DNA of 64,000 nt from Tubulanus polymorphus (GCF_964204645.1 NC_134026.1:9323950-9387949); one strand, 5' to 3'; positions 1 to 64,000 are shown, counted from the stretch's first letter. The notes: generated from the letters alone by a model not told the origin. Numbers and translations are program-made.

Positions 1-300
1 ACTTTCTCCCTTCGCAAGTCATGGTCCATGTACTCTTTTCCCTTCGCAAGTCATTGTTCATGTACTCTCTTCCCTTGCAAGTCATGGTCCATGTACTCTC
101 TTCCCTCGCAAGTCATGGTTCATGTACTCTCTTCCCTCGCATGTCATGGTCCATGTACTTTCTCCCCTCGCAAGTCATGGTCCATGTACTCTCTTCCCTC
201 GCAAGTCACGGTCCATGTAATGTCATGGTCCATGTTCGCTATTCTCTCGCAATTTATGGTCCATGGAAACTCTTCCTTCGTAATGCGTGGTCCATGTACT
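1..300. repeat. 31-bp tandem satellite array (consensus GTCATGGTCCATGTACTCTCTTCCCTCGCAA), runs off window start
   Basis: About 9 head-to-tail diverged copies read directly. The ORFs at 21..302 and 28..318 are translations of the repeat. Confidence 0.95.
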
Positions 301-1262
301 AATAATACTCAGAATTAATTTACTTTATAAAAATAAATTAATTTATCAACTTTTTATATACATACGGAATTTAAGAAAATAATAATGTAATTCATTTATT
401 TTAACATTAAATTGAAAACACACGAAGAATCCACCAAATACAATGCACTTATAACAAAAGTAATAATAATAATTTTCTATTTCATTTCATGTTTTTACTT
501 ATATATGAAAATAGTTGATGGCGATATCATAAAAATATACACAGTTTTTTTTTTCTTTCCTTTCAATAAAGAAGAATAATAAGAACAAGTGTTGAAAATC
601 ATTGGTTATGTTTTGATTACTTTTTTATTCATTGTTTTAAAAAACATTTTGGGAATTTGTGATAGGAAAAATTTCCACTACTGACAACGATCTGGAGGAT
701 ATCAAAAATAAAATCAAAATCAAGATGACAGGTGAAATATACAAGAATACAATGGGAAATTCTATGAAGGAGACAAATTTTTAATAAAGGTAGTGCCAGT
801 GAGCAAGGTATGAACGCCATCATTTAGAATAAAACGTGTGTCATCAAAAGGGGATAAACCTATTTTATTTTGTCTGATAGTGCAAACCTTATTTTGGTAA
901 ATCCTTTTAGCGTCAAAGGATACTGAAAAACTAGATATTTCACGAACACTTTTTACACTTTTTATGGTGTAACTCCTGCTTTGTAACTTGCGAAGGGATT
1001 CCTTTCGCCCTTCGTTTCTCTGTAACTACGTTGTTTGGTTTTACGTGCTTTAATGAATACATTTTAGGACGAAGTCGAACAAATTCTGTTATTATTTCTC
1101 CCCCCCCCCCACATCCTTCATTTTCCCAAATTTATTTTTATTGTGTTCACTATATAATCTATATACAGCCTGTATACGCCCATAACAACTCATGTTGTTC
1201 TGATTATTGAAAAATAAATAGTAGTAACGTTGAATTTCAAAGGAAAAATCTAATGTCGATAA

Positions 1263-1410
1263 ATGAAAAACAATTACGATCAAAAATCGAAAGACAGATC
1301 TTTCGAAATTGGGAATAACGTTTTCCTCTGCGAACCAACTGTTAGTAAAAGTGGCTTATCGAAATTGGAACACCCTTGGAGGGGGCCTTACATAGTACAT
1401 CGCATAATAG
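1263..1410 (+). pseudogene. Ty3/Gypsy integrase C-terminal (GPY/F) fragment
   Basis: MKNNYDQKSKDRSFEIGNNVFL...KLEHPWRGPYIVHRI fits the 'K..YD......F..GD.V......KL...W.GPY.V' tail of Gypsy integrases. No upstream core is present. Confidence 0.75.
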
Positions 1411-1880
1411 CGCAATGTACTCGGAAAGGGATAACGTGTTGTAATGAAAAGCAATTTCGAAGATTTAGAAATGTACAAAATCATGTTTCAAATATCATAT
1501 CAGTTTGTATCAATATGATACATTAATCATGGTTGTTTTGGGAGGCGCGAACGAGCATATCTAGGGAGTCAGATTTAATGTCCCTTAGCGTTGGTAACTG
1601 GTTCAGTTGTGTGTCGTTATTATGAATTTAGTCCATTAACCTCGATAATTAGTTCGGTTAATGTCTCAGATCAATAGTTATATTCTGGATTGGAAATTTG
1701 TAGACAATAGTAAATATTCCTAGCCCAAGGGAAAGTCAGGCAAAGTTCGACCCCAGGTTGTGAGGGATATTGTTGAGAAGCAAAGAAGTTTGTATTTATT
1801 ATTTTGAAAACTATTAACGATAATTATATAAATTATTATGTACGATGAGTATTCGTCAGAAAGTTTAGATTTAGATCAAG

Positions 1881-2660
1881 TGTAACGCCGGTATTAAAAT
1901 TTAGTTTTAATGCAGCAGAGATTATAATGTAATTAGTTTTATCAGTGAAAGTTTAAAGTATAGAGATTAAATTATATGAATTCAGTATATAGTCATTAGC
2001 ATTTTAGTAGGAAATCAGATCAGTTCAAGTAATCGAAACTTACACATAGCACATCAGAAAGATCAGTGCAAGTAAACGAAACTTGTACAGAACGCAGAAG
2101 TAATAATAAAGCAAAAAAGTAGTTTTAGCAGAATACAGAATGAATCTTCTTGTAGTTAATTTGTCGTATAGCCAGATATTTATTCCTGCAGTTTGTTGAG
2201 CGAATCGGCTTCCGAGTTTGATCGTCGGCCCTCCCCGAATGTCGTGACGTTGGTCCCGAGAGTTACTCCTGGGATACCAACTTTTGCTGGGTGTAAAAAT
2301 AGGAGACACATCTGAACTTGTCGAAGAGCGCTGGGGAAAGAGAATATAGACGATCCACAATTACCCGAAATTATCATACATCGAAGTAAAGAAATTCGGT
2401 TGCCAAATAGACTTACAGAAATGTCTATTATTTCTTCTACAGGATGTGGACACTAGTAATAATATTCTTAGTGAAATGGATCTTATATTAATACGTTAAT
2501 ACGTTGGTCTCTCGTGTTTGTAAACAAACAAGGGGTTTCCAAGAGATTAACCATGACTGGGTAAAAAGTTATGTATAAAAATCAATTACGTAAATAGGTC
2601 ATCCTATCTGCGTAACAGTGCCCTCCCCCCTCAAAAAGCCAAGTGCTCGCCCTCGAACAA
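1881..2660 (-). mobile_element. LTR retrotransposon 3' end: polypurine tract plus LTR
   Basis: Minus strand reads TTCGAGGGCGAGCAC...TTTTTGAGGGGGGAGGGCAC|TGTTACG, a Gypsy-type pre-PPT/PPT followed by a TG start at 2617. The candidate other end is TGTAACG at 1881 (near-inverted to CGTAACA at 2611-2617), but this boundary is tentative. Sequence up to ~4300 looks like the element's 3' UTR. Confidence 0.6.
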
Positions 2661-3676
2661 TTTCAAAATACATAGGAAATACGAAAGCTGAATGGTCAGT
2701 ATGAAGAAATTACATGATATTAGTAGTTGAGTGTATATACAAAGGTATAGAACACATTGTTAAAATGGAATATGTTGAGAAAATAATAACATAATTGTAA
2801 AAGGCGAATATACATAGACGATACTGATATTATGTCCAACGACTAGAGATGAACAATCAATTCTAGGAGTTTCATTGATGAACATTTACGAACAAGCTAA
2901 ACGGATTACAAGATAACGAATTATCATTAAAATTTAGGTAAGAATAGAACCGTAAAAATACTGGATAGCGGTCAAACGGATACCGATTACGTCCCAGATA
3001 CCGATTACGTAGCTCTTGAAGATACGAAGATACCAAAATGAAGATACGTATAGCACGATTGGCTTCACGAAGAGAAATCATCGTTTGAATTGAAAAAAAC
3101 GACCATTTTGCTGTCCACCATAGAATCGGTACACCTCCATTTTGAGCTATCTCTCGTCAAAAAAAGGTGATTTCGTTGTGAGATAATTGTCGGAGAGTGG
3201 TGGTTGTAGGCTCGTTCGAAGCAGAAAGTCTTCTAGGTTGTATTAAAGCTTATTTCATGTGAATCGGTTGAGAATTTTTGGAATTACAGTCGATTGAAGT
3301 GGAGAAGTCATTGTCAGATTGAAAATTTGTTGCCACCCTTGTTATTTTATTATACAGTTGCAGGGATACTGGTACCCCCATCATTGGTCTCATCCATTAT
3401 CAGTCGTGACAAGTCCCTGTGAGGTTATCAGTGAAATATAGGTCTAATGGTTATTCTTTATTCCATGTGTATTTGTTTATTATCGCAGAGTCTCAGGCCG
3501 GTTGGTCAAGAGGATTGAGTAGTATCGGTCGGAGAGGAAGAGTCCGGCGCAGTGGAGTGGGTGAGTCAACCTGAAACCCCCACCGCGGTAGAATCGTCTT
3601 CGGCGTGTGTAAAGTGCAGCAGCTGGAAAAGTTCACCGAGAACCTTAGTGTCAGTGGTATATCGCTAACGCGACCC

Positions 3677-3820
3677 GACACTGTAATATTACGAGCTGAC
3701 TGTAATGTCCGAGTTGACTGTATAATATTTCGTGTTGACTGTGTGAAATTACAAGTTGACTGTAATATTCTGAGTTGACTTTGTTGGTTGACCGTAATTT
3801 TCTGTTGACTGCAATGTTGC
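3677..3820. repeat. Degenerate ~19-22-bp tandem repeat (GAGTTGACTGTAATATT-like)
   Basis: About 8 recurrences of (GTT)GACTG(T)AAT read directly. Confidence 0.75.
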
Positions 3821-5840
3821 GAATTACATTTTTTGCATTGATGGCGTTCCATAACATTTGTGTTTCGACGAATGCTCCCTCTGTCATTCGGGTAGCTGTC
3901 GCGTGTGTGGACGTATATCGTGCATGAAAATGAACGTCGATCCCGGTGATGTGACCTAATATGTATCCACCATCTACTAGATCGAGGACACTTAATTGCT
4001 GGTAAATTTTCTTTCCATAATACTGTGTTTTAAGTTCTAATGTCGGGCTTCTATTAGTGACATCCGTCACATTGTTTCTTCCAAATTTTTCATTGATTGC
4101 GACAAATTACTTCATGATAGGTGATGTTGTTTATTTAGTGTTTCCTAGATTTCCCTAGTTCTCACCGATAATGATGGCAAAGCAATACAATATCATTAAC
4201 AATATCATTTCAACAATCATTGAATAAAATGGATGAAATACACAAGTTATAAATACATGTATTACGATAAACAACGATTACAATATATGAATAGGCCTAG
4301 ACAGCAAAATTAGTACACACGATGTTAGAAGCCAGCCAAAATTCCCAACTTAGGGGGGGGGGGCACAATATAGACATACGTAATGATTTTGAACACTTCC
4401 GAATTGGCTTTGTTTTCCAGAAGGAGGGCGATTTTTTTCTAACTAATTGCTGTCTGTACGGAGGGTATTTAATAATTTTCCAGCATCGGATGTTCATCTA
4501 TCCACTTTCGCCCTTAATTTAATGATGCTATAACTGATTTTTACTTGATTTTTTTATGATACTATTAATGATTTTTACTTGATTCGGCTGTAACCATGGC
4601 CACCACAGATTGCTTAGAATGTTGTATTTAGGCGTAATTCATCTTTATGCAGGCTCATTGTGTTCATAGCTAGGCAAATATCCTTTTGAACTCTATACTA
4701 GCAAACTTTTATGAGAATCCATTTTGATAAATGTATCCATTGTGATTCCAAAGTGTAGCGCATACATTGCACTCGATTTGAAATTAATTGAATTCGCACG
4801 CATAGAGTTTTAAAAAACCACCCGCATACGACTCGACTACGTATATGGGCATGTAGCGCCCGGCCCATGCATAGATGCATAAACTATCAAAGAGTGGTGC
4901 ACTCACTATTCATCAGATCAAAAGCCCCGTTGGTAACAGCCGTTGACAGATTCTCTGAAGCCCAAGCTGACTAGCAAATGATTTACGGGAATGCAAAGTC
5001 AAAGGTAAATGTAAAGTCAGATCTTTCATGCCCAGGCTGCTTCCTTTCCTCGCCTAGAGAATTAAACATTTGAAGACGAGTTCAAGACCGGTATTTGTTT
5101 TGATTCGTGTGGGTTTGCACTGGTTTATATATTTTCCACTTGATACATAAGGCCACGCAGAGAAATACCCTCGTTTCTCATCAGCCCTTTTTGGAAGTGA
5201 CAAGGGCGGCCGGTCTTTATTTTTTAACTTATTTTTAAAATGATAGAAATAAAAAGCCTTATCCAAAATTCCAAAAGTGACGAGGGCGACTATTTTCTAT
5301 TTTTCTGGATGGAAAAATTTAGGCGATAACGACCTAGAATCAGACTGGAAAGCACTTGGCAACCGAAATAATCCCCTGCCACAGTTTTTTAAATGTTTAA
5401 AAAAAACTGTGATTAGGTTGTTTATCGGGATGCGTGCGGTAGTTAAGTGTTTTATTTTCTAAAAAAATGAAACAAAAACACATTTCTGTGCATTTTCATT
5501 TTTTACTGACGAACTTTTCTTTGACGCGCACGGTAAAATGAAAGTAATGAGATGCAAGCAACTTTTTTGCCTGGCCTAACTGCTTGTCCATGTGTGTACA
5601 TCTATTTGTTATCTGATCACGGTACCTAATGCCATCATTATCACAGGATTTCCATTTTGTTGGTAGAACTCAAAAGTGCCAAGTCAAGAGCATTCAAAGT
5701 AAAAATATGGCTTCTCAAATGTTTAAGAGAACATTTTATTGCGCTTTCGAGGATCGATCGAAAAATATGTGTTCACCAGCCTTATCGTATTTTGGTGAAA
5801 TTCAGTGAAAAATCATTGAGATATTATTTTCATAGCTATC

Positions 5841-6071
5841 AAAGTCACGGTCTATGTTATATAAAATCAATTTTGGTGAATTCACACCAGGATGATAGAT
5901 CAAGTTTTTATATGTATGTATACTGTGACGATGACCGCATCGTCACACAAGTCATGGTCCATGTAATCTCTCCCCTCGCAAGTCATGATCCATGTACCCT
6001 TTCCCCTCGCAAGTCATGGTCCATGTACTCTATTCCCTCGCAAGTCACGGCCAATGTACTCTCTTCCCTCG
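5841..6071. repeat. 31-bp satellite array with a ~90-bp unique spacer
   Basis: Four satellite units (5948-6071) follow the spacer TATATAAAATCAATTTTGGTGAATTCACACCAGGATGATAGAT..., which recurs at 8341-8433. Confidence 0.9.
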
Positions 6072-8292
6072 TGTTACACCGCGCCTTCCGGTGTACTTTA
6101 GAATCAACAAGACCAGTGAAATGATAGACCAAGTCAGCAATTAGAATATATCGTTTTAATGTTTCAGCATTTCTTCTTTCTCAGATTTCTGCAGATTTTG
6201 TTCCTGTTACAACAAAATGATTCAACATATCAAAATCAGATAAAAGTCCAATTTTTCATTCACATCAGGTTAAAGTTCATAATTTATTCAGTCACATCGG
6301 ATAAAAGTCCACTGTCACATCATGTTAATGTCACATTAGGTAAAAGTCCATTTCGTAAAATCTCGTGGACGTATGAATAGAACGACACGATCCATGTTTA
6401 TGACGGCGGAAGTAGATCAAACTAGATAATTATATCTATTTTAAGTCAATTAAAAGTTTATACCATCTATAAATCCTGGGATTTAAGTCCCTCTATGTAA
6501 GAATAATATAATCAACACTAGAGAGTAACATGATTTTATCTATTCTATTCTACTATATTGACTGCCACAGGTTGAACACAAGACGTAATGAAATTAGTCA
6601 CGCTAGAATTTGTGTATGGAACCAATTGACGGTATTCCTCGTTAAACATTTGCGGTAAATCTGAAAGCATGAGGGTACTGTTAAATGTACTTTGGGACTG
6701 TTGAGGACCTTCCATTCTCAACGCATTCCACAGCAAAAGCTCCCTGCGTACATATCTCCCATCCGGAATTGGAATCAATACTATAACAACTAGGAATATG
6801 GATCTATTTAGACATAGATTTCGAGACACTAAGTCGTTTATTATGTAATCAGTTTGTTCAGTGATAAGTGTCAATCTAAGTATGACACCTGACACGCCTG
6901 TCTCTGCCAAACTCTGACTGTCTCAACTTATATTGTCTCTGGTTGAGACTGCTCAATTCATAGTAATCTAGTGTGAAACATATTGTACTGTCTTTGTTTT
7001 TGTTTGACTACCTTGTATGTGTATAAATGTGATGCGTAATGTGCTGAACATAGGAGATTGTATGATTGTCGACCGAGTTGGATGTCCGACTCTGGATAAA
7101 GAATGAAACTACTATATTGAATATTCTACAACGGTTGTCCGTTTGTTAATCGCCATCGAGCTACGTTCCCCTTGCAACTATGCGGAAATTTAGGTTACTA
7201 CAATACATCATAATACCTTATCCATAAAAACATCCCAAAAGGCCTACGAAGTAAGTATCGAATAGCCCATAATTGGCAAAATGGAAGATATATGAGGTCG
7301 GGCACATCTGCCACAATCTCGTTATTCATTCGTATGAAAGCTTTTGGAAATGAAGGAACCCCTCTCTCTGCATCTCTATTGCTGGATAGTGTATCTGAGT
7401 CAGATCCATGGCTAGCGGGTGACCCTGTGTGACCAAAAAGTGGGTATTTTGGGCGAAGGTATTATGGGCGTATCCCGTGTGACATACAACGGAATGAAAG
7501 TACTCACATCCCTACTAACTAGTTCTAAGGTGACTTCGCACCTACACCTCCCTAGGCTTTTCTTTAGTAAATAACTCTTAATGACTAGAACCAACCATCC
7601 CACATCAACGATAATCAACCGAACACACTACCAAACTACTAACATATTGAAACCTCTTGATAAAACAGGGTGGTCTATGGGGACTGTATGAAAACCTGAA
7701 TGTAGCGTTGCATTTCGCAAAACCACTCTCAATTTAAAATTATAAGTGCTGGGCGCACTACTCGGGGTACCACTGCCCATTTTCAACATCTTATGAAATT
7801 TGCTACTTTTTCAACTGCTGTAGAATTTTCTGCTGATCCTTGGTTGGTCTTCTAGCTGATCTCTTGTTGATTTATCTCGTTCGTTTTCGATGACCGGGTC
7901 TATCACCAGTGTTACACCACGCCTACCGGTATACTTTAAAATCAACAAGACCAGTGAAAAATAGACCAAGTCAGCAATTAGAATACATCGTTTTAATGTT
8001 TCAGAATTTTTTCTTTTTCCACTTCAACTTACAAAATATTTCTCATAATGTTTTCTCCACCAGAGAACTTGTTCAGAACTCTCCGTAACGTTCTAAATTT
8101 TGGCCCATTTATACAAATCTATCTTCCTGGTGTCAGAATTATGATTTAGTAGTTTTGGTGCTGCCCAGCCTAATCGTACAGAACCCAGGCCCCATTCGTA
8201 CTGATGTGGCAGTTTCATTTGTTCCCGTGATGGCAGTGTATTTGCTCTGGCTAGTGCCAAAGTTACTACATTTGGAAATAATCAATGATATT
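6072..8292 (-). mobile_element. LTR-like insertion inside the satellite; ~110-bp direct repeats and a PBS-like site
   Basis: 6072-6180 and 7910-8020 are near-identical and begin TGTTACACC. On the minus strand the 7910 copy ends ...GGTGTAACA and is followed by CTGGTGATAGACCCGG (TGG-starting, PBS-like). Satellite phase breaks at CCCTCG| (6071) and resumes at |CAGGTCA (8293). No gag or pol is recognisable. Confidence 0.55.
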
Positions 8293-8956
8293 CAGGTCAA
8301 GGTGCAAGTACTTTATTCCGTCGCAAGTCATGGTCCATGTTATGTAAAATCAATTTTAGTGAATTCACACCAGGATGATAGATCTAGTTTTAATATGTAT
8401 GTATACATATAATGTGACGATGACGACATCGTCCAAGTCATGGTCCATGTACTCTCTCCCCTCGCAAGTCGTGGTCCATGTACTCTCTCCCCTCGCAAGT
8501 CATTGTCCATGTACTCTCTCCCCTCGCAAGTCATGGTCCGTGTACTCTATTCGCTCGCAAGTCATGGTCAATGTACTCTCTCTCCTCGCAAAAAGTGGTC
8601 AATGTACAATCTCCCCTCGCAAATCATGGCGCATGTACTCTATTCCCTCGCAAGTCATAGTCCATGAACTCTCTTCCCTCGCAAGTCATGGTACATGTAC
8701 TCTCTACCCTCGCAAGTAATGGTCCATTTACTCTCTCCGCTTGCAAGTTATAGTCCATGTACTCTATCCCCTCGCAAGTCATGGTCCATGTACTCTCATC
8801 CCTCGCAAGTCATGGTCCATGTACTCTTATTCCATTGCAAGTTATGGTCTACATACTCTCTCCCCTCGCAAGTCATGGTCCATGTACTTTCTCCCCTCGC
8901 AAGTCATGGTCGATGTACTCTATCCGCTCGCAAGTTATGGTCCATGTACTCTCTCT
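8293..8956. repeat. 31-bp satellite array (~18 units) containing the same ~90-bp spacer
   Basis: Direct reading. The ORFs 8375-9100 are mostly repeat translations. Confidence 0.95.
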
Positions 8957-9619
8957 TTATTGTCAATGATCCGCGTTTCTTTTTTTCAAAACGCACAACA
9001 AAACGGTTCCCAGTACTTAATCTATTCAATTACTAATCGTTCGTCAATCCTTCTATCCGAAATCGACATGTTTGTTGATATTTTCCGACAACAAAATTGA
9101 TGTTTTTTTCAGTTCTGGCATACATGATGTGCGTTTTTTTTCGAACTCGCATCAAAATGGAGAGTGGTAATAGACGATCGTTTGTCATCAACCCTTACTC
9201 TCCGAAATTGATGTTTGTGGAATTAGTACTAGTTTCGCATGGGACAGTGGGTCCTTTCCCTCCAGGAACCACTCCCCAACAAAATTGGTCCATTCGTATT
9301 TTCGCCGTAGATCCTTCTCTCATGTCTTCCCACATTATGAACTTACTTTTTTATCCATTGTATCTACACCGCGCTGATTTATCCAACAACCAATAGCGAA
9401 AGAATACCATCCACGCCGTTTCTTTACCACACACGCCGGTTGGTTCTATAACGCTTTGGGTGTTTGGTTTTTATTTTTTATACTTTTTATCTTTTTTCTT
9501 TCTTCCTTTTCGATATTATGACATAACGCATATTACAACAAGTACGAGTGATTTTTTTCCCGTCAGAAACATTTTTTTAGATAGTTTCCCCCACTAACCA
9601 CCTAGTACGTGCGTATACA

Positions 9620-10030
9620 TTATTCGTGCGAGTAGGATAGGATATATGGTTATCATATTCTAACACCATTAAAACGTATAATATTATCGCTTATTAAAAG
9701 GATATAATTTTCTTTCCTGCGAAAATCTTTTTAAGACGTTTTTTGAATAATGTTCTTTATTTTTGTTTATTTTTGCTGCTATTCGCACAGCGGTTATACA
9801 TCATTATCGATGCGTGTCGGATAACATATGCGGTTATCATATTCTAACACCGTTAAAACATTTACATTATATATCTTACATTTTAAAAGTGAATTCCCGC
9901 GAAAACGTTTTTTTCAAGACGTTTCTTTCTCTACTATAACAGTTAAATGGTTATACATCATTTACGCGTGTCTGATAAGATATGTTCGAACACCTTGAAA
10001 TGTACAATATTGACAGTTTTAAAAAGGATA
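9620..10030. repeat. Degenerate ~160-185-bp tandem duplication (2-3 copies)
   Basis: GGTTATCATATTCTAACACC(A/G)TTAAAAC at 9648 and 9832; TTATACATCATT...GCGTGTC.GATAA at 9794 and 9951; GCGAAAA...AAGACGTTT at ~9719 and ~9899. Confidence 0.7.
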
Positions 10031-10139
10031 AAATTAACACTTTCGCCATAATGCTTTTACACATTCAACATATTCAAAGACGAAACTTATTAAATATTAA
10101 TGTTACGCGAAAATTACCTCCATCAATACACGAACATTC

Positions 10140-10659
10140 TTAATCTCCACCGGAGTTTTTAATTTCGAACAACCCGCTCGAACCAAATCCGCTCACAGAT
10201 CGTTGTGTATCTTCGAGATTCTCGCAGACAACCATTTCTTGCGACTACGGTAACTCGTTTTTTGTACGCCAATCCCGAACGACCGCATAATTTCCCATAA
10301 TAACCGGCTTTCGGTATTTCGCAATCGAAACCGGCATTGATTAACCGTTTTTCCGTCGGTGCTATCGTTGTCGTTTCGACAGAGTGAATATCGATACCAG
10401 CCGTATCAGTTTGATGCTTTTACCGGAACTCGGCGTCCGGGTCAGTATTTTCAATATGATTGGTGTCTACATTTTCAATGATCGCGTGAAGATGTCGAAC
10501 CTCTGTTTCCTCGCGATGTTACAGTATATTTTCCAGTTTAACATTTCTAATTTATTCCCAGTCGAAGGTGAATTTTTTCCGAACGTTCTTTCGACAAATT
10601 TGTTCACGTATGTATCTTTATCGGAGACTTTTTCCTAACGTTTTGGCTACTTCCTCCAT
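10140..10659 (-). pseudogene. dut: Trimeric dUTPase pseudogene (absent from ORF track)
   Basis: Manual translation gives TAGIDIHSVETTTIAPTEKRLINAGFDCEIPKAGYYGKLCGRSGLAYKKRVTVVA (motif 1 AGxD, motif 2 RSG). A shifted frame then gives EMVVCENLEDTQRSVSGFGSSG (motif 5). Motifs 3-4 are deleted and the upstream frame has several stops. Intronless. Confidence 0.85.
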
Positions 10660-11462
10660 GCTTATCACTTTACACCTCCAATATACGAAGAAATCACGTG
10701 TTCACGAAAACCCCCTCTCGTGACGGGATGACTTTTTAACGCTTCGTCGATATCTTGATTATTCGTTGTGCGTTTTCAACCTCATGTCCACAATACATAA
10801 TAATACAAGTAACATAATACAAACATAGATAAAAACAGCAAACTACCAAGACATTAAATACATCCAGAACAATGTTTCTTTTTTTCTTTTTTTTTCTTTA
10901 CATATATTATAAGTCATCAAATTTCAGCATAAAGCAACTGTTCTTTTTATCCTAAAGTTATTTTCATATCACACACTCACGTCCTTAAACATCAATATTA
11001 TTTCATTACAATAATTACATTACAATTTACGTACACACATAAATCAATCTAAAGGCAGCCTACATCAGAGTCACGTAAGAGGTTACTAGCACATTACGTG
11101 AAGGCCGAATGGGTCATCTGCACCCTGCCTCTCAAAACACTTCTGCACCGCAAGAGCTCTGATGCTGCCTAAACGCTCGCCTAGATAAATACAACATTCA
11201 ACATATGATAATATTTCATATCCCACTACGCAGGCCTGTCATACACTATTGCAAACATACAATCGAAATCGAGTACTCATTACGCCTCTTCATTTTAATA
11301 TGCCTCATACTATAATTAATATATCTATTTATTATCTTTTAATCCATTTCATATCATTGTCTTATTATCGAAATGATACATATATAGACATTGTCGCCTA
11401 TATCGAAATCATCCCCCCTCCCATCAAAATGTACGGAATGAACCTCTCGAAAACTCTAAATC

Positions 11463-14105
11463 TCAAGGTCTCGACAACAACGAGAGATAGAGTAAATTGA
11501 TGCCCCTCTGGGGTACCAATGGATTCGGAACACTAGGTGGCGAAGGAATCTGTGGGGATATTGCCGGAATGTTCCTATTAGTGGCAGCTTCGTGAGCCGC
11601 CACCTCGGCCTCCCAGTCACTATCATCGTTCCTGCGGAGCCTTCCAAGGCTTCGTGCCTTTTTCGCGGCCGGATCCCTCAGGAAATCCGCAATGCCTTTG
11701 ACAGGAATCCTCGCTCCATTAAATTCTATCCAGACGAACTGGCAAAAATCATCCGCTAGGATCCTCCTTACTGAACTAAATCTAAGCCACGGAATTGTGA
11801 CCTTCGAAGGCAAATCCATCACCTTCTGGTCATCTACCATAACCTCGCTGTACATCGTTAACCTAAGTAATAGCGAAAAAGGACCATACAACCCAACTAT
11901 TTCTGGATCTGGCAACATAAGACAAGAGTATTCGATTTCCGTCGGATGATATGGACAATCGCCCAACGGTATCATAACCGACTCATTAACATTACAAATT
12001 TCTAGATAAATAACACAATGTAATTCAGTTCGGTCAATACTACTCCACGGAGAGCAACATTTCAGGATCGCGCGAATCAAACGAACGATATCCATGATCA
12101 ATACCCGTACAACCAAAAAGGAACCAAAGAAAATATGACTTCCAACATGAGAATATTTGAAAGGTCAAACCGTTCAGTTACAACTTTAACCAAAACCGTT
12201 TCGTTGGTACCCTTGTCAAGGGAATCTAGCGTTAGTTCATACGATTCATTCGAGACGACGGTAAACGCCTTCGCTAGAGGCAATGAAGTCGCAACCGCCA
12301 TCATCCCCAAAACCTTCCTTGTTTTAGTGAAGATAAAAAGACACAATAGCATGTTAGCCGAAGACAGAGCGATGGCTACAATATTTAGGACACCTGGCGT
12401 ATCGGAAATGGTCCATTCAAAGTCATCGCGAGACTCGTCTGACTCTGAAGCCAAGGCATCCGCCTTCGATGCATACATAGCGGTGTCATTCTTAATGTGA
12501 TTTACCATCCTTTTAAAATCCAAAGAAAACTCTTTATCCTTATCAACTAGACCCGACCAGTTAGCCATGTTTAACTTAAAATGAGGGAGTTCCGTTTTTA
12601 TGGGATCTGTAACCGTAGTCCCCCCAAAAATATTGTTCAACTGTTCGTGGTTATAAATTTGCGATACTACTGGGAGATTCATGATATAATATTTAACAGG
12701 TGCCACATCACCCGCACTTCGTTGGCTAAGTTCAAAAGTGTTAGATGATAATCGGCACTTGCACGGCACTGATAAAAAACAAAACAGACAACTTTTTATT
12801 GCTTGGACTGGTTTCCCTGGACAGGTCCAATCCCATGTTGCTGGCTTCCCCAACATCAAGTATAAACTATCTTTAACCTGCACTGCGCCCTCAAACAATG
12901 CAGACGTCGGCTCGTACCTGATATCACACAATCGCGATACCAACTTAGGCTCGTCCCTATAAATTGCCAATGCGCAACTGGGAATATTTCGCGACTTCAT
13001 CGACATTGCAGTCGAGCAAATTTCAAATATTTGCCTGAGCATGAAGAATAGAATTTGGACGATAGCTCAGTATAAAACTGGCCATCGTCAGTTATACCAA
13101 AATAATCAGGTAACCCAGTTAACAACGTACTGCGAGTCGACGAGGAATTGCATGGTACAGGAAAAGCCATCACGTTGTATAAGCCGAAGAAGGCGTTGGT
13201 CGCGGATTAAGGAATATTGATGGTAATATATAAATTGATATTTGTTTTCGTGAAAACAATATCCTGTACCTGATAATAAAACCCTAGCTCGTTATGCTGG
13301 ATGGTGAAATCAACAAATTTGGCCTGTAACTCTTCTCGCACGTGTTGCAAGACCCTTTGTAAATCTTTCGGGGATACAAACTTCATGGGTAGATAGCCCT
13401 CTAAAAGAATCTGAGTTGCTAAAAGCCATTGTTGCGTTGTTCGTGTTAAATCGATCATGGATTGATAGTCAAGCATTTGCTTGATAGCTAGTAAAATTAA
13501 TCAATTGTAATATCCTTGGTTTTGAAAATTAACAACATCTTTTGCCAACTGGTCCATATTTCTAGAATTATTCTTTACCCCTTGACGACGTTGGCTATGC
13601 GAGCATGCGCAGACGACATATACGAAGTCAGGTCGTATTTAACCTTGCCATATTCTCCACGTCAGTGACGTGCTTCGAAAGCTTTGCGAGATCCTCATCG
13701 GTCGCTAAGCCAAAGAGGTTTTTCATAAACTTCCCCATAAACGGGGCCAAAGCTCTCTTCGGGCGTTTCAACTTGGCTATCTCGGCTTTAGTTATAGTTA
13801 CCGGAATGAGATCTTTGATCGTATCAATATCTTTGACTATCTGACCAATCAATTCGTTATGGTAATCCCTCATAGAGGACATCAAATTGGTACCGACCTT
13901 ACAAAGTTTATCCCCGCCTTTATGAAAATCACAGTCCAGAATTAAGGCTTTATATTTCGGCAAAAGGGGACTACAAAAGTGTGCTTCCACGTGCTCGCAC
14001 CATTGTCTACCACGCCGATTTTTTGAAGTAACACGCCATATCCTGGGAGTATTACGGTTTCGGTCGCTAACGATCCCTGGATAAAAATCATAACTAGTGT
14101 TGTCC
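11463..14105 (-). pseudogene. env: Envelope polyprotein: F-type class I fusion protein plus second membrane protein, frameshifted
   Basis: Pieces 13942..14124, 13628..14137, 13207..13476, 12098..13042 and 11463..12116 join up. They give a signal peptide, RPKR|ALAPFMGKFMKNLFGLA (furin site and fusion peptide), a Cys-rich region, TM, SLPLAKA|F, a second TM and a cytoplasmic domain. Colinear with the env at 20428-22944. Confidence 0.85.
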
Positions 14106-14155
14106 CTGAAAAAGTATAGGACACATTGTGAGTACAACGTAATTAGGAAATGGAA

Positions 14156-15215
14156 CTACTTCCGTCGTTTGTCCTTCTTTTGCCTCCGAAGTATCTCCAA
14201 GGACGTTTAATCAATAAAACTATCTTCGAACCCCCATGTGCTATCTTTCATGCCATAACCCTTCCATTTGGCTAGGAATTGTTCATTTCCCCCCTTATCA
14301 AAACACGATTTCAAGATCTCTTCTACTGTATGAATATCATCTTCATCTTCCAAATTATCCCCTGAATCATCGGAATCGGATTGATTTCCTTCATCCGCTT
14401 CGGGGTCAGGTAAAATTCTTTCCTATCTGATGGTAAATCGATTGGTCTGTCCCTTGATTCGATTACAATGAACTATTTTCGGAATGTCGTTACTCTTTCT
14501 CGTATGAACGAGATAATTCACTGGCGAAGTCTGCTGTAATATTTTATAAGGTCCCAAATAGTGGTGCACAAACTTCTTACAATGCCCTTTTGGGACAAAA
14601 GGGTTGTAAAGCCAAACTGATTGACCGACATGGAAATCCGGTTCCTTACTACCCCGATCATAGCCTTTCATACGTGCTTGCGCTTTATTGATATTCTGTC
14701 TAGCTATCTCGTGAACGACCTTGATCTTACTCACAACATCCTCATAATATTCTTTATCGGAACCTGTCAAATCGGGTGTATTAGAGAGCAAGGTCACATC
14801 GATCGGCAAAACTGCCTTCCTGCCATGAATCAATTCAAACGGCGAATACCCAGTGGATTCGCAAATAGACGCGTTATGAGCGAACGTGATGCTTGGAAGG
14901 AAATCTGGCCAATCTCTATGATGTTTGTATATTGAGACAGACTGTTACAGATATTTTTGTTGCCTCGCTCAACTAAACCATCCGCTTGGGGATGATATGC
15001 AGACGTTCTGATTTTAGACGCATTGCATAATTTGCATAATTCGTGTATCAATTTCGCGTTGAAATTCGCGCCTTGATCTGTTAAAAAGTTTTAAAACACG
15101 AATGTACGCAAACTATTTTATCAAGTATGACTCGAGCGATTGTGATAGCGTCGATTTCTTTTAATGCAAATGTGTGTGTCCATTTGGTTAAATATTCAGT
15201 GCACACTAATGTTAT
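14156..15215 (-). pseudogene. pol: Integrase core plus C-terminal chromodomain, frameshifted
   Basis: EYLTKW...TDQGANF...TSAYHPQADGLVERGNK (DDE core); LGPYKI; then HTVEEILKSCFDKG-NEQFLAKWKGYGMKDSTWGFEDSF (chromodomain, manual translation ~14215-14335). Confidence 0.9.
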
Positions 15216-15467
15216 TATTCGTCCAAACACATAAAGTTGCCAAATTTATGCGAAACCCTCTCAATAGTATCAATTTATCAAGTGTTTTGAAAAAAGTAAA
15301 AGATATTATATCACTTCATTAATCTAGTTTATCAAATCAGATCATAATATGTAATCACTTTCACTGATTTTGTAGTTGTATGTATGTGTAAATGTCTTTA
15401 CTAACTGTATCCGCTTATATTTATATTTGTATTTGTCATACGAGAATATTCTCTGACAATAAAGATA

Positions 15468-15512
<45 letters not shown>

Positions 15513-15520
15513 CATTATTA
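15468..15520. repeat. (ATT)n microsatellite
   Basis: Direct reading. It explains the poly-I and poly-L ORFs. Confidence 0.95.
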
Positions 15521-16419
15521 CTAATGTATACTGGTACTCATCGTATGATTTCTTCAAGGGCCCTGATATATCCAAAGCGTTCTTCAATATTGTATGATAG
15601 ACCGGAGGAGACGGCAAAATATCCGGTGTATCCACAGAAAATTGTTCTACGCACACGACGAAATTAAAATCAAATAACAAGTATTGTTCAATATTTACCA
15701 AAATCTATTGTGTCCGTGTATTTCTCGAGTTCCTATTTCCAGTGGAGTTCCGATTTCCAGTGAAGTTCTGACTACCAGTGCTGTTCCAATGACTTTCCGT
15801 TGTTTGTTTGTTTTTTTTTATGAGCGTATTTAATATATAGTTCGATCTCACTCAAGTAAAATGCCCGCCAGGTTCTCCACCATTTGTCACCAACGGTATC
15901 TTTCTTTTAATTTCGCTTGAGTAGTGAAAATACCACAAAACGTCCAAGAAAAAAAAACATGTCACAGCACACAGAGTTCCTGTCTTCAGTAGTACTTTAT
16001 TCAGCGAACTGATCTCAACGATCTAGATGGTTACAGCGGTCTCCCTCAACCGTCCAAGACAACTAGTATATATAGTTCACTTCTTAATTATCTAATCAAT
16101 TAACCCATTACCAAAACAGTAAAAATTGTCGTTAGCTCAACCTGCGTTGTCGTTAGCTCAACCTGCGTTGGACGAAAAACCATTCAATCTAAAGTGACGT
16201 GACGAAAAACTTGACATTTTCTCATTAATGTCTGTCTATATACGTGACATTTTCTCATTAAATTCTGACATAAAGTTTGAATTATGGTTTGCCACAACAG
16301 TGTTGTTGATCCCAAAATCCGATATTTTCACATTAATTTATGTCACAAAGTTTGAGTTATCTTTTGCAGCAGCAGTTCTATTTATGAATCGAACTGCTGT
16401 TGAAAATCAATAACATAAA

Positions 16420-16820
16420 TCAATAATACCGCTGTCCACAAAACCGAAAAAAGGTAAATCCTTCCATGTATTGTTTGTAGGATATACCGCACGAGCCGTA
16501 CTCGAGGTTCCAATTATTTAAACTTTGCAACAGCGCGTAATACCCTTCGATGTATCCTTCTGTGGCGGTTAAATCCAATACAAACGGTTCGAGCGGAACC
16601 GATTGGCCGTTTTGCTTCAAGGCGACGTTATTGATTAGGAAATTATCGAAATCGAAAGGGTTCGGGGTTCGTGTGTTTATTCCCGTTGAGCGCATCCATT
16701 TAAACCACGCCATGATGATTCGATTCGGCAAAGTTCCGCTCACCAGATTCGGCTCGGATATATCAGCACGGTTTCCATCTCTCGTGAGAAATATGTGATT
16801 TAGATTTTTACCGGAACGAA
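16420..16820 (-). pseudogene. Polinton/Maverick (adintovirus-like) double-jelly-roll major capsid protein, C-terminal fragment
   Basis: NLVSGTLPNRIIMA...NPFDFDNFLINNVALKQNGQSVPLEPF.LD....GYIEGYYALL...GISYKQYMEGFTFFRF matches the remembered Polinton MCP pattern 'G.LP.R.....AF.G...NPF.F....I.L..NG...P..P...Y..L...GI....Y..G.T.F.FD'. An alternative frame restores MDALNGNKHTNP. Confidence 0.8.
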
Positions 16821-16953
16821 CCTTAATCGAAGTTCCAGCGCGGTGGTTAGTTTGCGGCCCACCGGGATCTGGTAAATCACATTTCAAAACTAAATTGTCA
16901 CGCGAGAGGGAACGATTGTTTTCGGAAAAATTTGATTATATCGTCTATTGTAA
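16821..16953 (+). pseudogene. Polinton-type A32/IVa2-like packaging ATPase, N-terminal fragment
   Basis: Reading in frame upstream of ORF 16895 gives LIEVPARWLVCGPPGSGKSHFKTKLSRERERLFSEKFDYIVYC. Walker A is at 16856-16879, followed by the 'F....F..I.YC' motif typical of Polinton ATPases. A second, internally deleted copy (MTEAFNALIEVSA/MFSEKFDYIVFC) lies on the minus strand at 16980-17058. Confidence 0.8.
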
Positions 16954-17017
16954 AAATTTGATTATGTCGTTTATTGTTACTAACAAAAGACGATATAATC
17001 AAATTTTTCCGAAAACA
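16917..17017. repeat. Perfect 30-bp inverted repeat (fold-back junction)
   Basis: TGTTTTCGGAAAAATTTGATTATATCGTCT (16917-16946) versus its exact reverse complement at 16988-17017. The outer arms 16821-16840 and 17020-17039 match at 19/20. Confidence 0.9.
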
Positions 17018-18004
17018 TTCGCTGAAACTTCGATTAAGGCGTTGAAAGCTTCCGTCATCGTTTCGTATTTTCACTCAATTGGTCCGCGTCGACGACTCAC
17101 TCGTCGAAATAACTCGGCTACTCGCAGTAATGTACGAAATATTCCATCTTTTTATTCGCTTTCTTCCGTTTCAAAATATCGATTTGGTAGGTTTTTTCGG
17201 CGGTCGGTTTTGCGACGGCTTGTAATTCCGTTCAGTAGAAAGATCCTTCGATAAGTTCTCCGTCGAGACATTTGTAACGCGATACGTTATAGGTAGCGTC
17301 GCTCTTCGGTAGGCGATTTCGAATAGTTCTTCCGTCCGAGAAGGAAGGTAGGATTTTTCGAAAGTAATAATACATGTTTTCCATTTCATTTTTCTTTCAG
17401 ACGCTATCAAAGAAAAAACTAATAGGTGCAAGTATAAAGTTTCATTAGTCTATCACATGGGCTTTTTAGGTTTGAATACGAACAATTCTATTTCTTTTAG
17501 GTACATAAAAAAAGGAATATGCAAAACACATAGACATTATCATAGTTCAATTCTTCATGGGTGGAGAAATTTACTTGAACCAAGTAATTTACAAGACATT
17601 CGTAAAGGGAGGAGAAACCGATTAGACTATAAGAAATACGTCGAGGTATTCACTAATGGTAAGATAAATTGGTTTAGATTACGTTACACGTAAAATCTGT
17701 GGGTAGCTAACATATCGCGTTTGTAGGAATATATCAATCGTTGTCCGTCTGAGAAGAAACATTCGCTACTGGTGTTCACGCAATAAACCTTTTTACAGTT
17801 TCCAGGCGCCATTTTTTGGGTACCCGCCGGGTCCGCATTGTTGAATTTTTCGTCCTTATTCCTATTTAATATTTTTATTTCGTTCGTATCTCTGGATTGG
17901 ATAAAGATAGAAACAAAGTGAAAATATCGATGGACTCAGATGATAATTAGTTTTTTTTATTATATTACTCAATCATAAAGTTAATGCAACAATGAGCGCT
18001 CATT

Positions 18005-20293
18005 CAAAAGTTCTAGGATATCTAGTAACCGAATCGGGGCTACTTCCATGTGGCGAAAAGATAGATAAAGTTAAGAAGAATTGTGCGGTTCCCGAGAACC
18101 TTAAAACATTGAGGGGATTCTTGGGGTTAACAGGGTTTTACAGATCGTTCATCAAGGATTATGCAATTATATCTAAACCCTTTACTGCACTTTTGCAGAA
18201 AGATATCAAATATGTGTGGTCAAACGAGTGTCAAACGGCTTTTTAAACGCTAAAGGCTGCTCTTCAACCTCCGCCCATTCTCAAGTTCCCAGACTTTGAC
18301 GAACCATTTATTCTCCAAACTGATGCAAGTAATCTCGCATGTGGTATGATGTTGAGTCGGTGAGGATGGAAAGGAACACCCAATCGAGTACGCCTCAAAA
18401 CAGTTTAATAAAGCAGAATTGAATTACAACACCACACGCAAAGAATTGGCTGGTATATTATATGGAGTTCGTCATTTTAGACCATTCTTATACGGTCGAC
18501 AATTCATTATACAAACTGACCACATAAGTTTATCGTTTCTACAGAGGATGAAGAATCCTACTCCACAACTGTTGCGTATACTTGATGAATTATCCGAGTA
18601 TGATTTTCAAATTAGACATAAATCTGGTCGCATTCATGGAAATGCCGATGGTTTTAAGTAGAATGAAGTTTGACGATCCTATAGATGATTTGGCCGTCGT
18701 ATCTGAAGTAGATGTGGATTCGGTTCTCAAAGAACAAATGGAAGACAGACATTCAGCTGACATCATTAACTATTTGACTAGCGGTATATTACCGATTGAT
18801 AATAAGGACGACGCGAGAACTGTTCTACTGTCGGCCGATCAATATACACTGAATGATAAGGGGGTATTGTATCATATCCCAAGGCCCGCTAAGAACCTGA
18901 ATGGCGATTACTTCCTACAGCTTGTTGTCCCAGAGTCACTTAAATTAGACATTCTGAAATTCATGCATGATGAGCTAATTCAGGTCATTTCGGAATTCCT
19001 AAAACTTACTCAAGAATATATCAAAATAATTATTGGAAGAATATGTATAGGGATGTCAAACACTTTGTTAATAGTTGCCCTGCTTGCAATCAACGTAAGA
19101 AACCTAGTAAACCTGCACGTGCTCCAGTCCAGCCTCAGGATATCCCTGATGGACCATTTGTAAAAATTTCTGTTGATTGCGTTGGACCAATTACTAAGTC
19201 CGAAAATGGTATGACGCAAATTGTAGTTTTTGTTTGTAACTTCACACGATACTGTGAGTCATTTGCTTTCCCGGATATCACAGCACCTACGATAGCCAGG
19301 GTCATGTATGACCAAATTGTTCTCAGATATGGCTTCCCGCGTGAATTATTAAGTGACCGGGGAAGCAATTTTCTTAGTGAAATGGTCGAAGAAATTTTGA
19401 AGCGAGCAAAAATTAAACATAAAAGAACTGCGTCATTTAACCCAAAATGCAATGGCCTGTGTGAAGTGACAAACAAGTCTATAAAAACGCTCCTTTCCAT
19501 GATGATTTCTGAGAAACAAACCGATTGGACAAAATATCTAAGGGCCGCGGTATTTGAATATAGTACTAGTCCAATGAAATCGATTGCCAATTTCAGTCCA
19601 TTGTATCTGATGTTCCTTAGACATCCCAACACTCCGTCGGATAATGCATTATTGGAGCCAACTATAAACCCTGATAATTTGAATGAACACGTGCGTTTAG
19701 CTCAGAACAAATTAGAATACGTGTATAAGGTTGCTAGAGATGCACTAGGGAATGCACAATCCGATTTTAAGAAACAGTATGACAAAAAGGCCTCTGCACC
19801 TGACTATAGGGTTGGTGATCATTGTTGGGTCTTTTTCCCAAACTTTAGAAAGGGTCTTACTAGGAAATCACAGAAATGATTACGGGGTCCTTTTCAAGTT
19901 ACTAATATAATAGGGCCTTCAACGTATAAGCTTGAATGTGCTAAGACAGGTAAATACATGAAAAGTCCCGTAGCTGCGGATCGTCTGAAGCCATTTATAC
20001 ACCGTGACGATCTACCCATTGGCACTCAGCCTGACGATCATGGTGATCCCCTGGATCACGATCTTGCGACTACCGATGACGATTTAGTCGGTATACCAGA
20101 TGATGTTTATATCATTAAGGAAATACTAGGCGATAAAATTATCAATGGGAAGCGTTACTTTAAAATATGGTGGGAAGGCTATACTAGACAAGAAGCTACA
20201 TTTGAACCCGATGAAAACATCTTGAATCCTAAATTGATTGAGGACTATTTGAAGTCGAAGAAAAAAGTAAAGAAAAATTTGGGGGTTAATTAG
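18005..20293 (+). pseudogene. pol: pol (RT thumb, RNase H, integrase, chromodomain) with one stop and about 4 frameshifts
   Basis: LRGFLGLTGFYRSFIKDYA (RT); FILQTDAS, NYNTTRKELAG, TDH (RNase H); CPAC zinc motif; SVDCVGP / SDRGSNF / GLCEVTNK (D,D,E); GPF; VYIIKEILGDKIINGKRYFKIWWEGYTRQEATFEPDENI (chromodomain). Confidence 0.95.
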
Positions 20294-20304
20294 TGAGAGG
20301 TTGA

Positions 20305-20330
20305 AAGAGTTTTGTTTTCATTCTTTTAGG
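20305..20330 (+). promoter_or_regulatory. Putative splice acceptor for subgenomic env mRNA
   Basis: TTTTGTTTTCATTCTTTTAG|G (AG at 20328-20329) lies between the pol stop and the env signal-peptide region. Element 1 has an equivalent TACTTTTTCAG|G (AG at 14107-14106, minus). Confidence 0.65.
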
Positions 20331-20336
20331 TCAAAT

Positions 20337-22944
20337 ATGAAGGTTCAAATGTTACTCGTTGGTATGGTGTAGCAGTTATGATGTACCAGACAGGCGCATC
20401 CTCTAATTCAGTCGTAATGTCGTCGGGGTGGTTTTTAATAAGTTGACTGCAATTTTGAACGGGGTATCCAAGTACAGGCACACGTTTTGTATTCCGTGGC
20501 CCAAGTTTGATTTAGATAAAATAGCCGAATTACCCTGTCCTCGTCAGACTCTAAACTCACCCTATGATGGCTGCGATATGTTGAACGTTGTTATACGGAA
20601 GTTGAACCTGCAGATTGGCAAAACTCGAAAAGAACTTAACGCGAACCTCGATATCATAAAATCCCTGATACCCGTTAAGGCTAATAATTGGCGGAAACGT
20701 GCTTTAGGATTTTTTGGCAGTATTGCTAAATCACTTTTTGGCTCGGCTTCCGATGATGAGGTTCAAGCCTTGAAACAGCGTGTAGAGAAGATGGAATCAG
20801 GTTTAATAGGGATGACGGATCAGATTGTCCAGCAAGGGAAAACTTTAAATTCATTTATGAATACAACGAACAAAAGAATTGAAAATGCAATGGATGGGAT
20901 CAAACAGAATCATAATTTATTACAACAGTTCGCGGACACTTATAAGCGACAGACAGCTATCTTTCGTGGTTCTCAAAAAACTTTTACTGATAAATTATCT
21001 AGGCTTAATATATCCGTTTCTTCTTTGTCTGTTCTCATGGACAATATGGTAGATTATCAATATCGATTAGGAATAGTAGTTCGACACTCCGATGAACTGT
21101 TACAGGCAACGCAACTTCTTTTAGACGGGTTCCTGCCCATAACGATGGTGGGTCCCGAGAAAATTAAAACGGTGGTGAACCACGTTGAGAATCTTTTGAG
21201 TGATCGCTATCCGAGGTTTAAGGTCACCCATAATCACCCTAGTTTTTACTATCAAATGCGTGACATCGCTTTTACACAAACCGATCAATATCTATACGTT
21301 ACAATTGCGGTTCCGATATACAGCATAGCTGGGTTCATGGACGTTTATCACATCGATGCCTTATCAGTTCCATCTAATGCTACAAGTGCTAATACTACGA
21401 AGATTGTAGGGCTACCTCAGTACATAGCGATTACTAAGGACAGCGAGTATTATACTGAGTTTGATAGTGATTTTTCATTGTCATGCACAGGACGGGACCT
21501 TAAGTTCTGTTCGACGACTAGGTCCCTTAATTCTAGAAACAAATTATCATGCGCCTCTGCCCTTTTCTGGGATCAGCCGGACGAAGCGATGAAGCGATGT
21601 GACATTCGCTATGACGAGGCATTGCTATTTGAGGGCAGCTACGAATTGGCTGATGTTCGTTACCTTCTTTCTTCGGACGATCCGGTCTGGACGATGTATT
21701 GCTTTGACAGGCAGGTTAAATCTATCACCGGCTGTAAGCTATGTGTGATGACTGTACCATGTTTTTGCTCGATAATTGCTTCGACGTTTAGGATTCCTTA
21801 CAAATTGACTGGTTGTCAACTTGGAAAGGTTGACAATACAGTACTTCACGTAGTTAACCTGTCCGTCTTACATTCATTGTTTTCAGACAAGGCCGCTCTG
21901 AGGAAGATCCGTGGGAATGAATTAGCTACGGCTCCTTTAGTTCAATTACCAGAGTTTAAATTAGCGAAAGGGGATTGGGACTCGGTAGCAAGTAAAGAAG
22001 CGGCATATTCCACGGATCTTAAGAAGTTGACGAAAGCCCATAAAGAAAATGTCCAGCTGTTTGCTTCGAAAGCTGAAGCCCTAAAGCAGGACCTAGCCTC
22101 GGATAACATCCATAGCTACCTGTTGTCATCGCCGACGTCACTTGGTATCTTATAAGTGCCTACCATTCTCAGCGTAATTGCTATAGCCCTATCTTTATAT
22201 ATGTTCTTAACTGCGCAGTTTAACCCAGCGTCATTATTTCCGGCCGCAGCGCTTCTTGCGTCCCAAAATGTTCCTTTGGTGGGGTCAACCATTGTCCAGT
22301 CAAATAAGACTCTCACGTTTGTTGACTCCGTTAAAAGTGTACAAGATTCTCTTGGAAATGTAGAGTACGATATCTCGCTGGATACTTTTATGCTTGTAGC
22401 CGTACTGTATTGTTTAGCCCATTATATTTATGACGATGTCCGATACCTTATTCATTTAATTCGCGGTTCAAGATGCGGAGTTAATCGCTGCCATTCTCAG
22501 GTCGCGGTAGAAATTTCGAATGGGATGTCTTGCATCTTGTTGCCGTTGTTAGATATTTCAGCGTGTCCTGGAGAGGTACTGCTTTTAGGATCGCCGACTC
22601 TCCGTGGGGTTAATTGTTCTTCCCGATACCTTAAGCTGTACATTCACCTTAATTGGGTTTCAGATCTAAAGCTTATTTTCGGTAATGTTGAAATTCTAGT
22701 GCCCGATAAGGTTCGCATCAAGCCATCTGTATATAGGCAGGTTAACCAAATCATGAAGTCGAAGATTTCCTTACGACTGTACCTTAAGCATCATGACCTC
22801 TTGACGCCTATCATTGCTAAGCTCGAAGATGATCCCACTGTTCTGGTCCTTGATTCTGGTGGTCGGGGCAGTAAGAGTGATGGGTTCACTCCACTTTTGA
22901 GGGAAAATAGTATCTACCCTCCCTTGCCGAGCTACCAGCCATAA
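20337..22944 (+). CDS. env: Envelope polyprotein (F-type class I fusogen plus second membrane protein); signal peptide disrupted, one in-frame TAA at 22153-22155
   Basis: ORFs 20428..22155 and 22156..22944 are in the same frame. Features: WRKR|ALGFFGSIAKSLFGSA, heptad-like helix, Cys-rich region, TM (ILSVIAIALSLYMFL), internal signal-like segment, second TM, and a C-terminal IYPPLPSY. Confidence 0.85.
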
Positions 22945-24072
22945 CTTTCTCATTTGAGATGATGTAATTATTATATAAGAACTATTGACTTATTATTTAT
23001 CTGTACACTCATCTATTTACGAATATGTTCATTCGTAGTCTTTACCTACCGACTTCTGATAGTATACTGGGTTGGTGTTATATTGTTATCATCAACATGT
23101 AATATTGTTTTTCTTTATTGATTAAAGTTAGGAATGGAGAGTGCTTTGTTTGTCCTTGTCGTGTTCTTTTAATTAATATAATTGTAGATATAGCATTGGG
23201 AGTAATTTGATTAAGTATGAGGATGCATCAGTAGTATATTAGGTTTTCTTTAGATTTATATTTGTTTTTACGATCGAATGTGGGTTCTAACTACTTTACG
23301 TCTGAATTTGAGTTGCACTGTTTGTTATCAGGTTGGTTATGTTTTGATCCATATGTTCATTTGAGTCTTTTTCCTGGCGATAACTGCGACCTTGCAAAGA
23401 TTTCGTAGAGTTGCTGTCTGTTCGTCAACTTCGTCTGGACAGTGCCATGATACGGGATGTGATCGACTCCAGTATATGCTGCTATACCTCCAGGGCTACT
23501 CGTTAACATGCTGTGACTTACTATTGCGATACGAACAGATTTTCTTTGCGAAGTTCGTTTAACTGCTGGTTAGCTGATCTCCAATATGTTGTTGCCCCTC
23601 GAGAAGCCAGAAGACCCATGATGTGGGTCAAGTAACTCTCGTACCGATGCGCTACGTTTTTGGTCTCGACATGGGCGAGCTATCCGTCGTCATGTATCAC
23701 GTTTTGCTGAAGTTTATTCGTTGCACTAGCGCCGTTCTATATCCTAGTGTAATTATACTCAATCGAACATTTGCAGTTTTACCTCAGTGTTCCGATAGCG
23801 ATTTGTGCCGTCTAGACCTATTGTTTTGCGCTTTATTTAGATGACATCTCTATCGATGCTGGTTGTTGCGTCTGCACCAGCTTTGTCATTTTGTTATTAC
23901 CATACTATATCACTATATCGTTTCGTATGATGTTAGTTCCGTGTTTATCGTACTTGTTTGTGCCTGTTGATGTGATTTCTTACCTTCGCTTGCGTAACGT
24001 CAGATGATTCCCTGTTTAGTAAATGATCGTTGGAAGGGATGTCCGTTTCTCCAGTATTTGACTGTGTTAGTT

Positions 24073-24172
24073 GCTGTTCCGTGGTGAATTGGTGTCGCTG
24101 TTCCGTGATGAATTGGTGTCGCTGTTCCGTGATGAATTGGTGTCGCTGTTCCGTGATGAATTGGTGTCGCTG
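24073..24172. repeat. 24-bp tandem repeat x4 (GCTGTTCCGTGATGAATTGGTGTC) in the element 2 3' UTR
   Basis: Direct reading; three identical copies and one single-mismatch copy. Confidence 0.95.
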
Positions 24173-24672
24173 CATGGTTATGAATTGACTTTCGATTTTT
24201 GGAATTGGAAATGATAATATGAACTTTAAACTTTCCGATAATTTTCAATGTATTATTTGCTGTAATATTTTGTATCCGTTTTCTTCGGATTTCATTGTAT
24301 AATTGTGCAAGTTGTTCTCTGAGTTCCGTTTGTCTCGTCTTGATTTTCGGGGCGAAAATATTAAGTCCAGGGGGATATTAGAAAAATGATTATATTCATA
24401 CAATAATTTATGTGTAACAGCAGCTATAGGTTTAGAGCAAATTCATAGTTCCTGGTATCGTCAATAAACTCAGTTTGAACCGAACTAATTCAGCCTTGAA
24501 AACCATTCAGTTTTGGGTCGCCAGTTTCATAAATCATTGTTTTAATATCAGATCAGCATGTGGTTTTGTAGTTGTATCAATGAATAGAAATTTTCCTGTC
24601 TCATATCGTGATGACCTTATGTCACATTTTCACTTAACATTTATCACGCATTTGTATTATCCAATTCTAGTC

Positions 24673-24720
24673 CCTGAGGACAGGGCCTTTGCGGAAGGGG
24701 GGTATATGTGACAACGGTAT
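24673..24720 (+). other. Polypurine tract and 3' LTR start
   Basis: CCTGAGGACAGGGCCTTTGCGGAAGGGGGGTATA|TGTGACAAC, with the LTR TG at 24707. A second PPT-like motif (TTCGGGGCGAAAAT...CCAGGGGGATA) lies at 24346-24377. Confidence 0.7.
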
Positions 24721-26794
24721 TATTGAGTTTCAACAGCAGTCTCAATTCATAGGCAGTGCTGCCATCTTCTAACGATATCATGAACTATTTCGTGATAAAA
24801 CTTTCAAACTTTGCCAGCGTCAGCTTTCATATAACTTTTGTTTGTACTGAGATTGATATAGCTTTTTGTTTGTACTGAAATTGAACCTTACGACTAATGC
24901 GAGCCAGTTGCTCGTAAATATTAGCTTCTGCAAGCAACAACTGCTGATGGAGAAGATTATCCAAAGTAATGTGACATTTTAATGGGAAACTGTCACGTAT
25001 ACCATCCTTTCGTAAATATTTGCTGTTGCACGAACGAGAAATTAGTGGGTTTTGGTAATGTCGTTCGCTAATGAGATGGGTTGGGGAATTGACTATGTAT
25101 ACTGGGGTTTTAGGACCGTTTGGGGAGACCGCTGTAGACATTTAGACCGTTGTGATCAGTTCGTGTAATAAAAGCAAGGAGAGAGAGACCGATCAGAGAG
25201 GGAGGGGTATCGGAGAAGACTGGGACGAGGTGAACATTTTCTCAAATTGTAAAATTGTTATAAAAGTAGTCATTATAATGTATAAAAAAGCAATATAGTA
25301 GGGTTCAGTTGTCCGTTTGTATCTAGCTGTGTTGTAGTTATTTTCTGCCTTTGGATTATCCTACAGTCCTAGGTCATTTTCCATACAGTCGTATTCGTAT
25401 TGGTGTAGCGTTTTTTTCTGAAGGGAGAGATGAGGAAGCGGAGTTATAGTAAATCGAGGATTTTAAGAACATGCGGCATAATTCGCTTACTTCTGGAAAG
25501 GTGATTCTAGACAGAGATATAAGCAATAATATTTGGAAAACAGAGGCGAAGTAACATTTTATTTTAAATCTACCCCGGGATATAAGCAGACGTTTAAAAA
25601 CAACGCTAGGAAAATAACATCATAGGGAGAGATCACGCAATAAAAAACGTAATATACATTATAAGGAAAACGCACAGGAAAGCCGATGTTTTCGAATATC
25701 TACGCCGGAAAGTAGGAGAAAATTCGGATAGATTCGCGCGTAAAAACGTAATATTACATAAAGAAAGCGCGCGGGAAAACGACGTTTTCACAGAAATATA
25801 GCAGCCAAGGAATCGAGCGCTTCTTTAACGCAGGAAGTCCTTCTTAGGAATCCCATATATAATACTACTCTCTTTACATTCAAAATGTGCTTTAGAAATT
25901 TCAAATGTAGTGTCTCAAAGCATTTTGAATCTCCAAACCCCATACCTCTGCTGAGTATAGCAGGATAGGTAGTACTGTTGAATCGAAAAGTTTTAGTTGC
26001 AAACCAATTGGTAAGTAGAGGTTTCTACACATAGATTAATGCAAACATCGCCCTTTGAGCTTTATCGTGGAGTTCTTTCTTTCCTTTAAAAAGTTTCCTA
26101 GTCCTAAATTGAAAAATCAGTTCAAATCACTCACCGAAAGACGGAGGGCTATCTTCATCCCATCGCAGTTTGAATCTTCTTGTTTCGACCCCTGTGTTCG
26201 TGGCTTGAAATTGACGATGCATGTCAGCAGTCGATATTCTAGTACATGGTTAGTGTATAACTTAAGAAAAATAAACCCGAAATTTTGCAGTATTTTAAAA
26301 TCATTTCTTGTAGATGTTGATGTAGATTTTCCGTTTTCAGAAATTAATTCTCGATAGTTTTCGGAAAAAGGCTGGAAATCAAAGTGAGATGTTTCCCTAG
26401 TCAAAGGATTTTTCTTGGTCTCAACTAGATCCGACTTACGATAGGTTTACTGTATTTTTGCATATGGTGAATTGCACGGAATTTTATTTCCTTCTTCCTT
26501 GTCACGAATCAGCCACCATCATTCAGCCACCGAATCATTGAACTAATCATTAAATGATGTAATTTCAACGGTTACAATCCATTTATTTCATTTTCAGCGT
26601 GCATGCGTTGTAAAATACATTGAATATGATTGGGTACTATTTCGAGTGAAGCGTTCTATAACCAACCCAAAATGAATTGGGAAATGATTTTGATATTATT
26701 ATTATGTCAATTCGACATTTTGCTAACTAGATAGTCTGGTTGAAGGAAAGATGATATCCGATGCCGCCATCACATAATCATTTCATCTGTTGAA

Positions 26795-27016
26795 CTAACG
26801 TCCTCCATATTTTTGTTGAACGTATACGTTGGCGCATGCTTGGGCACAGTATCCATACCATGACGCTTTACTGACTTCCCTAGCCGATGGTCGTTTGTAT
26901 TTACAGGCAAGGTAACAGCTCGTCGGAACAAATGTCGTCCCCCAGCCTCCAGCGGCACACCCTATAACTGCGAATAGGGCGATAACAATAAAGCAACATG
27001 CGATTGCAGGTCTCAT
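26795..27016 (-). CDS. Small secreted cysteine-rich peptide precursor (CxxxC...CxxxC, C-terminal GGR); toxin or antimicrobial candidate
   Basis: 73 aa with a hydrophobic signal peptide (MRPAIACCFIVIALFAVIGCAAG) and a cationic mature region with 4 Cys. There is a 5'-UTR intron (donor GAG|GTAAAA at 27159, acceptor TTTTGCAG at 27031) and AATAAA at ~26582-26587 on the minus strand. Confidence 0.8.
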   Translation of the reverse strand: MRPAIACCFIVIALFAVIGCAAGGWGTTFVPTSCYLACKYKRPSAREVSKASWYGYCAQACANVYVQQKYGGR

Positions 27017-28332
27017 TTTTCTGCGTCAACCTGCAAAAATTGTACCACCGTAATAACAAAAAACAAATATGAAGAAATTAGAAAAATAATACCACACGTT
27101 GTTTTCGAAACAGACAATGCACGGGATTTCCGACTTGGTATGATTTAAACTTATTTTACCTCCAAAGTGAAGTAGTAGAATTGCGAATATGTGTCCAGCA
27201 GCGACGTGATATTATTATGTTAACAGCCGTAATAATGGCATCATGTAATGGTTTACGCAAGCAAATAATGCAATAATTGTGAAATAGCATTCATAAGAGG
27301 CCGTATGTTTGTAGCTGGAATGCAATCGTTCACATTAGTTCATAAGCTACACGATCCACGAATTAGGATATATACATCTTTTGTGTCTTGATTGGTAGGG
27401 AGACTTCGATTTGGGCCAAACATCACTAGACTTGACTACAACGTGCCCGTGCCATGTAATATTTATACAGGGGCGGATTTAGACCGTGTCGCTCGACACG
27501 GTCGCAATTCTTTAGTGCCTTTTTACTTTTTCTCTGTATCATAATTTGCCGTTGTTACCACCCGAGATACACAGTAGATGTTTTTCCTGAATACATATCC
27601 TATGTTTCTTGACTTAATGCCTCTCAGAGATGCTCAGAAAGCTCTAAAATAATAGTAAAATTTCAAAAACTTTGCTGATACGCCTTTCCCCCAAATTAAG
27701 AATACATGCCCTTTTTATTGGTCGACATGGTCACAACATGCCCCTGCTATACAAATGGCCGTGGTAATAGTGACCTACTAGACTCCGCTTGCCTCGGATA
27801 TCGCAGGAACAATCAATTTTCGAGGCAGGCTAAACTCCAGCGGCAGTCGGAGCGACAATGGGTCGTCATCACATGAATTGGAGAGGGAAGATTTAAATAT
27901 TCCTCCTAAATATTCCTCGCGATTATTCGAGACAATATTGGCTATTTTTTTTCATTTCGTTAAACGCCTATTACATAAAATGGCTCAAAATCCTGACAAT
28001 TGCTGGTTTAATTTAATGATTTTCACTGACTTATTCCCCTTCTTGCTTTTTGGTGTTGATTATCGTATTGGGATGACTGTCATTAGTTGCCAATATGAAA
28101 AAGACAATGAAACATACTCCATTTGGCAAGATTATGGTTCCATTTGACAAGATTGTGGTTAGAGCAAGAACCCGTTAGATTACAACTGGTTATTACAGCG
28201 AAGATTTTTGTACTGCATCAGATCCCAAGGATTGGAAACTCATTTAAGATGAACATACATATATTTTGTGAAAGCATACCACAATCAGTATATATACAGA
28301 AGTTTTAAGATGATTATTTTTTGTCCGAGCGG

Positions 28333-31300
28333 CTATAAAATGGTACAGTCATCGTCATCGTCGTAACCATGTCTTGGTGTATTACTTAACCTTGCACCAG
28401 GAGGTTCTCCATAATATCCATCTAAGTAAATCCTACAACATACAAATTGTGTAATGAAAGTACCACGGGGCTCCATCACAAAAGTAGTTATTTGGAAAAT
28501 CTTGAAAATAATTCCATATTGGCCTATATCGTTTTTTCGATCAGAAATCAATTGATATTATGTGAAATTTATGATTATTTTATATCCTTCAAATAATACT
28601 TTCGGATTCAAAATCAAATCAATCAATTTAAATGATTTTTAACCGAATAACCTTGTTTTCGGTTAGGTTTCCGGAATCTGTAAGAAAACCGGTAGAGAGT
28701 TTCGAAATAGATGTCCTACTTCAAATTCGTTAGGTATGTATAACGAATCTTGTGGGCAAAATATATGAAACGGCGTTTCGCATGATAAAAAATGTGGATC
28801 TTAGCCGGAACACCTGGACTGGAGATAGTTGTAACAAACGGGTTTCGTATCAACGAGATTCGACTGTGTGAAATTTATTTTCATGACAAGAATGGCAAAA
28901 AAACATTCACTTCATGTTTTAAAAATGCATATATAACGACAAAATGAGCTGAAATGAAGATTACTCTGCATTATTTCTCACACCTTATAAAGTAAACAAG
29001 TCTCGAAGAGTTCGGTCCGTCATCCCAGCCGTCGTTATTCACTGTCTCTTCGGTACCATGTAGCCCTGTCTCCGCAATCCATGACCACTGTATCGGGCCA
29101 ACCGTCTCGGCAAACATAATTTTTGCTCCTGTAAATTAGTTTATCATCATCGTATCAAATAACGAATCGGACCCGGGTACTTACAACTGAAAATTAAGGT
29201 AAAGGATTCCATGTCCTGCCAATCAAAAGCATAGTCGAAAAACATGTACACTGATGCATCAAATTCAGGCCATATTTGTCATATTCTAATAGCAATGATT
29301 GCGACAAACCCGCAATGAAGTTTTTACTCGCCTGTGACGTTTAACCAAGATGTAGCATGGTCCATGATACTTTTCATATCTTGATATTTGATAGTTCCCT
29401 GTCCCGGATCGACGTGAATATACCCTGGTACGAAGGTCCGGTATGTGAGATAGGGTATGTTCCCACATAGAGCCGGCCCATCATCGGCAGTGACGTAAGC
29501 AATGCGCAGAAAACAAGCTCGTGGCGACTCGTCGATCTTGTAATTAAAAGGTTCCAATGGGGAAAAGAACATGGAACCTGAAAATGTTTGAAACAATTTT
29601 TTGCAAACTTAACTAGATAAAAGGAACGAATTTAAGAGTTTTGGTATTTGTCATTTTTACGTAATCCTTACGTAAGATTACAACATTTCAAACTTTCATC
29701 AGAATTCTAAATGAAGAATCTTTGTTTTTTCTTAAATTTCAAAATACGTATATATTTTCATTGTACCTTGTTCTGTGACGGCACAGACTGCCTGCAAAGT
29801 TTGAAGGTTTGTTATCCTTTTGTTCTGAAGTTAAAAAACCAAGATTTGTTTCAAGACGGAAAGAATGACAAAAAGTATGCATATATATGTATACATGTAT
29901 ATATATTTCATAAAATCTATGCTGGCTGATAAGCCACATCGTTCATTGTTTTTTTTGTAGGCGATTCGTGACCAAACATTTGCATCCTCAAAAATACGAA
30001 TGATTTTCGCCGCATAAAATCAACGAAGAAAGCCAAGTTAAGTTAAAACGCCACGCAGTTCGCGTAAAAACTATACGCACAAAAAGCAATGAAAAAAATA
30101 TGTCCATTGATTTTACGTAGTTTTTGCGCCATGTAAAAAAACTATCCCGTTGTTTTTGCTCGGCTAAAAAAGTAACGTTGAAAAATGTCTGACATTGCAC
30201 CACGTAAAAATGCTTTTTTGTAATAACGTAGTTAACGCATTTTAGTTTTTTAAGCTATCCCATGGTTTAACGTTGATTTTATATAAATCGGCATAAATCG
30301 TATTTTGAGCTGCATTTGTTGACGGTCTTGTCTTTGACGGCCACAATGACGCAACAGGATGTGGTTGAATCTTTACCTTTCCGTTTGTAGAGATCCAGTC
30401 GTGCGCTTCCTGTACGAGAGTTGAGAACTGTGTATACCTGCGACTATTCCAGAGGTCGTCGAAATCGTCGTAAAAATCGTCGTCATGATCGTGAATTCGT
30501 CGATCTTCCAGACACGTCGGTGTTATATCTTCAACTCCTAATAAAATATAATCATCAAATTATGTAGATCAACCCCAATCAGTCGCTTGCAGTTTCAGGG
30601 CTCAAGATTGTTAACGCGAACCGGAACCGAAATTTCCAATTACGTACTTCAATTTTAACAAAATATTACGTAAATTCGACCGATCATACAACTGTATCGG
30701 TACTTTGATTTCCTAATTCGAAATCAAACCCACGTTTCAGCGTGTGTGATGTGGTTGTAACGGACACTAAATCATCAATCAAATAAATAAGTGGGACAAC
30801 CTTATTTCAAGATCGACGTACGTAATTGTTATTTATCAGTACTTAAAATATCTAAAATTCCTTAAATTATCGTGTGATTATGTAAGAAAGAGTGAATTTG
30901 TATGAATGGTAATTTCTTTGCTTTTAGGGTGGCACGGCTCTGATAGATACTTGTGATCTCTCCGTGTAGCCCACATTTTCTTGTTACATTTTTTCACTGT
31001 ATATTACATAATATCAATAATGTAATAATGTAACAAATGAAAATAAATACTACTGTACTATACTATCAGTAAACGTATTTTGATACGTTAATACGCGTAT
31101 GGTATATAAACCTATTGCTTCGTGTACTGTAGCTCCTTCCAGGTGAAAAACTCGTAGGAAATAAAACGCGTGTCTCTCGTGTACATCCATCCATGAACAA
31201 GTGTCCCAATCCATGTTCCCGTCGTGCATTTTCCACGATTCCTTGTCGACTTTCACAAAAACCGTGCTGATACCTACAATGTGCCCTAAACGACAAACAA

Positions 31301-34300
31301 ATAATTACACGTCATATCCGGTGGGTACAAAATCAAGAACCAGATAGATATGTGGTTTATTTCCACAAGAAATTGCAACGAATTTTATATTTATAAAGGA
31401 TGTCCCTATGTCAGTGGTAAGTGCTCATCTAAAGCAAGGTTGCTTGTCGGGTATGAGACACATCCCTCACACGCATTCAAAACACAGATACTCATCAGGC
31501 ATGCACGCATTCACACATTCAAATTTACAAAATTACAACTGGCGGGAAGGGGGGGAAATATGATTCCCTGATATATGATATAAATTTGCAGAATACATCA
31601 AATAGCATTATATAAGAGCATGGACTTTTGAGGAAAATATTCGACAAAGGTTGTTTCCAAGGGAAGAAATAAATCTAGAATAAAACGGGAATCGTTTTAT
31701 AGTGGGATAAGATAAGGTGGGATAACAAAGATGTTTGTTCGATACTTCTTGAAGAGTTCTTTTCGGGTATTTGTAGGAAACAATGACTTGTATTTCGATG
31801 AGATATAAAAGATTTTTCTATTCAATTTGAAATGGAATTTGAGTTATTTTCAAATTGTACATTTAACGTTTCATTTTAGTTCAAATTGAATACGTCATCA
31901 ATATTACGACACTGACAACTTGCATATTTTGGTATCAAGTTACACAGAAAACATCTGAAGTTTCGTAGAGGAGCCGTGTTAACCGGGTGTAGAACAAATA
32001 TAACGAGACGAGTAGTTCTACTGTTAACTAATTTTTTTGACGCACGAGCTTTCGCTACTAATGTGTAGAAGCTTCATCAGGTGAATGAGGCCTTTTTAAT
32101 AGCTTGGTTTACGGTGTAGACCTATAAAAATATCATTTCGGAGGAAATAAAAATTAACAAAAAAATCCCTCAGTGAGATGAAATCACTTTTTGAAGGAAG
32201 AGGGAACTGTCGATAGGGCAATTTGATCAAAAAATAACCTTGTGTTTTTCAATTTTTCATCATTCAAGCCAGGATTCTCATTCGGCGGAGGTGAAAACAA
32301 TTATTTTGCTCATATTTTCACTGGATTTTATGGTGGCTGATAAGTATGGTGGCTGATAAGGGCCATAGCGTAAATTCCTGGTATGTAAATGAGGGCGCCA
32401 AAACGAAAAACAAACGTCCAATTTTCTCTGAAAGTTCGGCCCCCCGCCAAAACAACGAAAAACGTCGAAATTTCTCTAAAAGTTCGTTTTGGCGCGCCAA
32501 AACAAAGATTATTTCGTTTTGACGCGGTTATTTCCGTTTTGGCGGCCCCGCCAAAACAAGCATTCAACCACAGTAAAATCATTTTTCAATTTGGCGCGTT
32601 GATCCTGTGTGTAATTTGCATAAATTTGCATATATAGAATTATTTTACGTGATTGAAAGTTCGTTTTGGCGCGGGCGCCAAAATGAAAGTTCGTTTTGGC
32701 GGGGGCGCCAAAATGAAAGTTCGTTCTGGCGGGGGCGCCAATACGGAATATTCTTTGTTTTGGCACGCAAAAACGAACTTTTAGAGAAACTTCGACGTTT
32801 TTCGTTGTTTTGGCGGGGGCGCCAAAACGGAATTTTCTTTGTTTTGGCGCGCCAAAACGAACTTTCAGAGAAAATTGGACGTTTTTTTCGTTTTGGCGTT
32901 CTGGCGTTCTGGCGCCCTCATTTACATACCAGGAATTTTATGCTATGGCCCTTATCAGCCACCATAGGATTTGTTCCACGGACGGAAATTTTTAAAAAGA
33001 TTTATTTTTATTTGACTTTCTTCAAATTTCGGGAGGCGGTTCCCGTAAACAAAGCTATTGAAAAAAGGCCTGATGAAGCTACCATATATTAGTAGCGATA
33101 GCCCGAACGTCGAATAAATTAATTAATCGTCTCGATGTAGAAAATATCTGAAAAAAATTGCCGTACCTCGTGGGTTAGAATAAAGCTGCTCGTTAAATGT
33201 AGTTACTGTTTGGTATATGCTCTCAAATTCTGGGTACTTCTCTCCAGGGTTTAATCGCCTTGGGATCAAATTGACGTATTTTACCTGTTGTGGACGCGTC
33301 CTCGCTGCAGTACCTTGTTTCAGGTACCAGATTCTGCAAGGAAATGCGGTACAAGTTTTAAATATTGAACGGACGAACTAGTCAACATAAATATCAGAGG
33401 CTGTTTAAGTAATTGTATACACCTCTTTTACATTTTTAGATATTTTGGATTCGCCCACACGATATATATTGCCTACCTACAGAGCCCGTTTTACAAACTG
33501 GGGTCTATTTAATAGTGGCGTTAACTCAACCACTGGGTTAGAACTAACGCTGTTTTGTAAAACTGGCCCCTCGGGTCCGTGACACTACATAATGCAATCA
33601 TCATTTCCTGTGACAACGAAATCATCATTGTTACAAATTTCGTTTTTAGCATCGGGTAGAATGATGGATGCAAATTATTATCTTTTCTTCTTTAATAACT
33701 CTGGACATATCCCGGTTATCCGTGATATCCAGGAACGTAAATACCTTCTTAAAAATGCCATTGTTTATTGGTTCACTACATAAAAACGGCATATCGTTAG
33801 CCGAGTTTTTACGAAGAAGCTTTTACAGGAACAATTGACGTCAAGACGAAACTAAGAATATCTCTTTCATTAAATGCAACTCAGACGAAAATATACGTAT
33901 ATGTCACAATATCCAAGTCCTCGTCATTCTTACCGTAATCCATGCACATATATACTGCATTCGGTGGCCCGATAAAACATGGTGCCATTCTGAATATCAT
34001 TCAAAGATCCGACCTTTTTCTCGACCGATTCCACGTTTTTGATGACGATATCTTCGCGGCGGGAGAGAAATTCATTCGCGCGTTCAATCAAAACACTGCA
34101 ATTGAACATGAAGATTTCGTTCCCGGTACATATATATATATATATATTGACACATCTCGAATAATGAGCCCGGGGCCCGTGTTGTTTATCCTCGAGAATG
34201 CCACAGAATATATGTAAATAGTGTTCCACTTGCAAATTTCATTCAAGATGACTTGAAAAATGGCATTCTATTTGCAACTGGAGTACACTAAAACACATTT

Positions 34301-34617
34301 CCAAAGCATAGTCAAAGGAGCTTTACATAAATAAACAGCTGCAAAGTCTGTGTGTTTATTAGTAAAGCCCACACATTATGAAGGCTACATAAAAATATAT
34401 ATAACTTTATTGATTAACTGCAATTAGATACCTACTCGAATTTTTCAAATTTCATCCGCTTGATTTTTGTTTCGTCGGGATTGATTAAACTCGGCCAAAA
34501 GTCAACGTACGCTAAACTCGGCCGTTCTTGCATTATAGATTCATACGACGGGGGAGGTGTCAAGGGGCGTTCAGCATGTTGCTCACTCGATGGTGGTTCG
34601 ACCGCAGCAGCAGCCAT
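28333..34617 (-). CDS. Uncharacterised four-repeat protein, paralogue A (N-terminal PPSY, C-terminal CaaX CTIL), 9 coding exons
   Basis: Exons 34617-34436, 34095-33934, 33333-33167, 31285-31112, 30537-30377, 29824-29767, 29577-29332 (GC donor), 29128-28984 and 28432-28333 splice in frame. The exon structure is identical to paralogue B. Confidence 0.85.
29987..30309. mobile_element. Degenerate MITE (intronic)
   Basis: Left end CTCAAAAATACGA...CATAAAATCAACG; right end CGTTGATTTTAT...TCGTATTTTGAG. Confidence 0.55.
32043..32083 (-). ncRNA. Minimal type I hammerhead ribozyme motif (Penelope-like element type)
   Basis: Minus strand: CAC-CUGAUGA-AGCUUCUACACAUUAGUAGC-GAA-AGCU-C-GUG. Core boxes are intact, stem I is CAC/GUG, and helix III is the palindrome AGCU. 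Confidence 0.6.
32345..32966. mobile_element. MITE with long (>200 bp) internally repetitive terminal inverted repeats, TA-flanked
   Basis: TATGGTGGCTGATAAGGGCCATAGC...AAATTCCTGGTATGTAAATGAGGGCGCC at the left and its reverse complement ending at 32966. Internal TTTTGGCG..GGCGCCAAAA repeats. There is a 16-bp duplication of the left end at 32329-32344. Confidence 0.9.
33067..33107 (+). ncRNA. Degenerate second hammerhead copy (inverted partner of 32043-32083)
   Basis: GGC-CTGATGA-AGCTACCATATATTAGTAGC-GATA-GCCC. GAAA is mutated to GATA. Flanks 32003-32115 and 33042-33134 are inverted homologues. Confidence 0.45.
33482..33570. mobile_element. Short PIF/Harbinger-like MITE
   Basis: GAGCCCGTTTTACAAA...TTTGTAAAACTGGCCCC. 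Related GGGCC(C)AGTT...AACTGGNCCC short elements occur at ~47262-47416, 51873-51972, 57279-57427 and 58956-59133. Confidence 0.6.
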
Positions 34618-37600
34618 CTTTGAGATTTCGAACTAACGAACAACTGGGAATTTGAAAAAAAAAACATTCACGAATAGTGTGTAGTGTTGCCGTATTGGTA
34701 ACTAGATGGAAGATGAGACAGGCAAGGTCGTTTGGTCTTACAACCGATTTTATATTGGGATAGGCTTTAACTAATCACCCAACTAATTTATAGGGGTGTC
34801 TTGTTTTTCATTTTGATTCTGTATGAATAAGAGAAACATCGCATGGAAGATGGTCAGAAATTGTATTACGGAACTATTACGATCGAACTCAACGATATCA
34901 TATTTATGACGCTTTCGAGTCCAGGATAGAACTCACAAAATGCAACACTCGTAATGACAACATTATTAATGGCAACAATTTTAGTTCTGTTCATCTAAAC
35001 ACTGCATCTGATATTCTAACAGATGCAATGTCGATAGAAAATTAAAGCTCGAGACGACCACCAAAAACGATGTTAAAATGTCTGACTTACCCGGTGTACT
35101 ATCAACTTCACTGTAACCTGCTAAAACATGTCAATAATGGTTGCCATGGACTTCAAATGGAAAATTTACCAGATCGAAACGTAACAGTTCATCCATATAT
35201 ACGTCAGTTTCCAAAGATAGATGAAAATTGGGCGTGGAACGAAATAGAGATTGATCGCTCAATTTTCCTATATTCCAGATCAGTTGAAAGGTGTACATGC
35301 GTTACATACCTAAATATAACGCGGCATTTTTCTGGTTTCAATTCTCTCCGAGATCTCGGACATTTACGTCGCGCTTTTAATAATAGTTTTTGGTTATATC
35401 GATTTCTTCGCCCCACATTGCGAGGAAAACGTAGTTAGGTTTGATACAATGAATACCTACGAGATCTTTCAACGCATTTTCGAAACCAGTGATTTTAGCT
35501 TATTCATTTATACGAACCTGATTTCAAAAACGGTGATGCATTGATTTACTTTTGGATATATATAGCCAAACTGGAAAGGGCTTTCAAAACATAAACAAAG
35601 GAAGAGAGATGTGACGCCTTCCTCAAGGGTTATCCGTTCGTTGAACCATTTTACAGCGACAATACCAGAAAGGTATTAGAGACATCTCCAAACAAACAAA
35701 CAAAAGATAACACAGTGAGACAGCGCTTGGGTGGAGTTTTCTGTTGTTTTTTTTTATTATCGACAACACCTGGCAGAGTTCATAGTATATCATAACAAAT
35801 AACAATAAAACACCGGTATATTTAAGTTTATATATAAATACAGTGAAAATCTGAAATATTGTATCACAATAAGTTATTGGCACACAAGTAGCGACCACTA
35901 ATATTTTTTTGGGATATTTTCTTTTATAAGGACCAGCCTATCAGAGTATATATTATTACTGTGTTATTATGTACATATAAATATTTTTTTTAAACTTTTC
36001 TTTCCATTTTTTTCGCCTATCACAAAATATATATAGTTAAAAATGGTGGAAAACCTAACACTGAATTTTTCACTATGGATAACATTCTAAAACGCAGACA
36101 CCATGTGAGAGAATAAAAAAAATTTAATTAAAGAATAAATGGATGAATTTTCATGTTTGTAATTTTACTCCAAATCCGAAATCATTTTGAAATTCGAAGT
36201 TGAATTGTTGCATCAGAATCCAAAATCCTTTCAATTCTCGGAGGGGAAAGAAAACCGAAAGGAGTTCGGATTCAATGAGCTTGAGAGATTTGCATAAGTT
36301 TAAGATATGATTTCTATCCCATTTTTTATGAATTTCTCCAAAAAGAGGTTAATTGGCTATATTTCCCAGATTTATTGAAGAAGGGCGATACACCCCTGCT
36401 TAAATCTAAATTACATTGCCACTAACACAATGAATTGGCCCAAAATTACGAAAAGAACTCTAGATATAATGAAATAAAATCTAACGACGACCGTAAGACA
36501 AGTCAATGTGTTTGATATACCTGACATCAAGATATTTTTAAAATCAGTTTGAATAACGAAAATTAAATCAAAACCATCCGCAACCGCACTTATAAAGATG
36601 CGCATCGTAGAATGCAGCTAAATTTAGCCTAGGCTAAACAGAAACTGTTTACGAGTGACAGCATCGCGATTGATTTTTCTAAATATACTCAGTTTTAGAC
36701 AAAATAACCTGAGGATGAGTGTATATAGAATATCATTTATATTCATAGAGATAATTCACGAGAAAAAAAAAATCACTAACACTAACGAAACCAGTCCTTA
36801 CAGTAAAAGTTTACACTATACTCCTACAATACAGATCGGTACCATAAATACAAACAACAAAATTGACTACGACGACCTTTACCATGCACCTAAACCTAAC
36901 TAACCAATTCCATGGATAAATTACCTTATCACCAACATCATCACTTATTTTGGCATCAAAACGAGTCACACTGGAAAATCGAATCAGTGTTTTCTCTTCT
37001 ACAATTGACTGGGTAGAGAAGAGTTTCAACTGGAACTGTTTAGTCCATACGTCATTTGGAAAATGAGGCATTCACGTATTTGTAAAGATGGAAAAATAAG
37101 AACGTTCCCATTAGGAGGTTTTGTGACTAGTCATACCAGTATATGTAGGAATGTCAGTAAATGTATGACAAAACTTAATTGAAACTTCCCTAACGAACTG
37201 AAACATGACACAGAACATGAATACATATGTATACACATAATATGAATACATTTATACATAAATACACTGCAAAAGGTCTTCTTTTAATATCGTAGATATG
37301 AACACAAAACATGTACATATATGAAGATGTATTTATCCAGGCAGTTTTAATTTCTGCCTATGTCTGACGGAAGTTATTCGTATTTCCCAAACAAAAAAAA
37401 AGAAGAAATTTTGAATTTTGTTTTTATATATGCGGAACACATTCTCTCTGTTGACAAATTCTCAAGTGAAAAAAAAAGAAGGAAAACCGAAGTAGATTCC
37501 ATCAGACATAGGTAAAAAACGGTTTTTGTTACATATGTTTACGCATAAAAACATAGCAAATATGCAGGAGGGAATATTCAATGATTGTCATACATACATT

Positions 37601-38363
37601 TCACACGAAGCTACTACAGTGTATTGGGCATTCAATTATACTGACTTGGCACTCTCAGTAGTAAAATACTGGATTAGAAATCACAAAATCAGTGGGAATT
37701 TCAAAGAATAAGAATCGAAGGTGGCTGCGTATCTACAGTAATACGTTATAATACTGTCCATCTGTACGCGTATAAATGCAACTGATGATTGCATTTCGTT
37801 TTCTTAAATAACTTCACCAAAAACAATGCTAGCATCACTATCCGCAAAATATCTTCACACACCTGTTCTTCTATTAGTGACTGCGATATATGAGGTAAAT
37901 AACGAGACATTTATAGTGATATTGATACTGATACGTGTACACATCTCTTGAAGTAAGTGCTTCATGGAATGTTAAATTTCACTCGACGTGTTATTTGCAT
38001 TAATAACTACAGGTATTTGCACGAAAAAGAACGGGAAATTTCATGTTTGATGAAAAAAAATAACATAGAAAGATAAATACATACAAACCCTATTGAAAAA
38101 TTTGCTTACAAATGCATAAGTGTTTGATCATACAAAATATAATGCACATTAAAACAACGTTTTCACGATATACGGTAATAGAAATAGATTATATGCCACT
38201 ACCTAGAATAGACTCCAAACCCTGAATAGCCTTTTTTCAAGATGATAAAGCCTGTGAAGTCGAGGCTCAAAGAGCTGAATGCTGTTGTTAAAGTTTTGAC
38301 AAGTAATATGATAAACAAAGCAAACACAGAAGTTTACACGAGTAGGTTCATGCATGTCATGGT

Positions 38364-41300
38364 TTATGAAACTTTGCATTTTTCACACTTGCTGGCGATT
38401 ATCGGCTGAGCTTCTAAATGCCATCCTTCGGGTGGTTCCCTTATGACACCATCGATATAAACTCTACAAAGATGAACGAGGTTTATTTTTAGGTGCAATA
38501 ATTAAAATTGAAATAATGAACGCGAGTCTTGCTAAATTGCATCATAATGATTAAATAACGGACAAAACAAATGAATCAATTCCATAAAGTTATATGATAT
38601 TGATAATTCTGCCATGATCTGCTTTCTGCAAAGGTCAAGTATTCTCATTTCTGCTATGAATAGTATACCCAGCATGTCAGATTAAGGACCACACCCAAGA
38701 TGTTTAAACAGCGTCAACTCCTTCCGACTTCTGATTAAAATCAATAACATTACATTCATGAACTAACACAGCCATGTTCACCTAAAGGTGTTACCGGAGT
38801 AGAGATCAAATCAAATTACTAACTTATCCTGATATTACCACAGTCGAATTCGGATAAATTAGAATTTATTTAGTTATATAATCCACCTGGTTTATGAGAT
38901 TATGTGGATTTCGATTCTACAGTTAATTGCAATGTCCAGATTAGATGAAAATTAGGATGAAGCACAAACCTAATGCAATACAGGCCATCAAGAGGTTGGA
39001 GATGACCGTTGTTATCTTTGGACCATTCACCAGAACTAACTGCAGTATCAGTAGCTTGCAAACCACAAGATTTAATCGATGATTCTCTAACAGGTCCAAA
39101 CATTTCGGCGCACACCACTTTTGATCCTGATGAAAAACAGATGATTTCATGAATGATAAATATATGCTCAATCAATATTGATAGATGTTCATCTAGCATT
39201 CGTTAACATGCTATGTAAGGCTATAACACCTTAGTCATTAAATGGATTTGGGTTTCAATCAAGCACCACCCATTACCCGGTATTTGCTTGCTGCCAAACT
39301 ATTGTTTTTCTAAGGCAAACATTAACAGCAATATAGATTACCAGTAGCTACGATCTATGCCTTGAAGTTATCACGCTACATCGCACGTAAGCTTTATCGG
39401 TAAAAACCTGTGTAGAAACAAATTGGAAAACAAAAGACTTACTAGTCGCGTGAAGCCACGCCAAAGCGTACGTGGCCACTTCGTGCAAAGACTGGTATTT
39501 TCCTTCATCTTCTGGAAGTGAACCAGGGATGAATGTCTTGCATGACAGAAATGGGGAGTTCAGAGGCAGTATTTTATCGGGACCGATCGGAATGACGTAC
39601 GCAACGCGAAGAAATGAAACACTCGGCAGATCTTCAACATTCATAGTGAATGGAACATCAGGCAACAGACGTGATCTTCTGTCTGGAATTAAATGCACAT
39701 ATATGTATCAAATACACGCTTTACCTGTTGCGAGAAAAGAATTTTCATTTGTTTCAGCATTTCTGTAATTCAATGACATCTAGCACCATTTTGAAAAATA
39801 TGGAAAAACAAAAAACTCTGATCAGTGTCAACTAGAGATAAATAAAAAAGGACCACCTGATGACAGCTGAAATTTTTTGGTTTCATGTCAATGAATCTTC
39901 AAAAATCCATCACATAAAATTCTATTGCGGGACCTTTTCATTTAGGCCTTTATGAACCTTTAGGTCCATAGTTACGATTTGACTCTGAGGGCTGAATAGA
40001 GTCAAATATAGATAAGAACTGTGAAGCCAGCCTCTGTTCGTGTCTGTATTTTACAAACATACACATGTGGCTGTATATAGATATCAACTGACTATTTCCA
40101 ATAACTTACCGAAAGCCTTTTCACGTGTCTTATCATACTGTGTCTTCAACGTCTGGACATTAGTTATCCTCAATGTCTACATAATTCGATAAAAATATGT
40201 TAATTCGCCTTACTAATTTGGATCAGGTTAGTCAAATCATAGTAGCGACTTCTGGCAGTGCTAGTAGAGTCCCATTCCTAAGACAGTACATTGAAAGCAC
40301 TGTCATTCCGTGAAGTAAGTACTATTGATTCATTGTTTTAGAAACACTTCATTGAAATAAGAGGCCAAATGTTCAAATTAATCAGTACTCAAGTTACATT
40401 ATTCCTACACATCTCAAAAATCGATAGTCCCTGCAAATCTCATTTAACACCAACCTCGCCTTCCTTTTTACTCCATATTCGTGCACTTTGAACCAGACTT
40501 GGAAATTCTGTGTAAACTGGTGATTTATCAAAGATAGACTGTTTGCTTGCCAGACGATCTGGGACAAAATCATGAAATCCTGAAAACGCCAAGGAGCAAT
40601 TCAACATCAATCTTAAAATAGTTAACAGTGCAGTTAACTATGCTATGAATAAGATATATTCTAGACTTCGTATCAACTAACTTACCGATAAGTTCTTTAA
40701 AAGTTGGTCCAACTTGGTAGAAAATGCGAAGGAATTGGAATGTGTGCTTATCGGGGCTATCAGCCCAACTGCATGTATCCCAATCGATATCACCATTGGT
40801 TTCTACCCACCATTGACCATCAACTTTGCACACAACGGTATCAATACTAACGATCTGGCCTGAAAATGTAGAACACTCATCAATTTCACATATGTATAGT
40901 AACCATGATATGATTCCTTAAAAAAATTATAAGTTCGTAATTGAATTCAATTCAATGTCAGTACAGGAGACATTGTCCTATCATGCCATAATATACATAC
41001 GTAGATTAATCTCAGAACGAAAATTCATCTAGTTTCTGAGAAATCTATTTACATTACAATACGCCTAGGAGGGAATTCAGACTAAGCAGCCATATATGTC
41101 GATAGACTGACTACTTCTACTACCACAGACAAATTGGAAAGTTGCTGAAACAATCTATTACATCAGATTTTGATTACCGGTAAAATAATGTTCAGAAAAT
41201 TGAAATATTCCATGGGCAAATTCAGAGGAGGTTCAGGGGTCTGGACCCTCCAAAATTTGTTCTTGTTTTTCATTTTTTCATCAAAAAATCTGAAAACAAG

Positions 41301-43402
41301 CTGAAACTAGGGTTAGGGTTTGCTGGTACCCCATTCAGCTAGTTAGAAATTTAATTCATTCCAAAGGTAAAACCAGCCACAGGGATCAGTTTTAACTTTA
41401 ACCCTTGGTATGACCTCAATCAATGTAACTATCAAATCATCATTCGAATTAAAAGTGTGACATCACTAACCATCTAATGGTTCCTTTTCAAGTCGAGCAT
41501 TTATGGTTTCCATGACACGATCCATTGTTTCAAATTGTGGACATTTATCTCCTGGATTGGTACGAATTGGGATGACATTCTTATATTCGATGCGAATCAC
41601 ATCTGTATCGGTATGAGGTCTCTCTTTAGCGAAGTACAACCTGTGAAATATAAATAATTCTTTTGCTGAGGGGACTGGTGGTGGGAGCATTTGAATCTTC
41701 AATGCTACGTTCAAACACTCCCACAGTACCAATAATACCTACCGTAGTTTTGTTAAGTTGCTTGCGCATGGAATAGTAGTTCAAATATTTCATGGAAAAA
41801 TTACTAGTAAGCTTACTACAGAGATATCAACTGGGGATGATGATAATTAGTTACTGATTTCTAGATATACTGTAGATCTTTTATACATACCTTCAAGAAT
41901 ACTGTGACTTATAAAACATATAATTCGAAATCTTTTCATCTCATATTCGCAAATTTCTAGGTTGAAATGCAAAATAATTTCTACAAATCACAAACCTTAA
42001 GCCTTTGATGTATGTTGCTCCATGTGGGCTTTTTTTGTAGTAAAGATTTCCATTATAGATGTCATCCAAGTTAGTCACTTTCTTTTCAACTGTTTCAACA
42101 TTCCGCAGAACAATATCCGATCTGTCAAGAAGCCACTTATTCGCTCTGTCAACTAACACTCTGATAAATAGAAAAAATGAATTTCACTATTCCGCCTAGT
42201 ATCCTCTTGATTTTGATCGATACCTGATTGAAATTTTCTCTCATGTACCAGATTAATTCCATCAGTCCCTAAAAATTTGGATTATCAAAAAATTTAGTCG
42301 CATTAAATGATTGGTTTAATCATTGGCTGAATCATTTGCAGACATTATCCAATATCAAAACCACGAAAAAATATTAGACCACGAAATTAAAAACAAAAGG
42401 CCAACATTTGACAGAAATTTAGTAACCAATTGGATTGAAACAGTATATTTTTAAATTCTTAATGCGTATATAGTTGAAGTGAATTAGTGATAACAATAAC
42501 AGATCTGTCAACGACTAATAATAGTACAGAGTAATGGTATAATTAGAATTAGAAGCAATTATCAAAATCAAAACGACCAAAAAAAACCCAAAACAGACAA
42601 CCCCCATATCGCTATTTCCAAATCTTAATGTAGAGGCTATCAAATTAGGCAGTAAACAAAAACAAACCACAATCAGTTGCTTGCCAGTTCAGGCTGGTTG
42701 GAAGATTGTTCATACAAACCAAAAAATGGAAACAAAATTTTCAATAGGCAAATGTACTTTCATTTAAACCATTAAAAATATCTATGTATATTTGACTGAA
42801 CATCTAACTATATCTACACTTCGATTTCCGATTTCAAAATCAATTCTCATTTTCTTTCGCCACGAGTGAGTTGCGTTTGTAAGTACACCAAATAACTGTA
42901 TAGAATTCAAGTCGATCAAATAGATAGAGGAAAATGATTCTCATTCCTAGATCAAAATCAAAATATTGATTGACACATTCTGGACTCTCTAAAGAACCAT
43001 CGTCAGCATTTCCAGTTTCAACGTGGATATAGTGACTACGAACAATCTCAGCGCCGGTGAACTTATCATGAGAAACAGGCGTTTTAAAAATGTTAATTAT
43101 CATCATCATTATTATCATTATCATTCAAGGCGACACCAAAACCTATACTTTTGGCCTACACCAAAAACGTACCCAAACTTATCGAATGGAGCTCTCTTGA
43201 TCGACGATTCACCTGGTTCGAGACAGTAAGGCCAAAAATCGATGTACGAAAGAATGGCTGATGGCTCGATTATAGAATCATACGAGGGCGGCGGTTCCTT
43301 GTAGCAATCCGAGAAATTGGCGTCATCCGTGTATTCTTTAAACGCCAACTCATCTTCGCCGATTATACTGATAGTGTATTTATCGAAGTCAGCCCACGAC
43401 AT
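38364..43402 (-). CDS. Uncharacterised four-repeat protein, paralogue B (N-terminal PPSY, C-terminal CaaX CKVS), 9 coding exons
   Basis: Exons 43402-43173, 42160-41996, 41640-41471, 40859-40686, 40579-40455, 40176-40110, 39682-39443, 39126-38970 and 38463-38364 are all GT-AG, in frame, and colinear with paralogue A (e.g. DWDTCSW, EKKV, FLR.AYV). Confidence 0.85.
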
Positions 43403-44361
43403 CTTTATACACTATCTAAAAAAAAAAAAACATTTAGTCATTTTGATATGATTTTGGTAATTAATAACTCGCTTTTGTGATGACGTATTGATTACACATT
43501 GGAGTGGCCAAATTAATATTCTAGTTCTGGGGATAATTAATTACACAATATCGGTAAGCCTGTCAAAAAAGGACATAATATAAATTACCAAAATTACGGG
43601 TATTGCATTGTAATAAAATATGAAACAAATTTAAGGTGAGTCATTAGGCACTGATATTTATAGCCAGTTTCCACTAAGCCTATAGACCTGAACTAATCTG
43701 CGAATGCCACAATTTTGAAACTAAATGAATTAGATCATCAAGCTCAACTTGATTTCAATAATTTCAGTCAAACGCGCTTAATCCGGATCAGTTTATTTTG
43801 GATTTTATCCTAATTGCGATATTATCTATAGTCCACCCTAGTTAGTTAGATTGTAAGCTTTCAAAATCTTACAGGCTTAGGCCTAAATATAATTTGTAAA
43901 ATTATGCGATCGTGATTGTGAAACTAATCCACCGATAGGTTAAGGTACATTTTGACTAGATCTAAATGATCCGAAATACGCAGGTTCTACTATAGGCCTA
44001 ATCTGAATAGCAGACTGTAGAGAGCAGTTCCCAAGGGAACAACGGCTATAACTCTAGCTTCTATCTACTAACTACACTACAACTTACAGTAGTTCTACCT
44101 GTCTACTACTAATTTAATTAGATTTTGTCAATAATTTGCTTCTCTTTCTTACCATTAATAGAGTGTCATCAATGTCACAACTTTTCTTGACACGGGCATC
44201 AACGTTCTCAACGCAACTACATTCTTATATTGCAGAGTTTATCGTTCGGTAGCTGCTTTTTACTGCTTTAAAGCATCAGCAGCATCCAGCATCAGTACCG
44301 ACTCCACCCAACTGATACACCGGCAGCTGGCGCCATCTACCGTTGCCTTCTAAAATCAATA

Positions 44362-47300
44362 ATGGCCTCTCCTCCATCATCGTCGTTAGCTCAGGTAAAT
44401 CTTATCGCGGTTTATCGCGATTTATTACCAATCTCGGCGCGTAAAACTGTACACCTGTTGATCACCATTTGAACCCGATCCGTTCGAATGCTGACAGTGA
44501 TTTATTTGTATTTCTGACCGTCAGAAATGCATGAAATCGCCCCGTAATCGACTACTGCTGTCAAAAAGTAGTCTGTCTGTAAATCTCTCTTGCTTTACCT
44601 TGGAGACAGCATTTTGGCTTCTAGCCTATGTATTTACCTTAATGATTCCAGTTAATGTATCATAGATTGCATACTGCTTTTGAACATTTTGCTTAGCCTT
44701 TTTAGTAATTTTCCAAGCTGGTGGGATTGATTTAAAGCCTGTTTTGTTCCGTGAAGAACATTTGAATCGATTAGGCTAATTCAACTTTTATTTGCTTGGA
44801 AATTAAGGCAGGTGGCCTAGCTCAGTCAGTTTTGGTAGAAAATACCTGATAATGGACCTTAATGGGACCAGCATAGAGATGGGCAGCTGAGCTAAAACAT
44901 TGATTTTTAATCCATTGAAACAGTAGGCCTATGGGCAGCTGAACTAAAACATTGATTTTTAATCCATTTCCACTGTAAGAATTGCTGTGGTTTAGTTTTA
45001 TCATCAGATATTTTCACAAACACATTAGTGTAGAAGCCCATCTGATTATGAAAACGTAGGCTACACTAAAGTTTAGGTAATTTACTGTATAGGAGCCTTG
45101 CACTAAGGGACATAGCTAAAAAATACCTACACTGTTGTGTTATCTGAATACCAGACAATGTACGGGTTCCCCTACAATATCTGATGCAAATCTGTCATAA
45201 AGATCTTATTTCGTGTTTCTTAGAATGCCAAGCAATAAAAGCTATTAAATGATTACGATGACTATGAAAATGTGTTTTATACTTGCAAAACATGTTTTTT
45301 ATTCACCCAGATCTTCAAACTTTTTGATTCCACATCATTTCATTAGGTGCATTTTGTGATGTATAAATGCAGTATTTGCAGCGGATGTGGCGAAATATTT
45401 TGTGGGTTCTGTTGCACCAGTTCACACAGATATCAGTGTGCAAAAACCATAAAGATGCATACAGTTAACTCTGCATGTTACTGCTATAGATTATAGATTC
45501 CTAAGGCGGGAGGTGAATTTGGTGAATTGACGAGGCGACTAGTGAAACATAGGAAAAAATCTTCCATCAAAAATCTATTTTGGATTTTTTATCAATTTAT
45601 GCAGAATAGATGGTTAACTTCCATTGGATTACATACATTGCGTTCAAGATAGATCATGCTAAAGATTTCATCCCAAAAATTAGATATGAAAATTAAACTT
45701 ATAAATGTGCTCTCTGGTCTTAGACATTGTTTCAGGATCAATAGCTAGATACTAGATTACTCCAGGGTACAACTGTTGTTAGTTAATTGTAGCTTTTCCT
45801 GTTAAAAGATATTGTTCATAACTTCAAATTATGGTCCTTGTTGAAGTCATCTATTATCCATTTGCAGATAGCAGGAATCAATGGCGCCATCTATGAAGCT
45901 TACTTCCAGAAGGTAATTAATTAACTAGTAGCGTAGGCCTCATTAGCCTAGGCCTTATGTCAAGAAAAAGATAAAGTTTGAAACAGTTAAAATGTTTATT
46001 GTAGACATCAAAGTTTAAATTTAAAACGGTAGAAAGATGCAACTTCATGGACCTACAATAAAAATATTTTAACCGTTTAACTGTTTCCTTCACTGTTTCA
46101 ATGAGGACAACTATTCAAACTTAACAGTTTCAAGCAACAGCAACAATTGAACTCAATTATTTTTCTGGAGGATAATTGCACAGAAACCGAAAAGCTTAGG
46201 AAAATTGGGAATTCTTTTTCTAGGCGCTGGAAAAGCTTGAGTGTAACTGAGGGTATAGAGAATTCATAATCTGGGTTCAGAAAAGAAATGGAAAATAAAA
46301 TTGGGAAACCCTTAAGAACCCTGTTGTACTTCTCTTTTCCATGATGGGTTTGTTCTTTCAGGTCGATGCGGCGGGCAAGGGTATTATCGGCGCGATGGAT
46401 GCCGCAGCCTTTCTGAAAAAGTCAGGACTCAATGAAAAAACGTTAGGTCAAGTAAGTTGATTTTATGCTACACTAGCAGACTATTTATACTACCATCATT
46501 TTAACTCATTTAAGTCGTCGCAGTTAGGATTTTAGTTAGTACGATTTATACCTTAATCGTAGTTAGGACAATCGTTATGTTGACAATTACAGTCTTACTC
46601 AGACATGGCTAACTCGACAAAAAAACTAAATCATTTTCTGGCTTTCTTACATATTTCTTAATTCAGACATTGCTTTACTCGAAGCTATTTTTTTCCATCC
46701 CTGTCTGTCCCAGTTTGGTAAGGTTCACTGTAATGAATTTAACTGGACGTTCAAATTGGGACTTAGAAACTGATACGACAGTAAGTGATGCAATTGATGA
46801 CTTAGCCGATGATGACTTAAGCGAGTTGAAAAAGGTCTTATTATTCTGGATAAAGAATAATTCAATCTATTTTATTTTCAGATATGGAGTTTTGCCGATC
46901 GAAATGGTAAAGGGTTTTTGGATAAGCAAGGATTTTTCATCGCTTTGAAACTCATAGCGTTAACTCAAAACAACATGGATGCTTCTATCGCCAATATAAT
47001 GGCAACGGCTCCGGCGCCGAATATGGTGAGTAAATACTGATCAGGGACGAATCCCGTGCTCCTAATATGCAATTTTCCTGTGCCCTTTTGAAAAAACAAC
47101 GGCAATTTTTATCGCATTCACTTTTCGTCTGTTGTCGGTTCGTTCATCTGTCTGTCCGTAGAATTTTTTGATTCATTTATTTCTGTGGATTAAGCCGTTT
47201 GAAATTTCCCAACACTAAACGATGGCATGAATTTTAAGCTAATTTTCTCCTGAAATTTCGACGCAGTTGTACAGTCAAGATTCAGACTTAAGACCATCTT

Positions 47301-50300
47301 GTTTCTATGGTGTCGGGAATTTTCCCTCCAATCACATCGATTCACTATTTCAAATCTAATTGTTGTTTAAAATGAGTCTTCTGACCACTTTCAGACTTCA
47401 GTCACAACTGTGCAATTGTTACTTATACCAAAAGTCTGTTGATATTTGCTAATACTCAGTCGCAAATGCTAATATCAAAATTTGGATCATTTCAGATAAA
47501 CTTTGAACTGGGAAGGCCTATGAGGCTTCCGAATCCCTATCTTCAAACAAACCTGGCAGATCCTTGCTTGAATCTTCAATTGCCACATCATTGCTACTGC
47601 CGGCCCACATAATACAACTAACAATACTGCAACCCTTGATAGGCTGAATCCATACATTTTCAAATCCATCAACTTATTTTTCTAATACATGTACATGTGT
47701 ATGTTAATTTAGAATTTTCGATTTTTCCTAGGGTGATGCTGGCAGCCCGGCTGCTGTGCCCCCTGGTACAGGTGACACCGGTTGGAAAATCAAAGTAAGT
47801 CTTTCAAAAATCGTTTGACCTAAGAGACTTGACACGTGATACTAATACTCGTACCGATTTTTTTTTCAGTTGCCAGAGAAAGCTAAATACGATAAAGTTT
47901 TCAACAATTTGAACCCTGTCGATGGAAAAGTTCCTGGAAGTGTAGTGAAACCGGTATGTAGCAATAAGCTGAACTTAAAACTAATATTTATCGAACTAGA
48001 TTCGAATGATGAGAAATCTCAGTTACACTACTTCCTCAAACTGATATTTAGCATAAGTTTGAAAACGCTCGATCATGATTCAGCCCAAACCTTTCGAACT
48101 TTTGATTCCAGTTCCGTATTAGGAATCTGGGTAAACACTGACCCGGGTGGCATATTTTCACCCAGAACTGTGTTACTGTTGAAATAGGTTTCTAATTACC
48201 GAGACCCAGTTCCATAGATTTTAATTAAGTTTTTCTCTTTGAATTGAAATCAGTTCATTTTCAATGTTTAAACCCACAGTCAAACTTTTACCCGGGTAGG
48301 TAAGTTTAAGATTCATAGACATGAAGAAGGTTGAAAATCATGGAGCATTTCAAATAATTGTATATGAAATCGTTTCTAACTTGATACACGGATAATGAAT
48401 GTCTTTTCAATTTCAGGTGTTATTGAATTCGAAACTGCCGCTGGATATTCTGGGCAAGATCTGGGATCTTAGCGATATCGATAAAGACGGATTTTTAGAT
48501 GACGATGAATTCTCAGTTGTAAGTCTTTAAGATATTCAGATCCCGATCTGGGAAGTTCATTAATCTCTGGAATGCGAGGTGATGCTTCACACCGCAATCC
48601 AAGGGCCTTTGGTGAATTTTGACCTGACATCTATTGCTAGAATGATTGCGTATGTTGTAGTTATGGGTGTGCTTTCTATGTATCATTCCCAGCATCTTAA
48701 TCCGTAACTGTTAGGTTACAAGTTACCCTCATTGAAGCCAAATTTTCCCTCTTCGTTTGGGACGAGGCGACTCGTTCACACTTCTAGACCTCTTCTCCTG
48801 GCATTCATAACATTTCGTTTGTTGCTATCATTATTTGCTTCGCTAGCTGTTAATGTTGATACTCATTGGCAGCAACACCAGTGGTTTCATTGAGTTGGCA
48901 GCAAGAGAGCGCAGTTGTCTGTGCAGCCCATCTATTCCTCATCCAGCCCAAAGTTGCCACTGACCCTCGAAATGATCTAAAATATCATTGTGTATTTTTC
49001 TGATAATTAAACATAATCATTTCAAGCACAAGAATCCTTGTTTTGAAAGATTTTTAAGAAACATTCTAAGTGTTAATCATCATAACTTAAAGAAATCAGA
49101 CTAATACCATCATTACCGGTATTTCGATTTTGGGTTTTAATTTCTGTTTCGAGCGATTAAATTTTTGCTTTGGTTCACGCTAATTAGGCACCAATCCAAT
49201 ACATTTTCTTTTCAGGCAATGCATTTAGTATATCGGGCACTTGAAAAGGAGCCAGTTCCCCCGGCACTGCCACCTGAACTGATCCCGCCGTCGAAACGTC
49301 AAAAGAAACTGTCATTAGCCGGAGCAGTGCCTGTGTTACCCGCAATATCAAACAATGCAACCGGATTGGGCTCGCTACCCGGTTCACCTCTTCATAAAAC
49401 TGCTCCACCGATTTCGGTAAGTTTATTTTCTGATTGGCGCTGAGGGAGTCGGCCATCGCGCATTGGCCATTCACTTCTATATTTAGAATTCAGGCAACCC
49501 ACTGCTGACTGGTATTTAGTCCTCTGAGAAAGGGACTCAAAAGTATCAAATTAAGTCATTCAAATAAATAAGAGGGGCAACCATCACTATTTCATGACTA
49601 AAGCAAGAGGCATCTCTTTCAGTTCGAATCTTACGATCTCTGATCGAATGCTTCAGGCTTGCAGTTGATATACATTTCTTACATAGAATTTTTGATTTCC
49701 TGATCTGTAAGAACCCTGCGTATAATTTTTAAGGAAACTATTTAGAGGCATCTCGAGTAGACACAACTTGTCTTGGGACCAATGTCTCTGAAGCAAGAGA
49801 ATTCTGGGAGCCACCATCGTTTGACTTGGAGTAAGAAAACTTTGAAAATCTAGTCCATAGCAAACGTACAATCCTGGCAATCATCTTCATGGCATTTCCG
49901 TGGGTAACACTTAACTAGAGTTGGGCAATGATAAGCAGAAGCCATGTGTCAGAAACTATCATAAACAAAATTCGGCTGAAAATAACAATGGGTACCATAT
50001 TAACCACAAAAATCCTAACAGAAAGATAATAGGCAGGGATACAGACGGAGTAAACCAATCAATAAATTTGACCTCCCATATCCCTGACTCAAAACATCGT
50101 GTAACTAAATAACTAAGTAGTTAGTAATGGGTAGGGATTACGGAGTAACACAGATTTAACTCAAACCGATATTTGATAAAGACTTGATGTGCCTCGATGA
50201 TAATTGATAATGTGGAGGGAACCCACATTTCAAATAAGATATAATACTTTGAAAGTTTAGAAATGGCTGATTCAAATTGTTTTTGATTTCAGATTCCAGG

Positions 50301-53300
50301 ACCGCCTGGGCTTTCCGCGACGAAACCGACAAACTGGGTCGTAACCGCAGCCGAAATGGCTACGTACGACGTGATGTTTAAAAAAGCTGACTCGGATATG
50401 GATGGCTATGTGTCCGGTGTCGAGATTCGAGATTCTTTAATTCAAACTGGAGCTCCTCATCAAGTATTAGCACATATATGGTAAACATTATTGGCCAGTT
50501 GCATTTATCAGGGTGACCACGATTCTGGAATACAGGAAACGTACAGGGAACTGATTTCTCGCAGTGTATATGATCAAGCTCTGGAAAACACAGGGAAATG
50601 GTGTTTATGTTGCGCACACATTTTTCCCATATACAGAGCTGCCAAGTTCCTGATTTTCAGTATTTGTTACCATTTTATAACGAGAAATACTAATTAGATT
50701 TGTTTGATGCATACAGACATACAGAAATATGAAAGATGTCACTGAGGTTCTTACTGTGATAACTGATTTAAATTTGAACATTTTCTTTCATATTTCAATG
50801 AGATGTTGCTGAAAAAAATTCAGCTTGTTACTGATAGCACTTTTCAGAGGTTGGCAGACCTGCACAAATTTTGCTCCTTTCCTATTGATGTTCTGCAGAA
50901 CACGGAAAGTTCAGTTTTTACTGGAAAAACACAAGAAAAAACCCAGGGAATTTTGAAATGGATGGATTGTGGATATGTATTCTGTTCTACGATTCTGTGG
51001 GAACCCTATTTTGTTGGGAGACAATCCCGATGATTGAATTGATACACGTATCATGTAGTATATGAGCAACCAACACCATAGCTTATTTTGATATCCAATA
51101 TTCGTTCGTTTTAGGGGCCTCGTCGATTCTAAAAGTAGCGGTAAAGTGAACAATGAACAGTTCGCCTTAATCATGCATTTAATACATCAAAAACTACAAG
51201 GAACGGATCCGCCTCCGCAGCTTACCACGGAAATGATTCCGCCGAGTTTAAGAAAGACGTCAGTCGATGGATTCACGGTAAGAGTTGCTGTAAATTATTC
51301 AAAAATCTGCAAGTTGTGCACATAGAAAAATGTATTGGGTACAAATCTCTGGAGGACTTACCGTATTGAAGAGGCGCAGAGCAAACTGATAATTTCACTG
51401 AAAAATTTCATTTGTTAATAACAAACCGTTCAGGTTCACTGAAACTCGGATGTTATCATCGGCCATGTTTTTTGTTCGTGAATTTGAAAGCAAACGCAAT
51501 AGGCAATCTAATTGGCGCTGTCAGTTAATCAGTGGCAAAGCTGCTAAACTATGCGAACTGGGTCTATTCGGGCATGGGTTCATATTTTTGTAGTCTTGAT
51601 ACCATTGGGTTCGAATCTTTGCTGAGGGAGGATAGTCCGCTTGATTATGCAGGGGTCGGATTGATGTAAAAAATATGTGAAAAATTTTCATAAATGCATG
51701 TCTGTTCATACTCCTCAGAATTGCTGTATATAATGTATATTATTTAAGAGATTTTATTTCAATCTGCCCAGATAGTGATCTGTCACTGCTTATCTTATTG
51801 TACCTTGATGTAAAAAAAAGTGTTCTATGTAAAAAAAAGAAAGTTCTATGAAAAATCTATGGCAAAATTCCTGGATTCGGTTCCACAGTTATGTAAACTC
51901 AGTGTTAGAATTAGTTCATTATCAATGAGTTAACTCTGAGTTAGATCTTAATTCACAACTGGAACTGGGTCCTGGTATTTTATTGTGAAAAAAATGTTCA
52001 AAAAAGCCAATTGTAAGGATATGAAAAAGAATGAAAATTCTTGAATTCATCAAAGAATCGATGAAATGCTTGAGATTTTATTTCGAAAAACTATCAATTC
52101 CAGATCGGATTCTCTGATATTTGTTTGATACGAGTGGTTTTACTTTCGAGGCGACTTGCGAACTTTCATGATCGTAATGGTCATTACAAGTAGAGTGAGA
52201 CCTACGAATCCCATACCGAAGTATATCACGTAATGTTCGATATCGAAATTTGTCGGCTGTTTGACGTTTATTTTGATGCTGGCGATCAGTCTTTTCCCTA
52301 CCCAACAACTGAAAAGTGGAGAGAGAAGAATGTATTACAAGATATATACATATTGCATGATGATGTTAGAATTAAAGCCCCATTATACACAAATTTGAAA
52401 GAATAAAAACAAGTTTATTTACTTAACACATTCACTGCCATCAAGATCATACGGTGCCGCCCGAATTGTTACTACAAGTATATTCGAAGGTTGGCACTAC
52501 TAGACTAGTAGAGCTGTTAGATAGTTGGCCTTTGCTCAAAATTGACCGATGAGCGTTGAGAATGAAGCAGAGTTTGTTCACATTGCCAGCCAATCATGAA
52601 CTGTGTCATTCCCATTTGCCAGAGTGCATGCATAACTCGAAATATGAAGAATTGGCTGTACGCCTATTCGTAGTGGCACTGGTGACAGAACTTGAAGCAC
52701 AAGTATATTCGTAGCCGGCAGCGAATGTGCTAATAAAAAATTTCTTTATGATTTACTCTAGAAACCATCGTCGGGTTGGGTTTTGATTTTATTAACTACT
52801 AGCTGGACGGCTTTCTTGTTGGGCGCAGGGTGCGTCAGTCGTGAGCACACCTCCTCCTCCTTCGCATAACCTGAGTTCTGCTATTTTTGTATAGAATACA
52901 TTCATTTTCATTGGCCAGGAAGTGCATACTTCAAATGTTCAGAATTCTTGGACCAATCGACCCCTCAGTTTATCTGTCTGTGGTCTAATTTCTCGATCAG
53001 ATATCATCATCAAAGCCTATATAATCATAACCACCAACAATTAGGTCACTAACGATATGCATCAGCTTCCAGTGCCATTCCGAGAGGCTGCGTATGGGCC
53101 TGCACTCACCCCAGAGCCATTCCAAGAGGTTGCATGTGGGCCTACGTACCCCTGTAAAACCTGTATTTGGCATAAATTCAAGATCAATTATCAATACAAA
53201 GCCTCTCCGATTATAAAAGTTTACCACCAACGATTAGGTCACTAACTGCATAGCCGCCTTCCATCCCCCCTGAGCCATTCCGAGAGGTAACGTATGAACC

Positions 53301-56300
53301 TAAGACCCCCAAATATCTTGTTTTGGATATATTAACCCAATTGACAAAGGCTATTGATGGATTATCTTAACTGATATATACCTGTATGTTGGTACCATTT
53401 TTAAATCGTCCAAATTTCACAAATAACGATTTAGACTCGAGTCTTATGTATGGGCCTCTGGGAGCCATTCCGAGAAGCTGTGTATCTTTTTTTAACTCAT
53501 CTTTTTTAACCGAATTTTAGCCCAGGCTTGATGAAAATGAATATTGTGACTTCCTCGGACCACCAATCTGTTTAAAACATGTAATATGACGACGGGAAAA
53601 ACTGATATTATGCGTCAGTAAAAGGACGTTTAAGTATGTGCATTAATTTCCTTACAATGCGTCGCGGTAAATACCTCTGTTTTGCTTTATAGTATAGATT
53701 CTACACATCTGACTAAGAATGGCTATTCACTATTACAGTGATTCTCGCTGCAACCAGACATTTGTTTCTTTGAAGTCAGTAACAAGCTCAAAAAACTTTG
53801 TTTAGATTTGCTTGAAATTCCAGTCGCCAGGTGGCATTATATATTTTTTCATACACTGGCGATAGGTCATTATATATATTGATGGGCGTTTAAGATTTAA
53901 CGTTAAGGAAAATATTTCTCAAATTTTTGAGTTAAGACAGTATTATATCAGGTGTCCCAAAAATGTGAATGGTCTTTGAAAGTATTTCCTCACCTATCAG
54001 ATCGACCTTACGACGCGACTCAACTGTCGGCGACTATCATAGATTGCACTCAGATCGAATTCAGCGATAATCGCCGACCAGTTGCTATAGTCGTAACGAC
54101 TGAACGTGAGCGCGCTCACATCGACACCGATACACCGAGTCGTGGGCTCCCTACAAGTAGATCACGTGACCCGTTCAATGCTACATGCACACATTTCCCT
54201 AATGAAAAATAACAATGTGTATGCCAATTTTATTCCATAAACTCTCCATCTATTTAGCGGTATTATTGTGAGAGAAAAATTAAAAATTTTAGAGTGATTC
54301 AAATGATATCAATAATTTTAGGTTATTCATCAAAGTTTTTTATTATCAACATGCAAAAACGTTGTGGAAAGGTAGCAGCAGCCGCATTGTATATTGAGGC
54401 TGTTTCTCTTCTCAGAATAATAATGAGCTTTCCTTCATATTTGACGGTCCATGAGGTCGCCATGTTTATTTTTGATCCGCTACTCTGATTGGCTGAAATT
54501 AGTTGTGGAGTCGGCAACTCATCGCAGAAACAGGCACATCGACTGCGACGAGTCGGCGACTGGTTCTGTCGCGTCGTAGAAGTAGAACATGTTCAACTCC
54601 TGTGATTCAGTCGCCGAATGTGAAAAAGTGTCGCACGACGGTCGTAGCTAGACTCAGATCGACTAGAATTGGTGACGGAAATAGTGCGACGATCGGCGGT
54701 AGTCGCTGGAAAACCAGTCGCCGACCAGTTGAGTCGCGTCGTAAGGTCGATCTGAGCAAATTCAAAAAAGACAGTCAAAAATGCGCGACCAAGTCCACAA
54801 TATCGTGACCAAACTTTTTCATCATGACACAGACAGCGGTATTGCATTGTTTGCATTGTTGAAAATGCAGTTTCGAATTGAGATCTAGCAATATTCGCAT
54901 TACATATAGCCTATGTGAACGATGTTAGTATTTGAGTAAATTGAAAATTTCTTCAAAGATTCTGAGTCACATATGGAAAGTAAAAGTGAGTAAAATCTAA
55001 TATTCGATTTCTCCGAATAGGTTTTACAAGTTATCTATAGATACCTTTACTCTATACCACATAGGGAGGGAGCTATAGAACATCGAAGGGAACCTTGCTG
55101 GGGCTGATTAATTGGTAAAAATGGCTGGCAGTTGAGCGGTAAATACGTACAGATGTACATCAGCCTGGGGCTTAGCCCTTTCAGTGCATCTACACCGCAC
55201 TTTGGTGTAAAAATCGGTGATGGATTTTCCGAGTACATAGCGCTGTTTTTATCTTTATTGTAAAATGGCAGCACCTGTCAAACATGGTGAAATATTAGTA
55301 ACTAACAATACACCGCACTACGGTGTAGATGCACTATAGCGGTATTCCCGCTCTTCTCTAGGGTAGAATTTATCAAAATTTTCAAATTATCTCCAGCACT
55401 ATAAGGTATCAGTTAGTCTGCACTGAAAGGGTTAAAAGATTGAATAACTTATCGGTTATTTTGATTGTTGGGTTTGAGACTTTACCTGTAGTAATGCGCG
55501 TCTGTGTATCGCAGTTTTCTGATGTGTAAATATCCCTTTAAATCGACGTTGATCCGGCCTCTTGTTTGACGTCTGATCGTAATTGGATCGATGAACTGTG
55601 ATCCGTTCATCCAAACAACGCGTACGTCGCTGTGAACATCGCTGCAAAAATCATCATATTTATCGACATTATCTATGCAAATTGTTCAGGGATAGATATA
55701 GGATTTTGAAAGGGGCTGGTGGTTTAAATTAGAAATGAGGAGGGCAACTACTGTCTGAGCCAGCGCTGAAACAAAGCAAAAATGATGGGATATAGAAATT
55801 GACATGCATTTTCATGCAATCATAGGGTATTTTTCGTCAATTTAGGAAATATTTCAACCAACTTTTTCAACTACATTGGCAATATTCGGAAAGGCACTTG
55901 GCTGAAAAAGAGGGGTGTGTTTGAACCCCTGAACCCAGGATCTGCCACTGGTGTTTCGATGAATAGATTGATATTCTATTTGTTTGATTGTTCTTACAGC
56001 TGCAGAGTAAGGATTTTTTTTCAATTTCCTGAATGATCTTTTGTTGGTTACTTGTCAGGGGCAGATCCTGAGATGGACTTTGACTGGAGCACAAAAAAAT
56101 GAAAAGGGCATTGGACATGTATCCACGCAGAGCAAGGCCTATAGGTGTGATGCCAAAACAGGGTTCAGGGAAACTATTTGTGTACTTGTGATTGTAATAT
56201 ATGAAATGAGGATTTCAAAATCTAGACCTCATAACCTGAACGTTTTTCATAGGCATCCAAATGATGATATAATTCAGATTAATCGGGTTCTAAAGTCGTA

Positions 56301-59300
56301 AATGACATAAAGATTTATTATAGCTGGCGTAAGCTGCACTCACTGCGGACATTCCAATTTGATTGACTTCTCGAAATCTTCGTAAATGAATTTTCTCTTC
56401 GTCATTGGCGGCGCGACGGGCGGATTTTTACCAGAATACACACCAGCCTCGGGATGAATGATCTCCAGTAGTTTGCCGTTCACATCCGTTATGTTCAACA
56501 CCGACGGCAGAGTGGGGCATACTTCTGAACACCAACCTTGACATAGAGAAAAAAACATGCTTCATCTACATTATATCTTCATTGATTGAAATTTCATCGC
56601 GCGAAATTTGATTGGTTATGAAAATGATTGAAAAGCATTGATTTGTGTATACCGTGTTTTTTAGACTTAGATATGATATCAAATACAGTTTGAAATCTAT
56701 CTGATAACCCCTTTCAGCGCATCTATTCCACATTGCGGTGTATAAATCGGTGATGGATTTTGTTAGTACATCGCATTGCAGTGTATCCATTAGTAATTAG
56801 TAATTAGTTTTTATATCTATTGAAAGATGGCATCACCTGTCAAGGATAGTGAAATATTTGCAACTAATGATACACCTCGCCACGGTGTCGACGCACTAGA
56901 GGAGTATGCCCATTATGCAACAAAATGGGGGGGGGGATTTTTAGGATTTCGTAATCATCGCCAGCACTTTAGGGTATCAGGTAGTCAGCAATGAAAGGGT
57001 TTAAGTCACATGCAACCAAACTTGTTTAAGTTGTCATACGTAGTTGGCACCATCATTATGTTGACAACTTATCCATGTCAATGAATTACACTTAGTAATT
57101 TCAATTGGAAATACAAATGGAACCAAAAATAAGACAACTTAAATACAGCTAAAGGAATGAAACGGGATAATGACAATGTATTTGGCTGTAATTTCGTGCA
57201 ACAAAATGCCAGTTTTATTGACCAGTTTGAATAAAACCCTTGCATATACCAAGCTATTTCTTATTATAGTTAACCTCAGGGGCCAATTGCACAGTCATAC
57301 CTTAGATTTGAGACTTGAGACAAGTCTAAGACCAACTTAATTCTTTAGTCAATCTAACAACTTAAAAGACCAGTCTTAAGATTTGAGACCACTATAAGAC
57401 TTAAGTCGCGACTGCGCAACCGGACCCAGGGTCTATAGAACTTTTGATGTAAATTATAAATGACTGTGCAGCCAGGAGCCCTAGATAGGCCTAAAACAAA
57501 CATTTTTAATATCGCTTTTCAGTATTTCCATGTTTTTAGATTAAGTTAAAGATACTCGGATTACCTACCTATCTCAGTTTCGCTTGGCCTGTCTTTGATT
57601 TTAGGATTTAGGGCCAGATGGGTTGGCAGCAGTGATGACCTACATGGTATCCCATTTGAATACTGCCTGAGTTGTTTTACATCAACCGGTTTCAGTGGTT
57701 TATCTCTATCTAATAGCTGAAAATATGAAGAGAACACTTTATACTTTGGCAATTTCAGAGAAATCCAAGAAGGCAGTCTTTACATTGGAAATATTGATTA
57801 GGACGATACAACTGGTTTCGACCATATGGAGCTTTTACTTTTACTAACGTAGTCAAAAGATGGCACTTACTTCAGACGGGCATAGGTTGACCTTGCAAAT
57901 GCCAGTGACTCATTGCGACCAGCAGAGATGATTGTGTCACAAAGATCACCTACGGTGGTCGGCTAATTGTCATATAAACAAGGATTATGATTGTTTCAAG
58001 TCGTGCCTCACCTGTACCATACATGTGCCAACTCTTTGTCGACTCCCTGGTTTGTCACAAAGATTACAACCACCCCACTCTGCCCATTGCGTGAAAATCT
58101 TAAGATTTTCTTCTTGCGAAACTGTATTGTTCAGAATTCGGTCGCCTGGCAAACCAAGTTCTTTTGCCTGAAAAATTGGATTCTCCACTATGAAGTGTCT
58201 GCCACCATCATTTTCCTCAGTAAAAGAATCACATAAAGCACAGGCAATGGGGCGTATAATTTTTTCGTAAACATCTCACCTGCCTTATGAGTTCTGTTTC
58301 TATGATATCGACGTGATAAGCCACTTCGTATTGGCTGCGTTTAAGACAGTAATATTGTCCCGTATCGGTTACTTTAGGTTTTCTGAGTATCAAGTCTTTC
58401 GTTGGCGTTATAACAAAATTGTCGTTTGATTCGACGATCTCTTCGCCGAGTGTTGTGGTCAGTGTTCGTTTCCAAATAACGTCGGCATAAAAGTTCTTGT
58501 CGTGTGGTGGTGGGCTGTTGTATTGCAGGAATTCATACATTAGGGATAAGTGATATTGATGATGATATTAGAACATTTTAGTAGCAGCTATTCCACTGTG
58601 CGTACTTCAGTGAGTGTTCACCGGGGGTCGAACATCGGTATTACCCCTAGCGCTTTATCTCTTCACTGTGTATCAATAATATTTTCCTGGGGAGAAGTGA
58701 CATTCTAGCGACCATGAGTTGTACCCATTCACTCTTGGGTAGAGAGATGCAATGTCTCACCTAGGGACACTACGGTCATGTATGGGTTTGTTGGTTATTT
58801 TATTGTTCTCACAGCGTTTGCTCGAGAATTGCACGAAAACTTTGCCCGTGTTCACCAGGCTTAACTACTCATCCAAACTGCTCTACTAAGAAGACACTTT
58901 ACAAAGATTTGAACCCAATGCCTTAGTCTATATAAACAAAAAAACCATTAAATCAGGGCCCAGTTCTGCATCTGTCACACATGGTCTCCGTGCGATGCAT
59001 AATATATGCAGACAAACTGCTTATTAACAAAATTATGGATGAAAATGTCGCACGTAGAGCATAGCCTATGTGTGGTGACAGACCTGTTATTTTAACTCAA
59101 GTCTCACTCAATGGAAATCTGTGGAACTAGATCCAGGTACTATCAATTGAGATAGAAACATTGAATTTCACAAATATGTAGCCACTAAATTAAAAGTAAC
59201 AAGATATTTTCTAATTAATTACCAAGCATTGCAACTCAATTGTAGTCTTTGACCATCAATTCCTAAGATGGCTTCTCCTCCGATGCGAGTGTACGCTTCG

Positions 59301-62300
59301 TAATATTTGTTCTTCTGTGTCAAACACAGGTAATATTCATCAAATTGTTCTTTCTCTTGTTGGTGTTTTGATTTTTCATCGGCTACCAATTCGAGAAAAG
59401 CATCCAGAATGAGTAAACTTAGAAAAATAGCTCTAATCATTTTTTAAGTAGTTTGAATGAGGAGTCCAGTTAGTTGCCACAACAACATTGTTGCCATGTA
59501 ACCACTGATTAAATTATTTATCTCTAAATCCTTAATCATTATCATTAATAGAAACATTTTTTGTTCTAATTATTTCAGGATGATGTACCATCAATTGATA
59601 TGCCAACATCGAATAAAGAAATAGAAGCTATAACAAAGGAAATAGAACTACTCAAAAGGTATGTTAAGAAAAAATGAAGTTCTAAATAAATTCTCAAAAT
59701 TGAATATAATTACAGCATTTAAATGCTTTAGAGCATGTGAAGGAAAGCTTTTTCGTCAAATTGCTCCTCTTTTCTGTTACCCATTTTGTTGAATCCGTTG
59801 CTTAACTTCGCATAATTTTTGTTTTCTGTAGCGAAAAAATGATGCTAGAAAAAGACCGCGCTCAAAGAGATGCCGACATCAAGATACGAACGGGCGAAGT
59901 ACAGTCGTTACAAAAAGAACTGGACGCAATTACTGCAACCCTGAATCAGCTGGAAACACAAAAAGGAGAGGCGCAAAAACGATTAGATGAACTAGACGAA
60001 AAGGTATTGCTTAATTTTTGGATATCTTATTATTGCTATTTGTTTAGCCCTCTGCATGCATTTCATAGTCAATAGATGCATCCAGAAAAGATATTTGCTT
60101 CACAAGAAACCCCAATCATATCATTGACATTGTCAGTACCTCATTGGTAAGGTAAATCATCAGCCATTAACTTTTCATTTCTGTGTGAACTAATGGTGGA
60201 AGAATCAACTCGACTATGATATACATGATTTTATTTTGAAGGACTTTTTATCTTAGGGTATCATCTTTTCTGGACTGGTCTATGAAATCAGTTTTTAAGG
60301 CATTTGGGGCTTCATATTAAGAGGCAATGTTTCGAAATATCAGTTTGGGGAGAGCTACCCTGATTATCATATTCACTTTTCAGAGATCAAACTTGGAAAA
60401 TAACTTCAAGGACTTGAAAGAAAAATGCGGTGAAGAACAGAGAATGGTAAATATAAGCACATGTGTCAAAATAGTTTTCCTGTTTGTAGAGTTTGATTCT
60501 TAAATCAACGGACAACTGGTACTGGTTTCAGAATCAAGTTAAAAGTTTTAAGACTGGTTTTAACACATTCATTGCCAACTATTAAGTATCTAGTATTGGT
60601 TCTGTTGCCATTGCCTCTTAAGTGAATCCAGTTTCACTTCAAGAGTTAACAATTTCATTTCTTCATCAATTCCATTTATCAATTTTGGAGGTAACCTTTC
60701 TGTGAAACGGCACCCTGATCGCTGTTTGATAAATCCACTCCAGCAGGGGGATAACACGGCTTCTTATTGCCTGGCTTATTGGTCCATTTTAATCGATGGT
60801 TTTTTGCTGTCTGTGTTAGCATACTTCCAACTTCATAGACTCCGCTCAAGTCGGACCATTTTGAACTGTGAAAAATATATGAGATATCGGAGTAAGACAA
60901 TATATACTCCATATAAGCCTATAGTGTCACATTGATATCTCACCGAAATTCCAGTTCAACGATGACCCCAGTGGATCGGATCCAACTTGAGCATAGTGTA
61001 TGGTACTGGAATAAAAAACTAATTTAAAAACTCGGTCCCTTCATTAGTCTTGAATCTGAAACCAGATCCTGTAGAGTTCTATTGAGATATAATTATAAGC
61101 GCATGTTCGTGTACCAGTACCTGTTTCTTGTTCAAATATTTATCTCGAAAGAATCTGGCCGTAAAGATGGGTCCTTATTATTGTTGGTATTAGTTTTCAA
61201 CAATGAAATCATCAAAAACTTCAGTTCTTCAGGTAAAGCTTGTCACTGGTTCGAGAATTGGACCCAGTGTAGTACTAGCACTAACATGAGCACCGAAGAT
61301 CATTGTAAATAATTTTCTAGAGTCTATCTATAGCCTTTTTGAAGAAATGACAAAACTGTGAGAAACCATTGAAAACACGGAAATGTTCTCATCTGTTAAT
61401 ATAACTGCATAACTCTGTCAAATAGACAGTCTGTTGTATAAAAAGTATTAGCAAGCAGACTAAAAGGCTTAAATTGACTACTGGCAATCGAAATATTATT
61501 TTGGTCTTGAAAAGAATGCTACGTCTGAGCAAATTTGTGGTTGAAATGTGTCCTGTGGTGTGATAGGCTGTAGAAACTAGTGTTAGGTTAACCCTGATTG
61601 GGCAGAAAGATATTCTGAGCAGTTGCAGCTTGGATGTTACTCTCTGGGAGCACGTCGATCTAGAACCCCGTTTCGATTTTTTTTTTTTTCTTGAAAAAAA
61701 AATCGGCTCCGAAATTCGCGCCCCGTGCACTAGCGCCATCTAGTGGCCGATGTTATCAAACGCGGAAGTTACTACGTCCGTTCAGACTTGTTTCAGTCGA
61801 CCAATTTATCACACTCGATAGTCAAATGTAGGAACATGAAAAGAAAAAAACTGCGTCACTGCATCACTTTGTGCAGAATGATCATTTTGACGAAGTCCTT
61901 TTAATGTAATTATCAGATGTATGTGTTTTGTCACATTATTTAAGTCAAGCGAATGGTTTTTGAAAGTTGTGATTTGGTCAGTATGTACAAACTGTACATG
62001 TAAATATTATTCAGACTGATTCCAGTTAGAATCAGTTGTTATAGCGTACCATACATTATTTCCATTGCGATTGTCTTACAAATGATAGTGTGAAGCCATG
62101 TATAGGTTTTTGCACACATGTGTCTAAGAAAATTTATTCCGAGCCATCTCTAGTTGATATTATCCATTCTAGAAACTTTGTTTCTGGTCATGCTATAAAC
62201 CCCTTGCAGCCATATGCATATGTCTACCATAAAATAAGTTTGCTGCTTTTATTAAATAAGAAATTTTATGAAATTTGTAAATACGCAACCATATTATCAA

Positions 62301-64000
62301 TTTCTGAGCTAAATCTCAATCCAATATATCAATTATCTATTCAAGTTAATTTTCAAGAATGTTTTCAACTGCGTCAGTTTATCTTCTGCTCTTCCAGTTA
62401 CATGTTTTTTTTTTGTTTCGACGTTGCCGAATAATGTAGCCCAGGTCAACCACTCTACGTTTTCAGTTTGTTGACGTTTTTACATGTACTTCGCACTGTA
62501 GGTTGATAGTCTAAGGTCTCAAATTACCTGTCAAGAGATTTCTATAAAGGTGAGTTTTTTTTTTACCACAAGTTGGTTACGCAAGCCAGAAGGGCACGCT
62601 TTGTTCCAGGAATGATGACGGTGACTTCTTTCTTTTCGCCATCAAATTTTAGGGTCAAGAAGAAGAATTAGCGAAATTAAGAGTAGAATTAAATGATCTA
62701 CGCGGAGAAGAAAGTAAACTAGAACAACAGGTCGAAGCGGGTCAAACTCAACTCGAAACTGTTCTTAAATCACTGAAAGAAACTCATCAAGAACATCAAC
62801 AGGTAACGTAATAAGTTTACTAATACTTACGTAATACTTTTTAGCTTTAATGTCATTTAGGTCAAGTTCACGTTCTCAAGACAATATGTAGAGTATCCCA
62901 AAATTATAACGAAAGAATAATACTGTTGTATCAATGGTTATTTGTCAAATGCACTAGTTTTGATTTGGCCATATTTGATGTCAAACACTAATCACTAATC
63001 TGGCTTGTTTCATGACCGAGTGCGTGGCTCTGAAACACAAAACACGTTTATGTCTTTAGGGTTAAAGCTAAGGTTAAGAAGAGTTTTTGAAAGACCAGAA
63101 ATAAAGTTTCAGAGCTGGGAAACCGTTACTGATTTTCAGTTATTGTTACTATTTTATAACGAGAAATACTGATTTGATTTGTTTGATGCGGACAGAAATA
63201 TGAAAGATGTTACTGAGAGTCTTACTGTTGATAACTCATTAATTGAACATTTTCGTTCATATTTCAATAAGATGTTACTGAAAATTGTTACTGATAGCAC
63301 TTTTCAGAGGTTGAGAGCCCTGAAGTTTGATAAGGTTTTGAATCTATGATTTTTATTTTGCCTATTCTTGTCAGACTAATTTAAGTATAACTGCAGAGCC
63401 AATCGAGCTGAAAGGCTTGAATCACTTGTTACTTAAAAAATAGTACAGTCGAATTCCATTAGACCATGACCGTCCTCCAATATAATGATACTGATGTCAT
63501 ATCCGCCATATTGCATGGTTTATCTTGAGTATAATTGTATAAAGATGTATTAAAAATCACAAATCTTGTGAAATGGTTGATCAGCTCTTTACTCACCTTT
63601 TTCATATACAGCAAAAGTTAAGGCTTCGGCAGATAAGAGAACAGGCTGATAAGATGTCATCAGATGTAGCCGAACTACCGGAATTAGCATTACACAATGG
63701 TAACCATGCGCTGTCATCAGATCTTACAAACTTTCGAGACTCGCCTTTACAAGATAATAATGAAATGGTGAGTAAAAAGGGGAGCAAATCATTTACTTGC
63801 GACAGCAAACATGTTACTTAACAAAACAAAAGTCTTTAACAAACGTCATTAAAATGTATATTTTGTATTGTCTAGGTCACTAATATTCCATTGAGTAATG
63901 GCACCTCAATGTCGGCAGCTTTAGGTATCTCTGCAGCTGGAGGTGATGCATTTACCGAAGATCCATTTGGCAATGATCGAGATCCCTTCCAAAACGAAGA
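44362..64000 (+). CDS. EPS15: Epidermal growth factor receptor substrate 15 (Eps15/Eps15L1), 3' part runs off window
   Basis: Exons 44362-44394, 45868-45912, 46362-46451, 46882-47025, 47732-47794, 47870-47953, 48417-48518, 49216-49416, 50293-50480, 51115-51277, 59579-59658, 59832-60003, 60384-60446, 62502-62549, 62653-62802, 63612-63767 and 63876-end. They give three EH domains ([11 protein letters not shown]; [27 protein letters not shown]; [10 protein letters not shown]), a coiled coil and the first DPF motifs. Confidence 0.95.
50634..50862. mobile_element. Non-autonomous DNA transposon (CAGAGCTG...CCTG ends), copy 1
   Basis: Ends CAGAGCTGCCAA / TTGGCAGACCTG; homologous along its length to 63110-63322. 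Confidence 0.75.
52140..59440 (-). CDS. FAM187A: FAM187A-like Ig-domain type I membrane protein, nested antisense in an Eps15 intron, 7 exons
   Basis: Exons 59440-59223, 58514-58280, 58167-58012, 57716-57569, 56536-56344, 55641-55486 and 52308-52140. They give a signal peptide, Ig domain (DTGQYYC), [25 protein letters not shown] and GIPCRS (FAM187 hallmarks), a second Ig domain (DAHYYSC), a TM segment and a short basic tail. Confidence 0.8.
53997..54755. mobile_element. MITE with perfect 30-bp terminal inverted repeats
   Basis: TCAGATCGACCTTACGACGCGACTCAACTG at 53997 and its exact reverse complement at 54726-54755; CpG-rich subterminal repeats. Confidence 0.85.
55176..55431. mobile_element. 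piggyBac-type MITE, copy 1
   Basis: TTAG|CCCTTTCAGTGCA...TGCACTGAAAGGG|TTAA (TTAA target site, CCC ends). Confidence 0.8.
56709..56999. mobile_element. piggyBac-type MITE, copy 2 (diverged)
   Basis: CCCTTTCAGCGCATCTA...GCAATGAAAGGG; internal homology to 55176-55431. Confidence 0.7.
59473..59502. promoter_or_regulatory. Two tandem RFX X-box-like motifs upstream of the FAM187A-like start
   Basis: GTTGCCACAACAAC (59473-59486) and GTTGCCATGTAAC (59490-59502), compared with the consensus GTTGCCATGGCAAC. Confidence 0.5.
61731..61748 (-). promoter_or_regulatory. CTCF consensus site in an Eps15 intron
   Basis: GGCCACTAGATGGCGCTA matches CCASYAGRKGGCRS. Confidence 0.5.
63110..63322. mobile_element. 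Non-autonomous DNA transposon, copy 2, with 6-bp flanking duplication AAGTTT
   Basis: AAGTTT|CAGAGCTG...GAGCCCTG|AAGTTT; homologous to 50634-50862. Confidence 0.75.

Follow-up and report, generated by a model that had tools for sequence, protein, structure and literature searches.

A predicted matrix-fold membrane module behind the F-type fusogen in env genes of Ty3/gypsy retroelements

What does an F-type env gene encode beyond the transmembrane helix of its fusogen? The question is raised by a window of 64,000 nucleotides of Tubulanus polymorphus DNA, in which two env genes continue past that helix (TM1). A reading of the sequence alone had proposed that both genes encode a second, separately processed membrane protein with a late-domain tail. 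We confirmed a second membrane module behind F in both genes and found it conserved in intact relatives. At a probability of roughly 0.6, we favor env as a polyprotein gene in which the fusion protein is followed by a second membrane module that would be released by signal peptidase and is likely a membrane-anchored matrix protein with the Borna/VP40/paramyxovirus fold.

The window is AT-rich and laden with repeats. Two decayed Ty3/gypsy elements lie in it back to back, pointing away from each other, element A on the plus strand with env A at 20337-22944 and element B on the minus strand with env B at ~14170-11463 (Table 1). Pfam identified Integrase_H2C2, rve, and Chromo (E 1.8e-8) in the pol of element A, whose RNase H label was read off the translation; the order of RNase H, integrase, and env is that of a Ty3/gypsy element of the errantivirus type. 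The pol copies in the window lack RT, and neither gag nor paired LTRs were found for these copies within the window. The likely LTR of element A resembles a second LTR-like copy whose end is near AATAAA and partially matches 15996-16413 on the minus strand. Every peptide quoted in the sequence-only reading was located, on the plus strand (QNVPLVGS at 22264, VAVEISN at 22501, VPDKVRI at 22699, and IYPPLPSY at 22912) and on the minus strand (TSLPLAKA at 12289, IYLEICN at 12011, LPSKVTI at 11813, and LYLSL at 11492).

Table 1. Features of elements A and B, with positions counted from the first letter of the window
Feature	Position	Strand	Basis or remark
Element A pol, decayed and 5'-truncated: RNase H-like, integrase, C-terminal chromodomain	17990..20293	+	Pfam, frames
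Polypyrimidine tract and AG immediately 5' of env A, likely splice acceptor	20300..20329	+	Sequence
Start codon of env A with its N-terminal signal region, disrupted by frameshifts/stops	20337..20406	+	Translations
Env A F-type ectodomain	20407..22128	+	Pfam Baculo_F E 5e-10; alignment with intact relatives
Env A basic site WRKR, then fusion-peptide-like ALGFFGSIAKSLFG	WRKR 20689-20700	+	Non-canonical for furin
Env A TM1, in-frame stop inside at 22153-22155	22129..22224	+	Hydropathy 2.35
Env A internal segment resembling a signal peptide, cut predicted after VGS	22216..22287	+	h-region 2.25; (-3,-1) site at offset 24
Env A predicted luminal stub, short, one sequon NKT (22303-22311)	22288..22371	+	Sequence
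Env A TM2	22372..22428	+	Hydropathy 1.72; the Mytilus-type model has a long helix in this position
Env A beta-sandwich domain, predicted Mononegavirales matrix-like fold	22483..22821	+	Model pLDDT 89.6
Env A tail, 40 residues, IYPPL (YPxL type) at 22912-22926, then stop codon	22822..22944	+	Sequence
Element A polypurine tract and likely 3' LTR	24693..25173	+	Sequence
Element B decayed integrase fragments	14200..15400	-	Pfam Integrase_p58_C E 1.6e-8
Env B F-type ectodomain, many broken frames; RPKR then ALAPFMG	12398..14170	-	Baculo_F E 7e-5
Env B TM1	12397-12323	-	
Env B signal-like segment, KTRK...AKA	12325-12266	-	
Env B luminal stub, two sequons, between signal-like segment and TM2	within 12107..12397	-	
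Env B TM2	12163-12107	-	
Env B beta domain, in a different frame after a frameshift near 12100	11697..12029	-	Aligns without large gaps
Env B tail, 78 residues, Pro-rich, without YPxL, PTAP, or PPxY	11463..11696	-	

Env A is broken by frameshifts in its first 100 bases and by an in-frame stop (22153-22155) at the start of TM1, which leaves its module in a separate open frame; env B carries many frameshifts, one of them just past TM2. Since both envs are broken, neither can make a full precursor. Relatives with one long frame argue against the stop in env A being a conserved read-through signal. Env A was present letter for letter in contigs of run X1 (kind not on record), in which pol was thin or uncovered, and in one contig set of this run 17657 was joined to 20329 across a GT..AG pair that has the textbook form of a splice donor and acceptor. 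The joint is a hint of a spliced env A transcript driven from upstream flanking DNA, and only a hint because the letters between were unread and one side comprises 30 bases. Runs X2 to X4 contained other copies, mostly 90 to 99% alike, and no RNA data set was listed as containing env.

The ectodomains of env A and env B are 31% identical over 222 residues, and their post-TM parts show a weak pairwise likeness (21%, E 0.002). A profile of six intact relatives, from which both window copies were excluded, matched the env A module over 199 columns (E 1e-10) and, weakly, the env B beta domain (E 0.002), so the likeness of the two post-TM parts goes beyond chance. Among 1.84 billion proteins, four match the post-TM frame of env A (E 3e-8 to 4e-4). 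One of these, P0006, is an intact env of 784 residues whose cluster includes Mytilus records, and its C-terminal region matches 10 proteins including itself (9 more) among 617 candidates. XP_063430616.1 and XP_052064383.1 are likewise intact natural envs, as are those of L005 and L014. Scans with ectodomain patterns yielded 20 loci, 1 viral and 19 from metagenomes, a sample that represents this clade because the patterns were derived from module-bearing envs. The module lies in the frame of TM1 in 15 of the 20 loci and in a broken frame in one (L011); in three (L006, L017, and L018) the contig ends short of it, and one (L020) has a 32-residue match alone, without the module. Intact relatives might have stopped soon after TM1; generally, they do not.

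Gag, pol, and env are all open in four elements (L001/L002, L005, L010, and L014). Full RT-RH-IN pol was found in relatives, and one relative (L001) has gag together with an LTR-like and a primer-site-like stretch. Baculo_F was detected in three of six relative envs scanned with Pfam, and relatives carry an R/K-x-K/R-R basic cleavage site; the furin pattern was matched in 7 of 12 other rows and had no match in env A. The nearest ectodomain relative of env A (P0002; 29% identity, sister at 89/88) ends ~10 residues past TM1, either as a broken copy or as a member of a module-less lineage, and P0004 has a single TM and a long plain tail without the module. A profile search for longer proteins returned two known rows alone among 7,992 scored candidates. 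In ESM Atlas every lead fell below 0.9 (arthropod clusters, Baculo_F 14% and Monjiviricetes_fusion 28%), and a second query had no match; viral-contig scans yielded either no locus or L001 alone. Intact relatives thus generally keep the module, encoded in one reading frame.

To count features of the module, near-identical rows were reduced to a single representative (L002, L007, L016, and the majority of cluster members were dropped); 21 rows covering TM1 and 22 covering the beta domain remained. In intact relatives, one frame encodes, in order, the F ectodomain and TM1, then two or three basic residues with a short hydrophobic stretch behind them, then a (-3,-1) site ~20 residues along, then a stub of 30 residues, and finally TM2, further basic residues, and a domain of 110 residues. 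Two or three Lys/Arg and zero Asp/Glu fall in the five residues past TM1 in 20 of 21 rows, env A being the sole row without basic residues there, and each of the 20 rows with a readable frame beyond TM2 has basic residues directly after that helix as well. With basic residues behind both helices ("positive-inside"), a membrane crossing is needed between them. The short hydrophobic stretch is present after TM1 in 21 of 21 rows (8-residue hydropathy, 1.8 to 3.5), and TM1 and TM2 are spaced 46 to 61 residues apart. All 21 rows also have a (-3,-1) small-residue site at an offset of 17 to 24, 15 of them at offset 20; shuffles gave a mean of 9.8 rows and reached 21 in 0 of 10,000 cases, a figure that is not a formal probability, because the offset range was picked after the rows had been viewed and the rows are kin. 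By our own simple rules for scoring such segments, n, h, and c regions and the (-3,-1) site stand in register, as in an internal signal peptide, and the internal signal-like segment proposed from the two window copies is conserved. Sequons are present between the helices in 8 of 21 rows, and the stub there is frequently rich in Ser/Thr/Pro. The predicted layout fits an internal signal whose cleavage would free a type I protein that lies mostly in the cytoplasm.

Two other topologies would accommodate the same helices. If the hydrophobic stretch were left uncut, it would be a re-entrant anchor, and F would be a three-pass protein with the matrix-like domain as its cytoplasmic tail. The short h-region and the absence of a basic n-region in element A are in keeping with such an anchor; however, an anchor has no need of a (-3,-1) site, which is held in register in all 21 rows at 20 to 35% identity, and a stretch of 8 to 10 residues is short for a stable helix. 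We regard the uncut form as distinctly unlikely. If instead the chain crossed the membrane only twice, TM2 would exit and leave the beta domain on the outer side, where it would be another surface subunit or one that binds receptors. Several domains do contain N-x-S/T triplets and cysteines, but the basic residues past TM2 in 20 of 20 rows, the sequons or Ser/Thr/Pro-rich stretch between the helices, and the cytoplasmic-type YPxL and PTAP motifs of the tails all oppose an outward domain, which makes it very improbable.

The fold of the beta domain was approached through two models. The first was built for the Mytilus-type module (pLDDT 82) and the second for the domain of env A in the window; strands and helices come in the same order in both, and the underlying sequences are 24% identical. 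Against 48,161 solved chains, the Mytilus-type model ranked Borna M first (Z 5.7, rmsd 3.6, 98 aligned), with NDV M (Z 4.7), Marburg and Sudan VP40 (4.3), and RSV M (4.1) at ranks 2 to 5 and Ebola VP40 and hMPV M at ranks 7 and 8; in a second look, Borna M scored Z 5.7 to 6.0 and the next row 3.1. The env A domain also ranked Borna M first (Z 5.2, rmsd 3.7, 95 aligned), with two partial PH domains tied at Z 5.1 (42 aligned), followed by VP40s (4.8) and NDV M (4.6), and in a second look its best 14 rows were all Mononegavirales matrix proteins. Overall, the first-ranked matches of the two models aligned 91 to 98 of ~110 residues at Z 5.2 to 6.0 and rmsd 3.1 to 3.8; identity is 4 to 15%. The Z of 5 to 6 is below the 7 to 8 that this tool gives as the usual top score when a model lacks a clear match, and the tool cautions that Z < 8 may reflect a common arrangement; topoisomerase and Usb1 domains also aligned (84 to 96 residues, Z 3.6 to 4.1). 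Foldseek gave zero matches under E 0.001 in the PDB, and sequence profiles found no matrix protein among PDB sequences and Pfam. A four-copy complex prediction of the domain, with the alignment unused and the fold uncertain, carries no verdict (score 0.00). Because two distant sequences select one superfamily, represented by four virus families and matched over the whole domain, the structure models lead us to consider the beta domain probably homologous to Mononegavirales matrix proteins.

The sequence-only reading had suggested a matrix- or M-like protein and, as a speculation from the peptide DLPSKVTI of element B, a link to coronavirus M. A matrix-like fold is favored, at scores below a safe threshold, and the match is to the Mononegavirales matrix fold. 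A relative of coronavirus M or ORF3a would likewise place a cytoplasmic beta sandwich behind a membrane anchor, and element B has the one short look-alike motif. Against this, one helix rather than three precedes the domain after the predicted cut, DLPSKVTI is not conserved in the alignment, neither coronavirus M nor ORF3a is among the 50 fold rows listed, and the whole-domain matches listed are of another family; we give this relationship almost no credence.

Mononegavirales matrix proteins are described as sharing a fold and a four-domain assembly, with Borna M as the single-domain form closest to the ancestor (PMC3887258). In every module-bearing relative the domain sits behind TM2 inside env, unlike a soluble M with its own gene; it may therefore work like M, but it is not classed as an M gene. 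The matrix proteins with this fold are not known to have a TM anchor.

In BFVD, chu-like virus glycoproteins 730 to 1230 residues long filled the best seven rows for the Mytilus-type model (best E 4.6e-4), with bornavirus M further down at ranks 20 and 28. The glycoprotein models matched in BFVD include A0A7U3NVC9, A0A455LK50, A0A0B5KT86, and A0A6B9KN05. The domain alone gave zero rows under E 0.001. Its rank 1 was a noda-like capsid (TMq 0.26), and ranks 2 to 8 were again long glycoproteins of chu-like viruses (E 0.02 to 0.07; TMq 0.44 to 0.56 when two rows further down are included). The rows also contained lispi-, nyami-, and bornavirus proteins the size of M. The matched glycoproteins belong to Aliusviridae, Crepuscuviridae, and Chuviridae, with Mogami virus unclassified. 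From these models we infer that Jingchuvirales glycoproteins may have the same layout, the fold search naming the matched protein and not the matched range within it. The Viro3D study assigns the glycoproteins of Aliusviridae to class I and to the long group; its section 9 mentions no matrix domain (PMC12583693). Chuvirus figure legends name RdRp, G, N, and hypothetical proteins and no M (PMC6932829). In carbo- and culterviruses, M comes after G in the gene order (PMC13293379).

These matches bear on the possibility of convergence, in which the architecture would be real and the domain a beta sandwich of other descent with an accessory task, for instance as an F chaperone, a trafficking adaptor, or a host-defence antagonist. 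Middling Z scores, an rmsd of 3 to 4, the absence of a sequence signal, and the existence of F-type relatives without the module are what such an origin would leave. Yet a single superfamily comes first for both models, whose sequences share 24% identity, and it does so with members from four virus families and over the domain's full length; the best viral matches are the fusion glycoproteins of the sister order Jingchuvirales. We consider convergence an unlikely account.

The tail beyond the domain is more variable. It reaches at least 25 residues in 8 of 22 rows, and six of these eight long tails contain I/L-Y-P-x-L, whereas 0 of 20,000 shuffles reached five. PTAP directly precedes YPxL in two rows, and LPxY occurs in one. 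In the ectodomain tree, the rows with YPxL occupy three branches and so count as about three independent cases. The other 14 of 22 rows, including all Mytilus-type proteins, end at most 21 residues past the domain and are motif-free. YPxL and PTAP are known late domains and are found in VP40 (PMC8402826). The late-domain tail of the sequence-only reading therefore survives in part: YPxL is present in env A and in 6 of 22 rows, enriched among the long tails but not family-wide, and the Pro-rich character holds for env B, which lacks YPxL, and not for env A, which is not notably Pro-rich. P0004 carries PSAP and IYPSGLL in its ordinary single-TM tail, so late-domain motifs are not special to the module. 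With YPxL in 6 of 22 rows and absent from the Mytilus-type proteins, ESCRT recruitment by the tail does not define the module, and the tail is likely an optional ESCRT handle. The Gags of the four intact-looking elements have PTAP in one case and YPxL, PPxY, or a myristoylation pattern in none; four Gags are too few to show Gag and Env motifs complementing each other.

The favored reading, a fusion protein followed by a releasable matrix-like module, suggests the following course. The short hydrophobic stretch is predicted to re-enter the membrane as an internal signal, and a cut by signal peptidase would leave F anchored and free a type I protein with a tiny glycosylated part outside and the beta domain, in a single-domain matrix fold by the structure models, inside. 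The freed protein might then line the inner leaflet at the budding site, gather F, capture Gag cores, and drive budding, and in some lineages YPxL/PTAP tails could help by binding ALIX/TSG101. Gag frames of the intact relatives match capsid-type Pfam families only (three of four), which fits but does not prove that a matrix domain is missing from them. For env-carrying Ty3/gypsy elements whose Gag shows no recognisable matrix domain, the module would offer a route to envelopment.

A wider reading is tentative, with the odds leaning against it: the polyprotein of fusogen and tethered matrix could be an ancient envelope module common to invertebrate retrotransposons and Jingchuvirales, which would be the missing chuvirus matrix, would let matrix-less Ty3/gypsy cores bud in an Env-driven manner, and may be the ancestor of the free M gene of Mononegavirales. 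The module suggests that an F-plus-M block, and not a lone fusogen, moved between negative-strand RNA viruses and retroelements, and it points to the C-terminal end of long chuvirus glycoproteins as the place for their apparently missing matrix protein. The module tree is poorly resolved (6 of 19 branches starred), so we claim neither a donor nor a direction of transfer.

The element type itself is already known. Chary and Hayashi described "ancient" F-type errantiviruses with a chromodomain clade in Cnidaria, Mollusca, and Annelida (PMC13524379), and the elements studied here resemble them in their gag-pol-env Ty3/gypsy organization, F-type ectodomain, basic cleavage site, and fusion peptide; element A shares the chromodomain after integrase with that clade. 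The second membrane module sets them apart from errantiviruses as that work's main text presents them, where the modelled ectodomains lie between signal peptide and TM and the terms "matrix," "cytoplasmic," "budding," "ESCRT," and "late domain" have 0 occurrences (PMC13524379). In the literature searched, mostly outside subscription journals, neither retroelement envs nor chuvirus glycoproteins were reported to contain a matrix-fold domain, and the matrix-fold module behind F is undescribed there. A small extra transmembrane protein of a Ty3/gypsy element has been reported in the Drosophila MDG1 group, where sORF2 acts in cell-to-cell spread; as presented there, sORF2 replaces Env and is a FAST-like fusogen (PMC11952523), whereas the module in env accompanies F and has a matrix-like domain.

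Beyond retroelements, the matrix proteins of Mononegavirales (Borna M, VP40, and paramyxovirus/pneumovirus M) correspond in size to the single-domain beta sandwich predicted here, but they are soluble proteins of separate genes, while this domain stands behind a TM helix in a retroelement glycoprotein precursor. Internal signal peptides split the polyproteins of alphaviruses (E2-6K-E1), bunyaviruses (Gn-Gc), and flaviviruses (prM-E), in which, as predicted for env, a short signal behind a TM opens the next membrane protein. Their downstream product is a large ectodomain; here it would be a stub, with the bulk in the cytoplasm. The env domain has its best likeness in BFVD to glycoproteins of Jingchuvirales (Aliusviridae, Crepuscuviridae, and some Chuviridae), which, unlike this retroelement, are negative-strand RNA viruses without Gag.

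Gag and pol lie in the same frame with a single stop codon between them in all four intact-looking relatives (the viral-contig locus L001 and the metagenome loci L005, L010, and L014), an arrangement suggestive of stop-codon read-through. L001 (1-9351, an IMG/VR entry) is a circularly permuted, apparently complete gag-pol-env element with one LTR-like stretch.

In the env tail of L001, IYPTL is immediately preceded by PTAP. The tails of L010 (8340-8400) and of another metagenome locus, L012 (2055-2109), are short and, instead of a late motif, carry two C-x-x-C-like cysteine groups. P0004, a single-TM F-type env protein without the module that follows TM1, ends in a long tail (the C-terminal 170 residues); this tail contains the late-like motifs PSAP and IYPSGLL.

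Contigs of X1, a sequence run containing env A letter for letter, showed a GT..AG joint (17657-20329, plus strand) connecting upstream non-element DNA to an acceptor immediately 5′ of env A, possibly representing a spliced transcript of the broken env A. Element A is truncated on its 5′ side, and a high-copy repeat lies at that end.

Part of the minus-strand LTR-like stretch resembles the likely 3′ LTR of element A (78% across 81 bases). Next after it comes a primer-site-like sequence, TGGTGGAGAA, which we take to be of the tRNA-Ala type.

Repeats and LTR-like sequence in the window
Feature	Position	Strand	Basis
31-base tandem repeat, three arrays	8-288, 5878-6127, 8364-9017		
LTR-like stretch	15860-16436	-	partial similarity to element A 3′ LTR
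High-copy repeat, ~220 bases, sharp ends	17782-18000		depth and loose ends

A broken minus-strand fragment at 10150-10550, whose translation includes a GRSGLA motif, is presumably dUTPase-like. Within 16423-17700, a Pfam search with the capsid-like frame returned no match, and 16799-17251 gave a weak Pfam AAA match; we take the broken frames of this region to resemble a Polinton/Maverick capsid gene and its neighbours.
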